Shown here: positions 1 through 64,000 of the stretch, piece after piece | Layout of the letters: the number at the start of each line of letters is the position of its first letter | Position numbering within the stretch: position 1 is the stretch's first letter | IMG/VR virus record: IMGVR_UViG_3300021963_000027 | Coordinates: 120,182 to 184,181 of that record | DNA from: a virus | Length of the DNA: 64,000 nt | Direction: 5' to 3' (one strand) | Translations under genes and position numbers: made by a program | Notes under the pieces: model-generated | What the model was told of the DNA's origin: nothing | What the model saw: the letters and a program-made list of their open reading frames with translations, nothing else | Database searches by the model: none

Positions 1-72
1 GGTTACAAATTCGATTTTTATATTATGGATACATATGAGAAAGAAAATGGGATAACTAGAAGAGTGAATTAA
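1..72 (+). CDS. 3' end of a gene starting upstream of the window (GYKFDFYIMDTYEKENGITRRVN*)
   Basis: Frame 1 is open from base 1 to TAA at 70-72. YKFDFY resembles endonuclease motifs. The last 11 codons resemble the remnant at 539-571. Confidence 0.5.
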   Translation, partial: GYKFDFYIMDTYEKENGITRRVN

Positions 73-80
73 ATATTATA

Positions 81-455
81 ATGAATGATATTATGAATAT
101 AGGTTTGATTTATGAGTCGATAAATCAAAATTTTTTATACCACGCTACCTACAAACCATTAATTAAAAATATTAAAAAATTTGGATTGGGTGGTAATCCG
201 AAAAAAAGAAAAAATTGGGAGGATTCCAAAGATGTTGTGTATTTGGCGAATGATCCTGATGTTGCGGAATCATATGCAGAAGAATCAGAATTGGTTAATG
301 AAGATTGGTTGGATGAAATTGTTATTTTCAAAATTGATACCAATAATTTAGATATTAATTTGTTAAAAAATGATGAAAACGTTAGAAATGATGATCAAGA
401 TACGTTCGAGTATTATGGAATAATACCGTATGATTTTTTATTGAGGATTAAATAA
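81..455 (+). CDS. Putative ADP-ribosyltransferase-fold protein
   Basis: LYHAT strand, VYLANDP..A..YA motif and C-terminal FEY match the H-Y-E/Tpt1-like ART fold pattern. TAAATA lies just upstream. Confidence 0.5.
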   Translation: MNDIMNIGLIYESINQNFLYHATYKPLIKNIKKFGLGGNPKKRKNWEDSKDVVYLANDPDVAESYAEESELVNEDWLDEIVIFKIDTNNLDINLLKNDENVRNDDQDTFEYYGIIPYDFLLRIK

Positions 456-577
456 TTGATAAAAATTCGTTATCCGTCTATGCCATCTCTCATAGAAAGG
501 AAATGGAGAAGCATGTTACTGGTGAAATTGTCTTCCTTGAAAAAGAAATGGGAGTTACTAGAAGACTAAATATATAA
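452..577 (+). pseudogene. Orphan 3' remnant of a gp46/SbcC-like ABC ATPase gene
   Basis: 458-577 reads DKNSLSVYAISHRKEMEKHVTGEIVFLEKEMGVTRRLNI*. AISH matches the ABC H-loop at the gp46 C-terminus. The frame is closed by TAA at 449-451. Confidence 0.6.
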
Positions 578-1225
578 GTGAAAAGTAAAAATTATTTCTC
601 AGATATTGCAAACATTTATTCGAGGATTATAAACGAATCTCCCGATAATATTACAATTATCGATGATAATGGTCATCGTAAATATCTTTCGTATGATAGC
701 ACTCCAAATGCTTATACAGGTCTTATCGGTAGAGATGGTGAATATGTCTTGTCTAAAGACATTGTGGGGCATAGTAATTTGATTGCTGCTATTAATAGTA
801 GTGATGACGATATTATTCAAAAATTAATAACTAATGCTGATGATGTCGAAGATTTGAAAAGATTGGCAAGAGAAAGAATAAAAATAAGAATCTGGAAAAA
901 TCAAAAAGTTTATAGCATGTGGGATAAATATGATCCTTCATATGAAGATGCTATTAAAGATTCTCTGAAAGCAATAGGCGAAAATTATCAAGATTATAAA
1001 TATGATAATGAATATGAAGAGTATGCAAATTTTCGTGACGCTGATACTTTTTTTGTAAACACTTTAACAGATGAACAAAAAGAAGAGAAAATGAAAGCTG
1101 AAATGGAAAAACGTGCAGCCGATAGAGCTTTAGCAGATAGAATAGCTGGTGTCAGACGAAAAGCTTCGAGTGATTATGACGCTCCTTATAAAAAACCTTC
1201 TTGGATGAATAGAGAAGGGGATTGA
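578..1225 (+). CDS. Hypothetical protein, possible internal head protein
   Basis: 215-aa ORF with GTG start after TAAATA; N-terminal IINE|S motif. Confidence 0.75.
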   Translation: MKSKNYFSDIANIYSRIINESPDNITIIDDNGHRKYLSYDSTPNAYTGLIGRDGEYVLSKDIVGHSNLIAAINSSDDDIIQKLITNADDVEDLKRLARERIKIRIWKNQKVYSMWDKYDPSYEDAIKDSLKAIGENYQDYKYDNEYEEYANFRDADTFFVNTLTDEQKEEKMKAEMEKRAADRALADRIAGVRRKASSDYDAPYKKPSWMNREGD

Positions 1226-1253
1226 CATTTCAGATTAATACATAATTAATATT

Positions 1254-2441
1254 ATGTTTAATAATCAACCATTCGCATCTCCTTTCCCAACGACTCCTTT
1301 TCAAACACCAAATAAAAATAAAGAAGAACCCAAAAAAGGTAATGTTTATTTAAATTTTGTAGCGGATCGTCAGGGATGTGGACAATGGCGAGTAGGTTGG
1401 CCTGAACATCACATCAATATGAATAATCTTGGTGAGTCTACATCACTCACTAAGATGATTTTCGATAAAAATTGGTTTCGAGATATTAAAACTGTCAAAT
1501 TGCAAAGACAAGCATCTACCCCTCAAAAACAATATTTTGAATTTCTCAAGAGCATTCAAGCAGAAATGGGATTCAAGATTATCTATGAAGTGGATGATGT
1601 TGTATTTCGTGAAGAGATTCCTGATTATAATTCAGGAAAACCATCGTTCGATAATGACGAAATCCGTCAAAATTGCGTTGACATGATGCGAATGGCAGAT
1701 GAAGTCACAGTCACATGCAAGTTCATGCGTGATCTGTTTATCGAGAAAACAGGTCAAGGAAAAATCTCTGTGATTCCAAATTTTCCACCTGAATGGTGGA
1801 TTGGACATTATTACGATTCTTATAAAATTGCTAAAAATTATGATAAAAATCGTAAAAAACCAAGAATCTTGTATTCTGGTTCAGGAGCGCACTTCGATGT
1901 GAAGAATGGTGGACAAGATGATTTTTCTCATGTGTTGAAATTTATTATCGATAATAGATATAAATATCAATTCATTTTCATCGGCGCATTCCCTCCACAA
2001 TTGCATCCATACATTCAAAATGGAGAAATTGAATTCCATCATTGGCAGACATTGACGAATTATCCGAAATTTATTTCCGAATTAAACGTGCAGTTGACTC
2101 TTGCACCTTTGATGGATAATAATTTCAATAAATCGAAGTCAGATATCAAATATATTGAAGGTGCTGTTTTGGGTATCCCTTGCATGTGTCAGGATTTAGT
2201 GACTTATGCAGATGTTCCTGATTTTCTGAAATTTAAAAATTCAGAGGACTTAGCTCTAAAAGTAGAGCAATTACTGAATTATAAAAATCGTGATCGTTAT
2301 CACAATTTATCCAAAGAATTGAGAAAACTTGGTGAAACGAGATTCCTCGAAAGACCTGAAAATATTGGAGCGTTTCTAGAATCAATGAATACACCATTTG
2401 GTGATCCATCTCGAAGATTTATGAAATACTGGAATGATTGA
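1254..2441 (+). CDS. GT-B fold glycosyltransferase
   Basis: ADEVTVT..L..., ILYSGSGAHF..D, and LAPL.DN.FNKSKSDIKYIE..VLGIP motifs typical of phage GT4-like enzymes. Confidence 0.8.
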   Translation: MFNNQPFASPFPTTPFQTPNKNKEEPKKGNVYLNFVADRQGCGQWRVGWPEHHINMNNLGESTSLTKMIFDKNWFRDIKTVKLQRQASTPQKQYFEFLKSIQAEMGFKIIYEVDDVVFREEIPDYNSGKPSFDNDEIRQNCVDMMRMADEVTVTCKFMRDLFIEKTGQGKISVIPNFPPEWWIGHYYDSYKIAKNYDKNRKKPRILYSGSGAHFDVKNGGQDDFSHVLKFIIDNRYKYQFIFIGAFPPQLHPYIQNGEIEFHHWQTLTNYPKFISELNVQLTLAPLMDNNFNKSKSDIKYIEGAVLGIPCMCQDLVTYADVPDFLKFKNSEDLALKVEQLLNYKNRDRYHNLSKELRKLGETRFLERPENIGAFLESMNTPFGDPSRRFMKYWND

Positions 2442-2442
2442 T

Positions 2443-3858
2443 TTATCGGCTTATTTCCTCCCAGTCCATAGAAGCATATAACCCCGTAGTTCCGCTAGAA
2501 CTATTAACACCAGCAACCAATGTTAGCTCATAAGGAGTATTGGTAAATGAATTTCTCTCTAATTGAAATTTAAATAATGCTTCTTTTAGAATATCTACAC
2601 CTGAAGAGCTTTGATTGTTAGAAGATATATACCCGCTAGCTAATACTCTACCACCAGCAAAACTTGTACCACTGATGTTGTATTCTACGGAACTATTTAT
2701 TCCTGCACTTAACCAAGATCCTCCTGTTGTTGTTCCACTGGCTACAACTCTCCAATTATAGACTTTATTATCTCCTGCACCTAAAATAGATAATGCAGTT
2801 AAAATAACAATAGCATCTAATCTATCTGGAGAAGATCTTAGTTTAATAGAAACAATTGGATAATATGTATTTGCAGCCGCAAAGGTTCTTGGGGTATCAA
2901 TTGGGATAGATGCTGCTTGTTGTAAGCCTCTTAACTCGTAACCACCTTCAGATATAGCAGTGCTACAAACTTGTTTTAATTTACTCGGTCCTGAAGTTGC
3001 AGCTTTATTTTCAATTTCATATCTAAGCGGTAGTGATGCTGTTGTAATGTATGTTGAGTCAATTAAGTTAGCATGGTGAAAGTAATGGCAAGCTACAAAC
3101 TGACCATTGATAACAAATCCTGTTCTCACAGTACCTAGACCGAGCCATTCAATGTCAGCCCATAGAATCTGCGCTTTTGTGATGTCTAGAGTAATTCCAG
3201 ATTTTCCTGATCCGTCTAAGCGATCTACATTCCATTGTGATTGAGGGATACGGTTGGATGAAAGCGATCCAGAAGTAATGCTACGTTCAACCATGTAAAG
3301 AGTGCTATCGTCTAACTCTAAGTAGATACCATTATCAACACCAAAATAACCAACACGTTGTCTAAGATTTGTCTTGGCTTGGTTGAAGGTGAATGTATTT
3401 AACAGCTGTAAGCTCTTACCAGGTTGATATGCAAATACTTTAGTAGTTTCGCGGTACACTTTAGAGCCGCTTAGAGCGTCAACTTTCAATTCTACAAGAC
3501 CTTGATTTTGAACGAATTCCGCAGAAGCAGAGGTTGTTGTAGTTCCACCTGTTAATGTTGCCCAAAGGTTGTTATCCGCATATCTATGAGACGAGTCAAA
3601 AAGAGTCAAAGGACTTGATGTTCTCGTTCTTCCGAATGCGTCACTTGCCATGTTGAAATTGCCACTAAAGTTGCTTGTCGTGTCATCAATATTTTTTACC
3701 AAAACAGCATATTTTGGATATTCGACTATTTGGGGAGAACCGAAAGATGGATCTGCCATTGCCGATGTTGCTGGAAATCTGACATCATTTACAATCTCAA
3801 CAAATTTACCGCTTTCGGTATTTGCAGCGTTTGTCCATACTTTAGTATTAATTGGCAT
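2443..3858 (-). CDS. Conserved phage protein, probably structural and beta-rich
   Basis: 471-aa S/T/G-rich ORF with DAFGRTRTSSP.TLFD and YQPGKS..RVGYF motifs. TAAATA precedes the ATG on the minus strand. Confidence 0.6.
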   Translation of the reverse strand: MPINTKVWTNAANTESGKFVEIVNDVRFPATSAMADPSFGSPQIVEYPKYAVLVKNIDDTTSNFSGNFNMASDAFGRTRTSSPLTLFDSSHRYADNNLWATLTGGTTTTSASAEFVQNQGLVELKVDALSGSKVYRETTKVFAYQPGKSLQLLNTFTFNQAKTNLRQRVGYFGVDNGIYLELDDSTLYMVERSITSGSLSSNRIPQSQWNVDRLDGSGKSGITLDITKAQILWADIEWLGLGTVRTGFVINGQFVACHYFHHANLIDSTYITTASLPLRYEIENKAATSGPSKLKQVCSTAISEGGYELRGLQQAASIPIDTPRTFAAANTYYPIVSIKLRSSPDRLDAIVILTALSILGAGDNKVYNWRVVASGTTTGGSWLSAGINSSVEYNISGTSFAGGRVLASGYISSNNQSSSGVDILKEALFKFQLERNSFTNTPYELTLVAGVNSSSGTTGLYASMDWEEISR

Positions 3859-3894
3859 ATTTTTATTTAATCATTTGATGAGGTTAATATCGTA

Positions 3895-3922
3895 TTGACT
3901 TTTGCATTTCGTGGTTTATCAT
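3895..3922 (+). promoter_or_regulatory. Sigma70-like promoter for polB
   Basis: TTGACT-16-TATCAT, ending 6 nt before ATG 3929. Confidence 0.5.
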
Positions 3923-3928
3923 TTTTTT

Positions 3929-4321
3929 ATGTATAGGAATTGTATTTACAACAACCGTGAGCGTAAGATTTTCTTATGGACATGGGATGAAAACGGAGAG
4001 CGTGTAAAAGAAGAACACGACTTCAAACCATATATTCTTTTAGAGGATAAAGGTGGTAAAGAGAAATCCATCTATGGGACTCCTCTCAAAAAGAAAGAAT
4101 TTGCTTCTTCGTATGACAGAAATAATTTCGTAAAAGATAGTAATATCAAGCGAATCTACGAAAACCTTCCCCCATATCAACAATTTTTGATTGATAATTA
4201 TTGGTCAGTTTGTGAGGATGACAATTTCTCCCAATATCCTTTGAAGGTTGCTTATCTAGACATCGAGTGTCCATGTTCTAATTATACAAGTGATCATGAA
4301 GTTAAAATACGTAAAAAATAG
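3929..4321 (+). CDS. gp43: Family B DNA polymerase, N-terminal fragment (ends just after ExoI)
   Basis: T4-like N-domain (FKPY) and ExoI YLDIECP, then a 15-aa tail and TAG. Confidence 0.85.
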   Translation: MYRNCIYNNRERKIFLWTWDENGERVKEEHDFKPYILLEDKGGKEKSIYGTPLKKKEFASSYDRNNFVKDSNIKRIYENLPPYQQFLIDNYWSVCEDDNFSQYPLKVAYLDIECPCSNYTSDHEVKIRKK

Positions 4322-4352
4322 AATTTAGATATCGAATGTCCTAAATAGTAAT

Positions 4353-5225
4353 ATGGACTATCAATATCAATACGATAATTTAATCAAAACATATAAAAAT
4401 CGCGAATCAGAAGTAATTAAAGATTATTATGAGACACATCATATAACTCCTATCTGTAAGGGTGGGAATAATGATATTACTAATTTAGTGAAATTATCTG
4501 CTAAAGCACATTATGTCGCACACCATTTATTATGTATGATATATCCCAACGACTACCAGTTAGCATGTGCGTTCAACGGTATGTGCGCTAAAAATACAAA
4601 AAATAGTAAAAGGGAATATTCTGCAAGAATGTACCAAACAGCGAGAAAACATTTTTCTAAAAATCACCCGTGTAAACGACCTGAAATTAAACAGAAATCT
4701 GCTGAAACTCGTAACAAAAACTATGAGATAAATAAGAAAAAAAGATCAGAAAAGACGATTATTAGCTTAATCAATAAATATAATGAATCGGGTATTAATC
4801 ATGATGGGGGATATTTGAGGTGTGAAAATTGTAATAATAAAATACCTCATGATCATAAAAGATTTTGTGGTAAGCTGTGTCACGATATTTTTCAAACTAA
4901 AAACTTTCATAGAAGTGATATCCAACACCAAAAGATGGTTGAAAACATTAATAAATATTTCACCAATCTACCAGAAGATAAATTGAAAAAACATCTTGAA
5001 AATTCTATTCACTCTGATAAAGTTGATCATGTTAAACGAGGTTTAGAAATTTCAAAAGCTAAAAAAGGTAAATCGACAAATCAAAATGAAATTATGGGTA
5101 AGAGATTTGCCGTAATGAGTGATTCAGAATTCGACAAACATTTAGAAACATTATCACCTTGGGTACATACTAGATTTAAAAAATTGAGAGAAAAATGGAA
5201 AAACATATTACAGTCGGAGAGTTGA
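4353..5225 (+). CDS. HNH homing endonuclease inserted in polB
   Basis: HHITPICKGGNNDITNLVKLSAKAHYVAHHLL HNH motif plus CxxC/CxxxC elements. It lies between the two polB fragments. Confidence 0.9.
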   Translation: MDYQYQYDNLIKTYKNRESEVIKDYYETHHITPICKGGNNDITNLVKLSAKAHYVAHHLLCMIYPNDYQLACAFNGMCAKNTKNSKREYSARMYQTARKHFSKNHPCKRPEIKQKSAETRNKNYEINKKKRSEKTIISLINKYNESGINHDGGYLRCENCNNKIPHDHKRFCGKLCHDIFQTKNFHRSDIQHQKMVENINKYFTNLPEDKLKKHLENSIHSDKVDHVKRGLEISKAKKGKSTNQNEIMGKRFAVMSDSEFDKHLETLSPWVHTRFKKLREKWKNILQSES

Positions 5226-7483
5226 GGTCATATATTGGCGAATATGAGGTTTGGGATGAAGAACGTGGTAGATGGGTTGATATCACTGATTCGTGTTACT
5301 TGAAAAAAGGTGGTTTTCCAGAACCAGAAACAGCAGAAGCAGTGATAAATCTGATCACTGTGTTCGATTCATTTTCTAAAATGTATCATGTCTTCGGTCT
5401 GAAGAATTACCACACAACCAGAGATGATGTTCGATATTATTTTTGTAAATCAGAAGAAGATTTGCTCAAATCATTTATCAAGTATTTCAGAAAAGAGGGA
5501 TTTGATGTGATTAGTGGATGGAACATAGCAGGATTCGATATCCCATACTTGATCAACAGAATCACATTTGAATTGGGAGAAGAATGGGCGAAGAAATTGT
5601 CACCAATTGAAAGGATTTACGAAAAGACAAATCCAAATGGTAAATTTGGAATGCCTACCAAGGAGTATGTGATCGAAGGAATTTCTATTTTGGATTATTA
5701 TGTGATGTATATGAAATTCAGCTTAGAGAAGCAAGAATCATACAAGTTGGATAATATCGGAGAAGTTGAATTAGGTATCAATAAAATTCAGCATGAAGGT
5801 AATCTATGGGAATTGGCTAAAAAAGATTGGTATACCTACACTGATTACAACATTCGCGATGTGGAAATTTGTGTTAAATTAGACGAGAAAAAGGGATACA
5901 TCAATCTTCTTCGATTCCTCGCATACACGGGACTATGTGATTTGGAAAATGCTATCAAAACAGTCCCACCAATGAACGGTGCTATCGCTATTCGTGCGCG
6001 TATGCGCGGAGAGTATATCCCCACGTTTATTCGTCCTGTGACCGATTTCAAAGCACCTGGAGGTTATGTGGCAGAACCAAGAGTAGGGTTCGCTGAGAAT
6101 ATCGTGTCATTTGATGCCAACTCTCTGTATCCATCAGTCATGATTTCGCTCAATCTCTCTCCTGAGACTAAAATCGGTAGAGTTGAAAAGGATGGTGATA
6201 AAGTGAAAATTCACCATGTGTCAGGAAGGCTTTTTGATATGACTAAAGAAAACTTTAAGAAGTTCATGGATGAAGAAAAGGCAGCTTTGACTAAAGCTGG
6301 ATTTCTATTTTCTCAGAAGAAACGTGGTCTTGTTCCTGAGTTCTTGGATAACTTGTATTCCAAACGTAAGGAGATGAAGAACAAGATGTTGGAGTCTCGT
6401 AAGAAAGGAGATAAAGAAGGGGAACAGAAATTTGATAGTATTCAATACGCTTATAAAATCCACCTTAACTCTCTCTATGGTTACATGCTCAACAAATATG
6501 CTCCCCTTGGTGATGAGGATATTGGAACATCTGTGACATTGACAGGTCAAGCAGTTATTAAGAAAAGTAATGATTTGTTCATGGAATACCTATCACAGTA
6601 TTTCGATAATAAAGAAGAAATCGAGAAATCTCTGATATACAATGATACTGATAGCTTCTACACTTCTTTGAAGATATTCGAAAAGATTGGATATGTCTTA
6701 AAAGATGGGGATAAAGTTTCTGATAAATTTTATGGTTTGTGTCAAGATGTTGAAGACTTCGTAAATGACGGAATCACAAAGTGGGCTAAACAGAATTTGA
6801 AAAGTATTGACCCAAGATTCGTGTTTAAGAGAGAAAGCATCTGCGATAGTGGTATTTTCATTGGTAAAAAATATTACGCTCTTCATAAATTGGATGAGGA
6901 GGGTGTCGTGATGAATAAATTCAAATATATCGGAGTCGATGTAGTGAAAACCACGATGCCTAAGAAAGTGAAACCATATGTCAAGAAAGTCATTGAACAC
7001 ATGATCATGACTCAATCCTTAAAAGAAACCAACGATTTATTCAACGAAGCATATGAAGAATTTAAGAAATTACCCATCACAGATATTGCCAAGATTTCTG
7101 GTATGAATAATTACTCGGAATATTCAGCAAGATGTAATGGTATGAATACTGTAAAGGGGATGCCGAGTCACTTGAAAGCTGCTTATTATCACGATTTGAT
7201 CGTTGAACAGAATGGATGGACATCCAAATATGATAAATTCAAATCAGGGGATAAAGTGAAAATGGTATATATCAAGAAACCAAACAAATATAATTTGGAG
7301 ATGATTGGATTCAAAGGAGAATGGCAGACTGAATTTGATGATATCTTCACAGTTGATTATGAGAAAATGTTTGGTAAGGTATTCTACGCTGCAATTGAGA
7401 GATTCTACGAAGCAGTCGGATGGAAACTTAGAAAACCATCAGAGAATCTCACGGTGGAATTGGAAGATTTGTTTGGAGAGTAA
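5195..7483 (+). CDS. gp43: Family B DNA polymerase, C-terminal fragment
   Basis: FPEP, ExoII GWNIAGFDIPYL, ExoIII YNIRDV, SFDANSLYPS, KIHLNSLYG, YNDTDS, and a clamp-binding-like tail LEDLFGE. Confidence 0.95.
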   Translation: MEKHITVGELRSYIGEYEVWDEERGRWVDITDSCYLKKGGFPEPETAEAVINLITVFDSFSKMYHVFGLKNYHTTRDDVRYYFCKSEEDLLKSFIKYFRKEGFDVISGWNIAGFDIPYLINRITFELGEEWAKKLSPIERIYEKTNPNGKFGMPTKEYVIEGISILDYYVMYMKFSLEKQESYKLDNIGEVELGINKIQHEGNLWELAKKDWYTYTDYNIRDVEICVKLDEKKGYINLLRFLAYTGLCDLENAIKTVPPMNGAIAIRARMRGEYIPTFIRPVTDFKAPGGYVAEPRVGFAENIVSFDANSLYPSVMISLNLSPETKIGRVEKDGDKVKIHHVSGRLFDMTKENFKKFMDEEKAALTKAGFLFSQKKRGLVPEFLDNLYSKRKEMKNKMLESRKKGDKEGEQKFDSIQYAYKIHLNSLYGYMLNKYAPLGDEDIGTSVTLTGQAVIKKSNDLFMEYLSQYFDNKEEIEKSLIYNDTDSFYTSLKIFEKIGYVLKDGDKVSDKFYGLCQDVEDFVNDGITKWAKQNLKSIDPRFVFKRESICDSGIFIGKKYYALHKLDEEGVVMNKFKYIGVDVVKTTMPKKVKPYVKKVIEHMIMTQSLKETNDLFNEAYEEFKKLPITDIAKISGMNNYSEYSARCNGMNTVKGMPSHLKAAYYHDLIVEQNGWTSKYDKFKSGDKVKMVYIKKPNKYNLEMIGFKGEWQTEFDDIFTVDYEKMFGKVFYAAIERFYEAVGWKLRKPSENLTVELEDLFGE

Positions 7484-7501
7484 TATCTATTAAGTAATAA
7501 T

Positions 7502-7867
7502 ATGCAATTTACAATTTTATTCGAAAAACTTTTAAACGAACTTGTTGATACTCTTTTTCCCACCTTTGTCACTAAAAGAGCAGAGGGAGCAAAGAAAATA
7601 GAAGAATCTGCGAGAAAAAAAGGTTCTTTCGCCATCTTAACAGCTTACCACTTCGCTGGTAAGGTGAAACCATATGCTGATGCTTTGCGAAAAGCTAAGA
7701 AAGATGACAAAGAATCCCATTTCAAAGCGAAATATAAAGAAGCCTATGCCAAACTCAAAGATCTGGATTCTCTTTCGCAAAAAGAATTTCAAATGATCAC
7801 GGGAACTCTTGAAGCATACGGTGAAGTTTACATTCAAGCAAAACATCCGAAAGATTATTCGAAATAA
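7502..7867 (+). CDS. Hypothetical protein
   Basis: 121-aa ORF with TAAGTA variant motif upstream; N-terminal FEKLLNE. Confidence 0.75.
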   Translation: MQFTILFEKLLNELVDTLFPTFVTKRAEGAKKIEESARKKGSFAILTAYHFAGKVKPYADALRKAKKDDKESHFKAKYKEAYAKLKDLDSLSQKEFQMITGTLEAYGEVYIQAKHPKDYSK

Positions 7868-7933
7868 TACTTGCATTTCCCTGTAAATGGGGTAGATATT
7901 GTTATCAGGCACAACACTCTGATTTATACACAA

Positions 7934-8164
7934 ATGAACACAAACAAAAACGCATACGAAATAAGGCTCGATATTTTGAGCATCGCCCATAGTGACCTCA
8001 TGAATATTTTTCATGAGAAATTACACAACGCCAAAAAGAAAATGATTGGCAACGATTGGACAGAAGAAAAAATTGATGAAAAAATCATCTCTGATCTTCT
8101 TCCAAAAACAGAAGACGTTATTAAACGCGCTAAAGAACTTTATGCATTTGTAGAAAATGCATAA
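7934..8164 (+). CDS. Conserved T4-like hypothetical protein
   Basis: AYEIRLDIL...RAKELYAFVE pattern; ATG 7934 preferred over TTG 7871. Confidence 0.7.
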   Translation: MNTNKNAYEIRLDILSIAHSDLMNIFHEKLHNAKKKMIGNDWTEEKIDEKIISDLLPKTEDVIKRAKELYAFVENA

Positions 8165-8170
8165 TTAAGA

Positions 8171-8246
8171 TTGTGATCAGTCGCTCTGATCTGATCTGGA
8201 ATAAGCAGGAGGAAGTCCAGTGAGAATGATGATAAACCCTGCACAA
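8171..8246 (+). ncRNA. Candidate structured RNA (hairpin plus pseudoknot)
   Basis: GATCAG/CTGATC hairpin; CTGGA(8196-8200)/TCCAG(8216-8220) crossing GCAGG(8205-8209)/CCTGC(8238-8242); intergenic. Confidence 0.3.
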
Positions 8247-8257
8247 ATTTATTAATT

Positions 8258-8509
8258 ATGACAATACAAGAGGCATATAATAAAGGTTTAGATGATGCAG
8301 AGAATCGAATTATCGAAAATTTCATCAATCTATTAAACGATAAGGAATATAATGTAGAATTCCCAAACCCAAAGTTGGAAATTGTTCGTAAAGTAATTAA
8401 AGAACGATCCGATTATTTCTTTAAGATGGCAGAAGGAAAACACGGAGTAGCATTAGGATTCCAGAAAAAAATACAAAACAACAAATTAGAACTTGAAAAA
8501 GCAAAATAA
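8258..8509 (+). CDS. Hypothetical protein
   Basis: 83-aa ORF collinear with its neighbours. Confidence 0.75.
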   Translation: MTIQEAYNKGLDDAENRIIENFINLLNDKEYNVEFPNPKLEIVRKVIKERSDYFFKMAEGKHGVALGFQKKIQNNKLELEKAK

Positions 8510-8530
8510 TCTATTAAAATACAAAAACAT

Positions 8531-8881
8531 ATGAAAGAAAAACACGTAGCAATCATTGACCAAATCGGACGTAACATCATCGGTAAACTCGTAGGTGAAA
8601 CGGAAACCACACTGACACTTAACAACCCAGTCATTCTATTCGTTCAACCAGAACAAACAGGACAGATTCAAGTTCAGAGCTTTCCAGTATTCTTCTTTGA
8701 ATTTATTAACAAGGAATTCCGTGGTCAGAATAATTGGACATACAACAAAGCTAATGTCGTGACAAGTGATGTGGTTTTGGATGATAGAATTTTGCTTCAA
8801 TATGAGAAGATTAATACTCCTCCTGTTGAACAAAATGCACCAACATCCTCACCTAAAGTTATTTCGATTGACGATCTATAA
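8531..8881 (+). CDS. Hypothetical protein, possible Sm/LSm-like fold
   Basis: IIGKL.GE...LTLNNP.IL beta pattern; upstream TTGAAA-16-TAAAAT. Confidence 0.5.
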   Translation: MKEKHVAIIDQIGRNIIGKLVGETETTLTLNNPVILFVQPEQTGQIQVQSFPVFFFEFINKEFRGQNNWTYNKANVVTSDVVLDDRILLQYEKINTPPVEQNAPTSSPKVISIDDL

Positions 8882-8882
8882 T

Positions 8883-9101
8883 ATGTCACCAGAACAATTT
8901 ACATATTGGTTGAAGGGATTTTTCGAAATCTCTGATACCAATAATTTAAGTGAGAAACAAGTTCAGATCATTCGTGATCATTTGGATTTTGTTTTCAATA
9001 AAGTGACACCTGAGAGAAGTAAAAAACCGAATTATGCGGAATTATTTGATTCCATTGTGAAACCCAAATTCCCAATTTCAAAACCTGATTTATATTGTTA
9101 A
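8883..9101 (+). CDS. Conserved phage hypothetical protein
   Basis: MSPEQFTYWLKGFFE...QVQIIRDHL..VF pattern; ATG 8883. Confidence 0.75.
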   Translation: MSPEQFTYWLKGFFEISDTNNLSEKQVQIIRDHLDFVFNKVTPERSKKPNYAELFDSIVKPKFPISKPDLYC

Positions 9102-9104
9102 TAT

Positions 9105-10223
9105 ATGGAAAAAATAGATAAAGATATTTTAGCGTCTTTGAACGCTTTGGATGATGTAGTGCCATACTCAGCATATCTGAGTGATTCAACTCTTTCCAGT
9201 GTAAATGACTGGATTGATACGGGGAGTATGGTTCTCAATGCTCTGATTTCTGGTTCGTTGTATGGTGGTATTCCAAATGGACGTATCACACAATTAGCAG
9301 GACCATCAGGTGCATTTAAAACGGGACTTGTAATGCAAATTCTGGCAAATGCTCAAAAGAAAGGCTTGATCCCTGTCATTTTTGACACGGAAGGTGCAAT
9401 TGATCCTGAGTCTGCTGCTAAATTTGGTTTGGATATTACCAAAGTCAAATATGTCGGATGTGAATCAGTGGAGCAAACACGAAATGCGATCTACAAATTC
9501 CTGAAGAGTGTTCGAGAGAAGAAACAATTCGGTAAATTTATTATCGCTATTGATTCTCTTGCGAACTTGAACTCAGAAATGGAACTGACTCGTATGGATA
9601 AGGATTCCATGTCTGCTGATATGGGAACATTTGCAAAATCTGTTAAGAGTCTGTTGAAGACATGCACCAACATGTCAACTCTCACCAAGACTCCTATTCT
9701 GATTACTAACCATGTCTATGACGATCCGAGTGCAATGTATCCATCTCTTGAGAAGAATATGCCAGGTGGTAAAGCAGCAGTGTATCTACCCTCTGTCACT
9801 ATTCAACTTGCTAGAAAATTGGTAAAAGATGCTGATAATAAGCAAGTTAGTGATAAATTGGCTGCATCGCAGAAGAATTATTCAGGTGTTGTTATCCGTG
9901 CTTTGACAGTTAAGAATCGCTTTATCAAGCAATACCTTGAAGGTGAGTTCTATCTGTCCTTTAGCAAGGGGTTGGATAAGTATTACGGCTTGCTTGATAT
10001 CATGAAAGGTATGGGAGTAGTCGATAATTCAGGTTCTTCCTATACCGATTGGACAGGAGACAAGCTTGGATACTATAAAGTATGGAGTAAAGATATTGGT
10101 CTATGGGAAAATAAATTGCTTCCCGAACTTGAGAAACGAATCAAAGAGCATTGGGCTTATGGCTCATCTCCTGATGACGATAATCTGATCGAATTGGAAG
10201 AAGATAACGAGATTGATGGATAA
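9105..10223 (+). CDS. uvsX: UvsX/RecA-like recombinase
   Basis: IDTGS..LNALISG, Walker A GPSGAFKT, FDTEG, IIAIDSL, ITNHVY, GGK. Confidence 0.95.
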   Translation: MEKIDKDILASLNALDDVVPYSAYLSDSTLSSVNDWIDTGSMVLNALISGSLYGGIPNGRITQLAGPSGAFKTGLVMQILANAQKKGLIPVIFDTEGAIDPESAAKFGLDITKVKYVGCESVEQTRNAIYKFLKSVREKKQFGKFIIAIDSLANLNSEMELTRMDKDSMSADMGTFAKSVKSLLKTCTNMSTLTKTPILITNHVYDDPSAMYPSLEKNMPGGKAAVYLPSVTIQLARKLVKDADNKQVSDKLAASQKNYSGVVIRALTVKNRFIKQYLEGEFYLSFSKGLDKYYGLLDIMKGMGVVDNSGSSYTDWTGDKLGYYKVWSKDIGLWENKLLPELEKRIKEHWAYGSSPDDDNLIELEEDNEIDG

Positions 10224-10236
10224 AACAATTTCAATT

Positions 10237-10264
10237 AATGCCACTGAGTTTTCTCAGTGGCATT
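10237..10264. terminator. Probable bidirectional terminator
   Basis: Perfect 12-bp stem AATGCCACTGAG-TTTT-CTCAGTGGCATT between the convergent uvsX and mom genes. Confidence 0.8.
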
Positions 10265-10288
10265 TCACTTGTAATCATTTTATGAACC

Positions 10289-10930
10289 TCAATCACTATT
10301 AAGATTATCTTTCGGATAAGGCATTGGTTTATGCTTTAGTTCCCTTATTATCTTTTTACGATCTTTTTTATGTAAAATATAAATATATCTATGTTTTTTC
10401 TTAATTTTAACCCGTTCATAGTTAGGGTCAATTTTGAGAAGTTCTTCAGTTTTAATTGTTTTATATACAACACAAACACTTCTTGGGTTTGTAAGTTTTC
10501 CATGTATTTTGTGTAGATATCCATTTCCAGTCGCGATTTTATTACCTTGATACAACCAATTTGTCGCTTGGTAGATAATGCCTAAATGATTATATGTTGC
10601 GTCAGAATAACTGATTAAAACTTTAATATCAGTATTTTTTCTCAACCAATCAAAAGTTTTACCTATAAAATAGCTTTCACTATTTTTTGGTGCTTCGTCT
10701 ACGAGCCATAATCTTTTTAATTCTAAAACATCTTTATTCTCTAAATTGGGTGTGATGGATTTGACAGTTTGCCTCCCAACAGGGAAACCATACACTGCAA
10801 CACCTATTAAATTTTCCCCGTCGAATAATCCCAACGTGTATCTAGAAGGTGTCCATGCGTGTGAATAATGATTTTCTTTTATTAGCTTTTTAGCTAATTC
10901 TTTATCTATCAAATCTATCGTGTAATCCAT
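10289..10930 (-). CDS. mom: Mom-family (GNAT fold) DNA modification protein
   Basis: HYSH, LGLF..LIGVAVYG.P, LELKRLW, NSESYFI, ISYSD...H.GIIYQATNWLYQG. Confidence 0.85.
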   Translation of the reverse strand: MDYTIDLIDKELAKKLIKENHYSHAWTPSRYTLGLFDGENLIGVAVYGFPVGRQTVKSITPNLENKDVLELKRLWLVDEAPKNSESYFIGKTFDWLRKNTDIKVLISYSDATYNHLGIIYQATNWLYQGNKIATGNGYLHKIHGKLTNPRSVCVVYKTIKTEELLKIDPNYERVKIKKKHRYIYILHKKDRKKIIRELKHKPMPYPKDNLNSD

Positions 10931-10938
10931 AATTCGAT

Positions 10939-12573
10939 TTATTGCTCATTTAGCCATAACCAATGAGCATAATTTTTAGGCTTTTTAAACCCTCGATCAA
11001 CGAATTTACCTGTATTATCTGAGAATCCGTCTTTATAGACTTGTTCTGTCATGTAACTCATAACATTTTCCTCATCTTCGGGATTATTTTTTTTGAGTTT
11101 TTTTAGATATTTGGACACAGCATTAATTTTTTCGTAATCTGGATCATCGACATCCATCATTTCTCTTAATTTTTCTTCAACTTCTGGTGCTGACAATCCA
11201 GCAACTTCATTTTCAATATTAATCTTCGGTTTCTTTACACCTTTTTCCTTTAATTTTTTTTCAGCTTCCCATTTCTTAGCTTGTTTTTCGTATTCCCCTT
11301 GTCTTATATTTTTAATGTCTTCTCTAGATTGAGCTTGATCCGCTTTTTCTGCATCTCTTGAGCTTTTAGAAACGATAGTTTGTTGTAAATTGGATGCGCC
11401 ATTTCTCCATGCTTTTAAAATTTCTTTTTCTTCTGGAGTAATATTCCCTTGTTCGATCATATGGTTTAATAAATCATCATCCAATGAATCATAAATGGTT
11501 TGATATCTATCTGCTTTTAATCCTGCATCATCATCTGTCGATTCAAATTCGTAATTTTGATTGTAATTTTTTAAAACAATATCAGAAACCTTACCCATAA
11601 CTCTCGGAACAATTTTTTCAATTTGTTCCTTTGGAATAGGTTGCCCATTTTGGATGGAAATGTTGATACTGTTAAGCATGGATTCAAATACGGATTTATC
11701 AACATCCGTTAATCTGTTTTGTTCATCGGAAAGAAAATCCATTCGACTCATATTTTTGACCAAATCTCTTCTATATTCCACCAAATCTTCAATAGTGTTT
11801 TTGAATATTTTCAAATCAAACAAATCATCCTTTTTAAGTTGAGTGTCTTGTCTCTCCAATGATCTCTCCGAATGATAAATGGACATGAGAAGACCTTTTG
11901 GTATGTTCTTACTTTTTCGGAGTCTTTGTATAATACCCTTTGCTTTATTTTGAATTTCGTAGAAATTACCTAAATCCATGCCAAGTAGTTCCTCTTTTCG
12001 GTTTATCATTCCTGATGCAAAATTGGAACTACCACCTTTAAAAAGGTGTTTGTTGAAATATGCGTCAATATTAGCATCATCCATTACTTTGCTTGTAAAT
12101 TTTTTGGATAATGCTTTTTCTTCATATGCTCTCACCATCAGAGATAACATATAATCTTGTTGTTTAGGAGTGGTGTCTGCCCATTTTCCAGCAAGTTCGG
12201 CATATCCTGGTGTGAATTCTCTCATTCTTTTGTCACCTATTTTAAGCCTTTCAATTCTTTCGTCTGGAGAAATATCTCTGATTGCTAAATTGCGAACATT
12301 AGCCTCAAATCCCTTACTTTTATTAATTCCAATTGCAGCAAGTTCTTCTTTTGAGAGAAAATCGAATAACATACGACTGATATATTCTATTCGTTTATCT
12401 GCACGAGTTTTTGGGATAGGTGAGGCTTTTGGATGCTTTGCCATTTTGTCTTGTAATTCCAAATAGAAGTTCCTGAATTCTGGAAAATTGGTATTCCAGA
12501 ATTCACTTTTTAGACCCATTTCATTCAACATTTGAACTTTCTCCACTAAATAATCGAATCCGTAATTTCTCAT
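10939..12573 (-). CDS. Large hypothetical protein, possible internal head protein
   Basis: Start MRNYGF (12573) follows TAAATA; MLNE motif; charged and helical. Confidence 0.75.
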   Translation of the reverse strand: MRNYGFDYLVEKVQMLNEMGLKSEFWNTNFPEFRNFYLELQDKMAKHPKASPIPKTRADKRIEYISRMLFDFLSKEELAAIGINKSKGFEANVRNLAIRDISPDERIERLKIGDKRMREFTPGYAELAGKWADTTPKQQDYMLSLMVRAYEEKALSKKFTSKVMDDANIDAYFNKHLFKGGSSNFASGMINRKEELLGMDLGNFYEIQNKAKGIIQRLRKSKNIPKGLLMSIYHSERSLERQDTQLKKDDLFDLKIFKNTIEDLVEYRRDLVKNMSRMDFLSDEQNRLTDVDKSVFESMLNSINISIQNGQPIPKEQIEKIVPRVMGKVSDIVLKNYNQNYEFESTDDDAGLKADRYQTIYDSLDDDLLNHMIEQGNITPEEKEILKAWRNGASNLQQTIVSKSSRDAEKADQAQSREDIKNIRQGEYEKQAKKWEAEKKLKEKGVKKPKINIENEVAGLSAPEVEEKLREMMDVDDPDYEKINAVSKYLKKLKKNNPEDEENVMSYMTEQVYKDGFSDNTGKFVDRGFKKPKNYAHWLWLNEQ

Positions 12574-12577
12574 ACTC

Positions 12578-13300
12578 TTATTTAGTATTGGTTTCTTTTT
12601 TTTGTCTACTATTAGGCTCCCATCTAGGCTCATTCGTATCCATCAACTCAAAAATTTTTTTCCTGTATACTGGATTTAAATCTAAAAAACGTTCAACCAT
12701 CACTGCCCACATTTCATAGTAATCTTTCAAACCATAAGAACGAGGAAACTCGATCAATTTTGCTAAATCATCTCTCAACGCTTTATCACTTTTTAATTTT
12801 GGATCATTATTTGTTAATTGACGATAAAATTTTTTAATTGCTGTGAAAAAAGATTCTCCTTTATTAAACATCCAAATATGACCCCACTCATGAATAATTG
12901 TTTTTACCAATTGATCATAAATTTGTTTATTTTTTAATTGTAAACCAAGTAAAAATTTTGTATCGAGGGTGATGTATTTTAAGTCTTTGTAATTCTTATC
13001 TTTTCCATATTTTTTCTTTCGAGGATCACCAAATGCTTCTCCTGCTTCATCTTTATCAGATGATTTCTTAAACACAGCATTCACATGCATTGACTGAAAT
13101 CCAATTTTGTTGATATGTGTTTTTGCTTCTTTAAATGCTCTTGCAACTTCATTCCACAATTCCATATTCTTAACATTTTGCACTTTGGAATCTAAAAAAA
13201 TTGAAAACATTGGAACATCCAGTTTATGGATAACTTCGGAAGATTTTCGGAATCTACCCTCAGTCAAAACTTTCTCAAATAACTTATCAAATTCGTTCAT
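12578..13300 (-). CDS. Putative zincin metallopeptidase-like protein
   Basis: TIIHEWGH (HExxH) plus downstream EMWAVMVE; start MNEFDKLFEKVLTE follows TAAATA. Confidence 0.6.
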   Translation of the reverse strand: MNEFDKLFEKVLTEGRFRKSSEVIHKLDVPMFSIFLDSKVQNVKNMELWNEVARAFKEAKTHINKIGFQSMHVNAVFKKSSDKDEAGEAFGDPRKKKYGKDKNYKDLKYITLDTKFLLGLQLKNKQIYDQLVKTIIHEWGHIWMFNKGESFFTAIKKFYRQLTNNDPKLKSDKALRDDLAKLIEFPRSYGLKDYYEMWAVMVERFLDLNPVYRKKIFELMDTNEPRWEPNSRQKKETNTK

Positions 13301-13350
13301 CTTAATATTTAATTGATTGACACTTATAGTATCCATGTTAAGGTAATCCC

Positions 13351-14019
13351 ATGTCAAATTCTAATATTTGTATTTGCACCGCGACAAAACGTGGTGATTG
13401 GGGATTTCCACTTACCAAAAGTCTTATAGAACATGGTTTAGATGGGTTTACACACACTATCTTAAACAATAAGAAGGGATTAGCAGAAGTCTATAATAAT
13501 TGTCTTGATTTAGCAATCCAAAAAAAATTTGATTACATTATGTTTATTCATGATGATGTTCATCTGGAACATGATCCTCGTCCAAATTTGGAGAGAGCGT
13601 TCAAAGATTTTGATATCGTGGGTGTGGCGGGATGCTCTAGGGCTGAAATCAAGTCTCCTGCGCTTTGGCATCTAATGGGGGGTGGATTTGGTGGTAATCT
13701 ACACGGTGCAGTGGCTCATGGCAATGCTGATAGAAAACACATGACAAGCTTCGGTGTGTATCCTCATCGAGTGGTGATGATCGATGGTGTTTTCATGGCA
13801 TTCAATCGTAAAGCTATTGAGACAGTGAGGTTCGATGAGGATTGTCCATCGGGTTTCCATTTTTACGATCTTTGCATGTGTGCTAGAGCTTTAGAAAAAG
13901 GCTTGAAAATTGGTGTGGGGGATGTTATGATTACTCACGAATCACCAGGACTGAGAGAATTTACAGAAGACTGGAAAGCTGGTGAGTCTTATTATCTCTC
14001 CAAATATGGAAACGCATGA
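13351..14019 (+). CDS. GT-A (GT2-like) glycosyltransferase
   Basis: GLAEVYN, FIHDDV, IVGVAG, IDGVFMA, FDE..FHFYD. Confidence 0.85.
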   Translation: MSNSNICICTATKRGDWGFPLTKSLIEHGLDGFTHTILNNKKGLAEVYNNCLDLAIQKKFDYIMFIHDDVHLEHDPRPNLERAFKDFDIVGVAGCSRAEIKSPALWHLMGGGFGGNLHGAVAHGNADRKHMTSFGVYPHRVVMIDGVFMAFNRKAIETVRFDEDCPSGFHFYDLCMCARALEKGLKIGVGDVMITHESPGLREFTEDWKAGESYYLSKYGNA

Positions 14020-15332
14020 GTGAAATTGATTTTGATTATTTTGAAAAGGTTCTGGTGAAGAACGCGATCACGAATGGTGCTTATCTGGCATCTATCGCTG
14101 ATTACGTTCAACCGAAGTATTTTACGGACAAGAATATTGCGAAATATTTTGAGATTGTTGCTGATTTCTATGAAAAGCGACAAGCTATCCCTACATTTAC
14201 AGAGGTGAAGACATATCTCACCACAGATGAACTCAAATCCAACTTCAAGAAGTTGATCGAGTCATTCAAAGAGATTGATTCCAACCACAATGAGGATGAA
14301 TTGTATGAGAATACTGAAAGATTCCTCAAGGAAAGGGGTATGTATCACTCCATTTTGGAGTCCGCAGAGGCAATTTCCGAAGGAGAAGCTGATACTGCTG
14401 AGATCGTAGAGAAATTTGAGAAGATTGCTGGTATCAACCTCAATGTTGATAAGGGAATTGAGCTTTATGGTGATGTTGAAAAGGTCATTGATGACATTTT
14501 GAGTGACGAAAATACCATTTCTTCCAAATGGGCATGGTTAGATGAAGCACTTGGGGGTGGATTTCAAGAAGCTGGTAAGGCGTTGTATGTGTTTGCTGGT
14601 CAATCCAACATTGGTAAGAGTATCTTCCTTGGTAATGTGGCTGCAAACATCGCATCACAGGGTAAGCATGTGCTTGTAGTGACTCTGGAGATGTCTGAGA
14701 CACTCTATGCTAAGAGAATCGCGTCGAATGTGACGAAGATTCCCATGAAGGAGTTCCGTAATTGTGTCCCAACGCTTCGACATGCCCTTGAACAAGAGCA
14801 TAAGAACACTGATGGACGCATTTATATCAAAGAATTCCCCCCATCTACGATTACACCTAAGCAATTAGGAGCTTTCATCAAGAAAATGAAGGATTCTGGT
14901 ATCAGAATTGATGCTATTGTGCTTGATTACATCACTTTGATGACTGCTGCTGGTAGTAACAGCTATGAAAAGGGTAAAAACATCTGCGAACAAGTTAGAG
15001 CATTGTCTTATGTCTATAAATGCCCTATTATTTCAGCTTGTCAGTTGAATAGATCTGCTGTCGGACAGAATAACCCTGATATGTCGGGTGTTGCTGAGTC
15101 ATTAGCAATCGTTATGACTGCTGATGTGATTACATCTATCTTCCAGAACGAAGAAGACCAAGAAATGGCAGTAATTCGTCTAGGAATGATGAAAAATAGG
15201 TTCGGACCAAGAGGAATGACGCAAGCCATGAGAATCGATTACCCAACGCTTAGTATATACCAATCGGATGACGATGAAGAAGAGTTGATGAATGATGATG
15301 AACTTAGCCTCCTTGAGAAATTAAGCGACTGA
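14016..15332 (+). CDS. gp41: Replicative DnaB-like helicase
   Basis: Walker A GQSNIGKS, VTLEMSE, IVLDY, SACQLNR, KNRFG. Confidence 0.95.
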   Translation: MSEIDFDYFEKVLVKNAITNGAYLASIADYVQPKYFTDKNIAKYFEIVADFYEKRQAIPTFTEVKTYLTTDELKSNFKKLIESFKEIDSNHNEDELYENTERFLKERGMYHSILESAEAISEGEADTAEIVEKFEKIAGINLNVDKGIELYGDVEKVIDDILSDENTISSKWAWLDEALGGGFQEAGKALYVFAGQSNIGKSIFLGNVAANIASQGKHVLVVTLEMSETLYAKRIASNVTKIPMKEFRNCVPTLRHALEQEHKNTDGRIYIKEFPPSTITPKQLGAFIKKMKDSGIRIDAIVLDYITLMTAAGSNSYEKGKNICEQVRALSYVYKCPIISACQLNRSAVGQNNPDMSGVAESLAIVMTADVITSIFQNEEDQEMAVIRLGMMKNRFGPRGMTQAMRIDYPTLSIYQSDDDEEELMNDDELSLLEKLSD

Positions 15333-16228
15333 TGAATACTCTTGACAAATTTATAAAAAATTGTAGGTATGACATGTCAAAGTGTTTTGCTTGGGTCAAT
15401 AGTGATTTGGATGGTATCGGTTCTACCGTCCTTTTGGGTAATTTGTTTAAGAATTTCGAGTATCGCCACTGCTTCTTTGGTAAATTTGAGGAGCAATACT
15501 TACCTTGGGCTAAAGAAAATGCGGAGGATTATGAAAAAATCTTCGTGGTTGGTATGGTTTTGGATCAGAATTTGATTAAAAAGATCGATGATCATCGTGT
15601 GGTATTCGTTTCCGACCGTCCCGAAGACTTTAAAGTGTGGGATTCCACCATGATTCAAGAGGAATGCTCGTCTTGCACCAAGATGTTATATAAAAAGTTC
15701 AAAGAAAAGGTGGAATTTACCAAAAATTTGAAGAAATTCTTCCTTTACGTCGATGATTACAATTCCTACGACTTAAAACACGAGGAAACCAAGTATTTGA
15801 ACGCTCTTTACCGCAAATCGGGAGGAAATCGCTTTGTTAATTTTGTAAATCGTTTCTGGAATGGGTTCGACGGGTTCACCACAACAGAAGTTAAGCTTGC
15901 GGAAGGATTTTTTGAAGAATTGGAGAAGGAATTGGAACACATTACTCTATATTCAGGAGAATGGGATGGATTCAAGGTGATTTCCACCATTTCTAAGTTC
16001 TCTGTAAATGAATTAAGCCACTCCATCATGGAAAATTATCAAGGAGACGCTGTGATCGTCATGAATCCCGACACACAATTCGTATCTTTCCGCAAATATA
16101 AGGGATCGGAGGTTGACATTGCTAAAATGGCTGCTAATCTGTGTGACGGTGGTGGCGGTGAATGGGCATCAGGAGGTAAAATCACCAAAGAATTTTTGAA
16201 ATTCAGCGAAACATTGAAGGAATTATGA
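15332..16228 (+). CDS. DHH/DHHA1-fold protein with degenerate catalytic motifs
   Basis: NSDLDG motif I and C-terminal DHHA1 SFR...GGGG..ASG are present; DHH is replaced by DRP. The start could be 15374. Confidence 0.75.
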   Translation: MNTLDKFIKNCRYDMSKCFAWVNSDLDGIGSTVLLGNLFKNFEYRHCFFGKFEEQYLPWAKENAEDYEKIFVVGMVLDQNLIKKIDDHRVVFVSDRPEDFKVWDSTMIQEECSSCTKMLYKKFKEKVEFTKNLKKFFLYVDDYNSYDLKHEETKYLNALYRKSGGNRFVNFVNRFWNGFDGFTTTEVKLAEGFFEELEKELEHITLYSGEWDGFKVISTISKFSVNELSHSIMENYQGDAVIVMNPDTQFVSFRKYKGSEVDIAKMAANLCDGGGGEWASGGKITKEFLKFSETLKEL

Positions 16229-16761
16229 AACGTAGAACATTTTTAGGAGCATTGGGAGCTTTGTTTCTCCCCACCGTAGCAGTAGCGAAAACAATCGTCG
16301 AAAATAAAATCACTCCTCCGACAGAGGAAGAGGATTTTTGTCAATTCTTTTTGAATTTTAATGGATTTCCTATTATTGAGATGCAGAAAATTATGTTCAA
16401 TTTTTATAAAAACGGATTCACTGCGGATGCTTACGGGCGACAAATTTTTGGTGTATCCACGTTCATGCTTACATTAGCAGCATGGGAAGCATTTAGAGGT
16501 AAAACAGTTGTCCATTTTTCATCGAATCAATATTTACGTGATAGAGTTAAAAGAAAATTCCATCAAAATATTGATAAACATTTTGATGGTAAATCTCCAA
16601 GTATCGATTTTGGTAACATCGAATCAAAAAATATGGGATGTATAATGAAGAAATATGACGTAGCATTATTGGATCAATCTGGCCCATATTATCATGAAGC
16701 TTGGTCTGCCATCGCCCCGTCAGTTAAAAAACATTTACTATTAAAAACATATGAGCTTTGA
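16225..16761 (+). CDS. Degenerate terminase-ATPase-like protein with twin-arginine-like N-terminus
   Basis: MKRRTFLG...AVA leader; GRQIFGVST and ALLDQ align by eye with gp17 SRQSGKTT and LLLDE. Confidence 0.5.
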   Translation: MKRRTFLGALGALFLPTVAVAKTIVENKITPPTEEEDFCQFFLNFNGFPIIEMQKIMFNFYKNGFTADAYGRQIFGVSTFMLTLAAWEAFRGKTVVHFSSNQYLRDRVKRKFHQNIDKHFDGKSPSIDFGNIESKNMGCIMKKYDVALLDQSGPYYHEAWSAIAPSVKKHLLLKTYEL

Positions 16762-17035
16762 TCCATCATCAGAAATTGTGGAAGAGGAAACAAATCACCT
16801 CTTCCTTTGCTATTGTTCCTTTATAAATCATCTTAAAGGAAAAAAATTATCCATTCAGAATGTTTTCGTGACTACTCTCCAAGAGGAAAGGCTAAAAACA
16901 ATTTTGAAAACCATTTTATCTCTTGACTCTGACCAAGAACTTGTTAAAGTGTTTCTAGATTATGATCCTACTATTTCACGTAGTAAGTTCATCACGAAAT
17001 ACATTAATTCAGAGCAGAAAAAGAGAAAGAAATGA
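16751..17035 (+). CDS. Hypothetical protein
   Basis: 94-aa ORF overlapping its neighbours in an operon. Confidence 0.75.
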   Translation: MSFDPSSEIVEEETNHLFLCYCSFINHLKGKKLSIQNVFVTTLQEERLKTILKTILSLDSDQELVKVFLDYDPTISRSKFITKYINSEQKKRKK

Positions 17036-17331
17036 AATATACTTACAGTATACAGAGTCCATGGTTAAATGATTGGAACTCATTTATTAAAAATGAAGTG
17101 AAATCATACTGTGATGGCTACATGGATGCCATGAAAGGAGAAATGCCACGAATTCACCTGAGAATGGTTAGATCGGATGGTAAGATTATCAGAGAAATAA
17201 CGGAATACGATGATGTTGGTATCGGCATGATCGCTGGATTTCCTACTGCGGAACAATACGAACGGGCTGCTGAGAGGGCATTGGAGAGAGCTAAGAAGAT
17301 CAGAGAGAATCAGGAGAAGAATAGACGATAA
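17032..17331 (+). CDS. Hypothetical protein
   Basis: 99-aa ORF with ATGA overlap. Confidence 0.7.
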   Translation: MKYTYSIQSPWLNDWNSFIKNEVKSYCDGYMDAMKGEMPRIHLRMVRSDGKIIREITEYDDVGIGMIAGFPTAEQYERAAERALERAKKIRENQEKNRR

Positions 17332-17556
17332 ATGTATCACGATGAAACAGAAAAGGATAAGGTGAAAGGTATGACATACCGAACATTCAATGCTTGGAAA
17401 TCTTGGGGGTTTAAAATCAAAAAGGGTGAAAAATCTCATTACAGACACCCAATGTTTGGTAGTATGTTTTCATCGGATCAAGTATATAATCCAGAAACTC
17501 GTTGTTATTCGGTTGGTAAAGAATTAAATTATCTATCAAAATATGGTGATATCTGA
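17332..17556 (+). CDS. Small protein with ArdC-N-like motif
   Basis: YRTFNAWKSWGFKIKKGEKS resembles the TFxQW..G..VKKGEK motif. Confidence 0.45.
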   Translation: MYHDETEKDKVKGMTYRTFNAWKSWGFKIKKGEKSHYRHPMFGSMFSSDQVYNPETRCYSVGKELNYLSKYGDI

Positions 17557-18175
17557 TTTTCAAAAAAGAATTTACAACTCCCATCTCGCCATCTCCCGCA
17601 AGATGCGCGACAAACCATTTCGGATTCGTAAGGATTTCTCCGACATGGATCAAACCAAGCTAGATCGTCTCGCTTCTCTGGAAAGATTTTTCAATAGTTA
17701 TCAAAATATTAAAATTGATGATTATTTCGCTGCCCCTTACGCAATTTTTGAGGATGATGACTATTTTGATTTGGATTTTTACTTGACTTCCAAAGCAAAG
17801 AAGGCATACTCTCAATACATGAAGAAAATTGAGATGGATGATCCTGATTCGGAGAGTTCCCTCAATCGATTGGTGGATAGTCTTAAATTTGTCAAAAATT
17901 TCTGCAAAGAAAAAAACTTGACTTTGAAAGAATATCCATTATATATTGAAGACGCTCTACCGAACATGATTGACCATCTGAAGAACCATCATATAAATAT
18001 GTATGCGCTTCATGCTTTAGGTGTTACAAAAATCGAGGTAGAGAATCGTATTCTGGATTTTATTTTCTCAGACTTTTGGATTTCGTTTCAAAAAACGAAG
18101 AACAAATTCTATCTGAGTAAAAAAATGAAGGAATTTTCAAAACAAGCAATTGACAAAATAACAAAACAACTATAA
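17543..18175 (+). CDS. Conserved replication-region protein, possibly a gp59-like helicase loader
   Basis: About 210 aa, directly upstream of gp32 as gene 59 is in T4; assignment by synteny and size only. Confidence 0.35.
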   Translation: MVISDFQKRIYNSHLAISRKMRDKPFRIRKDFSDMDQTKLDRLASLERFFNSYQNIKIDDYFAAPYAIFEDDDYFDLDFYLTSKAKKAYSQYMKKIEMDDPDSESSLNRLVDSLKFVKNFCKEKNLTLKEYPLYIEDALPNMIDHLKNHHINMYALHALGVTKIEVENRILDFIFSDFWISFQKTKNKFYLSKKMKEFSKQAIDKITKQL

Positions 18176-18176
18176 T
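18150..18176 (+). promoter_or_regulatory. Sigma70-like promoter for gp32
   Basis: TTGACA-15-TATAAT embedded in the end of the upstream gene; the spacer is short. Confidence 0.45.
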
Positions 18177-18189
18177 AACTAAACAACAA

Positions 18190-19107
18190 ATGAGTACAAA
18201 AACAAAAAGCAAATTCGGTGCTGCGATGTTCGATTCGATCAAAGCAGCTTTAAACAAGGGTAATGAATCGTCTGGTGGACAATTCTCAAATATTATGAGT
18301 TTTCCTGCTGGTAATACATATACTCTGCGTCTGATCCCAAATGTGGAGAATCCTGAAAAGAGTCTCTTCCATCATTGGGTGAATGGCTGGAACAGCAAAG
18401 CGACAGGTTCTTACATGAGCTTCATCGGTCTTCAAACTTTTGGTGATCGTGATCCGATTTCTGAACTTCGTTGGAAGCTTTGGAAAAGCTGGAAAGAAGC
18501 TAATCCTAAAGCTGAGAACAAAGAATACAAAGCAGAAATTGCTCAGAAAGAGCAGTGGCTTGTGAATGTTTACGTGGTCAATGATCCTGCTAAACCAGAA
18601 AACAATGGCACTGTGAAGATTCTTCGTATGGGTCCACAACTCAAGAAGATTATCGACGATGCCACTGAAGGTGAGCGTTCCGATGAACTTGGTTGGGATA
18701 TTTTTGACCCGACTAAAGGACACGATTTCAAGATCGTTGCTGAGAAGAAAGGTGAATATACCACATTCGAATCTTCGTTTATCACTACCAAGTCCAAGAC
18801 TGTTTTGGATGAGGAAGAGATTGATAAGATTTGTGAGTCTCTTCATGATCTGGAAGCGGTTTATCCCGTGAAGACTTTTGATGAGCTTCAAGAAGTTCTT
18901 AACGAACACTTCTTCGTTGGTGAAGAGAAAGAAGAGCGCAAGCCTTTGAAGCAAGCCAAAAAAGAAGCTGTAGCCTCTAAAGAAGACGATGACGATGACA
19001 TTCCTTTCGTTCATGAAACACCGAAAGCGACATCGACTCCCAAAAAGCAAGTAGTCGAAGATGACAATGATGAAATTGACGATCTTCTTGCTGGATTAGA
19101 TGACTAA
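18190..19107 (+). CDS. gp32: Single-stranded DNA-binding protein
   Basis: LRLIP, HHW..GW, VYVVNDP..PENNG.VKI, DIFDP.KG.DFKI, and an acidic tail ending IDDLLAGLDD. Confidence 0.9.
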   Translation: MSTKTKSKFGAAMFDSIKAALNKGNESSGGQFSNIMSFPAGNTYTLRLIPNVENPEKSLFHHWVNGWNSKATGSYMSFIGLQTFGDRDPISELRWKLWKSWKEANPKAENKEYKAEIAQKEQWLVNVYVVNDPAKPENNGTVKILRMGPQLKKIIDDATEGERSDELGWDIFDPTKGHDFKIVAEKKGEYTTFESSFITTKSKTVLDEEEIDKICESLHDLEAVYPVKTFDELQEVLNEHFFVGEEKEERKPLKQAKKEAVASKEDDDDDIPFVHETPKATSTPKKQVVEDDNDEIDDLLAGLDD

Positions 19108-19114
19108 CCCTACT

Positions 19115-19144
19115 AACCCTCTCCATCAATCGGTGGGGAGGGTT
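19115..19144 (+). terminator. Stem-loop after gp32
   Basis: AACCCTCTCCA...TGGGGAGGGTT, an 11-bp stem with one G-U pair. Confidence 0.65.
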
Positions 19145-19160
19145 TCCCCTTTAATAAATT

Positions 19161-19625
19161 ATGAATAACATTCCCGAAGAAATTGAAGCAATGGCATTTT
19201 TGATTGGACAATCCAGTCAAATTGATCAAATGATGGTTGATCGACCATCGACACTTATCACATCAACACATACTTTGAAAAAAGGTTTGAATGATTATAT
19301 TCAAACACAAAGACAACAAGCACCTCCTCCTCCTCCTGTTCAATATCCCCAAGTTGCTCAACCACCTATCGTCCCAATTCCAAATTATGTTCCACCTCAA
19401 GAACTACCCCAAGTTCCTCAGTATGCTCCAATGCCACAAAAAGTGGATGATGGGCAATTGGAATTGAATTTGGAGCCAACTAAAGTGGAAGAAGTTATTA
19501 TTTTATTGAGAGAAATCTCCAATAAGTTGACAAAGCAGAATAATCTGCTAGAAAAGACATATGCAAATCAATCTAAACAGAAAACCGTTTCAGAACCTAT
19601 TGTTAAGCTTGTCACAAATAAGTGA
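19161..19625 (+). CDS. Pro/Gln-rich hypothetical protein
   Basis: 154-aa ORF with a PPPPPV/PQ low-complexity centre. Confidence 0.7.
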   Translation: MNNIPEEIEAMAFLIGQSSQIDQMMVDRPSTLITSTHTLKKGLNDYIQTQRQQAPPPPPVQYPQVAQPPIVPIPNYVPPQELPQVPQYAPMPQKVDDGQLELNLEPTKVEEVIILLREISNKLTKQNNLLEKTYANQSKQKTVSEPIVKLVTNK

Positions 19626-20268
19626 TACATGTGTTCTAGAGATGAAAGATGACGGCATACATGGTATTTCCTCTAGCGAGGATAACTCCATGTATGCTCA
19701 TGCATATCTAAGAGGTGATTTCGAAGAAAAGAATCTGAATCTACCTTCTCTGAAGAAGCTTTCCAAAGCATTAGACATGGTATCATCTGATACTGTGAAG
19801 CTAAAGTTGAACGGAAACCATTTGGAGTATAAAGATAAGCAAATCAAATTCAAATACCATCTCCATGAAGAAGGAGTCATCACTAGACCCAAGTTATCTC
19901 TGGAAAAGATTCGTAATTTTGAATATAACATCGAATTTGAGTTGGACTTTGATTTCCTTTCCAATATTCTTCAAAAATCTTCCATCACAAACACCAAAAA
20001 ATTATATATTTTCACAGAAGATGGTAATTTGGTGTGGAAAGTAGGAGACGAGACTGTTCCAAACAGCGATACTCTGAGTATTGTAGGGGATGAAGTTGAA
20101 TTTGAACTCAATCCTTTCATTCTAAAGATTGACAATTTGAAATTATTGTCTAAAGTATCGAAGACGGGTAATGTATTCAAAATCAATTCCAAGTTGGGAG
20201 TTGGTTGTATCGTCACGAAGAGTGGTGATTTTGAAATGGAATATATTTTTAGCTCATTGAAGAATTAA
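19561..20268 (+). CDS. gp45: Sliding clamp
   Basis: 235 aa with a two-domain clamp-like pattern; lies in the replication cluster. Confidence 0.75.
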   Translation: MQINLNRKPFQNLLLSLSQISDTCVLEMKDDGIHGISSSEDNSMYAHAYLRGDFEEKNLNLPSLKKLSKALDMVSSDTVKLKLNGNHLEYKDKQIKFKYHLHEEGVITRPKLSLEKIRNFEYNIEFELDFDFLSNILQKSSITNTKKLYIFTEDGNLVWKVGDETVPNSDTLSIVGDEVEFELNPFILKIDNLKLLSKVSKTGNVFKINSKLGVGCIVTKSGDFEMEYIFSSLKN

Positions 20269-20270
20269 TT

Positions 20271-20477
20271 ATGGACGAAGAAACGAAATTACAAATCGAG
20301 GATGCTAGAGCATCTATTCAAGCTCTTGATCATCAACAACAAGAAATTTATAAAAATATCAAAGGTTTAGTGAACCCTGATATCGAAGATTATCTATGGG
20401 ATTACTGCTTCAATTGTGAAATTGGCGACAGATCGGAATTTATCACAAGAACAAAAGAAATTATTTATGGCGATTAA
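20271..20477 (+). CDS. Hypothetical protein
   Basis: 68-aa ORF in an operon. Confidence 0.7.
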   Translation: MDEETKLQIEDARASIQALDHQQQEIYKNIKGLVNPDIEDYLWDYCFNCEIGDRSEFITRTKEIIYGD

Positions 20478-20721
20478 CGAAATTACAGGAAAAGTCATTA
20501 AAACATCTCCTCAGAATTCTGCATATTCTGAAGGATGGGAAAAAGTCTTCGCTAAGAAATCTGCAAACGAATGGCTCAAGACGATGCCAGATGTTCAGAT
20601 GATGGACCCTGATGGTTGGAGACAGAACGATGGTGTGGATATGGATACTCCCATCAAATGGTCTGATTTCCAAAAAAGATTAAACATTTCAACAATACTT
20701 TGTAAAATTCCTAATGTATAA
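20467..20721 (+). CDS. Conserved phage hypothetical protein
   Basis: MAINEITGKVIKT...AYSEGWEKVF pattern; ATG 20467. Confidence 0.7.
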   Translation: MAINEITGKVIKTSPQNSAYSEGWEKVFAKKSANEWLKTMPDVQMMDPDGWRQNDGVDMDTPIKWSDFQKRLNISTILCKIPNV

Positions 20722-21103
20722 CTTATTCTTAGACGATGTTAGAACTCCGAAAGAAGCATTTCTTTATGGGGAAGGAAAAATGTTGTGTGGATACTCTGAT
20801 ATTCCCAATGGTTGTTGGGAAATTGTTAGAAATTATGAGGACTTTGTGAAAATCCTCAACGAAAAGGGGTTGCCACGAGCAGTTTCTTTCGATTGTGACT
20901 TATGTAAAGACCATATGGTTCATTACATGAAAGAAACAACACGGTCTGAAATTTACGAATGGGAAAATTTTGATACCAAATGTGGTATCCACTGTGCCAA
21001 TTACCTTAAATCATTATTAAAAGGTGGGGAAGATATTAAAATCTATGTCCACACCGCAAATCACGTAGGAAGACGAATCATTAAACAAATATTATCATGC
21101 TAA
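20714..21103 (+). CDS. Cyclic-phosphate-processing receiver-domain protein
   Basis: LFLDDVRTP, VRNYEDF, VSFDCDL, G..CA.YL, VHTAN.VG. Confidence 0.75.
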   Translation: MYNLFLDDVRTPKEAFLYGEGKMLCGYSDIPNGCWEIVRNYEDFVKILNEKGLPRAVSFDCDLCKDHMVHYMKETTRSEIYEWENFDTKCGIHCANYLKSLLKGGEDIKIYVHTANHVGRRIIKQILSC

Positions 21104-21621
21104 ATAAAATTTTCATAGATCTTGACGAGACATTAATATCGGGATCAGCAGCATCGCGATATCTAACCGATTGTGATTTCACTATCGCATTAGAATACGG
21201 CGGTGTTTACGACATCAAAGTTCGATCATCAGCACTCGATGTCATTAAATTGGCACGTAGCTATGTTGGATTGGAAAACGTGTATATATTGACAATTGCG
21301 ACTAGAGAATATGCAACAGAAGTATCAAGATTAGCTTGTTTTGACTTTCCTTCTGAAAATATAATCCCAAGAGAGGAAATTCACCAAGCAACATATAAGA
21401 CATTATATGGTGGTATGAATTATGGGACTAATACTAAGATATCACATTCTGATAATGTTTTGATTGATAATCTTCCTGCTAGAGAGAACGAGAAGAAAAT
21501 GATTTATATCGGTATTAAGCCTGATCGTTATCTCAGCATCACACCTTATTACGGAACGAATTTTGAAGATGATGATTTCTACTCATCAGTGGAAGAATTT
21601 CTCTTGCAAAAATCCAAATAA
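21097..21621 (+). CDS. HAD-superfamily (FCP1/NIF-like) phosphatase
   Basis: FIDLDETL motif I, ILT motif II, VLIDN motif IV. Confidence 0.75.
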   Translation: MLNKIFIDLDETLISGSAASRYLTDCDFTIALEYGGVYDIKVRSSALDVIKLARSYVGLENVYILTIATREYATEVSRLACFDFPSENIIPREEIHQATYKTLYGGMNYGTNTKISHSDNVLIDNLPARENEKKMIYIGIKPDRYLSITPYYGTNFEDDDFYSSVEEFLLQKSK

Positions 21622-21635
21622 CAGTAAATATTTCT

Positions 21636-21962
21636 ATGAAGAATAATATTACCACACAAGGTTATTTTGTTAAAAGATTGAGAGATTCTGGTTTCGTCGT
21701 GGTCAAATTGTTTGATCAATACGGTCAACATGATCCTCGTAAATGGTCTGTGATGGTAGACCCAAGTAATACATCTGTGATGATCACTTGTTATCAAAAC
21801 AAAGAGTTCAAAGGTGATATTCTATTCGAGATTAATGACGGTGGAAATCGTTTTATTAAAAATTTCAACCTCAAAACACAAAGTATGGAGATTGTCATCA
21901 CCACTTTGATTGAAAAGGGTGTTGGACAAATCGAAGAAAATTCAGTCTATAAAAAAGACTAA
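21636..21962 (+). CDS. Hypothetical protein
   Basis: 108-aa ORF after TAAATA. Confidence 0.75.
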   Translation: MKNNITTQGYFVKRLRDSGFVVVKLFDQYGQHDPRKWSVMVDPSNTSVMITCYQNKEFKGDILFEINDGGNRFIKNFNLKTQSMEIVITTLIEKGVGQIEENSVYKKD

Positions 21963-21970
21963 ATAATATT

Positions 21971-22282
21971 ATGGAAAAGGGAGAAGAACCCCCTGATGAG
22001 GTATTTGTGGATGAAAAGGTTTTAGAAATCCTTAGAGAATCTTTGAAACAAAAGCTCAAAAGAGATAGAAAAGGTGGTAAAAGCGTAATTAAAAATGCTT
22101 TAAAAGCTACAATGCAAGAATTTTTAACATGTGGTAAACTCTTAGGTTACGATTTAGATGGAAATGTGGTGGAAATCTCATTTCATTCTAATAAATTAGA
22201 AGATAACGCCATGCAGAACCTCTTCATTCAAAAATTTGGAGAGTTCATGGCTGGTAGAATGAATATATCAGGTGATTTTTAA
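21971..22282 (+). CDS. Hypothetical protein
   Basis: 103-aa ORF after TAAATA. Confidence 0.75.
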   Translation: MEKGEEPPDEVFVDEKVLEILRESLKQKLKRDRKGGKSVIKNALKATMQEFLTCGKLLGYDLDGNVVEISFHSNKLEDNAMQNLFIQKFGEFMAGRMNISGDF

Positions 22283-22559
22283 TTTTTTAAAACCGAAAAT
22301 AAAAAAAGGCGATGTCTATGCTGTTCAAGCAGGAGACTTCGTTGGTCAATTCTTTAATTTTATTAAAAAAGATGGCGATGAATACGTTTTTCTTTCCACA
22401 CCATTGATGGAAATCCAACGAGTTCCAAAAGAAAAATTTGACTTTGCGAAAGAACAAGGTATCATTGAATACATTGAAAATCTTCCAAGAAATATCTTCC
22501 AAGTTATCGAAGCGGAATATCAACACCAATCAAAAAAGGTTGGTGGAGATTCCAAGTGA
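22272..22559 (+). CDS. Hypothetical protein
   Basis: 95-aa ORF overlapping its neighbours. Confidence 0.7.
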   Translation: MIFNFLKPKIKKGDVYAVQAGDFVGQFFNFIKKDGDEYVFLSTPLMEIQRVPKEKFDFAKEQGIIEYIENLPRNIFQVIEAEYQHQSKKVGGDSK

Positions 22560-23562
22560 TTACGTTGTATCCAAATTTTATGAATTTGGGTATAAAGTAA
22601 GTCATAATACTCATGGCAACACTTATAATTGTTGTTGTCCTATTTGTAGAGAAGGAAAAAGCTGGGGTCATAAGAAGAGATGCTTCTATATTCCAGAGAA
22701 TGATAACATTTTTTGCCATAATTGTGGATGGTCATCCAAACCCTACAAATGGATCAAGGAAGTTTCAGGAATGTCATTCAATCAAATAGTCGATGAGATT
22801 GAAAAGGGTAATTTCGGCATGATAAATGTGATGGATTTAGAAGAAAAAGAAGAAAAACCAAAGACTACATCGTCTTTACCAGTAGATAGTATCAATTTAT
22901 CTGATAAAAATCAGACGGATTATTACAAGAATAATAAGATTGTCCAAAAAGCCTTAGATTATATCAAGGATAGACGATTGGATAAAGCTGTGAACCGTCC
23001 TGATGCATTTTATCTATCTCTGAAAGACCGTGTGCATGATAATCGTTTGGTGATCCCGTTCAAAGATGAAGCGGGTAAGATCATCTATTACCAATCCAGA
23101 AGGATTTTAGATGATGAATCTCCAAGTTACTTGTCAAAAGATGGTGGAGATAAAAGTGTCTTCGGTATCGAGCGAGTATCGTCTGACTTAGACAAGGTGT
23201 TTATCATTGAAGGACCGTTAGATGCTTGTTTCGTAAAAAACGGATTAGGTGTTGGAGGTATTACTAAAGGTGAACAATTGTTTACTTTTAGTCAACAAGA
23301 ACAAATGGATAGTCTGAAATTCTTTGAGAGAATTTGGGTGCTTGATAGTCAATGGCTTGACAAGACTGCACGAGAGAAGACACTAAAGCTCATTGAGATG
23401 GGGGAGAAAGTCTTTATATGGCCTGAGTATGATGGGAAACGCTTCAAAGACATAAATGCCGTGTGTATGGCTTATGAAATGAACGAATACCCAACAGATT
23501 TAATTCTGAAGAACACCTATAAAGGGTTGGCAGCAACGGTAAAGATGAAATTGATCAAGTGA
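22543..23562 (+). CDS. gp61: DNA primase
   Basis: Zn ribbon CPIC...CHNCG; TOPRIM IIEGPLDA and LDSQWLD. GTG 22543 is the likely start. Confidence 0.92.
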   Translation: MEIPSDYVVSKFYEFGYKVSHNTHGNTYNCCCPICREGKSWGHKKRCFYIPENDNIFCHNCGWSSKPYKWIKEVSGMSFNQIVDEIEKGNFGMINVMDLEEKEEKPKTTSSLPVDSINLSDKNQTDYYKNNKIVQKALDYIKDRRLDKAVNRPDAFYLSLKDRVHDNRLVIPFKDEAGKIIYYQSRRILDDESPSYLSKDGGDKSVFGIERVSSDLDKVFIIEGPLDACFVKNGLGVGGITKGEQLFTFSQQEQMDSLKFFERIWVLDSQWLDKTAREKTLKLIEMGEKVFIWPEYDGKRFKDINAVCMAYEMNEYPTDLILKNTYKGLAATVKMKLIK

Positions 23563-23569
23563 TCAATTA

Positions 23570-23974
23570 TTATTCACGCTTTTTAGCGACAGACGTATCA
23601 ATAGCATTACAAAATCTATCAATTTCACTTCTAATTCTTTCAATTGATCCCAATTCACTTGTTAAATCACCGATAATAGTGTTATTACGTGATTGTGAAA
23701 TAGACGATAATACATTATCTTTAAGATACGTATCAATTTTTTCAAAATTTGCTTTCCAGCTATCAACAGTGGAAATCATTTCTTGATTTTGAGAATCATC
23801 TCCCATAGTAGCCATAACATTTGGATCTGCTTCTGTATCTACACCATATTCATCGAGAGTGATTCCATCATCCAATTGTCCAGCAGCAGCAGCTTCTTCA
23901 GCAGCAGGATCGAACTCCAGTTCAGGTGCTTCTTGTAGTAATTTGAGGAATTTAGCTTGAAATTTGTTTCGCAT
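23570..23974 (-). CDS. Acidic hypothetical protein, possible head core protein
   Basis: Start MRNKFQAKFLKLLQE|A after TAAATA. Confidence 0.7.
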   Translation of the reverse strand: MRNKFQAKFLKLLQEAPELEFDPAAEEAAAAGQLDDGITLDEYGVDTEADPNVMATMGDDSQNQEMISTVDSWKANFEKIDTYLKDNVLSSISQSRNNTIIGDLTSELGSIERIRSEIDRFCNAIDTSVAKKRE

Positions 23975-23978
23975 ATTA

Positions 23979-24332
23979 TTATTTAGTGTTAGGGGTTGGT
24001 GTTGCTGTATTGGCAGTTGGTGTTGCTGTATTGGCAGTTGGTGTTGCTGTATTAGCACTTGGTGTTCCTTTATTAGTGGAACTCGTCTCCACATAATTTT
24101 TAATCAAATTGTATATTTGTTGGGTATGATTTCCAGCATTACCACCAAAAATTTTAGATATATCTTTACCAAGATCATATGCAGCAGATTGAGCGAATTC
24201 GTGTATTTTATTAACATCTCGCATTCCTTGTTTAGAAAATCCTCCTACAATTTTATTAGCGAATCTACGAAGAAATCCTTCTTCTAAAATTTCTTCTAAT
24301 TTTTTCTGATCTTCTATCGAATAACGTGCCAT
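23979..24332 (-). CDS. Hypothetical protein, paralogue of 58821-59354
   Basis: MARYSIEDQKKLEEILEEGFLRR; TAAATA upstream; C-terminal TPTANTA repeats. Confidence 0.75.
   Translation of the reverse strand: MARYSIEDQKKLEEILEEGFLRRFANKIVGGFSKQGMRDVNKIHEFAQSAAYDLGKDISKIFGGNAGNHTQQIYNLIKNYVETSSTNKGTPSANTATPTANTATPTANTATPTPNTK
23995..24057. repeat. 21-bp tandem repeat, three copies
   Basis: GTTGGTGTTGCTGTATTGGCA x2 plus one copy with a single mismatch; encodes ANTATPT on the minus strand. Confidence 0.9.
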
Positions 24333-24368
24333 GATATTATTTAGCTTAAATGATTAAATAATCTATGT

Positions 24369-24722
24369 ATGGCTGCTTCAAATTCTCCTTATTCTACTGC
24401 AATCGCCTCTGGTGCTATTGATTTTGATTTCAAAAATCCTCTAAATCCTTCTGAACAGATGAGAAAATATAAAACGGATGAGAAATTGGCACAAGCACCA
24501 GACACTCTCCCATATGAATTTGAAGGACTGCCTCAATATCTAGCCGATATCCAAGACAGTGCATTTCAAGCGTCTTCCAAACTGAATAATATCATTAAAA
24601 TGGAAAAATATCAAAAAAATGGTGATCTAATTAAGCTGAAAGGTAATCTGGAGAAGATCATGATGTATTTGATGAAAAATGGTGACAAGATATTGTCGAA
24701 TTATACCATTGGCAATAATTAA
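24369..24722 (+). CDS. Hypothetical protein
   Basis: 117-aa ORF, divergent, with TAAATA upstream. Confidence 0.7.
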   Translation: MAASNSPYSTAIASGAIDFDFKNPLNPSEQMRKYKTDEKLAQAPDTLPYEFEGLPQYLADIQDSAFQASSKLNNIIKMEKYQKNGDLIKLKGNLEKIMMYLMKNGDKILSNYTIGNN

Positions 24723-24737
24723 AAACTAGAGTATAAT
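24709..24737 (+). promoter_or_regulatory. Sigma70-like promoter
   Basis: TTGGCA-17-TATAAT, 5 nt before ATG 24743. Confidence 0.55.
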
Positions 24738-24742
24738 CGGGC

Positions 24743-25276
24743 ATGTTCAAAATTCCCGATAACATAAAAATGAAACACGTTCATGGGTATCCTCCCTATG
24801 AACAAATGTCGATCCTTAAAGATATCTGTAATAAATCAACACCTTATTCAGAGACAAGAAAGGTTTCAATTGGAATGACTAAAAAGAAAAATAAAAATCA
24901 ACAGAAATGGCTAACTGACAAGCTCAAAGGTGATTGGATGGATAAAGAACTGATCATCGAAATTGCATTGTTCGAGTCTTTGATTCATTATGTGGAAAAG
25001 GAAGATGGTCTTAATGATGCTGCCTATGACTACTCCTATGAATTAGAAAAGGGTCATATCGATCAGAAAACGGCGAATGCTAATAAAAAGCGTCAAAAAG
25101 AACTCAAAAATGCTTATCTTTATCTAAAAAATGAGCGTCCTGCTCTACAATATCAAGTTGATAATTGGGGTGGGACTAATGTAAATGAATATTTGATACT
25201 GGAAGAATCGTTTTTGAAGAAAGATACAAAAATAATGAACACAATTATAAAATACAGGGGGTATTTATGGAATTAA
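24743..25276 (+). CDS. Hypothetical protein
   Basis: 177-aa ORF. Confidence 0.75.
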   Translation: MFKIPDNIKMKHVHGYPPYEQMSILKDICNKSTPYSETRKVSIGMTKKKNKNQQKWLTDKLKGDWMDKELIIEIALFESLIHYVEKEDGLNDAAYDYSYELEKGHIDQKTANANKKRQKELKNAYLYLKNERPALQYQVDNWGGTNVNEYLILEESFLKKDTKIMNTIIKYRGYLWN

Positions 25277-26022
25277 GTATTGAAAATCACGAAGCATTTA
25301 AGAATTGCGAAGGTAAAATGATCTGCCAATTGATTGGTGGCTCAACTTTGTATGGTTTGAACACACCAGAGTCCGATATTGATTATCGTGGTCTATTCGT
25401 CGCTAAAAATAAGCGATATTTAGCCAATTTGGATAATATTGAATCGATTGTCCAGACTGATGACATTGATTCCACTTATTATGAGATCACTCGATACTTA
25501 AAATTATTGAGAAAGAGTAATACTCAGGTTTTGGAGATATTATTTGCTCCCAATACAGCATTCACCTACAAACATCCAATCTTTGACGAGATTGTCACCC
25601 ATGCTTACGATCTAATCGACACTAATACCCTTAAAAATTCATTAAAGGGTTATGTATTCAGTGAGATTCGATTGGCTACTGGACAAAGAAGCGGTCAGTT
25701 AGGTGGTAAAAGGAAAAAAGCAGTGGAAACCTACGGATTCAGCCCCAAAAACTTTGTTCAAATCCTTCGTTTGTGTAAAGTCGGTATTGAGTTCTTCACC
25801 ACTGGTAAATACATGGTAAACGTCAAGGAATTTGATGAGAAGTATTGGGAGAAATTGATGGATTTAAAAACTAGCCCACAATACTACACATGCGAGCAAT
25901 TGGAGCGAATGGTGAACGAAGAATTTGGCAAGTTGGAAGGAATCATGGAGTCATCTAAGATCTCTTTCAAATTTGATCCAGACATTGCAGCAGATATTAT
26001 TTTAAAAGCAAAACAAATATGA
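25267..26022 (+). CDS. Pol-beta-superfamily nucleotidyltransferase
   Basis: GGSTLYGLNTPESDIDYRGLF (GS...DxD) signature; C-terminal ILRL helix. Confidence 0.85.
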   Translation: MELSIENHEAFKNCEGKMICQLIGGSTLYGLNTPESDIDYRGLFVAKNKRYLANLDNIESIVQTDDIDSTYYEITRYLKLLRKSNTQVLEILFAPNTAFTYKHPIFDEIVTHAYDLIDTNTLKNSLKGYVFSEIRLATGQRSGQLGGKRKKAVETYGFSPKNFVQILRLCKVGIEFFTTGKYMVNVKEFDEKYWEKLMDLKTSPQYYTCEQLERMVNEEFGKLEGIMESSKISFKFDPDIAADIILKAKQI

Positions 26023-26519
26023 AATACGGAAAACAGATATTATTGGGAGTAGTGGCTTCAAGTGCCATTGCTTATGGGTTATCAGATAATTTGGAGTCAT
26101 TCTCTAAAACATTTGTCTTGGCTGGATTAGGGTTCGGCTCAGTTTATTACTGGTCGCAAAACAGAAAGAACAATGATAAAAGAGTGGAAGAATTGGAAGA
26201 ACTTTTGGGCAAGAAGAAAGTTGATGAGCGTGTCGAGACTCTGGAGAATATGCTTCAAGAATCCGATGTGGTAATCACTGAGCAAGAAGAAGTTATTAAA
26301 AATTATGAGGAACTATTGGACGAAGCATCTGTCAAATTCCCTTGTAATTGTGGTAACAACATGTTTGATGGCATTTTCAAACCAATGGAAGAATTTGTGG
26401 TTGAATGTGACTATTGTAAAAACAAATATTCCGTCACACTTAAATTGGATACTATACTGATCACTGAACCAATCGAAGAACTTAACATTGATAAACTAAT
26501 TAAAGAAAATACAAAATGA
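26019..26519 (+). CDS. Membrane protein with coiled coil and Cys cluster
   Basis: Two N-terminal hydrophobic segments, an E-rich coil, then CNC and CDYC. Confidence 0.65.
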   Translation: MKYGKQILLGVVASSAIAYGLSDNLESFSKTFVLAGLGFGSVYYWSQNRKNNDKRVEELEELLGKKKVDERVETLENMLQESDVVITEQEEVIKNYEELLDEASVKFPCNCGNNMFDGIFKPMEEFVVECDYCKNKYSVTLKLDTILITEPIEELNIDKLIKENTK

Positions 26520-26746
26520 TAAAAATAGAGACTAAAAAAGGAAATGTTGAAATGACACTGACTGAATTTGCAAGATGGGCATGTTTAGCAGAAGCATTTA
26601 TCTTCATTGAAAACAAAGCTGAAGAACTAAACATTAACCCTGTCAACATGATTAAGCCACTGGCAATTGAAAAATACATTGACGAGCGATATCATGCAAT
26701 GCTTTCCGATGTTCGATATGAGTATGATCTAGGAATTTTGGAGTAA
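26516..26746 (+). CDS. Hypothetical protein
   Basis: 76-aa ORF with ATGA overlap. Confidence 0.7.
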   Translation: MIKIETKKGNVEMTLTEFARWACLAEAFIFIENKAEELNINPVNMIKPLAIEKYIDERYHAMLSDVRYEYDLGILE

Positions 26747-27568
26747 TCCTATAACTTCTTTCTCAATTTCCGATTGTTTATCTTCCGATAATACGTCTTT
26801 GAAATGTTCTTTCAATTCGTTTGTCGGAAGATTTAATTCGTGAAAACCTAACATGTAATTACGATATCTTTCTTCGTATTTGTTTGGATAAGTAACACCA
26901 TTTGGTCTATTAAAACGATGCAACCATCTTAAAAACGGCAAACATAATGTTCTTTTACCATTTTTTATGTATTTTTTATGGATATATCCTTCTTCTCCAC
27001 CAAATCCACGAAATTCTTTGTTAAATCCTAACCAAGAATCTTTTCTACAAGAAAAAAGACCAAGACCCTGAGAGGGGATTTCAAAGGGGTCGTTATCTTT
27101 ATCTGATCCTCTTTCATCTGTTTGCCAAGTGCCTAACATATGTCCTCTCCATGTGAAGTCGAAATGAGTTGAATAATTTTTCAAATCATCATAAATGATC
27201 GGTCCTTGTAGTAAATTACCACCATCTAAACCACTGTCATAAAAATCTATCAGTCTTTTCAAAGATCCTTTTTCTAAAAAGACATGAGAATCGATTGATA
27301 ACACATAAGGAGTATCTGCCAACTCGAATATTTTATTTCTAATACTGGTTGATTTATATTTTACGAAAGGAAGATATTGAAACGGTTCTTTCATCCAATT
27401 TGTCAAATCCCTTATCGCTTTACCATGATTTGAATCAGGATTATTATCAATAATTACAAATTCGATATCATCCAACACTTCCGAATGATACATTCGTATT
27501 GCTTGAATGGTGAAATATACCCCATCATAATCATCATGTGTTGCCATTCCAATGGTCAATTTTCTCAT
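26729..27568 (-). CDS. GT2-family glycosyltransferase
   Basis: LTIGMAT, VIIDNN, RNKIF, LSIDSH (DxH), FRGFGGEEGY. Confidence 0.85.
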   Translation of the reverse strand: MRKLTIGMATHDDYDGVYFTIQAIRMYHSEVLDDIEFVIIDNNPDSNHGKAIRDLTNWMKEPFQYLPFVKYKSTSIRNKIFELADTPYVLSIDSHVFLEKGSLKRLIDFYDSGLDGGNLLQGPIIYDDLKNYSTHFDFTWRGHMLGTWQTDERGSDKDNDPFEIPSQGLGLFSCRKDSWLGFNKEFRGFGGEEGYIHKKYIKNGKRTLCLPFLRWLHRFNRPNGVTYPNKYEERYRNYMLGFHELNLPTNELKEHFKDVLSEDKQSEIEKEVIGLLQNS

Positions 27569-27579
27569 GTAAATAATTA

Positions 27580-28056
27580 TTAGAATCCTAATTTATTACA
27601 AGTATTATCTACACATTTTGGGATAAAAATCGTCGGAATTGTAGTCGTAGTAGTGGTTGTAGTTGTAGTAGTAGTTGTAGTAGTGTTTGTTATTTTAATA
27701 TTTAAAGGATTTAAAGTAGTTGGTAGTGTCAACGAAACCGATAGTGGTGGTATGGAAATCGTGGTAAAACGTGGCACAATAGGTGGTAAATTTACTGTGA
27801 CTTCTGGTTTCGGCACGCAACATTTTTCAGTTGTTGTTTCAGGTGGAGTAGTTGTTGGTGGTGGAGTAGTTGTAGCGGTGGTGGTAGAAGTGGTGGTGGA
27901 AGTGGTGGTAGTAGTGGTTGTAGAAGTAGAAGGTGGTGGAGTAGTGCTAGATGTAGGTGGTGGAGTAGTGCTAGAGGTAGGTGGTGGAGTAGTATCCGTA
28001 GGTGGAGGAGTAGTATCCGTAGGTGGAGTAGTACTAGAGGTAGTGGTGGTGGACAT
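27580..28056 (-). CDS. Thr/Pro-rich mucin-like protein
   Basis: Long poly-Thr tracts, TTPPP repeats, CC and terminal C..C; sits at the end of the tail-fibre operon. Confidence 0.6.
   Translation of the reverse strand: MSTTTTSSTTPPTDTTPPPTDTTPPPTSSTTPPPTSSTTPPPSTSTTTTTTTSTTTSTTTATTTPPPTTTPPETTTEKCCVPKPEVTVNLPPIVPRFTTISIPPLSVSLTLPTTLNPLNIKITNTTTTTTTTTTTTTTTIPTIFIPKCVDNTCNKLGF
27640..28050. repeat. Low-complexity GTA/GTG/GTT triplet and imperfect tandem repeats
   Basis: Repeated GGTGGTGGAGTAGT(G/A) units and triplet runs. Confidence 0.85.
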
Positions 28057-28091
28057 AATAGAGGATAAATTTATGAAATTTACTTTTCAAA

Positions 28092-28562
28092 TTACATTAA
28101 AATATAATTTGAATCATCAGTTACTATGTAAAAAGTATTCATATCGCGACTACCCGATGAAGTTGAAAAAGTTGTTCTATTAGTGCTTACTAAATTTGTT
28201 ATAGTGCTGCCAAATTTAGATATTTGTGTGTTACTATCGATTCCCTTACCTCCAATAGCCTCCCAATCGCCAATATTAGCTCCAGTGCCACTCTTCAATC
28301 GATATAGTATTTTGGTGTCACTATTATAAACAGTATCGCCGATTTCTGCTGGAGCGACACTGGTGATATTTGTCACTGTTCCTTTAAATAGATTACCAGC
28401 GAGAACGCCACCAGTCGTTACACCATCGCCAATAAATAATCGTTTGGTATCTGTAGTAAAAGCAGGTTCTCCCGAATTGAAAATTATATTTCTACGTTCA
28501 TTATCAGTTCCTTGGCGGAATAAAATTTTTAATAGTGTGTTGTTAAAGATTTCTATACTCAT
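28092..28562 (-). CDS. Tail-fibre-associated protein (Mtd-N-like domain)
   Basis: KILFRQGT...GEPAFTTDTKRLFIGDG. Confidence 0.7.
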   Translation of the reverse strand: MSIEIFNNTLLKILFRQGTDNERRNIIFNSGEPAFTTDTKRLFIGDGVTTGGVLAGNLFKGTVTNITSVAPAEIGDTVYNSDTKILYRLKSGTGANIGDWEAIGGKGIDSNTQISKFGSTITNLVSTNRTTFSTSSGSRDMNTFYIVTDDSNYILM

Positions 28563-28564
28563 GA

Positions 28565-29656
28565 TTAATATGCGAAAATTGGAATTGCGAATCTACCGAA
28601 TTGTTGACCTGTTTTTGAACTGAAATCACCTTCATAAGCTAAAAACCCAGCAGATGATAGTGTTATTGTTACCGTGGTGACACCATTTGATGATATCGCC
28701 TCAAATCTAGTTAATTGAAGACCTGGTATAGCACCTGTGATAGTGTGTGCAGGTGTCCCATTAAAAATAGATGATAAGCTATTTGTCGCATTTAACGTAG
28801 AATTGCCTGTCAGTGTTGTGAAAACAGACCTCTGAACTGCTTTTGTGTCACTAATGTTCGTCCACGCACTTAATTTGGTAGCAGATGAACCATTCATTTG
28901 ATATAGAACACCATCGAAAGTTGATACATCATTACCATTAGCACTTAGAGTTGTTAGAGAATTGTATGTGCTTACTGGTGGAAAAAATTGTGATTTACCA
29001 AAAGAAGAACTAATCGAATTGTATAATGAAGTATAATTAGCAGTTAAAATACCATCGACAAATGAAAAATTCGTCGGATTGGTTCTCAAAGTAACTGTAT
29101 TACCATTCCCACCGCTCAAACCATTTCCAAATGATGTTGACAATAATTCTCTAGTAGTAATCGATGCAGCATTTAACGATAATTTACTAGCTGAAAGTCC
29201 GAAAAATGTTGGATTATAATTGATTTGTAATTTATTATTATTAATAAACAAGCCACCACCAACTGTATTTGGGTTTATTTTAGATGCCGATAGACCACTC
29301 AATTTCAAATTGATTGTTGAAAAAGAGTCATACTCAAATTCTTGTGATACTTTGGTAGCGATCCTACCCCATTTTGTGATATCAGTATAAGGGTTCGCCG
29401 TTAATTGATACCAAATATTATCAATAGATACGATATCACCTATTTCCGAATATGTATCGGATAAACTATAAAAATTAGTCAGAGGTATATGATTTTTTGT
29501 CGTTATTGATACTCCACCGCTCAATACACCGTTTCCGATGTATAAACGTTTGGTATCAGTTGTGTATCCAGGTTCCCCTTGATCCAAACGAACAGATTTT
29601 CTTTGTTCATTCGTACCTCTACGGATTTTTAATTTAGATATGACGATATCAGGCAT
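28565..29656 (-). CDS. Tail fibre protein (Mtd-N-like domain)
   Basis: KLKIRRGT...GEPGYTTDTKRLYIGNG, then an S/T/N-rich shaft. Confidence 0.7.
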   Translation of the reverse strand: MPDIVISKLKIRRGTNEQRKSVRLDQGEPGYTTDTKRLYIGNGVLSGGVSITTKNHIPLTNFYSLSDTYSEIGDIVSIDNIWYQLTANPYTDITKWGRIATKVSQEFEYDSFSTINLKLSGLSASKINPNTVGGGLFINNNKLQINYNPTFFGLSASKLSLNAASITTRELLSTSFGNGLSGGNGNTVTLRTNPTNFSFVDGILTANYTSLYNSISSSFGKSQFFPPVSTYNSLTTLSANGNDVSTFDGVLYQMNGSSATKLSAWTNISDTKAVQRSVFTTLTGNSTLNATNSLSSIFNGTPAHTITGAIPGLQLTRFEAISSNGVTTVTITLSSAGFLAYEGDFSSKTGQQFGRFAIPIFAY

Positions 29657-29658
29657 AA

Positions 29659-30333
29659 TTATGAAGTTCTTTTCCAGACATAAACACCGAATGATGGTGG
29701 TGTATTATCAATAGGGTTCCCACTACCAGTATTATCCAAAAATACCTGACCATCTAAATTTAGCGTTTTATTCGTACTGTCGTCTGTCGTATGACCAGCG
29801 TTCTCGTGAACCATGGAACGTCTGGAATCCAATAAAGTTGGTTCACCGCTCATAAGAGTCTCTCCACTAGGTCCTCTAGTGCCAGTGACTCCAGTGTGGG
29901 TATGACTTGGTAACTGTCCTACAGTTAATGTGGTTACATATTCACCACTATTATCACCGCTTGTAATGTTTTTAAGATTTACTCCATCGTCACCCAAACC
30001 GACACCAGCCAAAAATCTACCTTCTGCCACAGCTTGCCATTTGGTATTCGAAAATCTCGATTGTGGATTGACATCATCAGATGAGAGATAAATTGAATTC
30101 ACAGGATAAAGGTAATCAATCAAAGTGGAGTAATTACCGATGCTATAATTGTCAGATGATAAAGTTCCAGTGAAAGATGCACCATTGCCATCAGAACCCA
30201 CTTTAAAAGAAGTTTTATTACCCGAACCATCATAAACTTGGGGTAAACTGGCTCCATCAGTGGGGACATTTGAGGTGTGTAATATTCCTTTATAAGAATC
30301 TGCGATGAATTGGTCAGTGAGATCAGGTAGCAT
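29659..30333 (-). CDS. Baseplate/short-fibre protein (gp10 C-terminal-like domain)
   Basis: YPVNSIYLS...P...W...GRFLAGVG, LTVGQLPSHTH, PPSFGVYVWKRTS. Confidence 0.75.
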   Translation of the reverse strand: MLPDLTDQFIADSYKGILHTSNVPTDGASLPQVYDGSGNKTSFKVGSDGNGASFTGTLSSDNYSIGNYSTLIDYLYPVNSIYLSSDDVNPQSRFSNTKWQAVAEGRFLAGVGLGDDGVNLKNITSGDNSGEYVTTLTVGQLPSHTHTGVTGTRGPSGETLMSGEPTLLDSRRSMVHENAGHTTDDSTNKTLNLDGQVFLDNTGSGNPIDNTPPSFGVYVWKRTS

Positions 30334-30341
30334 AATATTAT

Positions 30342-32123
30342 TTATTCGGAAGTTGTTAAATTGGAAATTAATTTTTGTTGAATTTCGACTATTAATGTGA
30401 AAATTCTTTGCATAGTTGTTGTGTTGATGCTTTCATTGCCATTAATTCGTAAATTATCAAAGTCGTAACTGATCAATTCAATATTATTCAATAATACGTC
30501 ATCTTTTTTAAAATTAAATGAATTTGACGCTTTGGTGAAGAGTGTCAATACGTCTTTCAGAATGTTCGAAAGATTTTGGTTGAAAAATATACCGAACGAA
30601 TAATCTCCACATGTCACATTTTTGAAATTTTTCGTGATATTACTATCAATTGCAGTGTATCTATTATCTTCGATAGGTTGTTTTAGTACATATATTCTAC
30701 CAGAATTGTGTAATAATGTGTAATTTTTATCACCCTTAGTAATTTCACTGAATAGTATGTTATAAAAGTTATTGGCGTTCATTCTATTCGTATTCCACTT
30801 AATTGGAGCGTTGTCACTGCCAAATTTATGATAAGTGTTTTTGAAGAGATAGTCAGGTGGATATTTCAAATTGAATTTCTTGAAATTATTGGCAGTATTA
30901 CGTGGGTTGGATATAAATCTAGTTTCAATATTCTTCACACTTCTTATATAAAATATATTAGAATCGTAAGTTGAAAAAGCGATATCATAATTATCCACCT
31001 CCAAATCATTTATTTCATAATTAGTGAAAGTAGTGGAGATGGAATAAGGAACAAATGTAAAAATTGAATAAATACCGTTTTTTTCATGTAAAATGATGAC
31101 AAAATCGTCAACACTTCTGATATCAATCGCCACGACATTTTCTATACTATATTCAGATAGATTTACTCTTCCAAGTAATGTTGAAGATTTTTTATTCCAA
31201 AGATAAAGAATATTCCCATCAATTACGGTTCTCATATTGTCACCATATTTCATAAATTTCACATTATTGGAATTTATGTTGAAAAATTTGTCATTGAAAT
31301 TGCCAAATGCTTTTGAAAATTTCTCTTTAGCACTCCATTTTAAAGAAATGGTGTCAACATTGCCGATTTTTATACTATCAACTAAGATTAAAGCTTCACA
31401 TTCGATATAATTCAATCCTTCATAAGTGTTGATGACATCATTTATAATTATATTGATTTTATTTTCAAATTCATCATAATTTATACCATAAACCTCCTCG
31501 CCAAATTCCAAGTTTTGAATATTATATGTCAATAATGAAGTATCATCAAATGATCCATTTATTGTTATCAATTCTTTACCAGTTGAGCAGAGATATTTGA
31601 ATTTTTGATCAGATTTCACTACAAAATCACCATATTTCACTTTTTCTAAAAAATCCCATTCACTCGAATAGTTAAAATTGTCAATATGTGTGACAACATC
31701 TTTACCCACCATCAAATCATTGTTTCTTTCATCTCTAATTGTTGATGATAGTCCATAAAAATGGCAATCGTTTTCATCGAAATCCACGATTTGAGGGTTA
31801 CTAATAATCAAAGATTTGAAAACAATCAAATTGTTTGTATTGATTTTATCGAAAATTTTATCTAATTCATTTTTATTTAAAACATCGAAAGCATTAGTGA
31901 AATATGGTGTTATGTGTTGAATCGAATCAAATTGATTATCAAATTCTAATTTTTTAAGATAAAATTCCGACGAAAAATTATTTTTCGATGTCAATTCTTC
32001 AGAGAATTGGTCTTTGGTCTTGCCAGTATAAGCCACACCATTATCAACATTAAAAAATCCTGAATAATCAATACCATTTAAGGTAAAGGATTCACCGTTT
32101 GTATATTTGAAATATGTCATCAT
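30342..32123 (-). CDS. Putative baseplate/tail structural protein
   Basis: 593 aa, N-rich, within the baseplate operon. Confidence 0.55.
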   Translation of the reverse strand: MMTYFKYTNGESFTLNGIDYSGFFNVDNGVAYTGKTKDQFSEELTSKNNFSSEFYLKKLEFDNQFDSIQHITPYFTNAFDVLNKNELDKIFDKINTNNLIVFKSLIISNPQIVDFDENDCHFYGLSSTIRDERNNDLMVGKDVVTHIDNFNYSSEWDFLEKVKYGDFVVKSDQKFKYLCSTGKELITINGSFDDTSLLTYNIQNLEFGEEVYGINYDEFENKINIIINDVINTYEGLNYIECEALILVDSIKIGNVDTISLKWSAKEKFSKAFGNFNDKFFNINSNNVKFMKYGDNMRTVIDGNILYLWNKKSSTLLGRVNLSEYSIENVVAIDIRSVDDFVIILHEKNGIYSIFTFVPYSISTTFTNYEINDLEVDNYDIAFSTYDSNIFYIRSVKNIETRFISNPRNTANNFKKFNLKYPPDYLFKNTYHKFGSDNAPIKWNTNRMNANNFYNILFSEITKGDKNYTLLHNSGRIYVLKQPIEDNRYTAIDSNITKNFKNVTCGDYSFGIFFNQNLSNILKDVLTLFTKASNSFNFKKDDVLLNNIELISYDFDNLRINGNESINTTTMQRIFTLIVEIQQKLISNLTTSE

Positions 32124-34330
32124 TATTCAATAAATTCTATGTTATTTACTTCCGAAGTTAAAGGTGAGAAGGATTTGCATGTTTCCGTTACAATCCTTTT
32201 CAATTCATTTTTGATATTATCGGGGAGACTAATATTTTTAATCAAAATATCAACATGATTTGATTTGAAGGTTTGATTATTACAGACACTTTGCAACAAT
32301 TCGATTTCATCTTCGCTATTTCTTTGTCCAGATGGAATAGTGATAACCAGAGTGTCTATACTTTGCAACCCATTGGTGTATGGTAATATTAAAGATTCGT
32401 CGAAATCGATATATCTTGTATATATTTTGAAATTTTTAATATGATCATTATCAACAAAGTCTCCGAAAAGTATTTTCTTGCCAAAAAATTGTGATTTATC
32501 AAAAGTGAACTCTTTGATACTTGCACCATTCAGATTAAAATATCCTCGTCCATTAATAGCATCGATAGCAACTACCAACGTGTTAATTTTTAATTTTTTA
32601 AAGCTTGCAGTAGCATCAAAACCGATAATAGTTTCATTACTAGAATCATACAAATTCATCAGAAATGAAATATTACCATCATTCTTCTTATCAATATTCA
32701 ATCCACCATTAATATTATTGCGTTTACTAGAAAACGACCAATTGGTATTATCACCACTGAAAGTGAAAAATATGGAAAAGACACCATCTGCATTTATATT
32801 TTCAAAATAATTTATTTCGTTGAAAAAATTAACATTTTCAATTTTACACACTGGAATCTCATCTGGAGAACTCACAGTAGGTAAAGAATTCAACCGTTCA
32901 TATACAAATACATCATTTGGTTCAATGATAAAATCACTTTTTTTATCAAAAACCTGATAAGCTGATAAACTTTGTTTGGCGAGTTCATTTCCTGATACCA
33001 ATTGTTCAATCAAATCAGTGTAAGTAACATTGAAAGTTGAATTAGTCGCCAATGCTGATGCCTTCTCAATGCGATCTGGGTAATAATATCTATCTACCCA
33101 TACTTTATTATTACTCGAAGGCGAACCAGATAACCAAGTGCATAGGTAATTTTGTCCATCAGTGTATCCATTGGCATTATCCAATTTGTAAACCTTATCA
33201 GCATACAGAGGAGTTGTATATGAAAATGCTCCTGATTCTACAAATTTTGTATCATTTATGTTGATTTTTGTGAAAGGATTTAGATCGTTTGGAGCTTTAA
33301 TCGTATTCATACCACTTTTAATGATATAAGGTTTATTGTAGAATACATAATTCAAAGACAAACTTTCGTCTTTCTCACTATCAATATCATTGAAAATCGA
33401 TGTATACGATCTCATCTCTTTCATGTAGAAAGGAGAATTGTTTGAAGATATCAAAGTGTTTCCAGATGTGAAAATATCTTCTTGTGTCAATTGGTTTTTC
33501 AAAGTGATGATCTCAACATCATCGTTTTCAGAATGCAATAGATAATTGTTAGATAAATCTTTTTCTATCAGATTATCTGGGATGATGTTACTCTCCTCAT
33601 AACCAACCAATGTGAAATTCTCATTGTCACCAATATTATTATAGATTTTTTTGTCAATTTTGATATTATTCAAGGGAGCCAATATTTTATTGGCACTTGT
33701 AAACGGAACTAGAGTTAGATTATTACCTTGTTTTGTGAGTATCTTACAAGATCCATCATTTCTGAATAGGCATAACGAGTTATTAGAGCTAGAGTAAATG
33801 TAATTGAAATCTATACCAGACAATCCTAATTTTCTAGTATAAAAATTGACAGTGTTGTTAGAATCTTGCGTTAGATAGTATTTTTTATAATTGTAAATTT
33901 TGTAAATGTTACAAACATTTGAATCTTTCAGATCAATTATAAAATTGGTCGAATCTGATGTAATATCAAGGAAAGAATAATCTCCATAATAATCATATTT
34001 TGTATAAATACCAGATAATGCCAATTGTTCCGTATCTTTTGGTTTGAATCCCAAATAAATCCCTCCAAATTTTAAAAATGTTAGAGATTTTTCCAATTTT
34101 ATAACATTTTTATCATTGAGAGTTATGTCAGACAGCTTACGTTCATCAGTCAAATAGAAAATGCTGTAATTTTTATATTTGACATCTCTGATGTTGGAAA
34201 ATGCGTTATAAAAATTGAATTTATACCCTCCATCATAGTATCTTTCAAATTTATTGAGCGTGAAATTCTCATCATTGTATGAGAAATCACGAGCTTTACA
34301 GGATGATATTTGACTTATAAAGGTATCCAC
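32123..34330 (-). CDS. Putative baseplate/tail structural protein
   Basis: 735 aa, GTG start after TAAATA, beta-rich C-terminal region. Confidence 0.55.
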   Translation of the reverse strand: MDTFISQISSCKARDFSYNDENFTLNKFERYYDGGYKFNFYNAFSNIRDVKYKNYSIFYLTDERKLSDITLNDKNVIKLEKSLTFLKFGGIYLGFKPKDTEQLALSGIYTKYDYYGDYSFLDITSDSTNFIIDLKDSNVCNIYKIYNYKKYYLTQDSNNTVNFYTRKLGLSGIDFNYIYSSSNNSLCLFRNDGSCKILTKQGNNLTLVPFTSANKILAPLNNIKIDKKIYNNIGDNENFTLVGYEESNIIPDNLIEKDLSNNYLLHSENDDVEIITLKNQLTQEDIFTSGNTLISSNNSPFYMKEMRSYTSIFNDIDSEKDESLSLNYVFYNKPYIIKSGMNTIKAPNDLNPFTKININDTKFVESGAFSYTTPLYADKVYKLDNANGYTDGQNYLCTWLSGSPSSNNKVWVDRYYYPDRIEKASALATNSTFNVTYTDLIEQLVSGNELAKQSLSAYQVFDKKSDFIIEPNDVFVYERLNSLPTVSSPDEIPVCKIENVNFFNEINYFENINADGVFSIFFTFSGDNTNWSFSSKRNNINGGLNIDKKNDGNISFLMNLYDSSNETIIGFDATASFKKLKINTLVVAIDAINGRGYFNLNGASIKEFTFDKSQFFGKKILFGDFVDNDHIKNFKIYTRYIDFDESLILPYTNGLQSIDTLVITIPSGQRNSEDEIELLQSVCNNQTFKSNHVDILIKNISLPDNIKNELKRIVTETCKSFSPLTSEVNNIEFIE

Positions 34331-34338
34331 ATTAGTAT

Positions 34339-34827
34339 TTAATTGAATGGTGTTTCAAGCTCAATCAAATACCCACCATTTTTGGTCACAAATTGGTGTA
34401 TTTTTTTATCAAATTTGCTGATGGTCTTTATCAACGTTAAATCTTCAATACTTTGCGAATAATTATAATTGATAACACTGATGGGAACGGTAAAAGTGGA
34501 GATATCACCATTACAATAGGATATGTAAACATTTGCCGATAGATTTTTACTCGTCGAAGAAACACTTGGGTAATAGACATGACTATGAGTAGTATTCAAT
34601 ACCTCCGAATACCTATTAATCGGTGAAAAAATGTTTAACATGACATCATTTTCAAAAAAATCTTCAACATTATCACCCCAATTTATTTTCAAGAAACAAG
34701 GTAAAAATTTTTCCGAAACACCAGTCAAAACAACATTTAGTGTTGTTATATCATTCAACACCACCAAAGGCACTGTCGTTGTATTGGATGTGTTACTCGA
34801 AGATAAAGATAAATATGCAGTATTCAT
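34339..34827 (-). CDS. Putative structural protein with PKD-like motif
   Basis: KINWGDN and HVY motifs. Confidence 0.55.
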   Translation of the reverse strand: MNTAYLSLSSSNTSNTTTVPLVVLNDITTLNVVLTGVSEKFLPCFLKINWGDNVEDFFENDVMLNIFSPINRYSEVLNTTHSHVYYPSVSSTSKNLSANVYISYCNGDISTFTVPISVINYNYSQSIEDLTLIKTISKFDKKIHQFVTKNGGYLIELETPFN

Positions 34828-37355
34828 TTTTGATTGTATTGTGAAATATTTATTATTTCCAAAGGATTCATTTTGAAATCCATTTCACTCATAACAAATT
34901 CATTTAGAGCATTCTTAATCAAGAATGATGTGGTGAACTTATCATTTTTCGGATTGTAAGCCAATGTTGGCGATTCAAATGTGGACATTGAGGGCGAATT
35001 CACCTTTATTGGAGATATTGAATAATCATCATATTCTGATAAAGTGTGTTTTTCAGTGTTGAATTCAAATATCGAAGGGCTTACAAGCACATAATCAACA
35101 TTATTACTCGATAAGCTTCTAATAGTGGTGAAGTAAATGTTGCCATCTTTACTGTATCTATTTGAAATATTACCATTATGTTGGATTATATATGTCTGTT
35201 TGGTTGGAGTCAAAAATTCACCATCTTCAAAAATCAATTTAGTGATAATTAAGTTGTTTTCCGTTTCAATTGTGAGAATATCAGAGATAATATCAAATCT
35301 CTTAACAGCACTTACCGATTCAGTATACACTGACAATGGAAGAACACCCGTTAGATAACTCAATTCAGATTCAAAAGGTGAAATTTCCATTGTATATGAG
35401 TTTCTAACATACAATTTACCATTCAAATTGAATCTGTTATAAAGATTTTGAACAGGTGCTGACGATAATACGTATTCACTCGATTTCAAAGTAGTATTAT
35501 CGTAATAAATTTGAGATATAGTTGGGGAAAAATCTGGATAATCACTACCAAACCAAGCACCATCAATCATAAATGTGCTTAATTCATTAGGAAACACATT
35601 TTGAGTCATGTTCGCTGTTATAGTCGGAAATCTAGAATCATCCAAAGCTCTTCTCAATGGTGAGGAAGAATTAATACCACCTTCAATCAGTCTTGAGTAA
35701 TAGAAATTACCACTCAATTCAAAAGAACTCAAATCAGACGATGCTGCGTCGATATACGGAGTATCACCGTCCATTATGAACAAACCTTCCAATGTTTGGA
35801 AATTTGGAAGATATTCATTCTCATAATAAAATTGATTATTACTGAAATCACCACCAAATATTTGATAATACAGATCGATGCTAGAAAAACCGTTGGTGAA
35901 TGTGCTTAGTCCTGATCTACTTGTGTAATCATATGTGGTATTATCAACCGTTGAATAATTGAAATTGAAGCCTTCTCCATAGAGATAGTCATAGAAAGTG
36001 TGACCATTTAATATCTGATAATATACAGGGGCAGCTTCATAAGTAGAAATAGTTTTTGTGAAGCTATTATCATCTTTAAACAAACCGAATAAATTGTTGT
36101 AGATATCGCGTTTAGAATCTTGTAGATAACCGATATTTGGTAATCTATCAAGATATTTGTCGAAATTTGGTTCGATTTTTGATACGTATCCGTAATATTT
36201 GCTGTCATTTCTTTTACTCGATGGTAATATTTGCGATTTACCAGAAGTGAAATTTCTACGAACATAGTCATTATCATTGATAAACGTGACAATATCACCA
36301 TTATCACCTCTTATAGACGGATCAGGGAAATAATAAATGGTATTCGGTTCCAGATTCTCAGTATTGAAAGAAAAGCTGAGTGTTTTCCCATCAATATTGA
36401 TTATCGAGGTTTTATGAGGTCGAAAATATCCAATATCTTCTTTTGAAATTAAGATTTTTCTATCTGTCGATGCTGTAGTTGGGTAATCAACATTTAAAAA
36501 ATTTTGTGACGGATCATCAGCCAATATAGCCAAACCAGATACAAAATTATTCACAGTTGAGCCAGTGGACAAGTAATAAAAATCACTACCAATGTATTTT
36601 TTAGTCAGTCTTCTTTTATTGTCCAAAAGGTCATTTATTTCTTTGATACCTAATTCCGAACTAGACATACCAGAAAACACGTTTGAAATAATTTCTGAAT
36701 TATTTTTCAAAAATATATCCAACCCATAATCTAGATCTTTATTATCATAAATCCTATCATTCGGAGTTTGGTTGAAATATAATGGATATGAATCATACAA
36801 TTCATCAATATCAATATCAATATTTTCTTTGATTTGTTGAATATCATAATAAATTTCACCATTAGAAACATTTTCCAAATAATTTATGATATTGTTTCTT
36901 ATTTCTTGCACCAATAGATTATTAGTGCCGAGTAACTTTTTCTTTACAACTTGATATTTTGCTTCTTCTCTCTTTTTATTGTAATAATTAGCAATCTCTA
37001 TCAATTTTCGACTGTAGAACGGTATTGCCAACTCTAAATCCAAAGGATCATTGAAATCCAATTGTGATAAGAATTTCTGCTCCTCTGTTGTGGAGTATTT
37101 TAAATTTATTTCTTTTATGAAATCTCTATATCTCTCGATAATAACCAAAGAATCTTCTGATTCCTTCACATTCTTCACCCTATTCCATCTTTTCAAGTAT
37201 TGAATGTAAACATTTTGCAAGTTATCAACTGAATCTTCTGCTACTTTTATAAATTCTAAGAAAGAAAATGGTTGTGACGAATCCAAAGCATCGACAATAT
37301 CGACATTTGGATTTGTGATGGATTTGGGAAGTGTGATGTTTAATACGTTCTCCAT
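34824..37355 (-). CDS. Putative baseplate structural protein
   Basis: 843 aa with TAAATA upstream, in the baseplate cluster. Confidence 0.55.
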   Translation of the reverse strand: MENVLNITLPKSITNPNVDIVDALDSSQPFSFLEFIKVAEDSVDNLQNVYIQYLKRWNRVKNVKESEDSLVIIERYRDFIKEINLKYSTTEEQKFLSQLDFNDPLDLELAIPFYSRKLIEIANYYNKKREEAKYQVVKKKLLGTNNLLVQEIRNNIINYLENVSNGEIYYDIQQIKENIDIDIDELYDSYPLYFNQTPNDRIYDNKDLDYGLDIFLKNNSEIISNVFSGMSSSELGIKEINDLLDNKRRLTKKYIGSDFYYLSTGSTVNNFVSGLAILADDPSQNFLNVDYPTTASTDRKILISKEDIGYFRPHKTSIINIDGKTLSFSFNTENLEPNTIYYFPDPSIRGDNGDIVTFINDNDYVRRNFTSGKSQILPSSKRNDSKYYGYVSKIEPNFDKYLDRLPNIGYLQDSKRDIYNNLFGLFKDDNSFTKTISTYEAAPVYYQILNGHTFYDYLYGEGFNFNYSTVDNTTYDYTSRSGLSTFTNGFSSIDLYYQIFGGDFSNNQFYYENEYLPNFQTLEGLFIMDGDTPYIDAASSDLSSFELSGNFYYSRLIEGGINSSSPLRRALDDSRFPTITANMTQNVFPNELSTFMIDGAWFGSDYPDFSPTISQIYYDNTTLKSSEYVLSSAPVQNLYNRFNLNGKLYVRNSYTMEISPFESELSYLTGVLPLSVYTESVSAVKRFDIISDILTIETENNLIITKLIFEDGEFLTPTKQTYIIQHNGNISNRYSKDGNIYFTTIRSLSSNNVDYVLVSPSIFEFNTEKHTLSEYDDYSISPIKVNSPSMSTFESPTLAYNPKNDKFTTSFLIKNALNEFVMSEMDFKMNPLEIINISQYNQK

Positions 37356-37360
37356 TTTTA

Positions 37361-39442
37361 TTATTTAACCAGAGATAATGATTGATAAAGTGTATCACGT
37401 AATACAATTCCCATTGTGAAGTCTTTGTAAGACGGTGTGGTGTATTCATTGAGAATATAATTACCGTTTTCATCCAAAATCGGGTCATTATCATTATCTC
37501 TAATGATGTTTTCCGTGGATAACATGTCATATAACGTATTATCTTTGATTATGGTGTTATCATACAGAGTATTGTCGAAAGTATCGACATATTCGAAAAA
37601 TAGATAATATTTTTCTATATCTCCAAATTGGAAAGTATCAGGTAATACCAACGGCCATCCCCAATTTTGATTGTAGGATGATAATGCATAGACAGTATTT
37701 GTGGTATATTCAACAGGCTGCTCAGTATTCAATAGGGAATATTTATTACTGAATTTTTCGAGTGCTACAATAGGAGTTCCAGCAGATACCACATAAGTAT
37801 TCGTGTTTATCTCATCTCCGAGATTGATACCGTATACACTCTTAGATGAATATCCTCTCAAATCGAAATTTTCTTTGAATTTGTTATTGATACCCAACAA
37901 TTTATTGTTGCTGATGGAAAAAAGATCCAAAATTCTTTTAATTTTTTCTGGATAAGTGAAAGAATTGTCCTCAAACACATTATTCGATGCGTTCAGCATT
38001 TTCATTTGTGAAATTAATGGGAATATCTCGTTCCTATCAACATCTTGAATATTCTGAACAAAATTTGTTATTTTTTCGTATATCTTCTTACCGAGAGTGT
38101 CATAAGATGAAGTCAATGTTCCAAATATAGACCCAATAAATTCATCAAACAGCATACTATCATCCAAAAGAAATTCTTGGAATCGTAAATCCTTGAACAT
38201 TTCAGTGGCATCGTAACTCTCATTCTTTTTCTCAATTGTTAAGAAATTCTGTGGATAAACATCAAATACAGATGTCTCACCATTCAAAGAGTATACACTA
38301 CCTTGAACTGATGATACTGATCCAGATACCGTGATTTTAACATCATTCATTTTGGTTGGTGATGTGAAACGTATGGTATTTCTCACTGCACCATTGAAAG
38401 AATCTTTAGCTGATATTGTATAATATTGAGATGAAATAACATCGTCTGAAGATAATACCGTATATACTAAGTTTGAAGCAGAAAGAGGTTTAAAATTCTT
38501 AACTGTAAAGTGTTCTGAATCTTTAACTTTAATAACAAAGGGAATATCGACGTTTGAAAACTTTTGAGAATCTATGTTGAACGAATCTTCCGCATAAAAT
38601 TCACCATCCATACCATTTGAGGTAACACTGAAATTATCCACTTCATTATTTTGAATGATATTAGCAGATAGAGATACTTTCAAATTGTTGTCCCATATGT
38701 TATTGTTTCTTTTATCAAAGAAAAGATCGATTTGCAACTTATTGACACTATCGTCTTTAAAATAGACTTGCTTGTTACCTGATAAACCAACATAAAACGC
38801 TGATACATCTGTAGAATTAGTCAATGTAATACTATTATTTGATATCTTAGCATACACTGGAACTGTATCTATTTCAATTTTATCAATCTCGATATATTCA
38901 TATTGTTTTTTTGTCTGATTGTATATTTTTTCAAAAAAAGAATATGTGTTTCTTAAATGTCTGAACTTATCTGGAGTATCTTGGAAATAATACTCACTGC
39001 CACTTCCGCTTATTCTGTAGAATATGGTGGAAGGAGTAACATTACTTGGGTAAGTTGCTGAAGCAATTAAAGGACCTGAAATCTTTCCATTTTTCCATGT
39101 AATGTTATCATAATACGATGCATCTTCAAAGTCTATTCTAAAGGTGTTTACCAAATAGTCTTTGATATCAACTGTTTTAATTGTATTTGATATAATAGCG
39201 TTTGAATAGCAATCGAAAATTGTTAGATTGGTATCATATTTTCCAGGCTTATCGTAATATTTGTTAGCAGTTAATGATGTGGAATATGTCCCATCACCGA
39301 AATCCCACAAAACTCTAATATATACAAAATTATTAACATTTGGTATAAATTTTAATGGTGTTTCCTTTAGAGCATATGCACTAAGAACTTGTTCGTTTTT
39401 GTAATCAACGATTTTAAAATCAAATTGTTGGTAATTACTCAT
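37361..39442 (-). CDS. Baseplate wedge-like protein with PKD domain
   Basis: WDFGDGT...KYYDKPGKY PKD motif; adjacent to gp6. Confidence 0.6.
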   Translation of the reverse strand: MSNYQQFDFKIVDYKNEQVLSAYALKETPLKFIPNVNNFVYIRVLWDFGDGTYSTSLTANKYYDKPGKYDTNLTIFDCYSNAIISNTIKTVDIKDYLVNTFRIDFEDASYYDNITWKNGKISGPLIASATYPSNVTPSTIFYRISGSGSEYYFQDTPDKFRHLRNTYSFFEKIYNQTKKQYEYIEIDKIEIDTVPVYAKISNNSITLTNSTDVSAFYVGLSGNKQVYFKDDSVNKLQIDLFFDKRNNNIWDNNLKVSLSANIIQNNEVDNFSVTSNGMDGEFYAEDSFNIDSQKFSNVDIPFVIKVKDSEHFTVKNFKPLSASNLVYTVLSSDDVISSQYYTISAKDSFNGAVRNTIRFTSPTKMNDVKITVSGSVSSVQGSVYSLNGETSVFDVYPQNFLTIEKKNESYDATEMFKDLRFQEFLLDDSMLFDEFIGSIFGTLTSSYDTLGKKIYEKITNFVQNIQDVDRNEIFPLISQMKMLNASNNVFEDNSFTYPEKIKRILDLFSISNNKLLGINNKFKENFDLRGYSSKSVYGINLGDEINTNTYVVSAGTPIVALEKFSNKYSLLNTEQPVEYTTNTVYALSSYNQNWGWPLVLPDTFQFGDIEKYYLFFEYVDTFDNTLYDNTIIKDNTLYDMLSTENIIRDNDNDPILDENGNYILNEYTTPSYKDFTMGIVLRDTLYQSLSLVK

Positions 39443-41240
39443 TTACTATTGAAATTTTTTGATATATTGATTGAGGATTGAAGAAGTAAGGGAATTTGAA
39501 GAATGGTAATGTCGTCGTTTGATTGATAATAAGATCATCAACATCCTCATAAATAGGATTCCATGATACGAATGAAATACCATTGAAGATCTCATTACCA
39601 TTTCTTGTTCTTATATTGGCGACTCCTTCCAAACTTAATATGTCCGATGTCAGCGATGAAATATCCAGCTTTTGCCCTAAGACATTTCTTGAACTATCGA
39701 AAAACGACAAGATGATATCGCCAACTTTCTTTTTCAAATTTTCAGGATTTGTTTTAGAATCGTTTCTACGAACAATTTCTAATTTACTCGTATCCAAGAC
39801 GCTTTTGTTAGCGACACCATTGGTAAATCCAATATCGAAAGCGACATAAATTGGATCACGAGGGACTACTTCATGGCTTAAAATTTTTCTATCTTTTGTT
39901 TTTTCAATAATCAAATTTTTCAAGCTATTTGATAGAAACGGTGGATATGTACCATCATCTTTTAGACTAAATTTGGGAACACAAAACACGTTTACATTAT
40001 TGAAGTCACAAGAATCTGCAAAATTTACTTGATTTATGATTACTCTGTTTGATTTATTGGGATCAACACAGATTTTGTAGAAATAGTCAATATAACTATC
40101 AATAAAAATTTTGTTATTGACAGTCTTAACAGAAGAAATGATATTCGATATCTCTTTGTTCAAGAAAGTATCATAATCATCCTCAGTTACCAATTTTATT
40201 TGAGAATTTAAATATTTGGGAACGTTGTTTTTGATTTGCTCAACACTTTCTGCTTCCGATATAGCAGTGGAATTGTCTGTATTGGTGAAATACAGAAACG
40301 AATTGTTTACAGAATCAATGACATTCTCACTGTTGGAAGTTGTGGTATCATTATAGATTTGAGTGAATATAGTGGAGTTGAAATTGAACAATTTGTTACC
40401 ATTGATAGCACCTTTGCTGATAATACCATTGATGTTATCACTCAGGATGTAATAAATTGCAACTTCATCACCAGATTCAATTTTTTTACCGAAAACACCA
40501 TTACCGAATTTGACTTCATAGAACCCTGAATCGTTCAGGCGAACACTGTAGTAACGATCATCGTTTTTAGCGAGGAAAATATTATCCAATTCTTGGTATT
40601 CATACCATTTACCATCACTCTGCTCTTTGACATACACACTGATAGTCCCATCAGCAATAAATCTGGTATCGTTGGTATCGACTCTATTAACTACTACAAT
40701 CGGGAGAGTTTCAAATTCATCACCATTTGCAGTGTATATTGGATATTCACCAACTGTGCCTTGATAAAGGATTAAATTATTTTTAATACTATCAATATCC
40801 TGAGAACCAGTAATTGATTTTTCAAAATTGAAATCTTCCAATATCGTGTATTGGATTTTATCAACCAAGAAATATCCATATTTTCTTAATGTGTAGTTAC
40901 CAACTCCCAAAGAATTGCTTGCCACACATGACACAGGAACTAGAGATGTTTGTTTACCAGTTGGTTTATACCCGATCAAATTTACGATTTTGTTGATGTT
41001 CTCATAAATCGTAGCTTGAGAGAACATACTCTCCGAAGCTGTCTGGTTCAAATAAAACAGTAAAACATGGTAACTAAAAGCGATGATATCAATAAAAGAA
41101 GCTAAGTTACTTCCCTCATAATTCTGATCAGTGAAATTAGAATTTTCATTCAATTTTTGAATGATGAAATCTTTGAGAGAAAGCGCATCGAAATTGATGT
41201 AAGCGTTTTTCGGTAAATTGTATTCAATAGATTCTTTCAT
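39435..41240 (-). CDS. gp6: Baseplate wedge subunit
   Basis: DQNYEGSNL..IDIIAF..H..FYLNQTASESMFSQA, YEVKFGNG.FGK, KLVTEDDY. Confidence 0.9.
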   Translation of the reverse strand: MKESIEYNLPKNAYINFDALSLKDFIIQKLNENSNFTDQNYEGSNLASFIDIIAFSYHVLLFYLNQTASESMFSQATIYENINKIVNLIGYKPTGKQTSLVPVSCVASNSLGVGNYTLRKYGYFLVDKIQYTILEDFNFEKSITGSQDIDSIKNNLILYQGTVGEYPIYTANGDEFETLPIVVVNRVDTNDTRFIADGTISVYVKEQSDGKWYEYQELDNIFLAKNDDRYYSVRLNDSGFYEVKFGNGVFGKKIESGDEVAIYYILSDNINGIISKGAINGNKLFNFNSTIFTQIYNDTTTSNSENVIDSVNNSFLYFTNTDNSTAISEAESVEQIKNNVPKYLNSQIKLVTEDDYDTFLNKEISNIISSVKTVNNKIFIDSYIDYFYKICVDPNKSNRVIINQVNFADSCDFNNVNVFCVPKFSLKDDGTYPPFLSNSLKNLIIEKTKDRKILSHEVVPRDPIYVAFDIGFTNGVANKSVLDTSKLEIVRRNDSKTNPENLKKKVGDIILSFFDSSRNVLGQKLDISSLTSDILSLEGVANIRTRNGNEIFNGISFVSWNPIYEDVDDLIINQTTTLPFFKFPYFFNPQSIYQKISIVNE

Positions 41241-41250
41241 TTTTTATTAT

Positions 41251-41736
41251 TTAGAGGATAGTGTAACCGATGGTATTTAATTTTGATTTGATACTTAAAC
41301 CTTCCACATCTAAAGATGGAATATTGATTTGTAGAAAAATTCGATATTCCTGTGCATCAGGATCAGCAAATACTGAAACATTTGTCACTGTAATTCTTGG
41401 TTCTAAAAGAGGTAATCTTCTTGAGATGTCATCTTCGATGATTTCTGAGGTATAATCATCCACAGGTTCAAACAAAAATCTTCTCAGATCAATACCAAAG
41501 GTAGGATTCAATATCTTTTGACCAGGTGCTGTCAAGAAACAATTAACAATACTATTTTTAATCGCTTCGACATCGAATATAGCTTGAATATCCTTCAAAT
41601 TCTCTTTTCTATTCAATTGGTTATTGTAAGAATAAGCTGGCTTGAGGTCAAAATCGACATCTTTATACAAATATCCTGAAGAATTTGCATTTTTCTGTGC
41701 TTTTGACTTTTGAAGAGATGATATTTTAATACTCAC
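41251..41736 (-). CDS. gp25: Baseplate wedge subunit
   Basis: YKDVDFD, AIKNSI.N.FLT.PGQK..NPTFG.DLRRFLFEP, EPRI. Confidence 0.9.
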   Translation of the reverse strand: MSIKISSLQKSKAQKNANSSGYLYKDVDFDLKPAYSYNNQLNRKENLKDIQAIFDVEAIKNSIVNCFLTAPGQKILNPTFGIDLRRFLFEPVDDYTSEIIEDDISRRLPLLEPRITVTNVSVFADPDAQEYRIFLQINIPSLDVEGLSIKSKLNTIGYTIL

Positions 41737-41767
41737 ATTATTATTTAATTGATGACTAAATAATCAT

Positions 41768-42892
41768 ATGCCTAAGATTTCCCAATATGATCCAGCGACA
41801 ACACCTCTATCTGGTGGTGAGACTTTTATTTTGAATCAAAGAGGGGTGACATATAATACTCCTTTAAGCTCTATCAAAAATTATACGGATACCACTTTCC
41901 GTGCTATTTCTGCTAATTATGCTAGAGTAAACGTTAATAATAATTTCTCAACGACTCAAACTTTTGCTACAAGCGCAATTAATATAGGCAGCTTGCCTAT
42001 TAGCGCGACACGTACAGATAGTTTTTTTGTCGGTAAGAATGCTGGTAGTGGTACTACAAATACAGTGCGTTCCAATTTCTTAGGAAGATATGCTGGTCAT
42101 TTAGCCGTAGATGCGGGTAATTCTAATTTCTTGGGTTATAAAGCTGGTTATTTCGCCGAAGATGCGAGTGATTCTAATTTCTTAGGTTATTATGCAGGTA
42201 GCGGTGCTATCAATGCATTTAATTCTAATTTCTTAGGTTATAATGCTGGTATTGAAGCTAACAATGCAAATAATTCCAATTTCTTAGGTGCTAATACTGG
42301 TTTCCAAGCTGATGATGCAAATAATTCCAATTTCTTAGGAAGATATGCTGGTAATTATGCTACCAATGCAAGTAATTCTAATTTTTTAGGTCAGAGGGCT
42401 GGTGAACGATGTGTTGATGCATTTAATTCTAATTTTTTAGGTCAGAGGGCTGGTGGAGGTAGCACTGGCATCTATGCTACCAATGCAAGTAATTCCAATT
42501 TCTTTGGTCTTGAGGCTGGTTATAAGGCTAAATATGCTGGTAATTCTAATTTCTTTGGTCAGAAGGCTGGTAGTGATGCTACCTATGCAAATAATTCTAA
42601 TTTTTTAGGTTATAATGCTGGTAGCGGTGCTACCAATGCGAATAATTCTATTTTCATAGGGTTGGATGCTGGTAGCGGTGCTACCAATGCGAATAATTCT
42701 ATCTTCATTGGTTCGAATTCTGGAGCATCTTTATCAGGTTGTATTGCTCTAGGCACGGGTGCTGTCCCCACCGCACGTAATCAATTTGTTCTTGGATCAT
42801 CATCAGTTCCTCTATCGACAGTAGACGGTGGCAATTCTTTAGTTATAAGAATAAATGGTAATCTCAAAAAGATAGCTTTGCTTTCTGTCTAA
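41768..42892 (+). CDS. Fibre/adhesin-like repeat protein
   Basis: Fibre-like N-terminus (KISQY..L.G.E) and about 13 units of a 17-aa SNFLGxxAG repeat. Confidence 0.7.
   Translation: MPKISQYDPATTPLSGGETFILNQRGVTYNTPLSSIKNYTDTTFRAISANYARVNVNNNFSTTQTFATSAINIGSLPISATRTDSFFVGKNAGSGTTNTVRSNFLGRYAGHLAVDAGNSNFLGYKAGYFAEDASDSNFLGYYAGSGAINAFNSNFLGYNAGIEANNANNSNFLGANTGFQADDANNSNFLGRYAGNYATNASNSNFLGQRAGERCVDAFNSNFLGQRAGGGSTGIYATNASNSNFFGLEAGYKAKYAGNSNFFGQKAGSDATYANNSNFLGYNAGSGATNANNSIFIGLDAGSGATNANNSIFIGSNSGASLSGCIALGTGAVPTARNQFVLGSSSVPLSTVDGGNSLVIRINGNLKKIALLSV
42070..42720 (+). repeat. Imperfect ~51-bp coding tandem repeat
   Basis: AATTC(T/C)AATTT(C/T)TTAGG...GCTGGT recurs with 17-codon periodicity. 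Confidence 0.85.
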
Positions 42893-42910
42893 TTTAGACT
42901 AAATCTTGAG

Positions 42911-43711
42911 ATGAAAGAAATATTTTTCGTTGGTGGACTACCAAGATCTGGTAGCACACTACTCATGAACTTATTGGCACAGAATGAAAATGTATTCTGT
43001 ACTCCTACCTCTGGTTTACCAAATCTATTAAATAATATCAAGGTTTCTTGGTCTAATATACTAGAACATCGTGCTGATAAAAATGCTTCTGCTGATGAAA
43101 ATTTGAAAAGAATACTCAATACAGTATTCAATAATTACCACAACACTGAAAAAACATATATCTTTGATAAGTCGAGAGCATGGGGTCATAATATAGAAAT
43201 GATCGAAACAATAACAGGTAAAAAAGTTAAAATTATTGCCCCTGTGAGAGACATTAAAGATGTTTTAGCTTCTTTCGAGTCTTTATATAGAAAAGGTTCA
43301 TATAAATTCCCACCTCAAGGTCCGATGCCTCAATGTGTGACAACTCAAGGTAGGGTGCAACACTGGGGTAGCCTACAAGGTGAAGTGGGATCGGCATATG
43401 CAATTCTACAAGATGCCTTTTTAAGAGGTTACAGCGATAGGTTTCTTTTGATTGATTATGATTACCTTACACATAATCCAAAATATGTTATGGATAGAGT
43501 TTGGGAATTTTTGGGTATTCCTAAAATTGAACACGATTTTGATAATATAGTCAATAAAACACCAGAGGACGATACAGTATATAATTACGTTGATTTACAT
43601 ACAATAAAAAATTCTATCATACCTTCTAATTCTAGAGCAAATGAGATTTTAGGAGAAGATATATGTAAAACATTAAAAGGTTACGAATTTTGGAAAAATT
43701 TAGCTAAATAA
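42911..43711 (+). CDS. Sulfotransferase
   Basis: PAPS-binding FFVGGLPRSGSTLL, FDKSR.W, VRD..DVLAS, I.YD.L..NP. Confidence 0.85.
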   Translation: MKEIFFVGGLPRSGSTLLMNLLAQNENVFCTPTSGLPNLLNNIKVSWSNILEHRADKNASADENLKRILNTVFNNYHNTEKTYIFDKSRAWGHNIEMIETITGKKVKIIAPVRDIKDVLASFESLYRKGSYKFPPQGPMPQCVTTQGRVQHWGSLQGEVGSAYAILQDAFLRGYSDRFLLIDYDYLTHNPKYVMDRVWEFLGIPKIEHDFDNIVNKTPEDDTVYNYVDLHTIKNSIIPSNSRANEILGEDICKTLKGYEFWKNLAK

Positions 43712-43715
43712 TAAT

Positions 43716-44081
43716 ATGTCATTATTAGGAGACAATACAATACCATTGCGAGTGCCAGTGCCAAAGAAGGTTAGACTGGAAAATACAACCAGACGTATTA
43801 AAGAATTATCAAAAAATTGCTTTAATAATTTGGTTAGAACCCAGAGAGATGGTATTGACATCATGTGGAATCATGAAAACTTAACTCCTCAAGAAATTAT
43901 CGATGAATTGGGAGTTGATGTATTCAAAGTTTTCCATTTTCACACTAAATTGACACAATTCATTTCAGAATTGGCACAATTTGATGGTTCTACTGTTGAA
44001 TTGAAATATCCAACTAATTCATTCGATATGGATGTTAATGCTGGAACTGTAACTATAACCAATCAACCATATCAACCATAA
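43716..44081 (+). CDS. Hypothetical protein
   Basis: 121-aa ORF after TAAATA. Confidence 0.75.
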   Translation: MSLLGDNTIPLRVPVPKKVRLENTTRRIKELSKNCFNNLVRTQRDGIDIMWNHENLTPQEIIDELGVDVFKVFHFHTKLTQFISELAQFDGSTVELKYPTNSFDMDVNAGTVTITNQPYQP

Positions 44082-44084
44082 TTT

Positions 44085-45119
44085 ATGAGAAAAAAACAAA
44101 CAACACTAGGAGATGTTTACGGGGAAATGCTTAAAAGCGTTAAAACCGTTGTGAATGAGAATGCTCAGGAAAATATCAACAAATCCAAAAAAATTCCTAA
44201 AATGTCGAAAAATGCATTCAATGATAAAATGGGTATCCAAAAAGGCGGACCGACAGAAGCAGATGGCTTCCATAAAGCATTGAACGATGATTATTGTGGT
44301 TGTGATGAAGAAGACAACGAAGAAAAACAATATGATAGAATTTCTGAAATCGAGGAAAAATTAAAAAATCCTAATCTATCCGATAAAGAAAAAGCTTCTC
44401 TTGAGAAAACTCTCAAAAATATGAAAAAAGATATGCAAAGAGAAGAAGCTGAAGAAAATATTGTTAAAGAATCTAAAAAAATTGCAAGAGAAAGACTAAA
44501 TACTTTTATGATGAAAAAATCTACATTTGATAAATTGTTTGAATCTGTTATGGGTGGTAGCGAAGATGCTGAAAACGCTGCATTGGGTCTTAGCAATGCT
44601 CCAACTGATGACGAATTCGGTGATGACATGGGTGATGAAGATATGGGCGATGAAGACATGGGTGATGAAGTTACCTTTACTCTCGACCGTGCTACTGCTC
44701 AGAAACTTCATGATGTTCTTATGGGCGTTCTTGGAGGTGAAGAAGACCTCGGTGACGAAGGAGATGATCTCGATTTCGATGTAGAAGGCGATGAAATGGA
44801 TGAAGAAGGCGATATGTATGACGACGAAGAGGAATACGACGAAGACGAACAAAACTTTTATCCTACCGATGAAGTTGGTAACGATGGAACGATTGGTGCT
44901 AAAAACTCCAAAGACGGTTCTCACAAACTTCAATCCAAAAACAACAAAGTTGGTGGTCGCCCACAACCTAAGAATCAAGGAACCAAAGTAACTGGAACCA
45001 CTGATAAAGTTGGTAACGATGGTGATTACGGTCATGCTCTGCATGGTGCAAAACAACCAAATTACGGTAAACAAAACAAAGTGTCTGATTTGAGACAGTC
45101 GGAAGACTTCTTCCGCTAA
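44085..45119 (+). CDS. Acidic putative prohead core/scaffold-like protein
   Basis: Highly acidic, DMGDE repeats, candidate cleavage motifs VVNE, IVKE, LFE. Confidence 0.55.
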   Translation: MRKKQTTLGDVYGEMLKSVKTVVNENAQENINKSKKIPKMSKNAFNDKMGIQKGGPTEADGFHKALNDDYCGCDEEDNEEKQYDRISEIEEKLKNPNLSDKEKASLEKTLKNMKKDMQREEAEENIVKESKKIARERLNTFMMKKSTFDKLFESVMGGSEDAENAALGLSNAPTDDEFGDDMGDEDMGDEDMGDEVTFTLDRATAQKLHDVLMGVLGGEEDLGDEGDDLDFDVEGDEMDEEGDMYDDEEEYDEDEQNFYPTDEVGNDGTIGAKNSKDGSHKLQSKNNKVGGRPQPKNQGTKVTGTTDKVGNDGDYGHALHGAKQPNYGKQNKVSDLRQSEDFFR

Positions 45120-45146
45120 TAATTTCTAGAAAAAAATAAACTCAAG

Positions 45147-45178
45147 AAGGGAGAATCGTGGTGATTCTCCCTTTTTTC
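45147..45178 (+). terminator. Rho-independent terminator
   Basis: AAGGGAGAATC...GATTCTCCCTT stem followed by a T-run. Confidence 0.8.
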
Positions 45179-45190
45179 TTAAATAGTAAT

Positions 45191-45550
45191 ATGGAATCTT
45201 TTCTGGAATTTTTCGAAAAACACAACGGTGTCATATTAGAATACCGCCACAAAGATGCTTTTGGGAATATCAAACAAAGTCTAGTCAATCCTGACAACAA
45301 AAAAGGTGGTAGTGATATTGTCCGTATGGTTAATAGAAAAAATATCTCAACTGAAGGACCATATCAAAAGATCAGAAGCAATGGTCAAATTTTGATTGGT
45401 GATGAATTATTAAAAGAGTTGGGATCTTTGGGTGGTATTGAATTTGAAGATGGCAAAGAAATCAAAAGAAAGAATTCCAATCAAGTTATAAAAATGTTTA
45501 CCAATCTTCATGGTCAACAATGCGGAAAAATAATAGAAATTAAAAAATAA
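45191..45550 (+). CDS. Hypothetical protein
   Basis: ATG 45191 after TAAATA; MESFLEFFE N-terminus. Confidence 0.7.
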   Translation: MESFLEFFEKHNGVILEYRHKDAFGNIKQSLVNPDNKKGGSDIVRMVNRKNISTEGPYQKIRSNGQILIGDELLKELGSLGGIEFEDGKEIKRKNSNQVIKMFTNLHGQQCGKIIEIKK

Positions 45551-46341
45551 TGGCTGGATGTCCAACAATACCTTTATCATGCTTAACACCTGAGAAAATT
45601 TTCGCTGGTGTATATCGTCCTAATTGTGGTGGATTCGCTGATCCATCTAATTTCCAAGCAGAAAGAGCAATTTTTAATTCTCAATTTGGAGAACTCATCA
45701 ATAACTATGGTGTAACAATTGGTTATATGGTCAATACTTTTGAACCAGACCAAATGAATTCTATTTATGGAGAACATACCACGATGTATTGGTTGAGTGC
45801 AATGGAAATCAAAGCATATATCCAAATGGAAAATGGTTCTCCAATTTATGCTTTGGCTGGTATGGACTCCCCCGATACTTTAACATTGTATTTACACATC
45901 GATGAATTTGAGACGAAATTCGGTTCTTTGAGTTATTTCCAAAATCATCCAGTAGAACCCAAATCACAGGACAAGATTATCGTTTATCCATTTGGATGTG
46001 ATAGACCTAATGGTAGAAGTGCTAAGATATTTGAAGTGACAGAGGCGATGGACGAAGATCAGTCAGAACTCAACCCTGCAATGGGTCATTATGTATGGAG
46101 ACTGAAAGCAGTTCGTAGTGAACACAATTTCACTACAAATGAACCTAGAGAAGCATTCAATCAACAAAATGCTGATAATTCTTACTTCGGTAAAATATCT
46201 TCAGTGTTGTTCCCTGAATTGTCCAGTGCTTTGAGTGCCAATAAGATCTATACGGAAAATTCCGATGATATTGTGAGAAATGAGATATTCCCACCATCTA
46301 CAGGAGGTAGTGATGGGAGTATATATGGTAATTACTTTTAA
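45550..46341 (+). CDS. gp14: Neck/head-completion protein
   Basis: IYGEH, KAYIQ, G.D..D.LTL, EPK..D.I, IFEVTE, YVWRL pattern resembling T4 gp14. Confidence 0.65.
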   Translation: MAGCPTIPLSCLTPEKIFAGVYRPNCGGFADPSNFQAERAIFNSQFGELINNYGVTIGYMVNTFEPDQMNSIYGEHTTMYWLSAMEIKAYIQMENGSPIYALAGMDSPDTLTLYLHIDEFETKFGSLSYFQNHPVEPKSQDKIIVYPFGCDRPNGRSAKIFEVTEAMDEDQSELNPAMGHYVWRLKAVRSEHNFTTNEPREAFNQQNADNSYFGKISSVLFPELSSALSANKIYTENSDDIVRNEIFPPSTGGSDGSIYGNYF

Positions 46342-46343
46342 TT

Positions 46344-48116
46344 ATGGCAGCTAAAAAGAAAAGACAGGAGTATATGGGTAATCCCAATCTCCCAACTGCT
46401 GATGCAGTGTTTGAATATACACCAGAAATGGTGATGGAGATAGAGAAGTGTAAGGAATCTCTTTTATATTTCGCATCAAATTACTTTTATATTATTGATC
46501 CCGATGAAGGTAAGAAAGTCATTCCTTTGTTTGATTATCAAGAGAGACTGTTAGAAGCTTTTGATGAACACCGATTCAATATTGTTCTATCATCGAGACA
46601 GAGTGGTAAAACGACGATTGCTACTGCATTGGCACTACACGAAGCTTGTTTCAAAGACCATAAAAACATCGTTATCGTTGCTAACAAAGAGGAAACTGCA
46701 AAAAACATCTTCAAACGAGTCCGACTTGCTTACATGGAATTGCCTAACTGGTTGAAGCCAGGTATTAAAAAATGGGGTGATACTGGATTGGAATTGGCTA
46801 ATGGTAGTAGTATTGAAATTTCAACCACCACTGGTAATGCTGCAAGGGGTAAAACAATTAACCTATTGTTGTTAGATGAGCTTGCTTTCATCGAACCAGA
46901 GAGTATTGTTGAAGATTTCTGGAGATCGGTATATCCCACAATTTCTCGTGCTAGAACATCTAGGATTCTTATCACATCAACTCCAAATGGTGTTGGTAAT
47001 CTATTCCATCGTCTATATATCGGTGCAACCAAAAAGGAAAACAGATTCCATTATGAGCGTATTGATTGGTGGGAAGTTCCAGGTCGTGACGAAGAGTGGA
47101 AACAAGAACAAATCAAAGATTTGGGTTCTTATGAAGCATTTAATCAGGAATATGGTAACGAATTCTTGGATAATAGCCAACAGTCGATTGACGAAGCATT
47201 ATTCGATAAATTAAAATCGGAATGTTCTGAACCAAAACATATTCTCAAAGATGGTCACTATAAAATTTGGGAAGAGTATGATCAGGAGAAAATATATGCC
47301 ATTGGTGGTGACGTTGCGGAAGGTGTCGGATTGGATGCATCTGTTTTGGAAATCTTTGATATTACCAATCCAAAAGAAATCGTGCAAGTTGCTGAATATG
47401 TCAACAATAAAATCGGTCCATCAGAATTCACAAATGTGGTCAATGAAATTTGTGGTCATTGGGGTAATCCTCTGCTACTCATAGAGAGAAACAACCAAGG
47501 ATCAGGTGTTTGTGATCGATTGGCAAACGAGTTCATGTATCAAAATCTGGTTTCTTGGGGTGCGAAAGAAGCACACAAAAACAAACAGAATGGTATGATT
47601 TCTCATATCAATACGAAATATAAAGCAGTGCTTAATATGCGATATTTCGTCAATGAAACAAGAGCAGTATCTTTCCGTTCGATAGATTGTTTGAAAGAAT
47701 TCAAAACATTTGTTCGATATTCAAATGGTTCTTGGAAAGCAAAAGCAGGAGAACATGACGATAGAGTTATGGCAACTGTTTGGATGCTCATGGCATTGTA
47801 TAATGATATCACCGAATTATATTTTGAAATTGATGAACTAGACGATTGTGATAAACCATTGGTTATCAAACCAATCGACCAAGGACTATTCAAATACAAA
47901 TCAGCCACATCCATTTATACGAATGAAGAAGTTGCTAAAATTGAAAATTCCAACTTAGCACCAATGCTTTTTAGTGGTTCAGGTTCAATGGCAGCTAGTG
48001 ACATGGCAGATTTGGAAGCACAGGGATGGTTCTTACCTGAAGGTTCTGTTTATTCCAATCCTGATAGGAATATTTCTTATGAGCAATGGGATGCAATGAA
48101 TAAATATTTCGGTTGA
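46344..48116 (+). CDS. gp17: Terminase large subunit
   Basis: LFDYQ, SRQSGKTT, LLLDE, TSTPNG, nuclease GGDVAEG, HDD.VM. Confidence 0.97.
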   Translation: MAAKKKRQEYMGNPNLPTADAVFEYTPEMVMEIEKCKESLLYFASNYFYIIDPDEGKKVIPLFDYQERLLEAFDEHRFNIVLSSRQSGKTTIATALALHEACFKDHKNIVIVANKEETAKNIFKRVRLAYMELPNWLKPGIKKWGDTGLELANGSSIEISTTTGNAARGKTINLLLLDELAFIEPESIVEDFWRSVYPTISRARTSRILITSTPNGVGNLFHRLYIGATKKENRFHYERIDWWEVPGRDEEWKQEQIKDLGSYEAFNQEYGNEFLDNSQQSIDEALFDKLKSECSEPKHILKDGHYKIWEEYDQEKIYAIGGDVAEGVGLDASVLEIFDITNPKEIVQVAEYVNNKIGPSEFTNVVNEICGHWGNPLLLIERNNQGSGVCDRLANEFMYQNLVSWGAKEAHKNKQNGMISHINTKYKAVLNMRYFVNETRAVSFRSIDCLKEFKTFVRYSNGSWKAKAGEHDDRVMATVWMLMALYNDITELYFEIDELDDCDKPLVIKPIDQGLFKYKSATSIYTNEEVAKIENSNLAPMLFSGSGSMAASDMADLEAQGWFLPEGSVYSNPDRNISYEQWDAMNKYFG

Positions 48117-48146
48117 AATTCATCATCGTGATGATAATATCATTAT

Positions 48147-48530
48147 ATGAGATATACATCAGACAATATTACAGAATTGAGTGATAATGAATATATGGTA
48201 TTCGGATCAAATAAATCGGGAAGACACGGACTTGGAGCCGCTAAAACAGCGCATAAGAAATTCGGTGCAGAATATGGAGTTGGAGAAGGATTGACTGGTA
48301 GATGTTATGCTCTTCCCACCAAAGGCTACAATTTATCTAAAATGTCTTTAGCGGAAATCAAAAACCATGTAGATGTTTTTCTAAAATTTGCCAAGGATAA
48401 TCCCGATAAGACATTTCTCGTTACACAGATTGGTTGTGGATTAGCTGGACATAAACCAAAGGATATCGCACCAATGTTCGAGGAGCGAACGGGGAACGTG
48501 ATTATACCAAAAGAATTTGATATTATTTAA
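48147..48530 (+). CDS. Conserved phage protein (A1S_2505-like, macrodomain-related)
   Basis: VFGSN..G.HG.GAA..A..FGA..G.GEG..G..YALPT, F.VT.IGCGLAG; own TTGAAA-16-TAATAT promoter. Confidence 0.65.
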   Translation: MRYTSDNITELSDNEYMVFGSNKSGRHGLGAAKTAHKKFGAEYGVGEGLTGRCYALPTKGYNLSKMSLAEIKNHVDVFLKFAKDNPDKTFLVTQIGCGLAGHKPKDIAPMFEERTGNVIIPKEFDII

Positions 48531-48552
48531 TTTCCTATGATTAAATAATATC

Positions 48553-49158
48553 ATGTCAACTCCCGTAGTCCAAAGCTTTCTTAACAGAACAAGAAAAGAC
48601 AAATTCCTTCTGGTATTTGATCTACCCCCAATTCTCAAGAAGATCCAATCAAATTACACGAGAAATGACAATACGATCATCCCTGATAGTGTGCAATTCA
48701 GTATCTATGGGACAATGGTTCCAGGTCTGACAATCAAAGCGATTGCGACTCGATATGCTGGCGATACTCTTTATGTGTCATCCCACTCCAAAGATCCATA
48801 TCCTCCTGTAAATGTAAAATTTAAGGTGGATTCTGGCTATAATAATTATTGGGCAATTTATCAATGGTTGAACTTACAACATGACCAAAAAACAGGACAA
48901 TTCAATGCAAAAGGAATTGTAGTCGATGGTAATTTCTCCGATTACCAAACAGATATTACGATGTATGGTTTGGATGAATATGATAATAAAGTAATCCAAT
49001 TTAAATATACTAAAGCTTTTGTGACATCAATTGATGAATTGGCATTTTCTCAGAACGAGACGGGTGAAATGGAGATTGAAAGTGGATTTACCTTTGTTTT
49101 CTCACAAATGCACATCAATTTGTTAGGATGTGATAGATATAATCAGACTCTTTCTTAA
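48553..49158 (+). CDS. gp3: Tail tube terminator/completion protein
   Basis: Tube fold: F..VD..YNNY..IYQWL, DITM..LD, F.YTKAF. Confidence 0.65.
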   Translation: MSTPVVQSFLNRTRKDKFLLVFDLPPILKKIQSNYTRNDNTIIPDSVQFSIYGTMVPGLTIKAIATRYAGDTLYVSSHSKDPYPPVNVKFKVDSGYNNYWAIYQWLNLQHDQKTGQFNAKGIVVDGNFSDYQTDITMYGLDEYDNKVIQFKYTKAFVTSIDELAFSQNETGEMEIESGFTFVFSQMHINLLGCDRYNQTLS

Positions 49159-49195
49159 ATAGGAAATTTTTGTTCGGTATTTGCTAAATAATTAT

Positions 49196-49996
49196 ATGCA
49201 AACCCATGGTGTAGAAATTAACGAACAAACATCCTATTTTGGATATGTGTATATGTGGTGCGATATGGAACGAGATATGTTTTATATTGGTTCACATAAG
49301 GGTAGTATTTTCGACAAATATAAATCTGGTAGTAAATGGTTGAACGATTCTATTAAGAAAAGACCTACTACATTTAAAATGTTGGTATTAAATTATTACT
49401 ATGGGAACGATAGATCTGAATTATACGAATTAGAAACCAAATGGTTAAAATTTTACAATGTGGAGAGTAATGACGCTTATTATAATTTTAAGAATCAAGC
49501 TAAGGGTGGTATGGGACCGTTTAAACACAAGGGTAAAAAAAGAACGGATTATAGTCCAGGGTGGATAGATCATAGAAAAGGTAAAAAGGCGGAAGATATA
49601 TACAATAATCCCGATGCGTTTAAAGAAAGACTTCGTAAACAAGCCAATGATTATTTTGATAAACATGGGCATGGATGGAAAAAAGGAATAAAACATTCAA
49701 AAAAAGATCCCAGAAAAGGAAAAACAGTTGAAGAAATTTATGGGTATAGAAACTTAGTAAATCCTGATAAACCATTTGTGGTGACTATTTATGAAAACAA
49801 TGAAAGATCGCCATATGAAATTTATTGTTTAAATGAACGTGAATTTTATGAAAAGGTTAGAATGGATTATAGTAATTTAAAAATTTTGAAGGATTTTGGT
49901 GAAAAAATCGTGAAACGTATAAATCCTTCAGCTAGACATGATTATCCGATAGGAACTATGTTAAAATTAAAATTTGTGAAGGAAATAGCTAAATAA
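49196..49996 (+). CDS. Free-standing GIY-YIG (Seg-like) homing endonuclease
   Basis: GYVYMW...FYIGSH.G...Y..GS, E...L, YYN; ATG 49196. Confidence 0.85.
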   Translation: MQTHGVEINEQTSYFGYVYMWCDMERDMFYIGSHKGSIFDKYKSGSKWLNDSIKKRPTTFKMLVLNYYYGNDRSELYELETKWLKFYNVESNDAYYNFKNQAKGGMGPFKHKGKKRTDYSPGWIDHRKGKKAEDIYNNPDAFKERLRKQANDYFDKHGHGWKKGIKHSKKDPRKGKTVEEIYGYRNLVNPDKPFVVTIYENNERSPYEIYCLNEREFYEKVRMDYSNLKILKDFGEKIVKRINPSARHDYPIGTMLKLKFVKEIAK

Positions 49997-50003
49997 TGAT
50001 ATG
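49990..50003 (+). promoter_or_regulatory. Late-promoter-like TAAATA motif (representative copy; many others in the window)
   Basis: TAAATA about 5-8 nt before the start codons of 81, 578, 3858, 4353, 12573, 13300, 21971, 23974, 24332, 30333, 34330, 37355, 41240, 41736, 41768, 43716, 45191, 48553, 49196, 50001, 52546, 53322, 59354, 60728, 62047 and 63908. Confidence 0.8.
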
Positions 50004-52454
50004 CAAAGAACAATAAATTCAGCGGGAGTAGAGATATTTGAGAGAGATTTGAGTCTCATCGCACCGACAAATGTTGGTACTAACGTTTTCGTGACTGGTT
50101 TCACCTCACAAGGTCCATCAGATGAAGTGATCAAAATCACTACTAGAGACGAATTGGATTCGATTTACGGCACACCAACGAATAGTGCTGAAAGATATTT
50201 TTATTATACTGTAAGAGAACTTCTGAATTCTCCTGCCAACATCTACACTTTCCGCATTCCTTATGGTAGCGGTTCTGGTGATGGATTCGGTACACAACAC
50301 ACGGCACTGGTTTATCCAGTAGTTGCAGTTAAACCTGATGTTGTTTCATCCACGGTTATTGACAATGTGAGTAGCCCGACTCTTTCTGCTGCATCTTTGT
50401 CAACTATTGCCAATTTGTCGGCATCGGTTACAAATAATTTGGATCTTTCTGCTGCTTCTTACATCTTGGGTAGCCCTATCCAAGTTACTCTGACTGAGAC
50501 TCAATATGCTCAAGCAATGGAAGGAACTCTTTTTGATTGGAGTTCAACTGCTGCAACTAGAAACGAACTTATTAATGGATACCCCACTAGCCCAACTCTT
50601 AGTTCTTTGTCTCTCTTACAAAGAATGGGTAGTGCTGGTGTGATCGTGCTTGATAAAGCTCAGACCACTATCAATAGTCAATTTGAAGGTTACTATGTTG
50701 GTATTTGCGATAATACTAACATCGACCCCGCTTCCCCATTCAATGCTGTTACTCGTGCATATACCACTAGCTTGACTTCTCTCTACCACAGCACCTATAC
50801 TCAGATTCCAAATGGCACTCTGCAATTCAATCTGTCTTCTACTGCAAGTGGAGCTTCCAATAGCATCTCTCAAATCATGGAGAATCTTACAGATTACAAC
50901 ATTGATGGTAGAGAAGATGATGACCTCTTAAATTTGGGAGTATTCAAACTTCGTAAGAGCATTTATGCTACAGAATCTTTCAAATTGGATTTCGTTCTGG
51001 ATGACAGAATTGTCGGTTCGATTGATACATTCCGTACTCAACTCAATCCTACAGGTGGTCCATCTGTTCCATTCTTCTTGGAAACACAAGATACCAATGC
51101 TCGTAATGTGGAAGTCATGGTGAACCCATACATTTCCAATAAATTTACACAATCTTCTTTGGATTCCGCTGGTATTCCTCAGAAGAAAATCAGAGTGTTT
51201 ACTGATAATTTCTACAACGAAGTTAGCAAATTGTCTGCTGGTGGTAGTTTATCTGCTACCAACAAGTTCGGAGCATTTGCACAACAATTGGATGAAATTG
51301 TTAATGATTTGGAAGTAAAAGCTGATGCTCTGTATCCTCTTGGTGCATATAGCCCAACTAAAATTACACAGAAATTGATTGGAAGCATTCCAAGTAAAAT
51401 CAATCGTGCTTTGGAAAGTGTTAAAAACGATGAGATTTACGACATTGATGTCGTAGTCGAAGGTGGTCTTGGAACAGTGTTCACAATGGCATCTGCCGCT
51501 GGAACAACTTATTACGATGATACTCTATACAATCCTGCATTGAAAGCGAAAGTCGATTCTCTTAGAACATCACAAGATATTTTCAACGATGCGGTTGCTA
51601 CCGATCTTCGTGGAAGCTACAGTGCAGTCTTCAATCAATTTGAGAATTTCTGTAACCTCCCAAGTAACACTGGTGGTCGTGGTGACTGTATCTTCATTGC
51701 TGATCCAATCCGTCACATTCTTGTGACTGGTAGAAACAGTAAGATTCTTGCTGATAAAACCAAGAACTTCCAATTGGACGTTTATTGGGCAATGAGACAC
51801 CAATTTGAATTGGAAAATACATCTTACGCTGCTACCTATGGTAACTGGGTGCAAGCTTATGATGATTTCACTGGTGAGAAAGTTTGGATTCCATTCTCTG
51901 GTTATCAAGCTGCTATCATGGCTCGTAGCGATGCTGCTGAATTCCCATGGTCTGCTCCTGCTGGATTCACTCGTGGTCTTGTAACCAACGCTTTGGACAT
52001 CGCTATCAATCCTAATCAGAAACAACGTGATGAACTTTACAAAGTTAATATCAACCCTGTTATGTTCTCTGCATCTCAAGGAATCGTTGTATTCGGTCAA
52101 AAAACGATGTCTCGCAAACCAAGTGCATTTGATCGTATCAATGTTCGTAGATTGTTCCTTGCTCTGGAAAGACCTACCAAGAAAACAGCGCAATTCTTCG
52201 TGTTTGAACCTAACAATGAATTCACTCGCACCAGATTGGTCAATACACTAGACCCAATCTTCAAAACTGCGAAGGAAAACGGTGGTTGCTATGATTACTT
52301 GATCGTCTGCGATGAGAGAAATAATACACCACAAGTCATTGACAGCAATGAACTGAAAGTTGATATTCTAATCAAACCAACGAGAACTGGAGAGTTCATC
52401 CTCTGCACCTTTACGGCGACTAGATCTGATGCAAACTTTGATGAGTTGATCTAA
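50001..52454 (+). CDS. gp18: Tail sheath protein
   Basis: SAGVEIFERD, PWSAPAGFTRG, RDELYK..INP, GQKT, FDRINVRRLF, FEPNN..TR. Confidence 0.97.
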   Translation: MQRTINSAGVEIFERDLSLIAPTNVGTNVFVTGFTSQGPSDEVIKITTRDELDSIYGTPTNSAERYFYYTVRELLNSPANIYTFRIPYGSGSGDGFGTQHTALVYPVVAVKPDVVSSTVIDNVSSPTLSAASLSTIANLSASVTNNLDLSAASYILGSPIQVTLTETQYAQAMEGTLFDWSSTAATRNELINGYPTSPTLSSLSLLQRMGSAGVIVLDKAQTTINSQFEGYYVGICDNTNIDPASPFNAVTRAYTTSLTSLYHSTYTQIPNGTLQFNLSSTASGASNSISQIMENLTDYNIDGREDDDLLNLGVFKLRKSIYATESFKLDFVLDDRIVGSIDTFRTQLNPTGGPSVPFFLETQDTNARNVEVMVNPYISNKFTQSSLDSAGIPQKKIRVFTDNFYNEVSKLSAGGSLSATNKFGAFAQQLDEIVNDLEVKADALYPLGAYSPTKITQKLIGSIPSKINRALESVKNDEIYDIDVVVEGGLGTVFTMASAAGTTYYDDTLYNPALKAKVDSLRTSQDIFNDAVATDLRGSYSAVFNQFENFCNLPSNTGGRGDCIFIADPIRHILVTGRNSKILADKTKNFQLDVYWAMRHQFELENTSYAATYGNWVQAYDDFTGEKVWIPFSGYQAAIMARSDAAEFPWSAPAGFTRGLVTNALDIAINPNQKQRDELYKVNINPVMFSASQGIVVFGQKTMSRKPSAFDRINVRRLFLALERPTKKTAQFFVFEPNNEFTRTRLVNTLDPIFKTAKENGGCYDYLIVCDERNNTPQVIDSNELKVDILIKPTRTGEFILCTFTATRSDANFDELI

Positions 52455-52475
52455 TCTAAATACTGAATAATATTC

Positions 52476-52512
52476 AAATCCTGATTGGTTTTTACTGATC
52501 AGGATTTTTTTT
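52476..52512 (+). terminator. Rho-independent terminator after gp18
   Basis: AAATCCTGAT...ATCAGGATTT stem plus a long T-run. Confidence 0.8.
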
Positions 52513-52545
52513 ATTGAAATTTTTGACAAATGACTAAATAGTATT

Positions 52546-53307
52546 ATGGCTGGAACTACTATTTACAATTTAGGTAAAGCAACTGAATATGATCAATACC
52601 CTGCTATTTATATTTTAAAAAATGAAATAAATGGGAAGGTTTATATCGGAGAAACTATGAATCTGAGACAGCGAGTATATTCATATCATAAATCGAATAT
52701 AGATACTCCTAGACCCATATTGAGAGCTATTAATAAACATGGTTTAGAAAATTTTTCCTTCAAATATCAATATTATCCCGATATGTCTAAGGAAGAATTA
52801 TTGGATATTGAAGAGAGATTAATAAAAGAACACAATAGTTTAATGAGTGGAAATGGATACAATGTTTGTTCAAGAGGGCAAAATAGATATTCAGCAACAC
52901 AATCTCTTGAAGCTCGCAAAAAAAGAAGTGAAATTTTTAAAGGGAGAGTCATCACAGAAGAATGGAGAGAAAATATGTCAAAAGCCAAGAGTGGGGAAAA
53001 CCATCCTATGTATGGTAAAAAAATGTCAGAGGAGACGAAGAAAAAAATGGGAGATTCCAGAAGAGGTGAGAGAAATGGGAGATATGGTAAAAAAACATCT
53101 GATGATCATAAAAATAAATTAATGATGAATCGAAAGGATCGTATAGAAGTGGAACAATATACTAAATCAGGGGAATTTGTTGCAAGATATTCATCAATAC
53201 AAGAAGCTATGAGGCAGACTGGTATAGATAGTGGACATATCGGTTCTGTTTGTAATGGGAAAAGAAAAAGTGCTGGAAACTTTATTTGGAGAAAAATCAC
53301 ATCTTAA
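52546..53307 (+). CDS. GIY-YIG homing endonuclease with NUMOD3/NUMOD1-like repeats
   Basis: AIYILKNEINGKVYIGET, GYN, GENHPMYGKKMSEETK, and a C-terminal SIQEA..G..I..VC.GKRKSAG.FIW. Confidence 0.92.
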   Translation: MAGTTIYNLGKATEYDQYPAIYILKNEINGKVYIGETMNLRQRVYSYHKSNIDTPRPILRAINKHGLENFSFKYQYYPDMSKEELLDIEERLIKEHNSLMSGNGYNVCSRGQNRYSATQSLEARKKRSEIFKGRVITEEWRENMSKAKSGENHPMYGKKMSEETKKKMGDSRRGERNGRYGKKTSDDHKNKLMMNRKDRIEVEQYTKSGEFVARYSSIQEAMRQTGIDSGHIGSVCNGKRKSAGNFIWRKITS

Positions 53308-53321
53308 AGTTAAATATTATT

Positions 53322-53891
53322 ATGGCCACTACCATCGAGAATTTTATGAATCAGGCGATGCAAAAACAATTTGCTCGCGACTTCCTCTTCCGTGTTAAAC
53401 AAATCGACATCACAGGACTCTCCTTGAATGGTGAGACTGATCTTGTTTACGCTAAAACAGCTACTTTTCCTGGAAGAGATATTGAAAACAAACAGGTGAA
53501 TTATTCAGGTCAAACTTTCAATATTCCTGGAAAATCTAGCTATCCAGGTTCTGAAGGTTGGTCTGTAGAATTTTATCTCGATCAAAATTTGGATATCAGA
53601 GAGAAACTTGAAAGAGCAAGTAGAATTCTTTTCGACAATGAAACCACTACTGGTAATATTTGTATGCCAGGATATGAGTCTGTAATCACTTTGGATGTTC
53701 TTCAAATTCCTTGCCAAAGAGGTTCTAATGTGACATCGGGTAGTGAAATGCAAGTTGGTAGAACAATCCAATTGATTGGTGCTTCTCTTCGAAATATCAG
53801 CGAAGTTTCTTATGAAATTGCTGATGGAACTGGTGAAATTAAAACATTCACTGCGACTTTCGCGTATCATTTCTATCGTGGACTGGTCTAA
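53322..53891 (+). CDS. gp19: Tail tube protein
   Basis: Downstream of the sheath; KTATFPG, Y.GQ...PG, W.VEF, F.ATFAY; ATG 53322. Confidence 0.8.
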   Translation: MATTIENFMNQAMQKQFARDFLFRVKQIDITGLSLNGETDLVYAKTATFPGRDIENKQVNYSGQTFNIPGKSSYPGSEGWSVEFYLDQNLDIREKLERASRILFDNETTTGNICMPGYESVITLDVLQIPCQRGSNVTSGSEMQVGRTIQLIGASLRNISEVSYEIADGTGEIKTFTATFAYHFYRGLV

Positions 53892-53907
53892 GTGATTAAG
53901 TAATTAC

Positions 53908-54516
53908 ATGTCTAACCCACAGATTGAAGATTTTCTCCAAGCGTTCTCAGGGGACGCTAGATACTGTCTTTCTATACCAGTATTATGGTCAGTATCCATT
54001 GATGGAGTATCGAATGATTCCATAAACCAGTATTTACAGTTAGCACAGGAAAAATGGAGAGCTAAGATCACTCCTAATTCCATGACAAAAAATGGTAATA
54101 TTTTACCAGCACAAGCAGTGACAATTCCAACTGAGGGAGCTAATTTTGGTTCTAGTTCAATTGGTGAAAATAGTGGTGGATTTTTGCCAGGATATGTTTT
54201 GAACAGTAGACAAGATTTCTTGTCTCGTAGCTTTTCTATAAACTTTTTAGAGACTAGAAAAGATTTGGAACATGAATATTTCAGACCTTGGATCATAGCT
54301 TTATCAATAAAAGGTTTGATCGAAGCAGGTGCAAATCTCAAAGCTGATATCACAGTAAAACAATACACGAATGGTGGCGAATTGAGAAAAGGTTATATCT
54401 TTAGAAAAGCATTTCCCACTGGTGTTGAAGGGTTTACGATGGATTATCAGAATACAGAATTCCCTGTGAAATCTGTGACATTTGCTTGTCAGAATTACGA
54501 ACAGATTGCTGTGTAA
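53908..54516 (+). CDS. Tail-tube-fold baseplate protein (gp54/gp48-like)
   Basis: AQAVTIP, SINFLET, FRPW, Y.F.KAFP, VTF. Confidence 0.6.
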   Translation: MSNPQIEDFLQAFSGDARYCLSIPVLWSVSIDGVSNDSINQYLQLAQEKWRAKITPNSMTKNGNILPAQAVTIPTEGANFGSSSIGENSGGFLPGYVLNSRQDFLSRSFSINFLETRKDLEHEYFRPWIIALSIKGLIEAGANLKADITVKQYTNGGELRKGYIFRKAFPTGVEGFTMDYQNTEFPVKSVTFACQNYEQIAV

Positions 54517-55214
54517 TGAGGATAACGATCAACGATATAAAAAAATGTTTGGAGGAAGATGAGGACTTCTTCATGGATTATTTGAATAAATTCAAAGGTG
54601 ATAATATACATGAAAAGTTCGTAAATATCTTAAAGAATTGGGAGAAATATGTATCATATACTATCAATTTTAATATAAAAGAGAAAAATATAAAAATATC
54701 ATTGGATTATCTTGTAAAAGAATTGAATAAATTTTCCACTCAACCTACTTGGTTTGAACATTCAAATATAAAAGTATTAGTCGATATCCCAAGTAAATTT
54801 GTAAAAGAATTGAATATTCTATCTGTATCCAATTTTATTAAAAAAATAGAATACGGTAATTTTGTTATTGATTTTACGGAATTGTCAGATGAAGTTAAAG
54901 ATGAAATGTTGGAAAAATTACCAGCAGATTTCTACAATAAGATGATACAATTTTTAATAAATGCAGAGGATAAAAAAGTCATTTTGCAAAATGCTGCACT
55001 GGAAAACATGGAAATCAACTTCTTAACATCTTTACCATACGAAATGGTTAAAGGTTTGTTTTATTCCTATGATATGGATTACTTTCGAGATATCATCTAT
55101 TATCTATCGAAGAAAATTGATGGTAAGATTTTAATGGATTCTACCATTATGGATATCGAATATTATATCGATAAAATGAAAAGTGATGTTCCCGAAACAC
55201 CGCAACTTTTTTAA
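54516..55214 (+). CDS. Hypothetical protein, possibly baseplate hub-related
   Basis: ATG overlaps the upstream stop; lies in the tail cluster. Confidence 0.5.
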   Translation: MRITINDIKKCLEEDEDFFMDYLNKFKGDNIHEKFVNILKNWEKYVSYTINFNIKEKNIKISLDYLVKELNKFSTQPTWFEHSNIKVLVDIPSKFVKELNILSVSNFIKKIEYGNFVIDFTELSDEVKDEMLEKLPADFYNKMIQFLINAEDKKVILQNAALENMEINFLTSLPYEMVKGLFYSYDMDYFRDIIYYLSKKIDGKILMDSTIMDIEYYIDKMKSDVPETPQLF

Positions 55215-55303
55215 TTGATATTTCTCTACCGTATAATAAATATTGATGTTGTATTTTTTGTAGATTTTTTATTGACATTTGATCTTCAGTAGTAAATACG
55301 GGC

Positions 55304-56035
55304 ATGGACAATAATGTTAAGAACTTCTTGGACAGTATCCAAGATTTAAAAAATACAAAATTCAAAGTGAATTGTATCACTACTGGCGAAAAGTTTGATT
55401 GCGCTCCTTTATCATTCAAACAACAAAAAAATATCATTTCAACCTTCACAGAAGGAACTGTTGGTGTTTTGAAATTCCAAAAAATGTTGAATGATATCAT
55501 CGTTGAAAACACTGGAAGTAATGGTTGGTTGGTTGTCGATAAAATTCCTGTTATCTTAAAATTAAGAAAGGAAAGTTTAGGTGATATTGTCAAAACATCA
55601 GATGGAGAGATTAATATCAGAGACATCAAAATTTTGGAGAAAATTGATATCCCTCTCCAACATACTGTCGAGGGTGCAGTGACAGTAGAACTGGATACCC
55701 CTACATTATTTGAAGAAAATAAAGTTATCAATTATGCAATTGATATTCTGAAAAAAGATGGAGAAAAAGATGTCGGAAAGAATCTGACTAATCTATTCAC
55801 TTTTGAAATTGTTAAATTCGTCAAGAGTGTGAAATTTGGTGAAAAATCTTTGAGTTTCTCTGAATTGTCTATCAAAGATAGAATTTCAGTGATCGAGAAC
55901 TTGCCTCTGACCATCAATCAAGACATTGCTAAATTCATTGATAAAGTTAAAGAAATCGATAGAAGCCAAACGAAAGTGGTTATCGATGGGGAAGAAAAAA
56001 CATTTGATATTGACATAACATTTTTTGATAATTAA
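55304..56035 (+). CDS. Baseplate hub assembly protein (gp26/gp51-like)
   Basis: PLSFKQQK, L.VVDK..V.L.LRK.S.G, E.LP, and a terminal FF pattern. Confidence 0.55.
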   Translation: MDNNVKNFLDSIQDLKNTKFKVNCITTGEKFDCAPLSFKQQKNIISTFTEGTVGVLKFQKMLNDIIVENTGSNGWLVVDKIPVILKLRKESLGDIVKTSDGEINIRDIKILEKIDIPLQHTVEGAVTVELDTPTLFEENKVINYAIDILKKDGEKDVGKNLTNLFTFEIVKFVKSVKFGEKSLSFSELSIKDRISVIENLPLTINQDIAKFIDKVKEIDRSQTKVVIDGEEKTFDIDITFFDN

Positions 56036-56261
56036 TATGAAGAAAAACACAATACTTAAAAAATTGGAAACTCACGAAGAGAAAATTATTAAATCTATTA
56101 ACGATTTTCAAGATTTTCTTGATTCAATTGAAGACACAGAAATTTCAGTAATGGCTGAAGATTTCTGCGCAGGTGTCCTTGACTTTATTCAAGAGAATGA
56201 TACTTGTAGTCTGATCAATATCAGAGAATTTATCGAGAACGAATATGAGCCAGAACAATAA
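56025..56261 (+). CDS. Hypothetical protein
   Basis: 78-aa acidic ORF. Confidence 0.7.
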   Translation: MIINMKKNTILKKLETHEEKIIKSINDFQDFLDSIEDTEISVMAEDFCAGVLDFIQENDTCSLINIREFIENEYEPEQ

Positions 56262-57180
56262 TATTTTAATTTTAGGAAAGGGTTACATTGGTAATTACCT
56301 TTTTAACCATTTACAATCCAATCAATTCAGCATCCAAATTAAATCGAGAAACGATCTTGATTACCATGACATGTCAGTATTGAAGAAATTCATTCTCAAT
56401 AATAATATTAGAACGGTAATAAATTGTTCAGGATTTACTGGTAAACCTAACGTAGACCAAGCAGAATTGGAAAAAGAAGAATGTTGGAAATTAAACACCA
56501 CTATTCCTTTGGAAATTAATAGATCATGCGACTCATTGGGAGTCTACTACATCCACGTTTCTACTGGTTGTCTTTATGATGGATACGACAAAGAGTGGTC
56601 GGAAAAAGATACTCCTAATTTCGGACTGTTCCAGAATCACAGTTCATTCTACAGTAGATCCAAACATGCTTACGAAAATCTTGCAAAAGATTTGAAAGGT
56701 ATTGTTTTGAGAATTAGAATGCCTTTTGGTCAAGATAATTCATATCGAAATTATTTCACCAAAATTAAAAAATATAATGATTTATTGAATCTTGTAAATT
56801 CCAAGACATACATTCCTGATCTTTGTGATTTCGTGCAATGCCTTATTAGCACTTTGAATGATGATACTTATTGGGTTCGTAAAGAGATTTACAATGTTAC
56901 CAATCCCGAACCACTGAAAACAGAGGAGATTTGTGAGATTCTAAAATCATATGGTATGCACAATTCTGATTGGAAATTGGTAGATAGATCACAATTGAAA
57001 GCATATGCGAATCGTTCTAACTGTGTGTTGGATACTAAAAAATTGCAAGAAATCTTTCCAATCAGAACTGAGAAGCAAGCAATCATTGAATACTGTGAAC
57101 AAATCATCGCTGATCAGAAGGAAAGATTAAAGAAACAACAAGAAATCTCTGAAGACGAACTGTATAAAATTTATGACTAA
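56245..57180 (+). CDS. rmlD: RmlD-like NAD(P)-dependent sugar reductase
   Basis: ILILGKGYIG Rossmann motif, INCSGFTG.PNVD, HVSTGC, YSRSK (YxxxK), LRIRMP. Confidence 0.75.
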   Translation: MSQNNNILILGKGYIGNYLFNHLQSNQFSIQIKSRNDLDYHDMSVLKKFILNNNIRTVINCSGFTGKPNVDQAELEKEECWKLNTTIPLEINRSCDSLGVYYIHVSTGCLYDGYDKEWSEKDTPNFGLFQNHSSFYSRSKHAYENLAKDLKGIVLRIRMPFGQDNSYRNYFTKIKKYNDLLNLVNSKTYIPDLCDFVQCLISTLNDDTYWVRKEIYNVTNPEPLKTEEICEILKSYGMHNSDWKLVDRSQLKAYANRSNCVLDTKKLQEIFPIRTEKQAIIEYCEQIIADQKERLKKQQEISEDELYKIYD

Positions 57181-57913
57181 AAAAGGAATTGTGCTTTCGG
57201 GAGGGAAAGCTACTCGTTTATACCCCATTACAAAAACGACATCCAAACAATTATTGGGTATCTATAAAAAACCAGTGATCGCCTATCCCCTTCAAACACT
57301 GAAGGAGATGGGTTATCAAGATATCCTTATTATCAATGCTGATGAGGAACAACAAAAACAATTTAAGATTTTGTTGGGAGATGGTGGTAAATTCGGTCTG
57401 AATCTGACTTATGCAATTCAGGACAAACCTCGTGGTCTTGTCGATGCTTTTATTGTTGGTGAAGAATTTATTAAAGATGCAGATGAAATCTGTTTGATCC
57501 TTGGTGATAATATTATCATTGGTAACTCACCGATTCATCCCCAATCAAATACAATCTACACTTACAAAGTAAAAGACCCATCAGCATATGGTGTGGTGGA
57601 AACTGATGAAAATGGTTTGATCAAACAAATTGTGGAGAAACCTAAAGAATTTATCTCAGAAGATGCTGTGATCGGTCTTTATGTATTTTCCAATGAAGTG
57701 GTTGAAATGGCTAAAAAGGTCGCACCATCGGCAAGAGGAGAACTGGAAATCGTTGACCTCATTCGCTTGATGAATGAGAAGGAAGGTGTCAATGTTGAGA
57801 AACTGGATGGTTTTTGGTTCGACATTGGTGACTTCGATTCCCTATTGGACTGTGCAAATCTCGTAAGAACTATTGACAAACGATCAAACCATGCTATTGG
57901 TATTGATGTATGA
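57173..57913 (+). CDS. rmlA: Glucose-1-phosphate thymidylyltransferase
   Basis: GIVLSGGKATRLYPIT..SKQLL, Q.KPRGL..AF, LILGDN, EKP, SARGELEI, WFDIG. Confidence 0.92.
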   Translation: MTKKGIVLSGGKATRLYPITKTTSKQLLGIYKKPVIAYPLQTLKEMGYQDILIINADEEQQKQFKILLGDGGKFGLNLTYAIQDKPRGLVDAFIVGEEFIKDADEICLILGDNIIIGNSPIHPQSNTIYTYKVKDPSAYGVVETDENGLIKQIVEKPKEFISEDAVIGLYVFSNEVVEMAKKVAPSARGELEIVDLIRLMNEKEGVNVEKLDGFWFDIGDFDSLLDCANLVRTIDKRSNHAIGIDV

Positions 57914-58824
57914 GCGATTTATGGGTTGAACGATATAGACCACAGACTTTGGATGATCTGATGGTTGATGGTAAAACAAGACAAATAATCCAAAATTTTG
58001 GTAGAGATATCCCGAATTTGTTACTGACTGGTGTTGCTGGAAGCGGTAAGACCAGTCTTGCCAAAATCATCGCTAAAGATATTTTGGATTGTGATTATTT
58101 GTATATCAACGCATCTGATGAAAACGGTGTGGATACAATTCGAGAGAAAGTCATCGGTTTTGCTCAGACAATGAGTTTCGATGGTGGATTGAAAATTGTA
58201 ATTCTGGATGAAGCAGATGGTATCTCCAAACAGGCGCAGGGGATTCTACGTAACGTCATGGAGTCCTATTCATCCACCACACGATTCATCCTCACAGGTA
58301 ATTACAAACATCGTATCATCCCTGCTCTACAGTCTCGTTGTCAGAGTCTCACACTCTACACATCCCTGAAAGATGTCACTCGTCGTTGTGTGGATATTCT
58401 TAGGAAAGAGAATGTGGAGATTCCTGATGATCAGAAGAAGAATCTGGTGAACCTAATTAAGAGTCATTTTCCCGATATCAGGAAATGCATCAATGAGTTG
58501 GAGAAGTTCTCCAAGTCTGGTATCCTCACTATTGAATCAAAGAAGGATACTAATGAGACATTAGAATTAATTTATAATAATCTCAAGTCAGGTAAGACAC
58601 TGGAAACCAGAAAGTTTCTCATTGAGAACGAAGAGCTTTTTGATTCTGATCACGAAGCTCTTTTGAAAGATTTGCTGAATCATTTCTATGATCTACGAAT
58701 TGATGACACTATAAAAAAACAAGCTATCCTAATGATTGCGGATAGCTTGTTTAAAATGATTTCTGTTACTGACAGAGAGATATGTTGTATCGCTTGTCTA
58801 TTACAGTTGGAAGAATTATTTTAA
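57910..58824 (+). CDS. gp44: Clamp loader large subunit
   Basis: LWVERYRPQTLDD, GVAGSGKT, NASDENG, ILDEAD, LQSRC. Confidence 0.95.
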   Translation: MSDLWVERYRPQTLDDLMVDGKTRQIIQNFGRDIPNLLLTGVAGSGKTSLAKIIAKDILDCDYLYINASDENGVDTIREKVIGFAQTMSFDGGLKIVILDEADGISKQAQGILRNVMESYSSTTRFILTGNYKHRIIPALQSRCQSLTLYTSLKDVTRRCVDILRKENVEIPDDQKKNLVNLIKSHFPDIRKCINELEKFSKSGILTIESKKDTNETLELIYNNLKSGKTLETRKFLIENEELFDSDHEALLKDLLNHFYDLRIDDTIKKQAILMIADSLFKMISVTDREICCIACLLQLEELF

Positions 58825-59354
58825 TAATAATCTTCTTCTTCAGCCTCTTGTCCTACTGGAGCTTGACCCAATTGTCCTTTGAAAATATCTAAAGCTTTCG
58901 TAAGGCTTGTTGTCATAGATTTTGAAAATCTTGCCATGTCTTTGGTATTAAGTTGAATGCCTAATTTGGTCAAGTCATTTTGAATATCAGCAACCATTTT
59001 TTGGATATTTTTTGATGCACTATTTTTATAAGAATCAATTTTAGCAATTTGCCCCTGAACTGCACCAGCGGCAACATTAGCTTGTCCAGTTTGTTGCATT
59101 CCTTGTCCAGCCTGAGTCAATTTGTTTTGCGAGGGATCGATTTGACCACCTACTGCTTCAACTCCTTTAGCTGCTAAATTACCAGCTTTTTGCACGACAC
59201 CGCCAGCAGCTTGTTGTGCTTTACCTTTTAATTGTTGCGCTCCACCTTTAACTGCTCCAAGTGCATTAGCACCATAAGCCTTAAAACGGTCTAAAAATCC
59301 TTCTTCTAAGAGTTCTTCTAAATTACGTTGATCTTCATTATTATATCTAGCCAT
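58821..59354 (-). CDS. Gly/Ala/Gln-rich hypothetical protein, paralogue of 23979-24332
   Basis: MARYNNEDQRNLEELLEEGFLDR; TAAATA upstream. Confidence 0.75.
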   Translation of the reverse strand: MARYNNEDQRNLEELLEEGFLDRFKAYGANALGAVKGGAQQLKGKAQQAAGGVVQKAGNLAAKGVEAVGGQIDPSQNKLTQAGQGMQQTGQANVAAGAVQGQIAKIDSYKNSASKNIQKMVADIQNDLTKLGIQLNTKDMARFSKSMTTSLTKALDIFKGQLGQAPVGQEAEEEDYY

Positions 59355-59358
59355 ATTA

Positions 59359-59619
59359 TTATTTATCTTTTTTATTATTATTTTCCCAATTAACTCTTTC
59401 AGAGCTTTTCTTTTTATACATCTTGCCTTTTATTTTTTTACAAGCTGCTTTCGTAGCTCTACATGCAGGGTAAGAACCTTTTGATGTATCTTTTCTACCA
59501 CAATGTCCGCCTGTTTTACAGTTGATCCAACCTTTAAATTTCTTACCTTTCTTATCTACATGAGGAGCGAACCAATCACGTAAATTTTCTAGTAACTGTC
59601 TTTGGGACATTTGTTCCAT
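59359..59619 (-). CDS. Small basic Cys-containing protein
   Basis: DWF...KGWINCKTGGHCGRK..YPACR. Confidence 0.7.
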   Translation of the reverse strand: MEQMSQRQLLENLRDWFAPHVDKKGKKFKGWINCKTGGHCGRKDTSKGSYPACRATKAACKKIKGKMYKKKSSERVNWENNNKKDK

Positions 59620-59975
59620 TATTTCTTACTATTCCCCCAATTTTTTGCTCCTACTTTTCTGCATTTAACTAATGCGCCAGAAGCATATGCACTAGGCCAC
59701 ACATCATATCGGGATTTTACTTTTTTATAGCAAGCATCCTGCTCATCTTGTTCCTCGCCGCAATCCTCATTATCTTCGTCTTCCTCACCCTCATCCTCAT
59801 CTTCGTTATCACCAAAGACTTTTTTACCTATATTTTCTTCCCAATCTTCCAATTCACCATTTTTATTTCTATCGGCTTTTTTGAAATCGAATTTTTCTCT
59901 CAATGTCTCCTCATAGATCATTGTCAATTCATTCACGGATTCCCAATCTCTTGATGTGTTTTGTTGATTGTTCAT
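59619..59975 (-). CDS. Small protein with acidic linker and basic PSAY module
   Basis: DACYKKVKSRYDVWPSAYASGALVKCRK. Confidence 0.7.
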   Translation of the reverse strand: MNNQQNTSRDWESVNELTMIYEETLREKFDFKKADRNKNGELEDWEENIGKKVFGDNEDEDEGEEDEDNEDCGEEQDEQDACYKKVKSRYDVWPSAYASGALVKCRKVGAKNWGNSKK

Positions 59976-59996
59976 ATTTTTTTTTTTAAATTTTAC

Positions 59997-60728
59997 TTAT
60001 AGGAGTCCTTCTTCTGATAACATGTCATAAACATTAGCAGTTAAAAAATCTATGTCCGATTCATTTTTGCCAACCATTGGTAAATATCGCTTAACATAAG
60101 CTTTAATAACAGGAATTGTGAGATTTGGAGTACCCTTAATTTTATCAAAAATTAATTCCGCAGCCTTTTCATCATTCATTAGACGGGAAGGTGTCATATT
60201 TTCATAAATCATACCCAATTCCTTGGTATCTTCCCAAGATTTGGATTCCCCAGCCAATTTAAGATTTGTTGGAGTATTCTTACCATTTCCTTTATCAGTT
60301 ACATTGGTAATGAGATTTGGATCGACTTTTAATTCCATAGGTTTAATAATGACTACATCTTTTTTCTTGAATTTATCAGGAACTAGAACGCCATCACTTT
60401 CATCTACCATATCAGTAGTTACAGTAACTCTACCATAAGTTCTACCACCACCGTGATCAGCAGCGATAGTCAACACAGCACAACCTGCTGGTTTGAATTG
60501 ATTACCAGCAGAAAATCCCGATTGTTTATCACCTACTTGAACAACTTTAATATTCAATCCACAAGTAGCCAATTCATCGACTTCTTTTTTAAGAGTGGAT
60601 GGCATATGCTTGTAGGTTTCCGTGTTCTTATAACCAGTGCGAAATTTCACACAGTCGCCTGGAAGATAACCTCCAGCTTCTGATCTCTGTAAAACGCTTT
60701 CCAACACAGCATCAAATTTTTTTCCCAT
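59997..60728 (-). CDS. Hypothetical protein
   Basis: 243 aa with TAAATA upstream; KFDAVLE N-terminus and internal MIYE motif. Confidence 0.75.
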   Translation of the reverse strand: MGKKFDAVLESVLQRSEAGGYLPGDCVKFRTGYKNTETYKHMPSTLKKEVDELATCGLNIKVVQVGDKQSGFSAGNQFKPAGCAVLTIAADHGGGRTYGRVTVTTDMVDESDGVLVPDKFKKKDVVIIKPMELKVDPNLITNVTDKGNGKNTPTNLKLAGESKSWEDTKELGMIYENMTPSRLMNDEKAAELIFDKIKGTPNLTIPVIKAYVKRYLPMVGKNESDIDFLTANVYDMLSEEGLL

Positions 60729-60736
60729 AATAGTAT

Positions 60737-61048
60737 TTAGTATTTTTGGTATTTATTAATTATATCTCTGATATCATTCGCCTTTTTTATGATCGAATTA
60801 TAATTTTGAGATTGCTTGTAATTCAGCACATCAGAATCGAATTTTTCTATATCTTTCATCACTTTTGATAGGAAAGAATTTATCAAACTTTTATTTTTAG
60901 CTTCTTGCGCTCCCTTTGCATATCCCGAACCTCCCAACATTTTCATGTTTGTTAGTCCACCTTTAATAGATGATACCCCTGCTTTCATACGATCCCAAAG
61001 ACCTTCTTCGTATAAATTTCCTATATTATGTATATCGTTATTATTCAT
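60737..61048 (-). CDS. Hypothetical protein
   Basis: NDIHNIGNLYEE|GLWDRMKA N-terminus. Confidence 0.75.
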   Translation of the reverse strand: MNNNDIHNIGNLYEEGLWDRMKAGVSSIKGGLTNMKMLGGSGYAKGAQEAKNKSLINSFLSKVMKDIEKFDSDVLNYKQSQNYNSIIKKANDIRDIINKYQKY

Positions 61049-62016
61049 TTGTTTTTTATGAAATTGTTTATGTAAGAAGATAATTTATTTGTTGATCCGA
61101 GAGTGTCAGTTGAAATAATATTTTGTCTTAATTGGTTGTAATCTATAGAGTTAGTCAATTCACCGTTGCTATAGACATTAATAAAATTCCCATCATATTT
61201 CACGTTGTCGAAAGGTATGTTATTATCTCTCAAATAAGACTCAACCCCTTTCGTGATGTTATCTGGAGTCACTTGCTGTGCGACACTTGCACCACCATCG
61301 CCAGATACACCTGATTCATTACCACCCATCACACTCTGTAATTTAGAAAAAGCGTAACCAACCATAGCACCTAATCCAGCACCAATAAGTGCTTGTTTTA
61401 ATTTTGTCTTTGTATCCATTTTAGTGCTTTGCGAATTCTTCAAAACACTTAGACCACCACCTAAAATACCACCAATTGCATAAGCTGGTAATCCTAAACC
61501 ACCTAAAGCTGCACCAAGAACACCAACAGAACCTATTTTAGCTACTGTCCCCACACCTCTACCAACACCATACCCAATTTTTTGAAAAAATCCACCTTTA
61601 GCTTGAAGAGCAGGTTCAATTTTTTGAAGTTCAGCGAACATTTGATTATATCCTGCAACATCTTCAATTTTTGTATTTTTCACATCTTGTGTAAATTCCC
61701 AGATGTGCTTATTCAAGGATTGTATCAAAAGATCGTATCTTTTCTTCACTGGATCTCCACCGAATAATCCCGATGCTTTACTTCTTAAATTTTCAAAAGC
61801 CTCTGTTTGCATCGTATTTTGAGATGCCATTTGTTGTAATTCTTGAGGAGTCATATTCAGCATTTTAATAGCCTCTTTATCTCCTTTTTCTAATCTCACA
61901 ACAAGATCGACAAAAAAGTCCGCAACTTTTCTTTGTGAATCGGTTTGGATATTCCTTTCGTTGGACATTTCTTGTAAAATCGCCCCAATGTTTTCTTTGT
62001 CCATCATAACTCTCAT
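61045..62016 (-). CDS. Hypothetical protein with Gly-rich hydrophobic hairpin
   Basis: GVGRGVGTVA...GGILGGGLS segment; start uncertain (62016, 62007 or 62004). Confidence 0.7.
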   Translation of the reverse strand: MRVMMDKENIGAILQEMSNERNIQTDSQRKVADFFVDLVVRLEKGDKEAIKMLNMTPQELQQMASQNTMQTEAFENLRSKASGLFGGDPVKKRYDLLIQSLNKHIWEFTQDVKNTKIEDVAGYNQMFAELQKIEPALQAKGGFFQKIGYGVGRGVGTVAKIGSVGVLGAALGGLGLPAYAIGGILGGGLSVLKNSQSTKMDTKTKLKQALIGAGLGAMVGYAFSKLQSVMGGNESGVSGDGGASVAQQVTPDNITKGVESYLRDNNIPFDNVKYDGNFINVYSNGELTNSIDYNQLRQNIISTDTLGSTNKLSSYINNFIKNK

Positions 62017-62046
62017 ATTATTTAACACAATTTGATAAATAATAAT

Positions 62047-63903
62047 ATGAATTTCGATGATTTATATACATTGGCACTGGAAGCAAAAGGAACTAAACCA
62101 GGAGAAAGATATTTCAACACTCAAAGACAAATCGGTCCTAGAGGAGTGACTGGCACAGAATCTGGTATTACAGACGATGGACAAGTGTTTTCACCTGAAA
62201 CATCCAGAGGTTATGCATCAGGTCCAGTTGGTGTAGTAGATAACTTCGAAAAAAGACAAAAAATCGATCAGATGAAAAAGTATGGAGTTGATCCTACTAA
62301 AATGGCTAGTCAAAAAGATGTATTCCAACTGGAAGCTGAAAACAATATGAGAATGAGAAATTCTTTTGCGTTGCTTTTCAATTCTAAATCTTTTTATTCC
62401 GAATTTAAGGATATTTATAGTAAATACATGGGACGACCAAAAAAGAAAGAGGGAGAAGTTAGGGACGATGAAGGAGGTAACAAGCTTAGAAATTCTATTT
62501 CATACGAAGAGGAGAGAGAATTTAACCGACTTGTTGTTGAAGTTGATCGTAGAGCATCAAAAATCACGGAAATTAGAAATGAAATAGAAGAACTGACTAA
62601 ATTAAAAGCGGAAGCTCAAAACAATGCGGGTAAAATTTCCGAAATCAATGATGGAATAAAAAAACTAAGAAATAAAAAATATAAAATCAAAGATACTGAG
62701 GATAGAAAGAATATCGATGATCAAATAAAACAAGCACAAATTCAAATCAGTATTTTACAAAGTTCAGCAAAACAAAGTAGTATCGATAGGTATCAAAAAG
62801 AAATAAATCGCTTAGGGAAGAAATTGATATCGGACGAAGGACAATACTTAGAAGCTACACAAAAGTTAGAAGAGTTGCAGGATAAGATAAGCACTGTGAC
62901 AGAAAAAAACATTCAAAATAATGATAACGTTATTTTATTGGTGAAAGATTTGATCGAGCGCACTGCTAAAAAACTTTACCTCGACACTAAAATATCTAAT
63001 AAAATTTCTGATGAAGAAATAGATTCAAAAAATGTTGATTTTGTGAAAGTTCCAAAGGATGTAGCATCGAAATTAAAATTGTTGAAACAATTAACAACTG
63101 ATGACAATCCAATTTTCTCATTTATCGATGAACATGAAAGACAATTTCAAGAAAGGTTACAAACTTTCAATCCCAAATTTTTGAATGCTAACATAGACAT
63201 AGGAGTTATGAATGTGTTTGAGAAATTGCCAGCTAAAATTCTCAATAAATACTTTTCAAGCATCGCTTCAAATGCAATAGATAGAAAAACAATACCTTTG
63301 GAAAATCTGGATAGCAGTCCTGCTTATGAAACTTTGAAAGAATTTATTAGTAAATTGGAAAGTATTAGAAATAAACAAGATTGGGAAGATGCTAAAGAAG
63401 TATTGAAACCAATGGTTAAAAAATTACCATTTGATAAGTTTAATAAAAAAACTATAAATGCCAAATTAAAAGAATTTTATTCTGTAAATAGAATGGGATT
63501 CACTAATGTAAAACAATTGTTGTCAACAATCCAAAGTATGAAAAAAGAAGTAATCCGTGAATCGTTTGATGAATTGGCAGCAAAATACGCATCTTCTTTC
63601 AATTTGGATATTAATGACTTCATGATCGATCTTCAAGAAGTTCATTCATTGCTTGAAAGTAGTGAAAAACGATTCAAAAAAGTCGTGAAAAATAAAAAAA
63701 CTGGTAGAACTAAAACAGTTCGCTACGGTCAAGCGGGTAAAGCTAAAGATGGCGGCGATAGAATTAGACCAGGAACATCCAAAGGCGATGCCTATTGTGC
63801 TAGAAGCAATAAAATCAAAGGCGATTGGAGAAGTGATCCAAATAGTCCCAATAGGTTGTCACGTAAAAAATGGAAATGTAAAGGTGACAAATCGGCTAAA
63901 TAA
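62047..63903 (+). CDS. Large coiled-coil protein with basic C-terminal module
   Basis: ATG 62047 after TAAATA; MNFDDLYTLALE|A; C-terminal TVRYGQ...YCARS..SRKKWKC. Confidence 0.75.
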   Translation: MNFDDLYTLALEAKGTKPGERYFNTQRQIGPRGVTGTESGITDDGQVFSPETSRGYASGPVGVVDNFEKRQKIDQMKKYGVDPTKMASQKDVFQLEAENNMRMRNSFALLFNSKSFYSEFKDIYSKYMGRPKKKEGEVRDDEGGNKLRNSISYEEEREFNRLVVEVDRRASKITEIRNEIEELTKLKAEAQNNAGKISEINDGIKKLRNKKYKIKDTEDRKNIDDQIKQAQIQISILQSSAKQSSIDRYQKEINRLGKKLISDEGQYLEATQKLEELQDKISTVTEKNIQNNDNVILLVKDLIERTAKKLYLDTKISNKISDEEIDSKNVDFVKVPKDVASKLKLLKQLTTDDNPIFSFIDEHERQFQERLQTFNPKFLNANIDIGVMNVFEKLPAKILNKYFSSIASNAIDRKTIPLENLDSSPAYETLKEFISKLESIRNKQDWEDAKEVLKPMVKKLPFDKFNKKTINAKLKEFYSVNRMGFTNVKQLLSTIQSMKKEVIRESFDELAAKYASSFNLDINDFMIDLQEVHSLLESSEKRFKKVVKNKKTGRTKTVRYGQAGKAKDGGDRIRPGTSKGDAYCARSNKIKGDWRSDPNSPNRLSRKKWKCKGDKSAK

Positions 63904-63907
63904 TTAG

Positions 63908-64000
63908 GTGAGTGTTAATATCGTTCCCTTATTAGAAGAAGTACTTGGTCTGTTACAAACGATCAATGAGACAAGGGGTGTGCCTGAAGGGGAGAATATA
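63908..64000 (+). CDS. 5' part of a gene running out of the window (MSVNIVPLLEEVLGLLQTINE...)
   Basis: GTG 5 nt after TAAATA (63897-63902); frame open to the window end. Confidence 0.55.
   Translation, partial: MSVNIVPLLEEVLGLLQTINETRGVPEGENI

What the first reader, a model, noticed from the sequence alone, without database searches (positions are those of the whole stretch)
3929..5330. PolB split at ExoI, with halves capped by peptides resembling a splicing-dead split intein
Seen: the N-fragment ends ExoI LDIECP + CSNYTSDHEVKIRKK + TAG. The C-fragment begins MEKHITVGELRSYIGEYEVWDEERGRWVDITDSCYLKK (38 aa) before resuming at GGFPEP. Established: in T4-type gp43 the DIE motif is followed within a few residues by FPxP, so both peptides are additions, and the exonuclease site must be assembled from two chains. 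Inference: the 15-aa tail (D-x-x-V-x-I-R-K-K) and the leader (EK-x-I-T-V-x-E-L...Y-E-V) resemble, from my recollection, the short IntN and the start of IntC of atypically split phage inteins such as VidaL or PolB16. No TxxH block and no terminal HN-C/S/T follows, so splicing looks impossible. The pair may be a domesticated intein remnant acting as a non-covalent clamp that reunites a genes-in-pieces polymerase.
Basis: partly seen in the sequence, partly recalled or inferred. Interest (0 to 1): 0.88.

Follow-up and report, generated by a model that had tools for sequence, protein, structure and literature searches.

The report
Endonuclease-split phage polymerase with clamp peptides
The only DNA polymerase gene of this T4-like phage is cut in two just after a catalytic motif by a mobile homing-endonuclease gene that carries two short, oppositely charged peptide-coding ends, which probably zip the two protein halves together without splicing. 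This kind of arrangement is already known, and its likeness to an intein is weak.

Summary
The PolB N-fragment (3929-4321) ends with the ExoI motif plus a 15-aa tail and TAG. The C-fragment (5195-7483) starts with a 38-40-aa leader before FPEP.

Relatives that are 93-96% identical are uninterrupted and lack both peptides. Another phage, whose polymerase exons are only 76-80% identical in DNA, carries the same tail, spacer, endonuclease gene and leader at 96-100% identity. So window ~4268-5335 moves as one cassette.

The tail and leader are the two halves of a ~55-aa mini-domain. It occurs in 121 PolB clusters, 63 contiguous and 58 split at the same turn. The split forms carry an intact endonuclease gene, a decayed one, or none.

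AlphaFold2 places the split in the turn of a beta-hairpin. All 15 tails examined are basic and all 15 leaders acidic.

This closely parallels the Aeh1 nrdA/mobE "genes in pieces" case, where such tails are essential.

The parts
3895..3922 (+). Sigma-70-like promoter match (TTGACT, 16 nt, TATCAT) just upstream of the N-fragment start.
   Evidence: This is a consensus match only; matches are not enriched over shuffles.
3929..4321 (+). PolB N-fragment gene (43A-like, 130 aa). It encodes the N-terminal domain and the ExoI strand (D-I-E at 4259-4267), then the 15-aa basic tail and TAG.
   Evidence: phrog_262 DNA polymerase, E 2.6e-13. Contiguous with the rest of PolB in relatives.
4274..4318 (+). 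Tail, 15 aa ending KIRKK. It is the first beta-strand of the mini-domain and part of the mobile cassette.
   Evidence: net positive in 15/15 lineages; strand; 95.8% identical to L042 while the exons are 79%.
4322..4352 (+). Spacer. It holds a recoded relic of the ExoI codons (LDIECPK, 4325-4345), two stop codons, and a TAAATA late-promoter-like motif (4342-4347) 5 nt before the endonuclease ATG.
   Evidence: The spacer is 100% identical in L042. TAAATA lies within 45 nt upstream of the ATG in 25/84 ORFs, mostly 5-6 nt before it, against 2.9% of random positions.
4328..4368 (+). Predicted RNA hairpin. The relic (4328-4341) pairs with endonuclease codons 1-6 (4355-4368); the loop holds TAAATA and the A and T of the ATG.
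   Evidence: The duplex is more stable than shuffled controls in 7 of 13 lineages (p<0.05). RNAalifold on a MAFFT alignment gave no consensus.
4353..5225 (+). Free-standing MobE-like HNH homing endonuclease gene (290 aa). It is in a different frame from the polymerase and overlaps the C-fragment start by 31 nt.
   Evidence: phrog_655 homing endonuclease, E 1.6e-32. 41% identity over 103 aa to RB3 MobE, E 8e-21. Weak Pfam HNH match. Single copy in the genome.
5186..5190 (+). Shine-Dalgarno-like GAGAG, 4 nt before the C-fragment ATG and inside the endonuclease gene.
   Evidence: Read from the sequence; inference.
5195..5314 (+). Leader, 40 aa, net charge -3. It supplies the second strand, a short helix and the Y-E-V-W-D-E hairpin of the mini-domain, and is part of the mobile cassette.
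   Evidence: 99.2% identical to L042.
5195..7483 (+). PolB C-fragment gene (43B-like, 762 aa), encoding ExoII, ExoIII and the polymerase domain.
   Evidence: PF03104 E 5.4e-20 and PF00136 E 1.3e-30. It is the only PolB in the 184-kb genome.
4268..5335 (+). Extent of the mobile cassette: the tract that is near-identical to L042, set between exons that are only 76-80% identical.
   Evidence: Mismatch map. Identities of each part.

Best explanation
A MobE-family HNH homing endonuclease gene sits inside the phage's only family-B DNA polymerase gene. It turns the gene into two cistrons.

The mobile unit is window ~4268-5335. It consists of the tail codons plus a stop, a short spacer with a late-promoter-like motif, the endonuclease gene, and the leader codons.

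The tail and leader are the two halves of a ~55-aa mini-domain (hairpin, short helix, hairpin). This mini-domain lies between the ExoI D-I-E strand and FPxP in a large subgroup of T4-like polymerases. The endonuclease gene occupies the turn of its first hairpin.

After separate translation, the basic tail strand of the N-fragment pairs with the acidic first strand of the leader. This rebuilds the mini-domain and docks the ExoI strand into the exonuclease domain. No RNA or protein splicing occurs.

Shown: the anatomy, the mobility of the cassette as one unit, the distribution, and the absence of splicing signatures.

Inferred: that the two peptides bind each other and are needed for activity, that the endonuclease is active, and that it is expressed late.
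For: - Uninterrupted, insert-free alleles occur in 93-96% identical relatives.
- Window against L042: exons are 76-80% identical, but the tail is 95.8%, the spacer 100%, the endonuclease gene 98.5% and the leader 99.2%. The boundaries fall at ~4268 and ~5335.
- Cassette-bearing rows are scattered among 15 plain rows in one PolB clade, which needs at least 3 changes.
- The same module is split at the same spot in many lineages. The endonuclease gene is intact, decayed, or absent (gaps of 13, 91 and 92 nt), and some lineages have the module fused.
- 121 PolB clusters carry the module, 63 contiguous and 58 split.
- AF2 predicts tail strand, a two-residue turn at the split point, then leader strand. 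The insert core has pLDDT 78-90 when folded alone and 62-79 in context.
- Charges: tails are +2 to +6 and leaders -3 to -10, in 15 of 15 lineages.
- The Y-E-V-W-D-E motif is 0.84-0.97 conserved in split forms (W column 0.64) and 0.46-0.92 in fused forms (W 0.35). Flanking polymerase columns are equally conserved in both sets.
- The endonuclease is MobE-like.
- There is only one PolB in the genome.
- Precedent: the Aeh1 NrdA-a/MobE/NrdA-b tails are essential and have the same charge pattern, and mobE overlaps the downstream half (PMC3045599).
Against:
- The confidence of the insert drops to pLDDT 62-79 in the full-context model.
- In Aeh1 the tails were not needed for the two halves to associate, only for a higher-order assembly (PMC3045599). 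A simple zipper role is therefore not guaranteed.
- The higher conservation in split forms could reflect recent shared ancestry of a horizontally spreading cassette rather than selection.
- The target site and activity of the endonuclease are unknown.
Confidence: 0.8

Rival explanations
1. Origin rival, and the reader's reading: the mini-domain is the surviving N-terminal ~55 residues of a Hint (intein) domain. It was split at the same early turn as atypically split inteins, lost its blocks B, F and G and its splicing, and persists only as a clamp.
For: - In a Foldseek search of the PDB, 7 of the top 50 hits are inteins.
- The insert sits at a catalytic motif and is associated with a homing endonuclease gene.
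- Its two halves have opposite charges, as split-intein halves do (PMC2677866).
- Crona et al. raised the same idea for the Aeh1 tails (PMC3045599).
Against: - No Pfam intein family matches at E<=10.
- No intein appears in a profile search of PDB sequences.
- hhalign against 11 real intein N-termini from the same set of polymerases gives probability 0.2%.
- Pfam does detect the real inteins elsewhere in those proteins.
- There is no conserved nucleophile and no terminal Asn.
- No intermediate or longer form exists among 121 clusters.
Confidence: 0.18
2. Origin rival: the tail and leader arose from foreign, non-coding or random DNA brought in by the endonuclease gene and were then selected as sticky ends. 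Fused forms would be scars of endonuclease-gene loss and not ancestral.
For: - In the window's clade the insert is seen only together with the endonuclease gene.
- L047 shows loss of the endonuclease gene leaving a 13-nt gap, one step from fusion.
- This is the model proposed for Aeh1 (PMC3045599).
Against: - 63 contiguous clusters have more divergent insert sequences than the 58 split ones. This fits an older fused state from which one split lineage spread.
- A folded hairpin-helix-hairpin unit of 55 aa is more than a random sticky tail.
Confidence: 0.2
3. The interruption is removed at the RNA or translation level (group I intron, bypassing or readthrough), so that one polypeptide is made.
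For: - The two fragments are in the same frame, 345 codons apart.
- The recoded ExoI copy after the TAG is reminiscent of take-off and landing sites.
Against: - There is no Rfam intron or any credible RNA family match at E<=10.
- The frame between the fragments is full of stop codons.
- The tail and leader are conserved as protein across lineages that are 28-50% identical, and they are translated in fused alleles.
- Split alleles with only 13-92 nt between the halves leave no room for a ribozyme.
- Hopping from the first to the second ExoI copy would meet two stop codons at once.
Confidence: 0.02
4. The polymerase gene is broken and non-functional, either a decaying genome or an assembly artefact.
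For: The genome record is estimated to be 89% complete, so a second polymerase cannot be fully excluded.
Against: - Both ORFs are intact and conserved in many independent assemblies from different samples.
- L063 is 99-100% identical over the whole region.
- This is the only PolB found in the genome.
Confidence: 0.02

Closest known systems
Aeromonas phage Aeh1 nrdA-a / mobE / nrdA-b, 'genes in pieces' (Friedrich 2007; Crona et al. 2011, PMC3045599)
   Same: - A MobE-type HNH endonuclease gene splits an essential enzyme gene between two adjacent beta-strands at the active site.
- The endonuclease gene overlaps the start of the downstream half.
- The upstream half has a basic C-terminal tail and the downstream half an acidic N-terminal tail. 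Both are absent from uninterrupted homologues.
- There is no splicing.
- The authors proposed that the tails were inherited with the endonuclease gene.
   Different: - The host gene is PolB at ExoI, not the RNR.
- The two tails here form one predicted folded mini-domain that also exists fused in 63 PolB clusters.
- Co-transfer of the tails with the endonuclease gene is directly visible here (96-100% against 76-80% identity).
- The arrangement recurs in dozens of lineages, not one phage.
- The function of the tails is untested here.
Split gene 43 (43A/43B) of Aeromonas phages 25 and 44RR (Petrov, Ratnayaka and Karam 2010, as reviewed in PMC2988022)
   Same: - A T4-type PolB is encoded as two cistrons that co-purify and are active.
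- Some alleles hold a free-standing homing endonuclease gene between the halves. Others hold only a short untranslated spacer, as do L047, L038 and L051 here.
   Different: - The split position is different; from my recollection it is not at ExoI.
- The endonuclease is a GIY-YIG (seg-like) enzyme, not an HNH one (PMC2677866).
- No conserved paired tail module has been described there.
Atypically split inteins with very short IntN (PolB16 OarG 15 aa, PMC10189870; VidaL; AceL NrdHF) and 'fractured genes' (Dassa et al. 2009, PMC2677866)
   Same: - A short N-piece and a longer C-piece flank a break in a phage replication gene.
- In fractured genes, a free-standing endonuclease gene lies between the halves.
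- The halves have electrostatic complementarity.
- There is weak fold likeness in register with the junction.
   Different: - The total here is only ~55 aa, against 130-185 aa for an intein.
- Blocks B, F and G, the position-1 and +1 nucleophiles, and the terminal Asn are all absent.
- There is no profile similarity.
- PolB16 sits at the DTD motif.
- Real split inteins at that DTD site coexist with this cassette in relatives such as P0018, P0027 and P0030, and Pfam recognises them.
T4 mobA with topoisomerase genes 39/60
   Same: An HNH Mob-family endonuclease gene splits an essential enzyme gene, and the two products carry tail-like extensions with a similar charge pattern (PMC3045599).
   Different: That case involves translational bypassing in gene 60. 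Nothing comparable is seen here.

Membership tests
Intein / Hint domain (including split inteins) | A complete Hint module with blocks A, B (TxxH), F and G, about 130 aa or more. | tested here: not met
   Tail plus leader is 53-68 aa in all 27 distinct inserts. There is no TxxH block and no F or G block. No longer form exists among 121 clusters.
Intein / Hint domain (including split inteins) | A conserved Cys/Ser/Thr at position 1, and a terminal Asn (or Gln/Asp) followed by a Cys/Ser/Thr at +1. | tested here: not met
   The first insert column reads C, S, H, P, M, F, T or K. The leader ends in variable residues directly before FPxP. The conserved S-C-Y lies 6-9 residues upstream of FPxP.
Intein / Hint domain (including split inteins) | Sequence or profile similarity to intein families. 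| tested here: not met
   Pfam at E<=10 gives none. A profile search against PDB sequences gives none. hhalign against 11 intein N-termini gives probability 0.2% and E 0.29. As a positive control, PF14890 is found at other sites of related PolBs.
Intein / Hint domain (including split inteins) | Hint fold. | tested here: inconclusive
Free-standing homing endonuclease cassette that creates genes in pieces (MobE type) | An HNH endonuclease gene of the Mob family between the two halves, in its own frame. | tested here: met
   phrog_655 E 1.6e-32. 41% identity to RB3 MobE, E 8e-21. The frames differ.
Free-standing homing endonuclease cassette that creates genes in pieces (MobE type) | Close relatives with an empty, uninterrupted site; patchy distribution; an element more conserved than its host gene. 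| tested here: met
Free-standing homing endonuclease cassette that creates genes in pieces (MobE type) | Decay and loss stages of the endonuclease gene in related lineages. | tested here: met
   Truncated ORFs lacking the HNH motif occur in L053/L067 and L064, and a 39-aa relic in L065. There is no endonuclease gene in L047 (13 nt), L038 (91 nt) or L051 (92 nt).
Free-standing homing endonuclease cassette that creates genes in pieces (MobE type) | The endonuclease cleaves the empty allele, and the two polypeptides assemble into an active enzyme. | not testable with these tools
   This needs biochemistry.
Group I intron carrying an endonuclease ORF | A ribozyme core flanking the ORF. | tested here: not met
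   Rfam with the E-value threshold over 3800-5600 gives no intron family. Only 31 nt lie before the ORF and none after it.
T4-type family B DNA polymerase (gp43) | ExoI, ExoII and ExoIII motifs, the polymerase domain, and the gp43 fold. | tested here: met
   Pfam PF03104 and PF00136. Motif residues are invariant. The model of the fused homologue matches RB69 gp43 with E 1.8e-27 and TM 0.73.

The most novel reading that the evidence does not exclude
The hairpin-helix-hairpin module is half of an ancient Hint domain that lost splicing but kept fragment association. It now travels with a MobE-like endonuclease gene as a portable 'split-and-clamp' adaptor. The cassette can therefore colonise the ExoI site even of polymerases that never had the module, because it brings its own means of reassembling the enzyme.
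Probability: 0.18. Interest if true: 0.85.

Novelty: new variant of a known kind. Interest (0 to 1): 0.6.

Why it matters
How essential genes survive fragmentation by selfish endonuclease genes has so far rested mainly on one biochemically studied case, Aeh1 NrdA.

This locus belongs to a large natural series: 58 split and 63 fused clusters, with every stage of endonuclease-gene decay. In this series the reassembly peptides are conserved, predicted to fold together, and visibly move with the endonuclease gene between diverged polymerases.

That makes three ideas directly testable:
- that a mobile element carries the remedy for the split it causes;
- that selection on such peptides relaxes once the halves fuse;
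- that they may descend from inteins.

The ~15 + ~40-aa pair is also a candidate small, natural, non-covalent split-protein tag.

Tried and rejected
No complex was folded.
- The 'atlas' fold library was absent.
- DNA search of the phage collection found only the HNH core of T-even mobE genes, and no close relative.
- tblastn alignments that seemed to extend cyanophage and pelagiphage polymerases into the leader were only alignment overhang. Syn9, Mosig and S-CREM2 lack the insert.
I fell back on per-lineage folds and duplex energies.
- The T4 late-promoter octamer TATAAATA is not enriched in the window. The shorter TAAATA next to start codons is.
- I considered that the leader's conserved D-S-C-Y might be a decayed duplicate of the D-I-E-V strand. 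This was suggested by an HMM alignment to RB69 (E 0.18) and by equal spacing to FPEP. I did not pursue it, because the score comes mainly from the FPEP flank.
- PF14890 intein hits in ten leader-bearing proteins all lie at other sites.
Full report
**Observation.**
A PolB N-fragment runs from ATG 3929 and ends with the ExoI motif, fifteen extra residues and TAG at 4319-4321.
- A C-fragment starts at ATG 5195 with 38 extra residues, then GG and FPEP.
- The two fragments are in the same frame, 345 codons apart.
- Pfam sees the exonuclease and polymerase domains only in the C-fragment. PHROGs assigns the N-fragment to DNA polymerase.
- ExoI is in the N-fragment, and ExoII and ExoIII are in the C-fragment. 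The proofreading site must therefore be built from two chains.
- The finding omits what lies between the fragments. This is a 290-aa ORF (4353-5225) in another frame that overlaps the C-fragment start by 31 nt.
- That ORF is a homing endonuclease (phrog_655, E 1.6e-32). It is 41% identical over its HNH half to MobE of phage RB3 (E 8e-21).
- No intron or other credible RNA family is found in 3800-5600.
- The genome is a 184-kb T4-like virus record, 89% complete, with this single PolB and a single copy of the endonuclease gene.

**The peptides belong to a mobile cassette.**
- IMG/VR holds about thirty relatives of this polymerase. Those 67-96% identical to the window are uninterrupted and read LDIECP, four residues, FPEP.
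- Three other lineages of the same clade carry the same arrangement as the window: L063 (near-identical), L042, and L043/L044.
- Between the window and L042 the polymerase exons are 76-80% identical in DNA. The tail is 95.8%, the spacer 100%, the endonuclease gene 98.5% and the leader 99.2% identical.
- Mismatches stop at 4267 and resume at 5336.
- On a PolB tree the cassette-bearing rows are scattered among fifteen plain rows.
- So window ~4268-5335, including both peptides, moved recently as one piece between diverged polymerase genes. It replaces four codons of the plain allele.

**The peptides are two halves of one module.**
- A profile of the leader found the same tail (ending K-[IV]-R-K-K) and leader (with invariant Y-E-V-W-D-E, W, S-x-Y) in polymerases only 28-50% identical to the window.
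- In these lineages the gene is split at exactly the same place. The content between the halves varies:
  - an intact MobE-like gene of 234-290 aa in most lineages;
  - a truncated gene in L053/L067 and L064;
  - a 39-aa relic in L065;
  - nothing but 13, 91 or 92 nt in L047, L038 and L051.
- In other lineages the tail and leader are fused in one ORF (L037/P0004, L058, P0029, P0044, P0057, P0075, P0085). Some of these are close sisters of split forms, such as P0029 and P0037, or P0004 and P0020.
- An exhaustive profile search of 1.84 billion representatives gives 124 clusters. Of these, 121 are PolBs: 63 fused and 58 split.
- None has a longer insert that could be an intact intein.

**Predicted structure and likely mechanism.**
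- AlphaFold2 was run on a fused homologue, with the split forms in the alignment. It gives the following order (numbering of the 89-aa construct; insert core pLDDT 78-90):
  - a strand formed by the tail;
  - a two-residue turn exactly at the split point;
  - a strand formed by the start of the leader;
  - a short helix;
  - a second hairpin made by E-V-W-D and the conserved Trp.
- The same elements appear, at pLDDT 62-79, when the whole N-terminal and exonuclease region is folded. That model matches RB69 gp43.
- All fifteen tails examined are net basic (+2 to +6) and all fifteen leaders net acidic (-3 to -10).
- The commonest-residue fraction of the Y-E-V-W-D-E columns is 0.84-0.97 in split forms (W column 0.64) and 0.46-0.92 in fused forms (W 0.35). 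Flanking polymerase columns are equally conserved in both sets.
- This difference fits stronger selection when the halves must find each other. It could also reflect more recent common ancestry of a spreading cassette.
- I infer that the tail strand and the leader strand pair between chains, rebuild the mini-domain, and hold the ExoI strand in the exonuclease sheet.

**Comparison with what is known.**
- The closest precedent is phage Aeh1. There mobE splits nrdA between two active-site strands and overlaps nrdA-b.
- In Aeh1 a basic C-terminal tail and an acidic N-terminal tail, absent from other NrdA proteins, are essential for activity.
- Those authors proposed that the tails came with the endonuclease gene. 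They also mentioned a degenerate intein as an alternative origin (PMC3045599).
- Split gp43 with a seg-like endonuclease gene, or with only a short spacer, is known in Aeromonas phages 25 and 44RR (PMC2988022; PMC2677866).
- The present case is therefore of a known kind. Four things are new:
  - the site, which is ExoI of PolB;
  - the fact that the two tails form one conserved, predicted folded unit;
  - the direct evidence that they travel with the endonuclease gene;
  - the size of the natural series.

**The intein question.**
- Sequence tests are negative:
  - no Pfam family of the Hint clan at E<=10;
  - no intein in a profile search of PDB sequences;
  - hhalign probability 0.2% against the N-termini of eleven real inteins found in the same set of polymerases.
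- Pfam does recognise those real inteins at their own sites.
- There is no conserved nucleophile, no terminal Asn, and no blocks B, F or G.
However its native N-extein ends in DTD, which I recognise as polymerase motif C (my reading, not the paper's wording), so it is not at ExoI (PMC10189870).
- Inteins are nevertheless the most enriched class in fold searches with the mini-domain model:
  - 7 of the top 50 Foldseek rows;
  - 10 of the top 20 in the second look;
- These alignments usually start at intein residue -3 to 2.
- I rate an intein origin at about 0.18. It concerns ancestry only. Present-day splicing is excluded.

**Control of the endonuclease gene (a side result).**
- The 31-nt spacer holds an in-frame copy of the ExoI codons that differs from the exon copy only at four third-codon positions, all synonymous. 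It is followed by two stop codons.
- Comparable D-I-E-like relics follow the N-fragment stop in most split lineages.
- In the window the relic pairs with the first codons of the endonuclease gene in a hairpin whose loop holds TAAATA and the start codon.
- The pairing is stronger than in shuffled controls in 7 of 13 lineages, and other lineages have different start-occluding hairpins.
- TAAATA lies within 45 nt upstream of the ATG of 25 of 84 ORFs in this window, mostly 5-6 nt before it, against 2.9% of random positions.
- This matches the T4 and Aeh1 scheme, in which read-through mRNA hides the endonuclease start and a late transcript that begins inside the hairpin frees it (PMC3045599). That reading is an inference.

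**Verdict.**
- The clamp idea is well founded but untested.
- The intein ancestry is neither shown nor excluded.
- The system is a new variant of the MobE-type genes-in-pieces arrangement.

Noticed in passing
window 4322-4368: A recoded in-frame copy of the ExoI codons (LDIECPK, then two stop codons) follows the N-fragment TAG. It is predicted to pair with the first codons of the endonuclease gene, enclosing TAAATA and the ATG. Similar relics follow the stop in most split lineages. The origin is open: it may be a relic of an older junction, and it may have been co-opted as a hairpin arm or an operator.
   Followed up: partly
window, whole (e.g. 45191, 52546, 41768, 50001, 3858 minus strand): The motif xTAAATA(A/G)T, mostly 5-6 nt before the ATG, precedes 25 of 84 ORFs of 90 aa or more, against 2.9% of random positions. 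It is probably this phage's late-promoter variant with near-leaderless spacing. The T4 octamer TATAAATA is not enriched.
   Followed up: partly
P0018, P0027, P0028, P0030, P0053, P0069-P0071 (C-termini); P0015, P0026, P0079: Relatives that carry the same ExoI leader also carry real inteins elsewhere. There are split-intein N-halves right after the DTD motif (the site type of PolB16 OarG), mini-inteins after an ILIN motif, and a LAGLIDADG intein in the exonuclease domain. Some of these polymerases are therefore encoded in three or more pieces.
   Followed up: partly
L035 3698-4957, L038 3267-4529; P0005, P0021, P0022, P0032-P0034: There is a second recurrent break about 410-425 aa into the C-fragment. 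The piece ends in a lysine- and glutamate-rich helical tail, such as ...KELKNIEDQLK. It may be another tail-mediated split, possibly in the fingers region.
   Followed up: no
L047 3478-3495 versus L053/L067: These are sister lineages with an identical tail. One has a decayed 209-aa endonuclease ORF. The other has only 13 nt between the two polymerase cistrons. This is a clean example of loss of the endonuclease gene with the split retained.
   Followed up: partly
L042 6294-7463 (minus strand): A TnpB/IS605 OrfB-like gene (PF01385, PF07282) lies directly downstream of the split polymerase in the L042 phage. It is absent at that place in the window.
   Followed up: no
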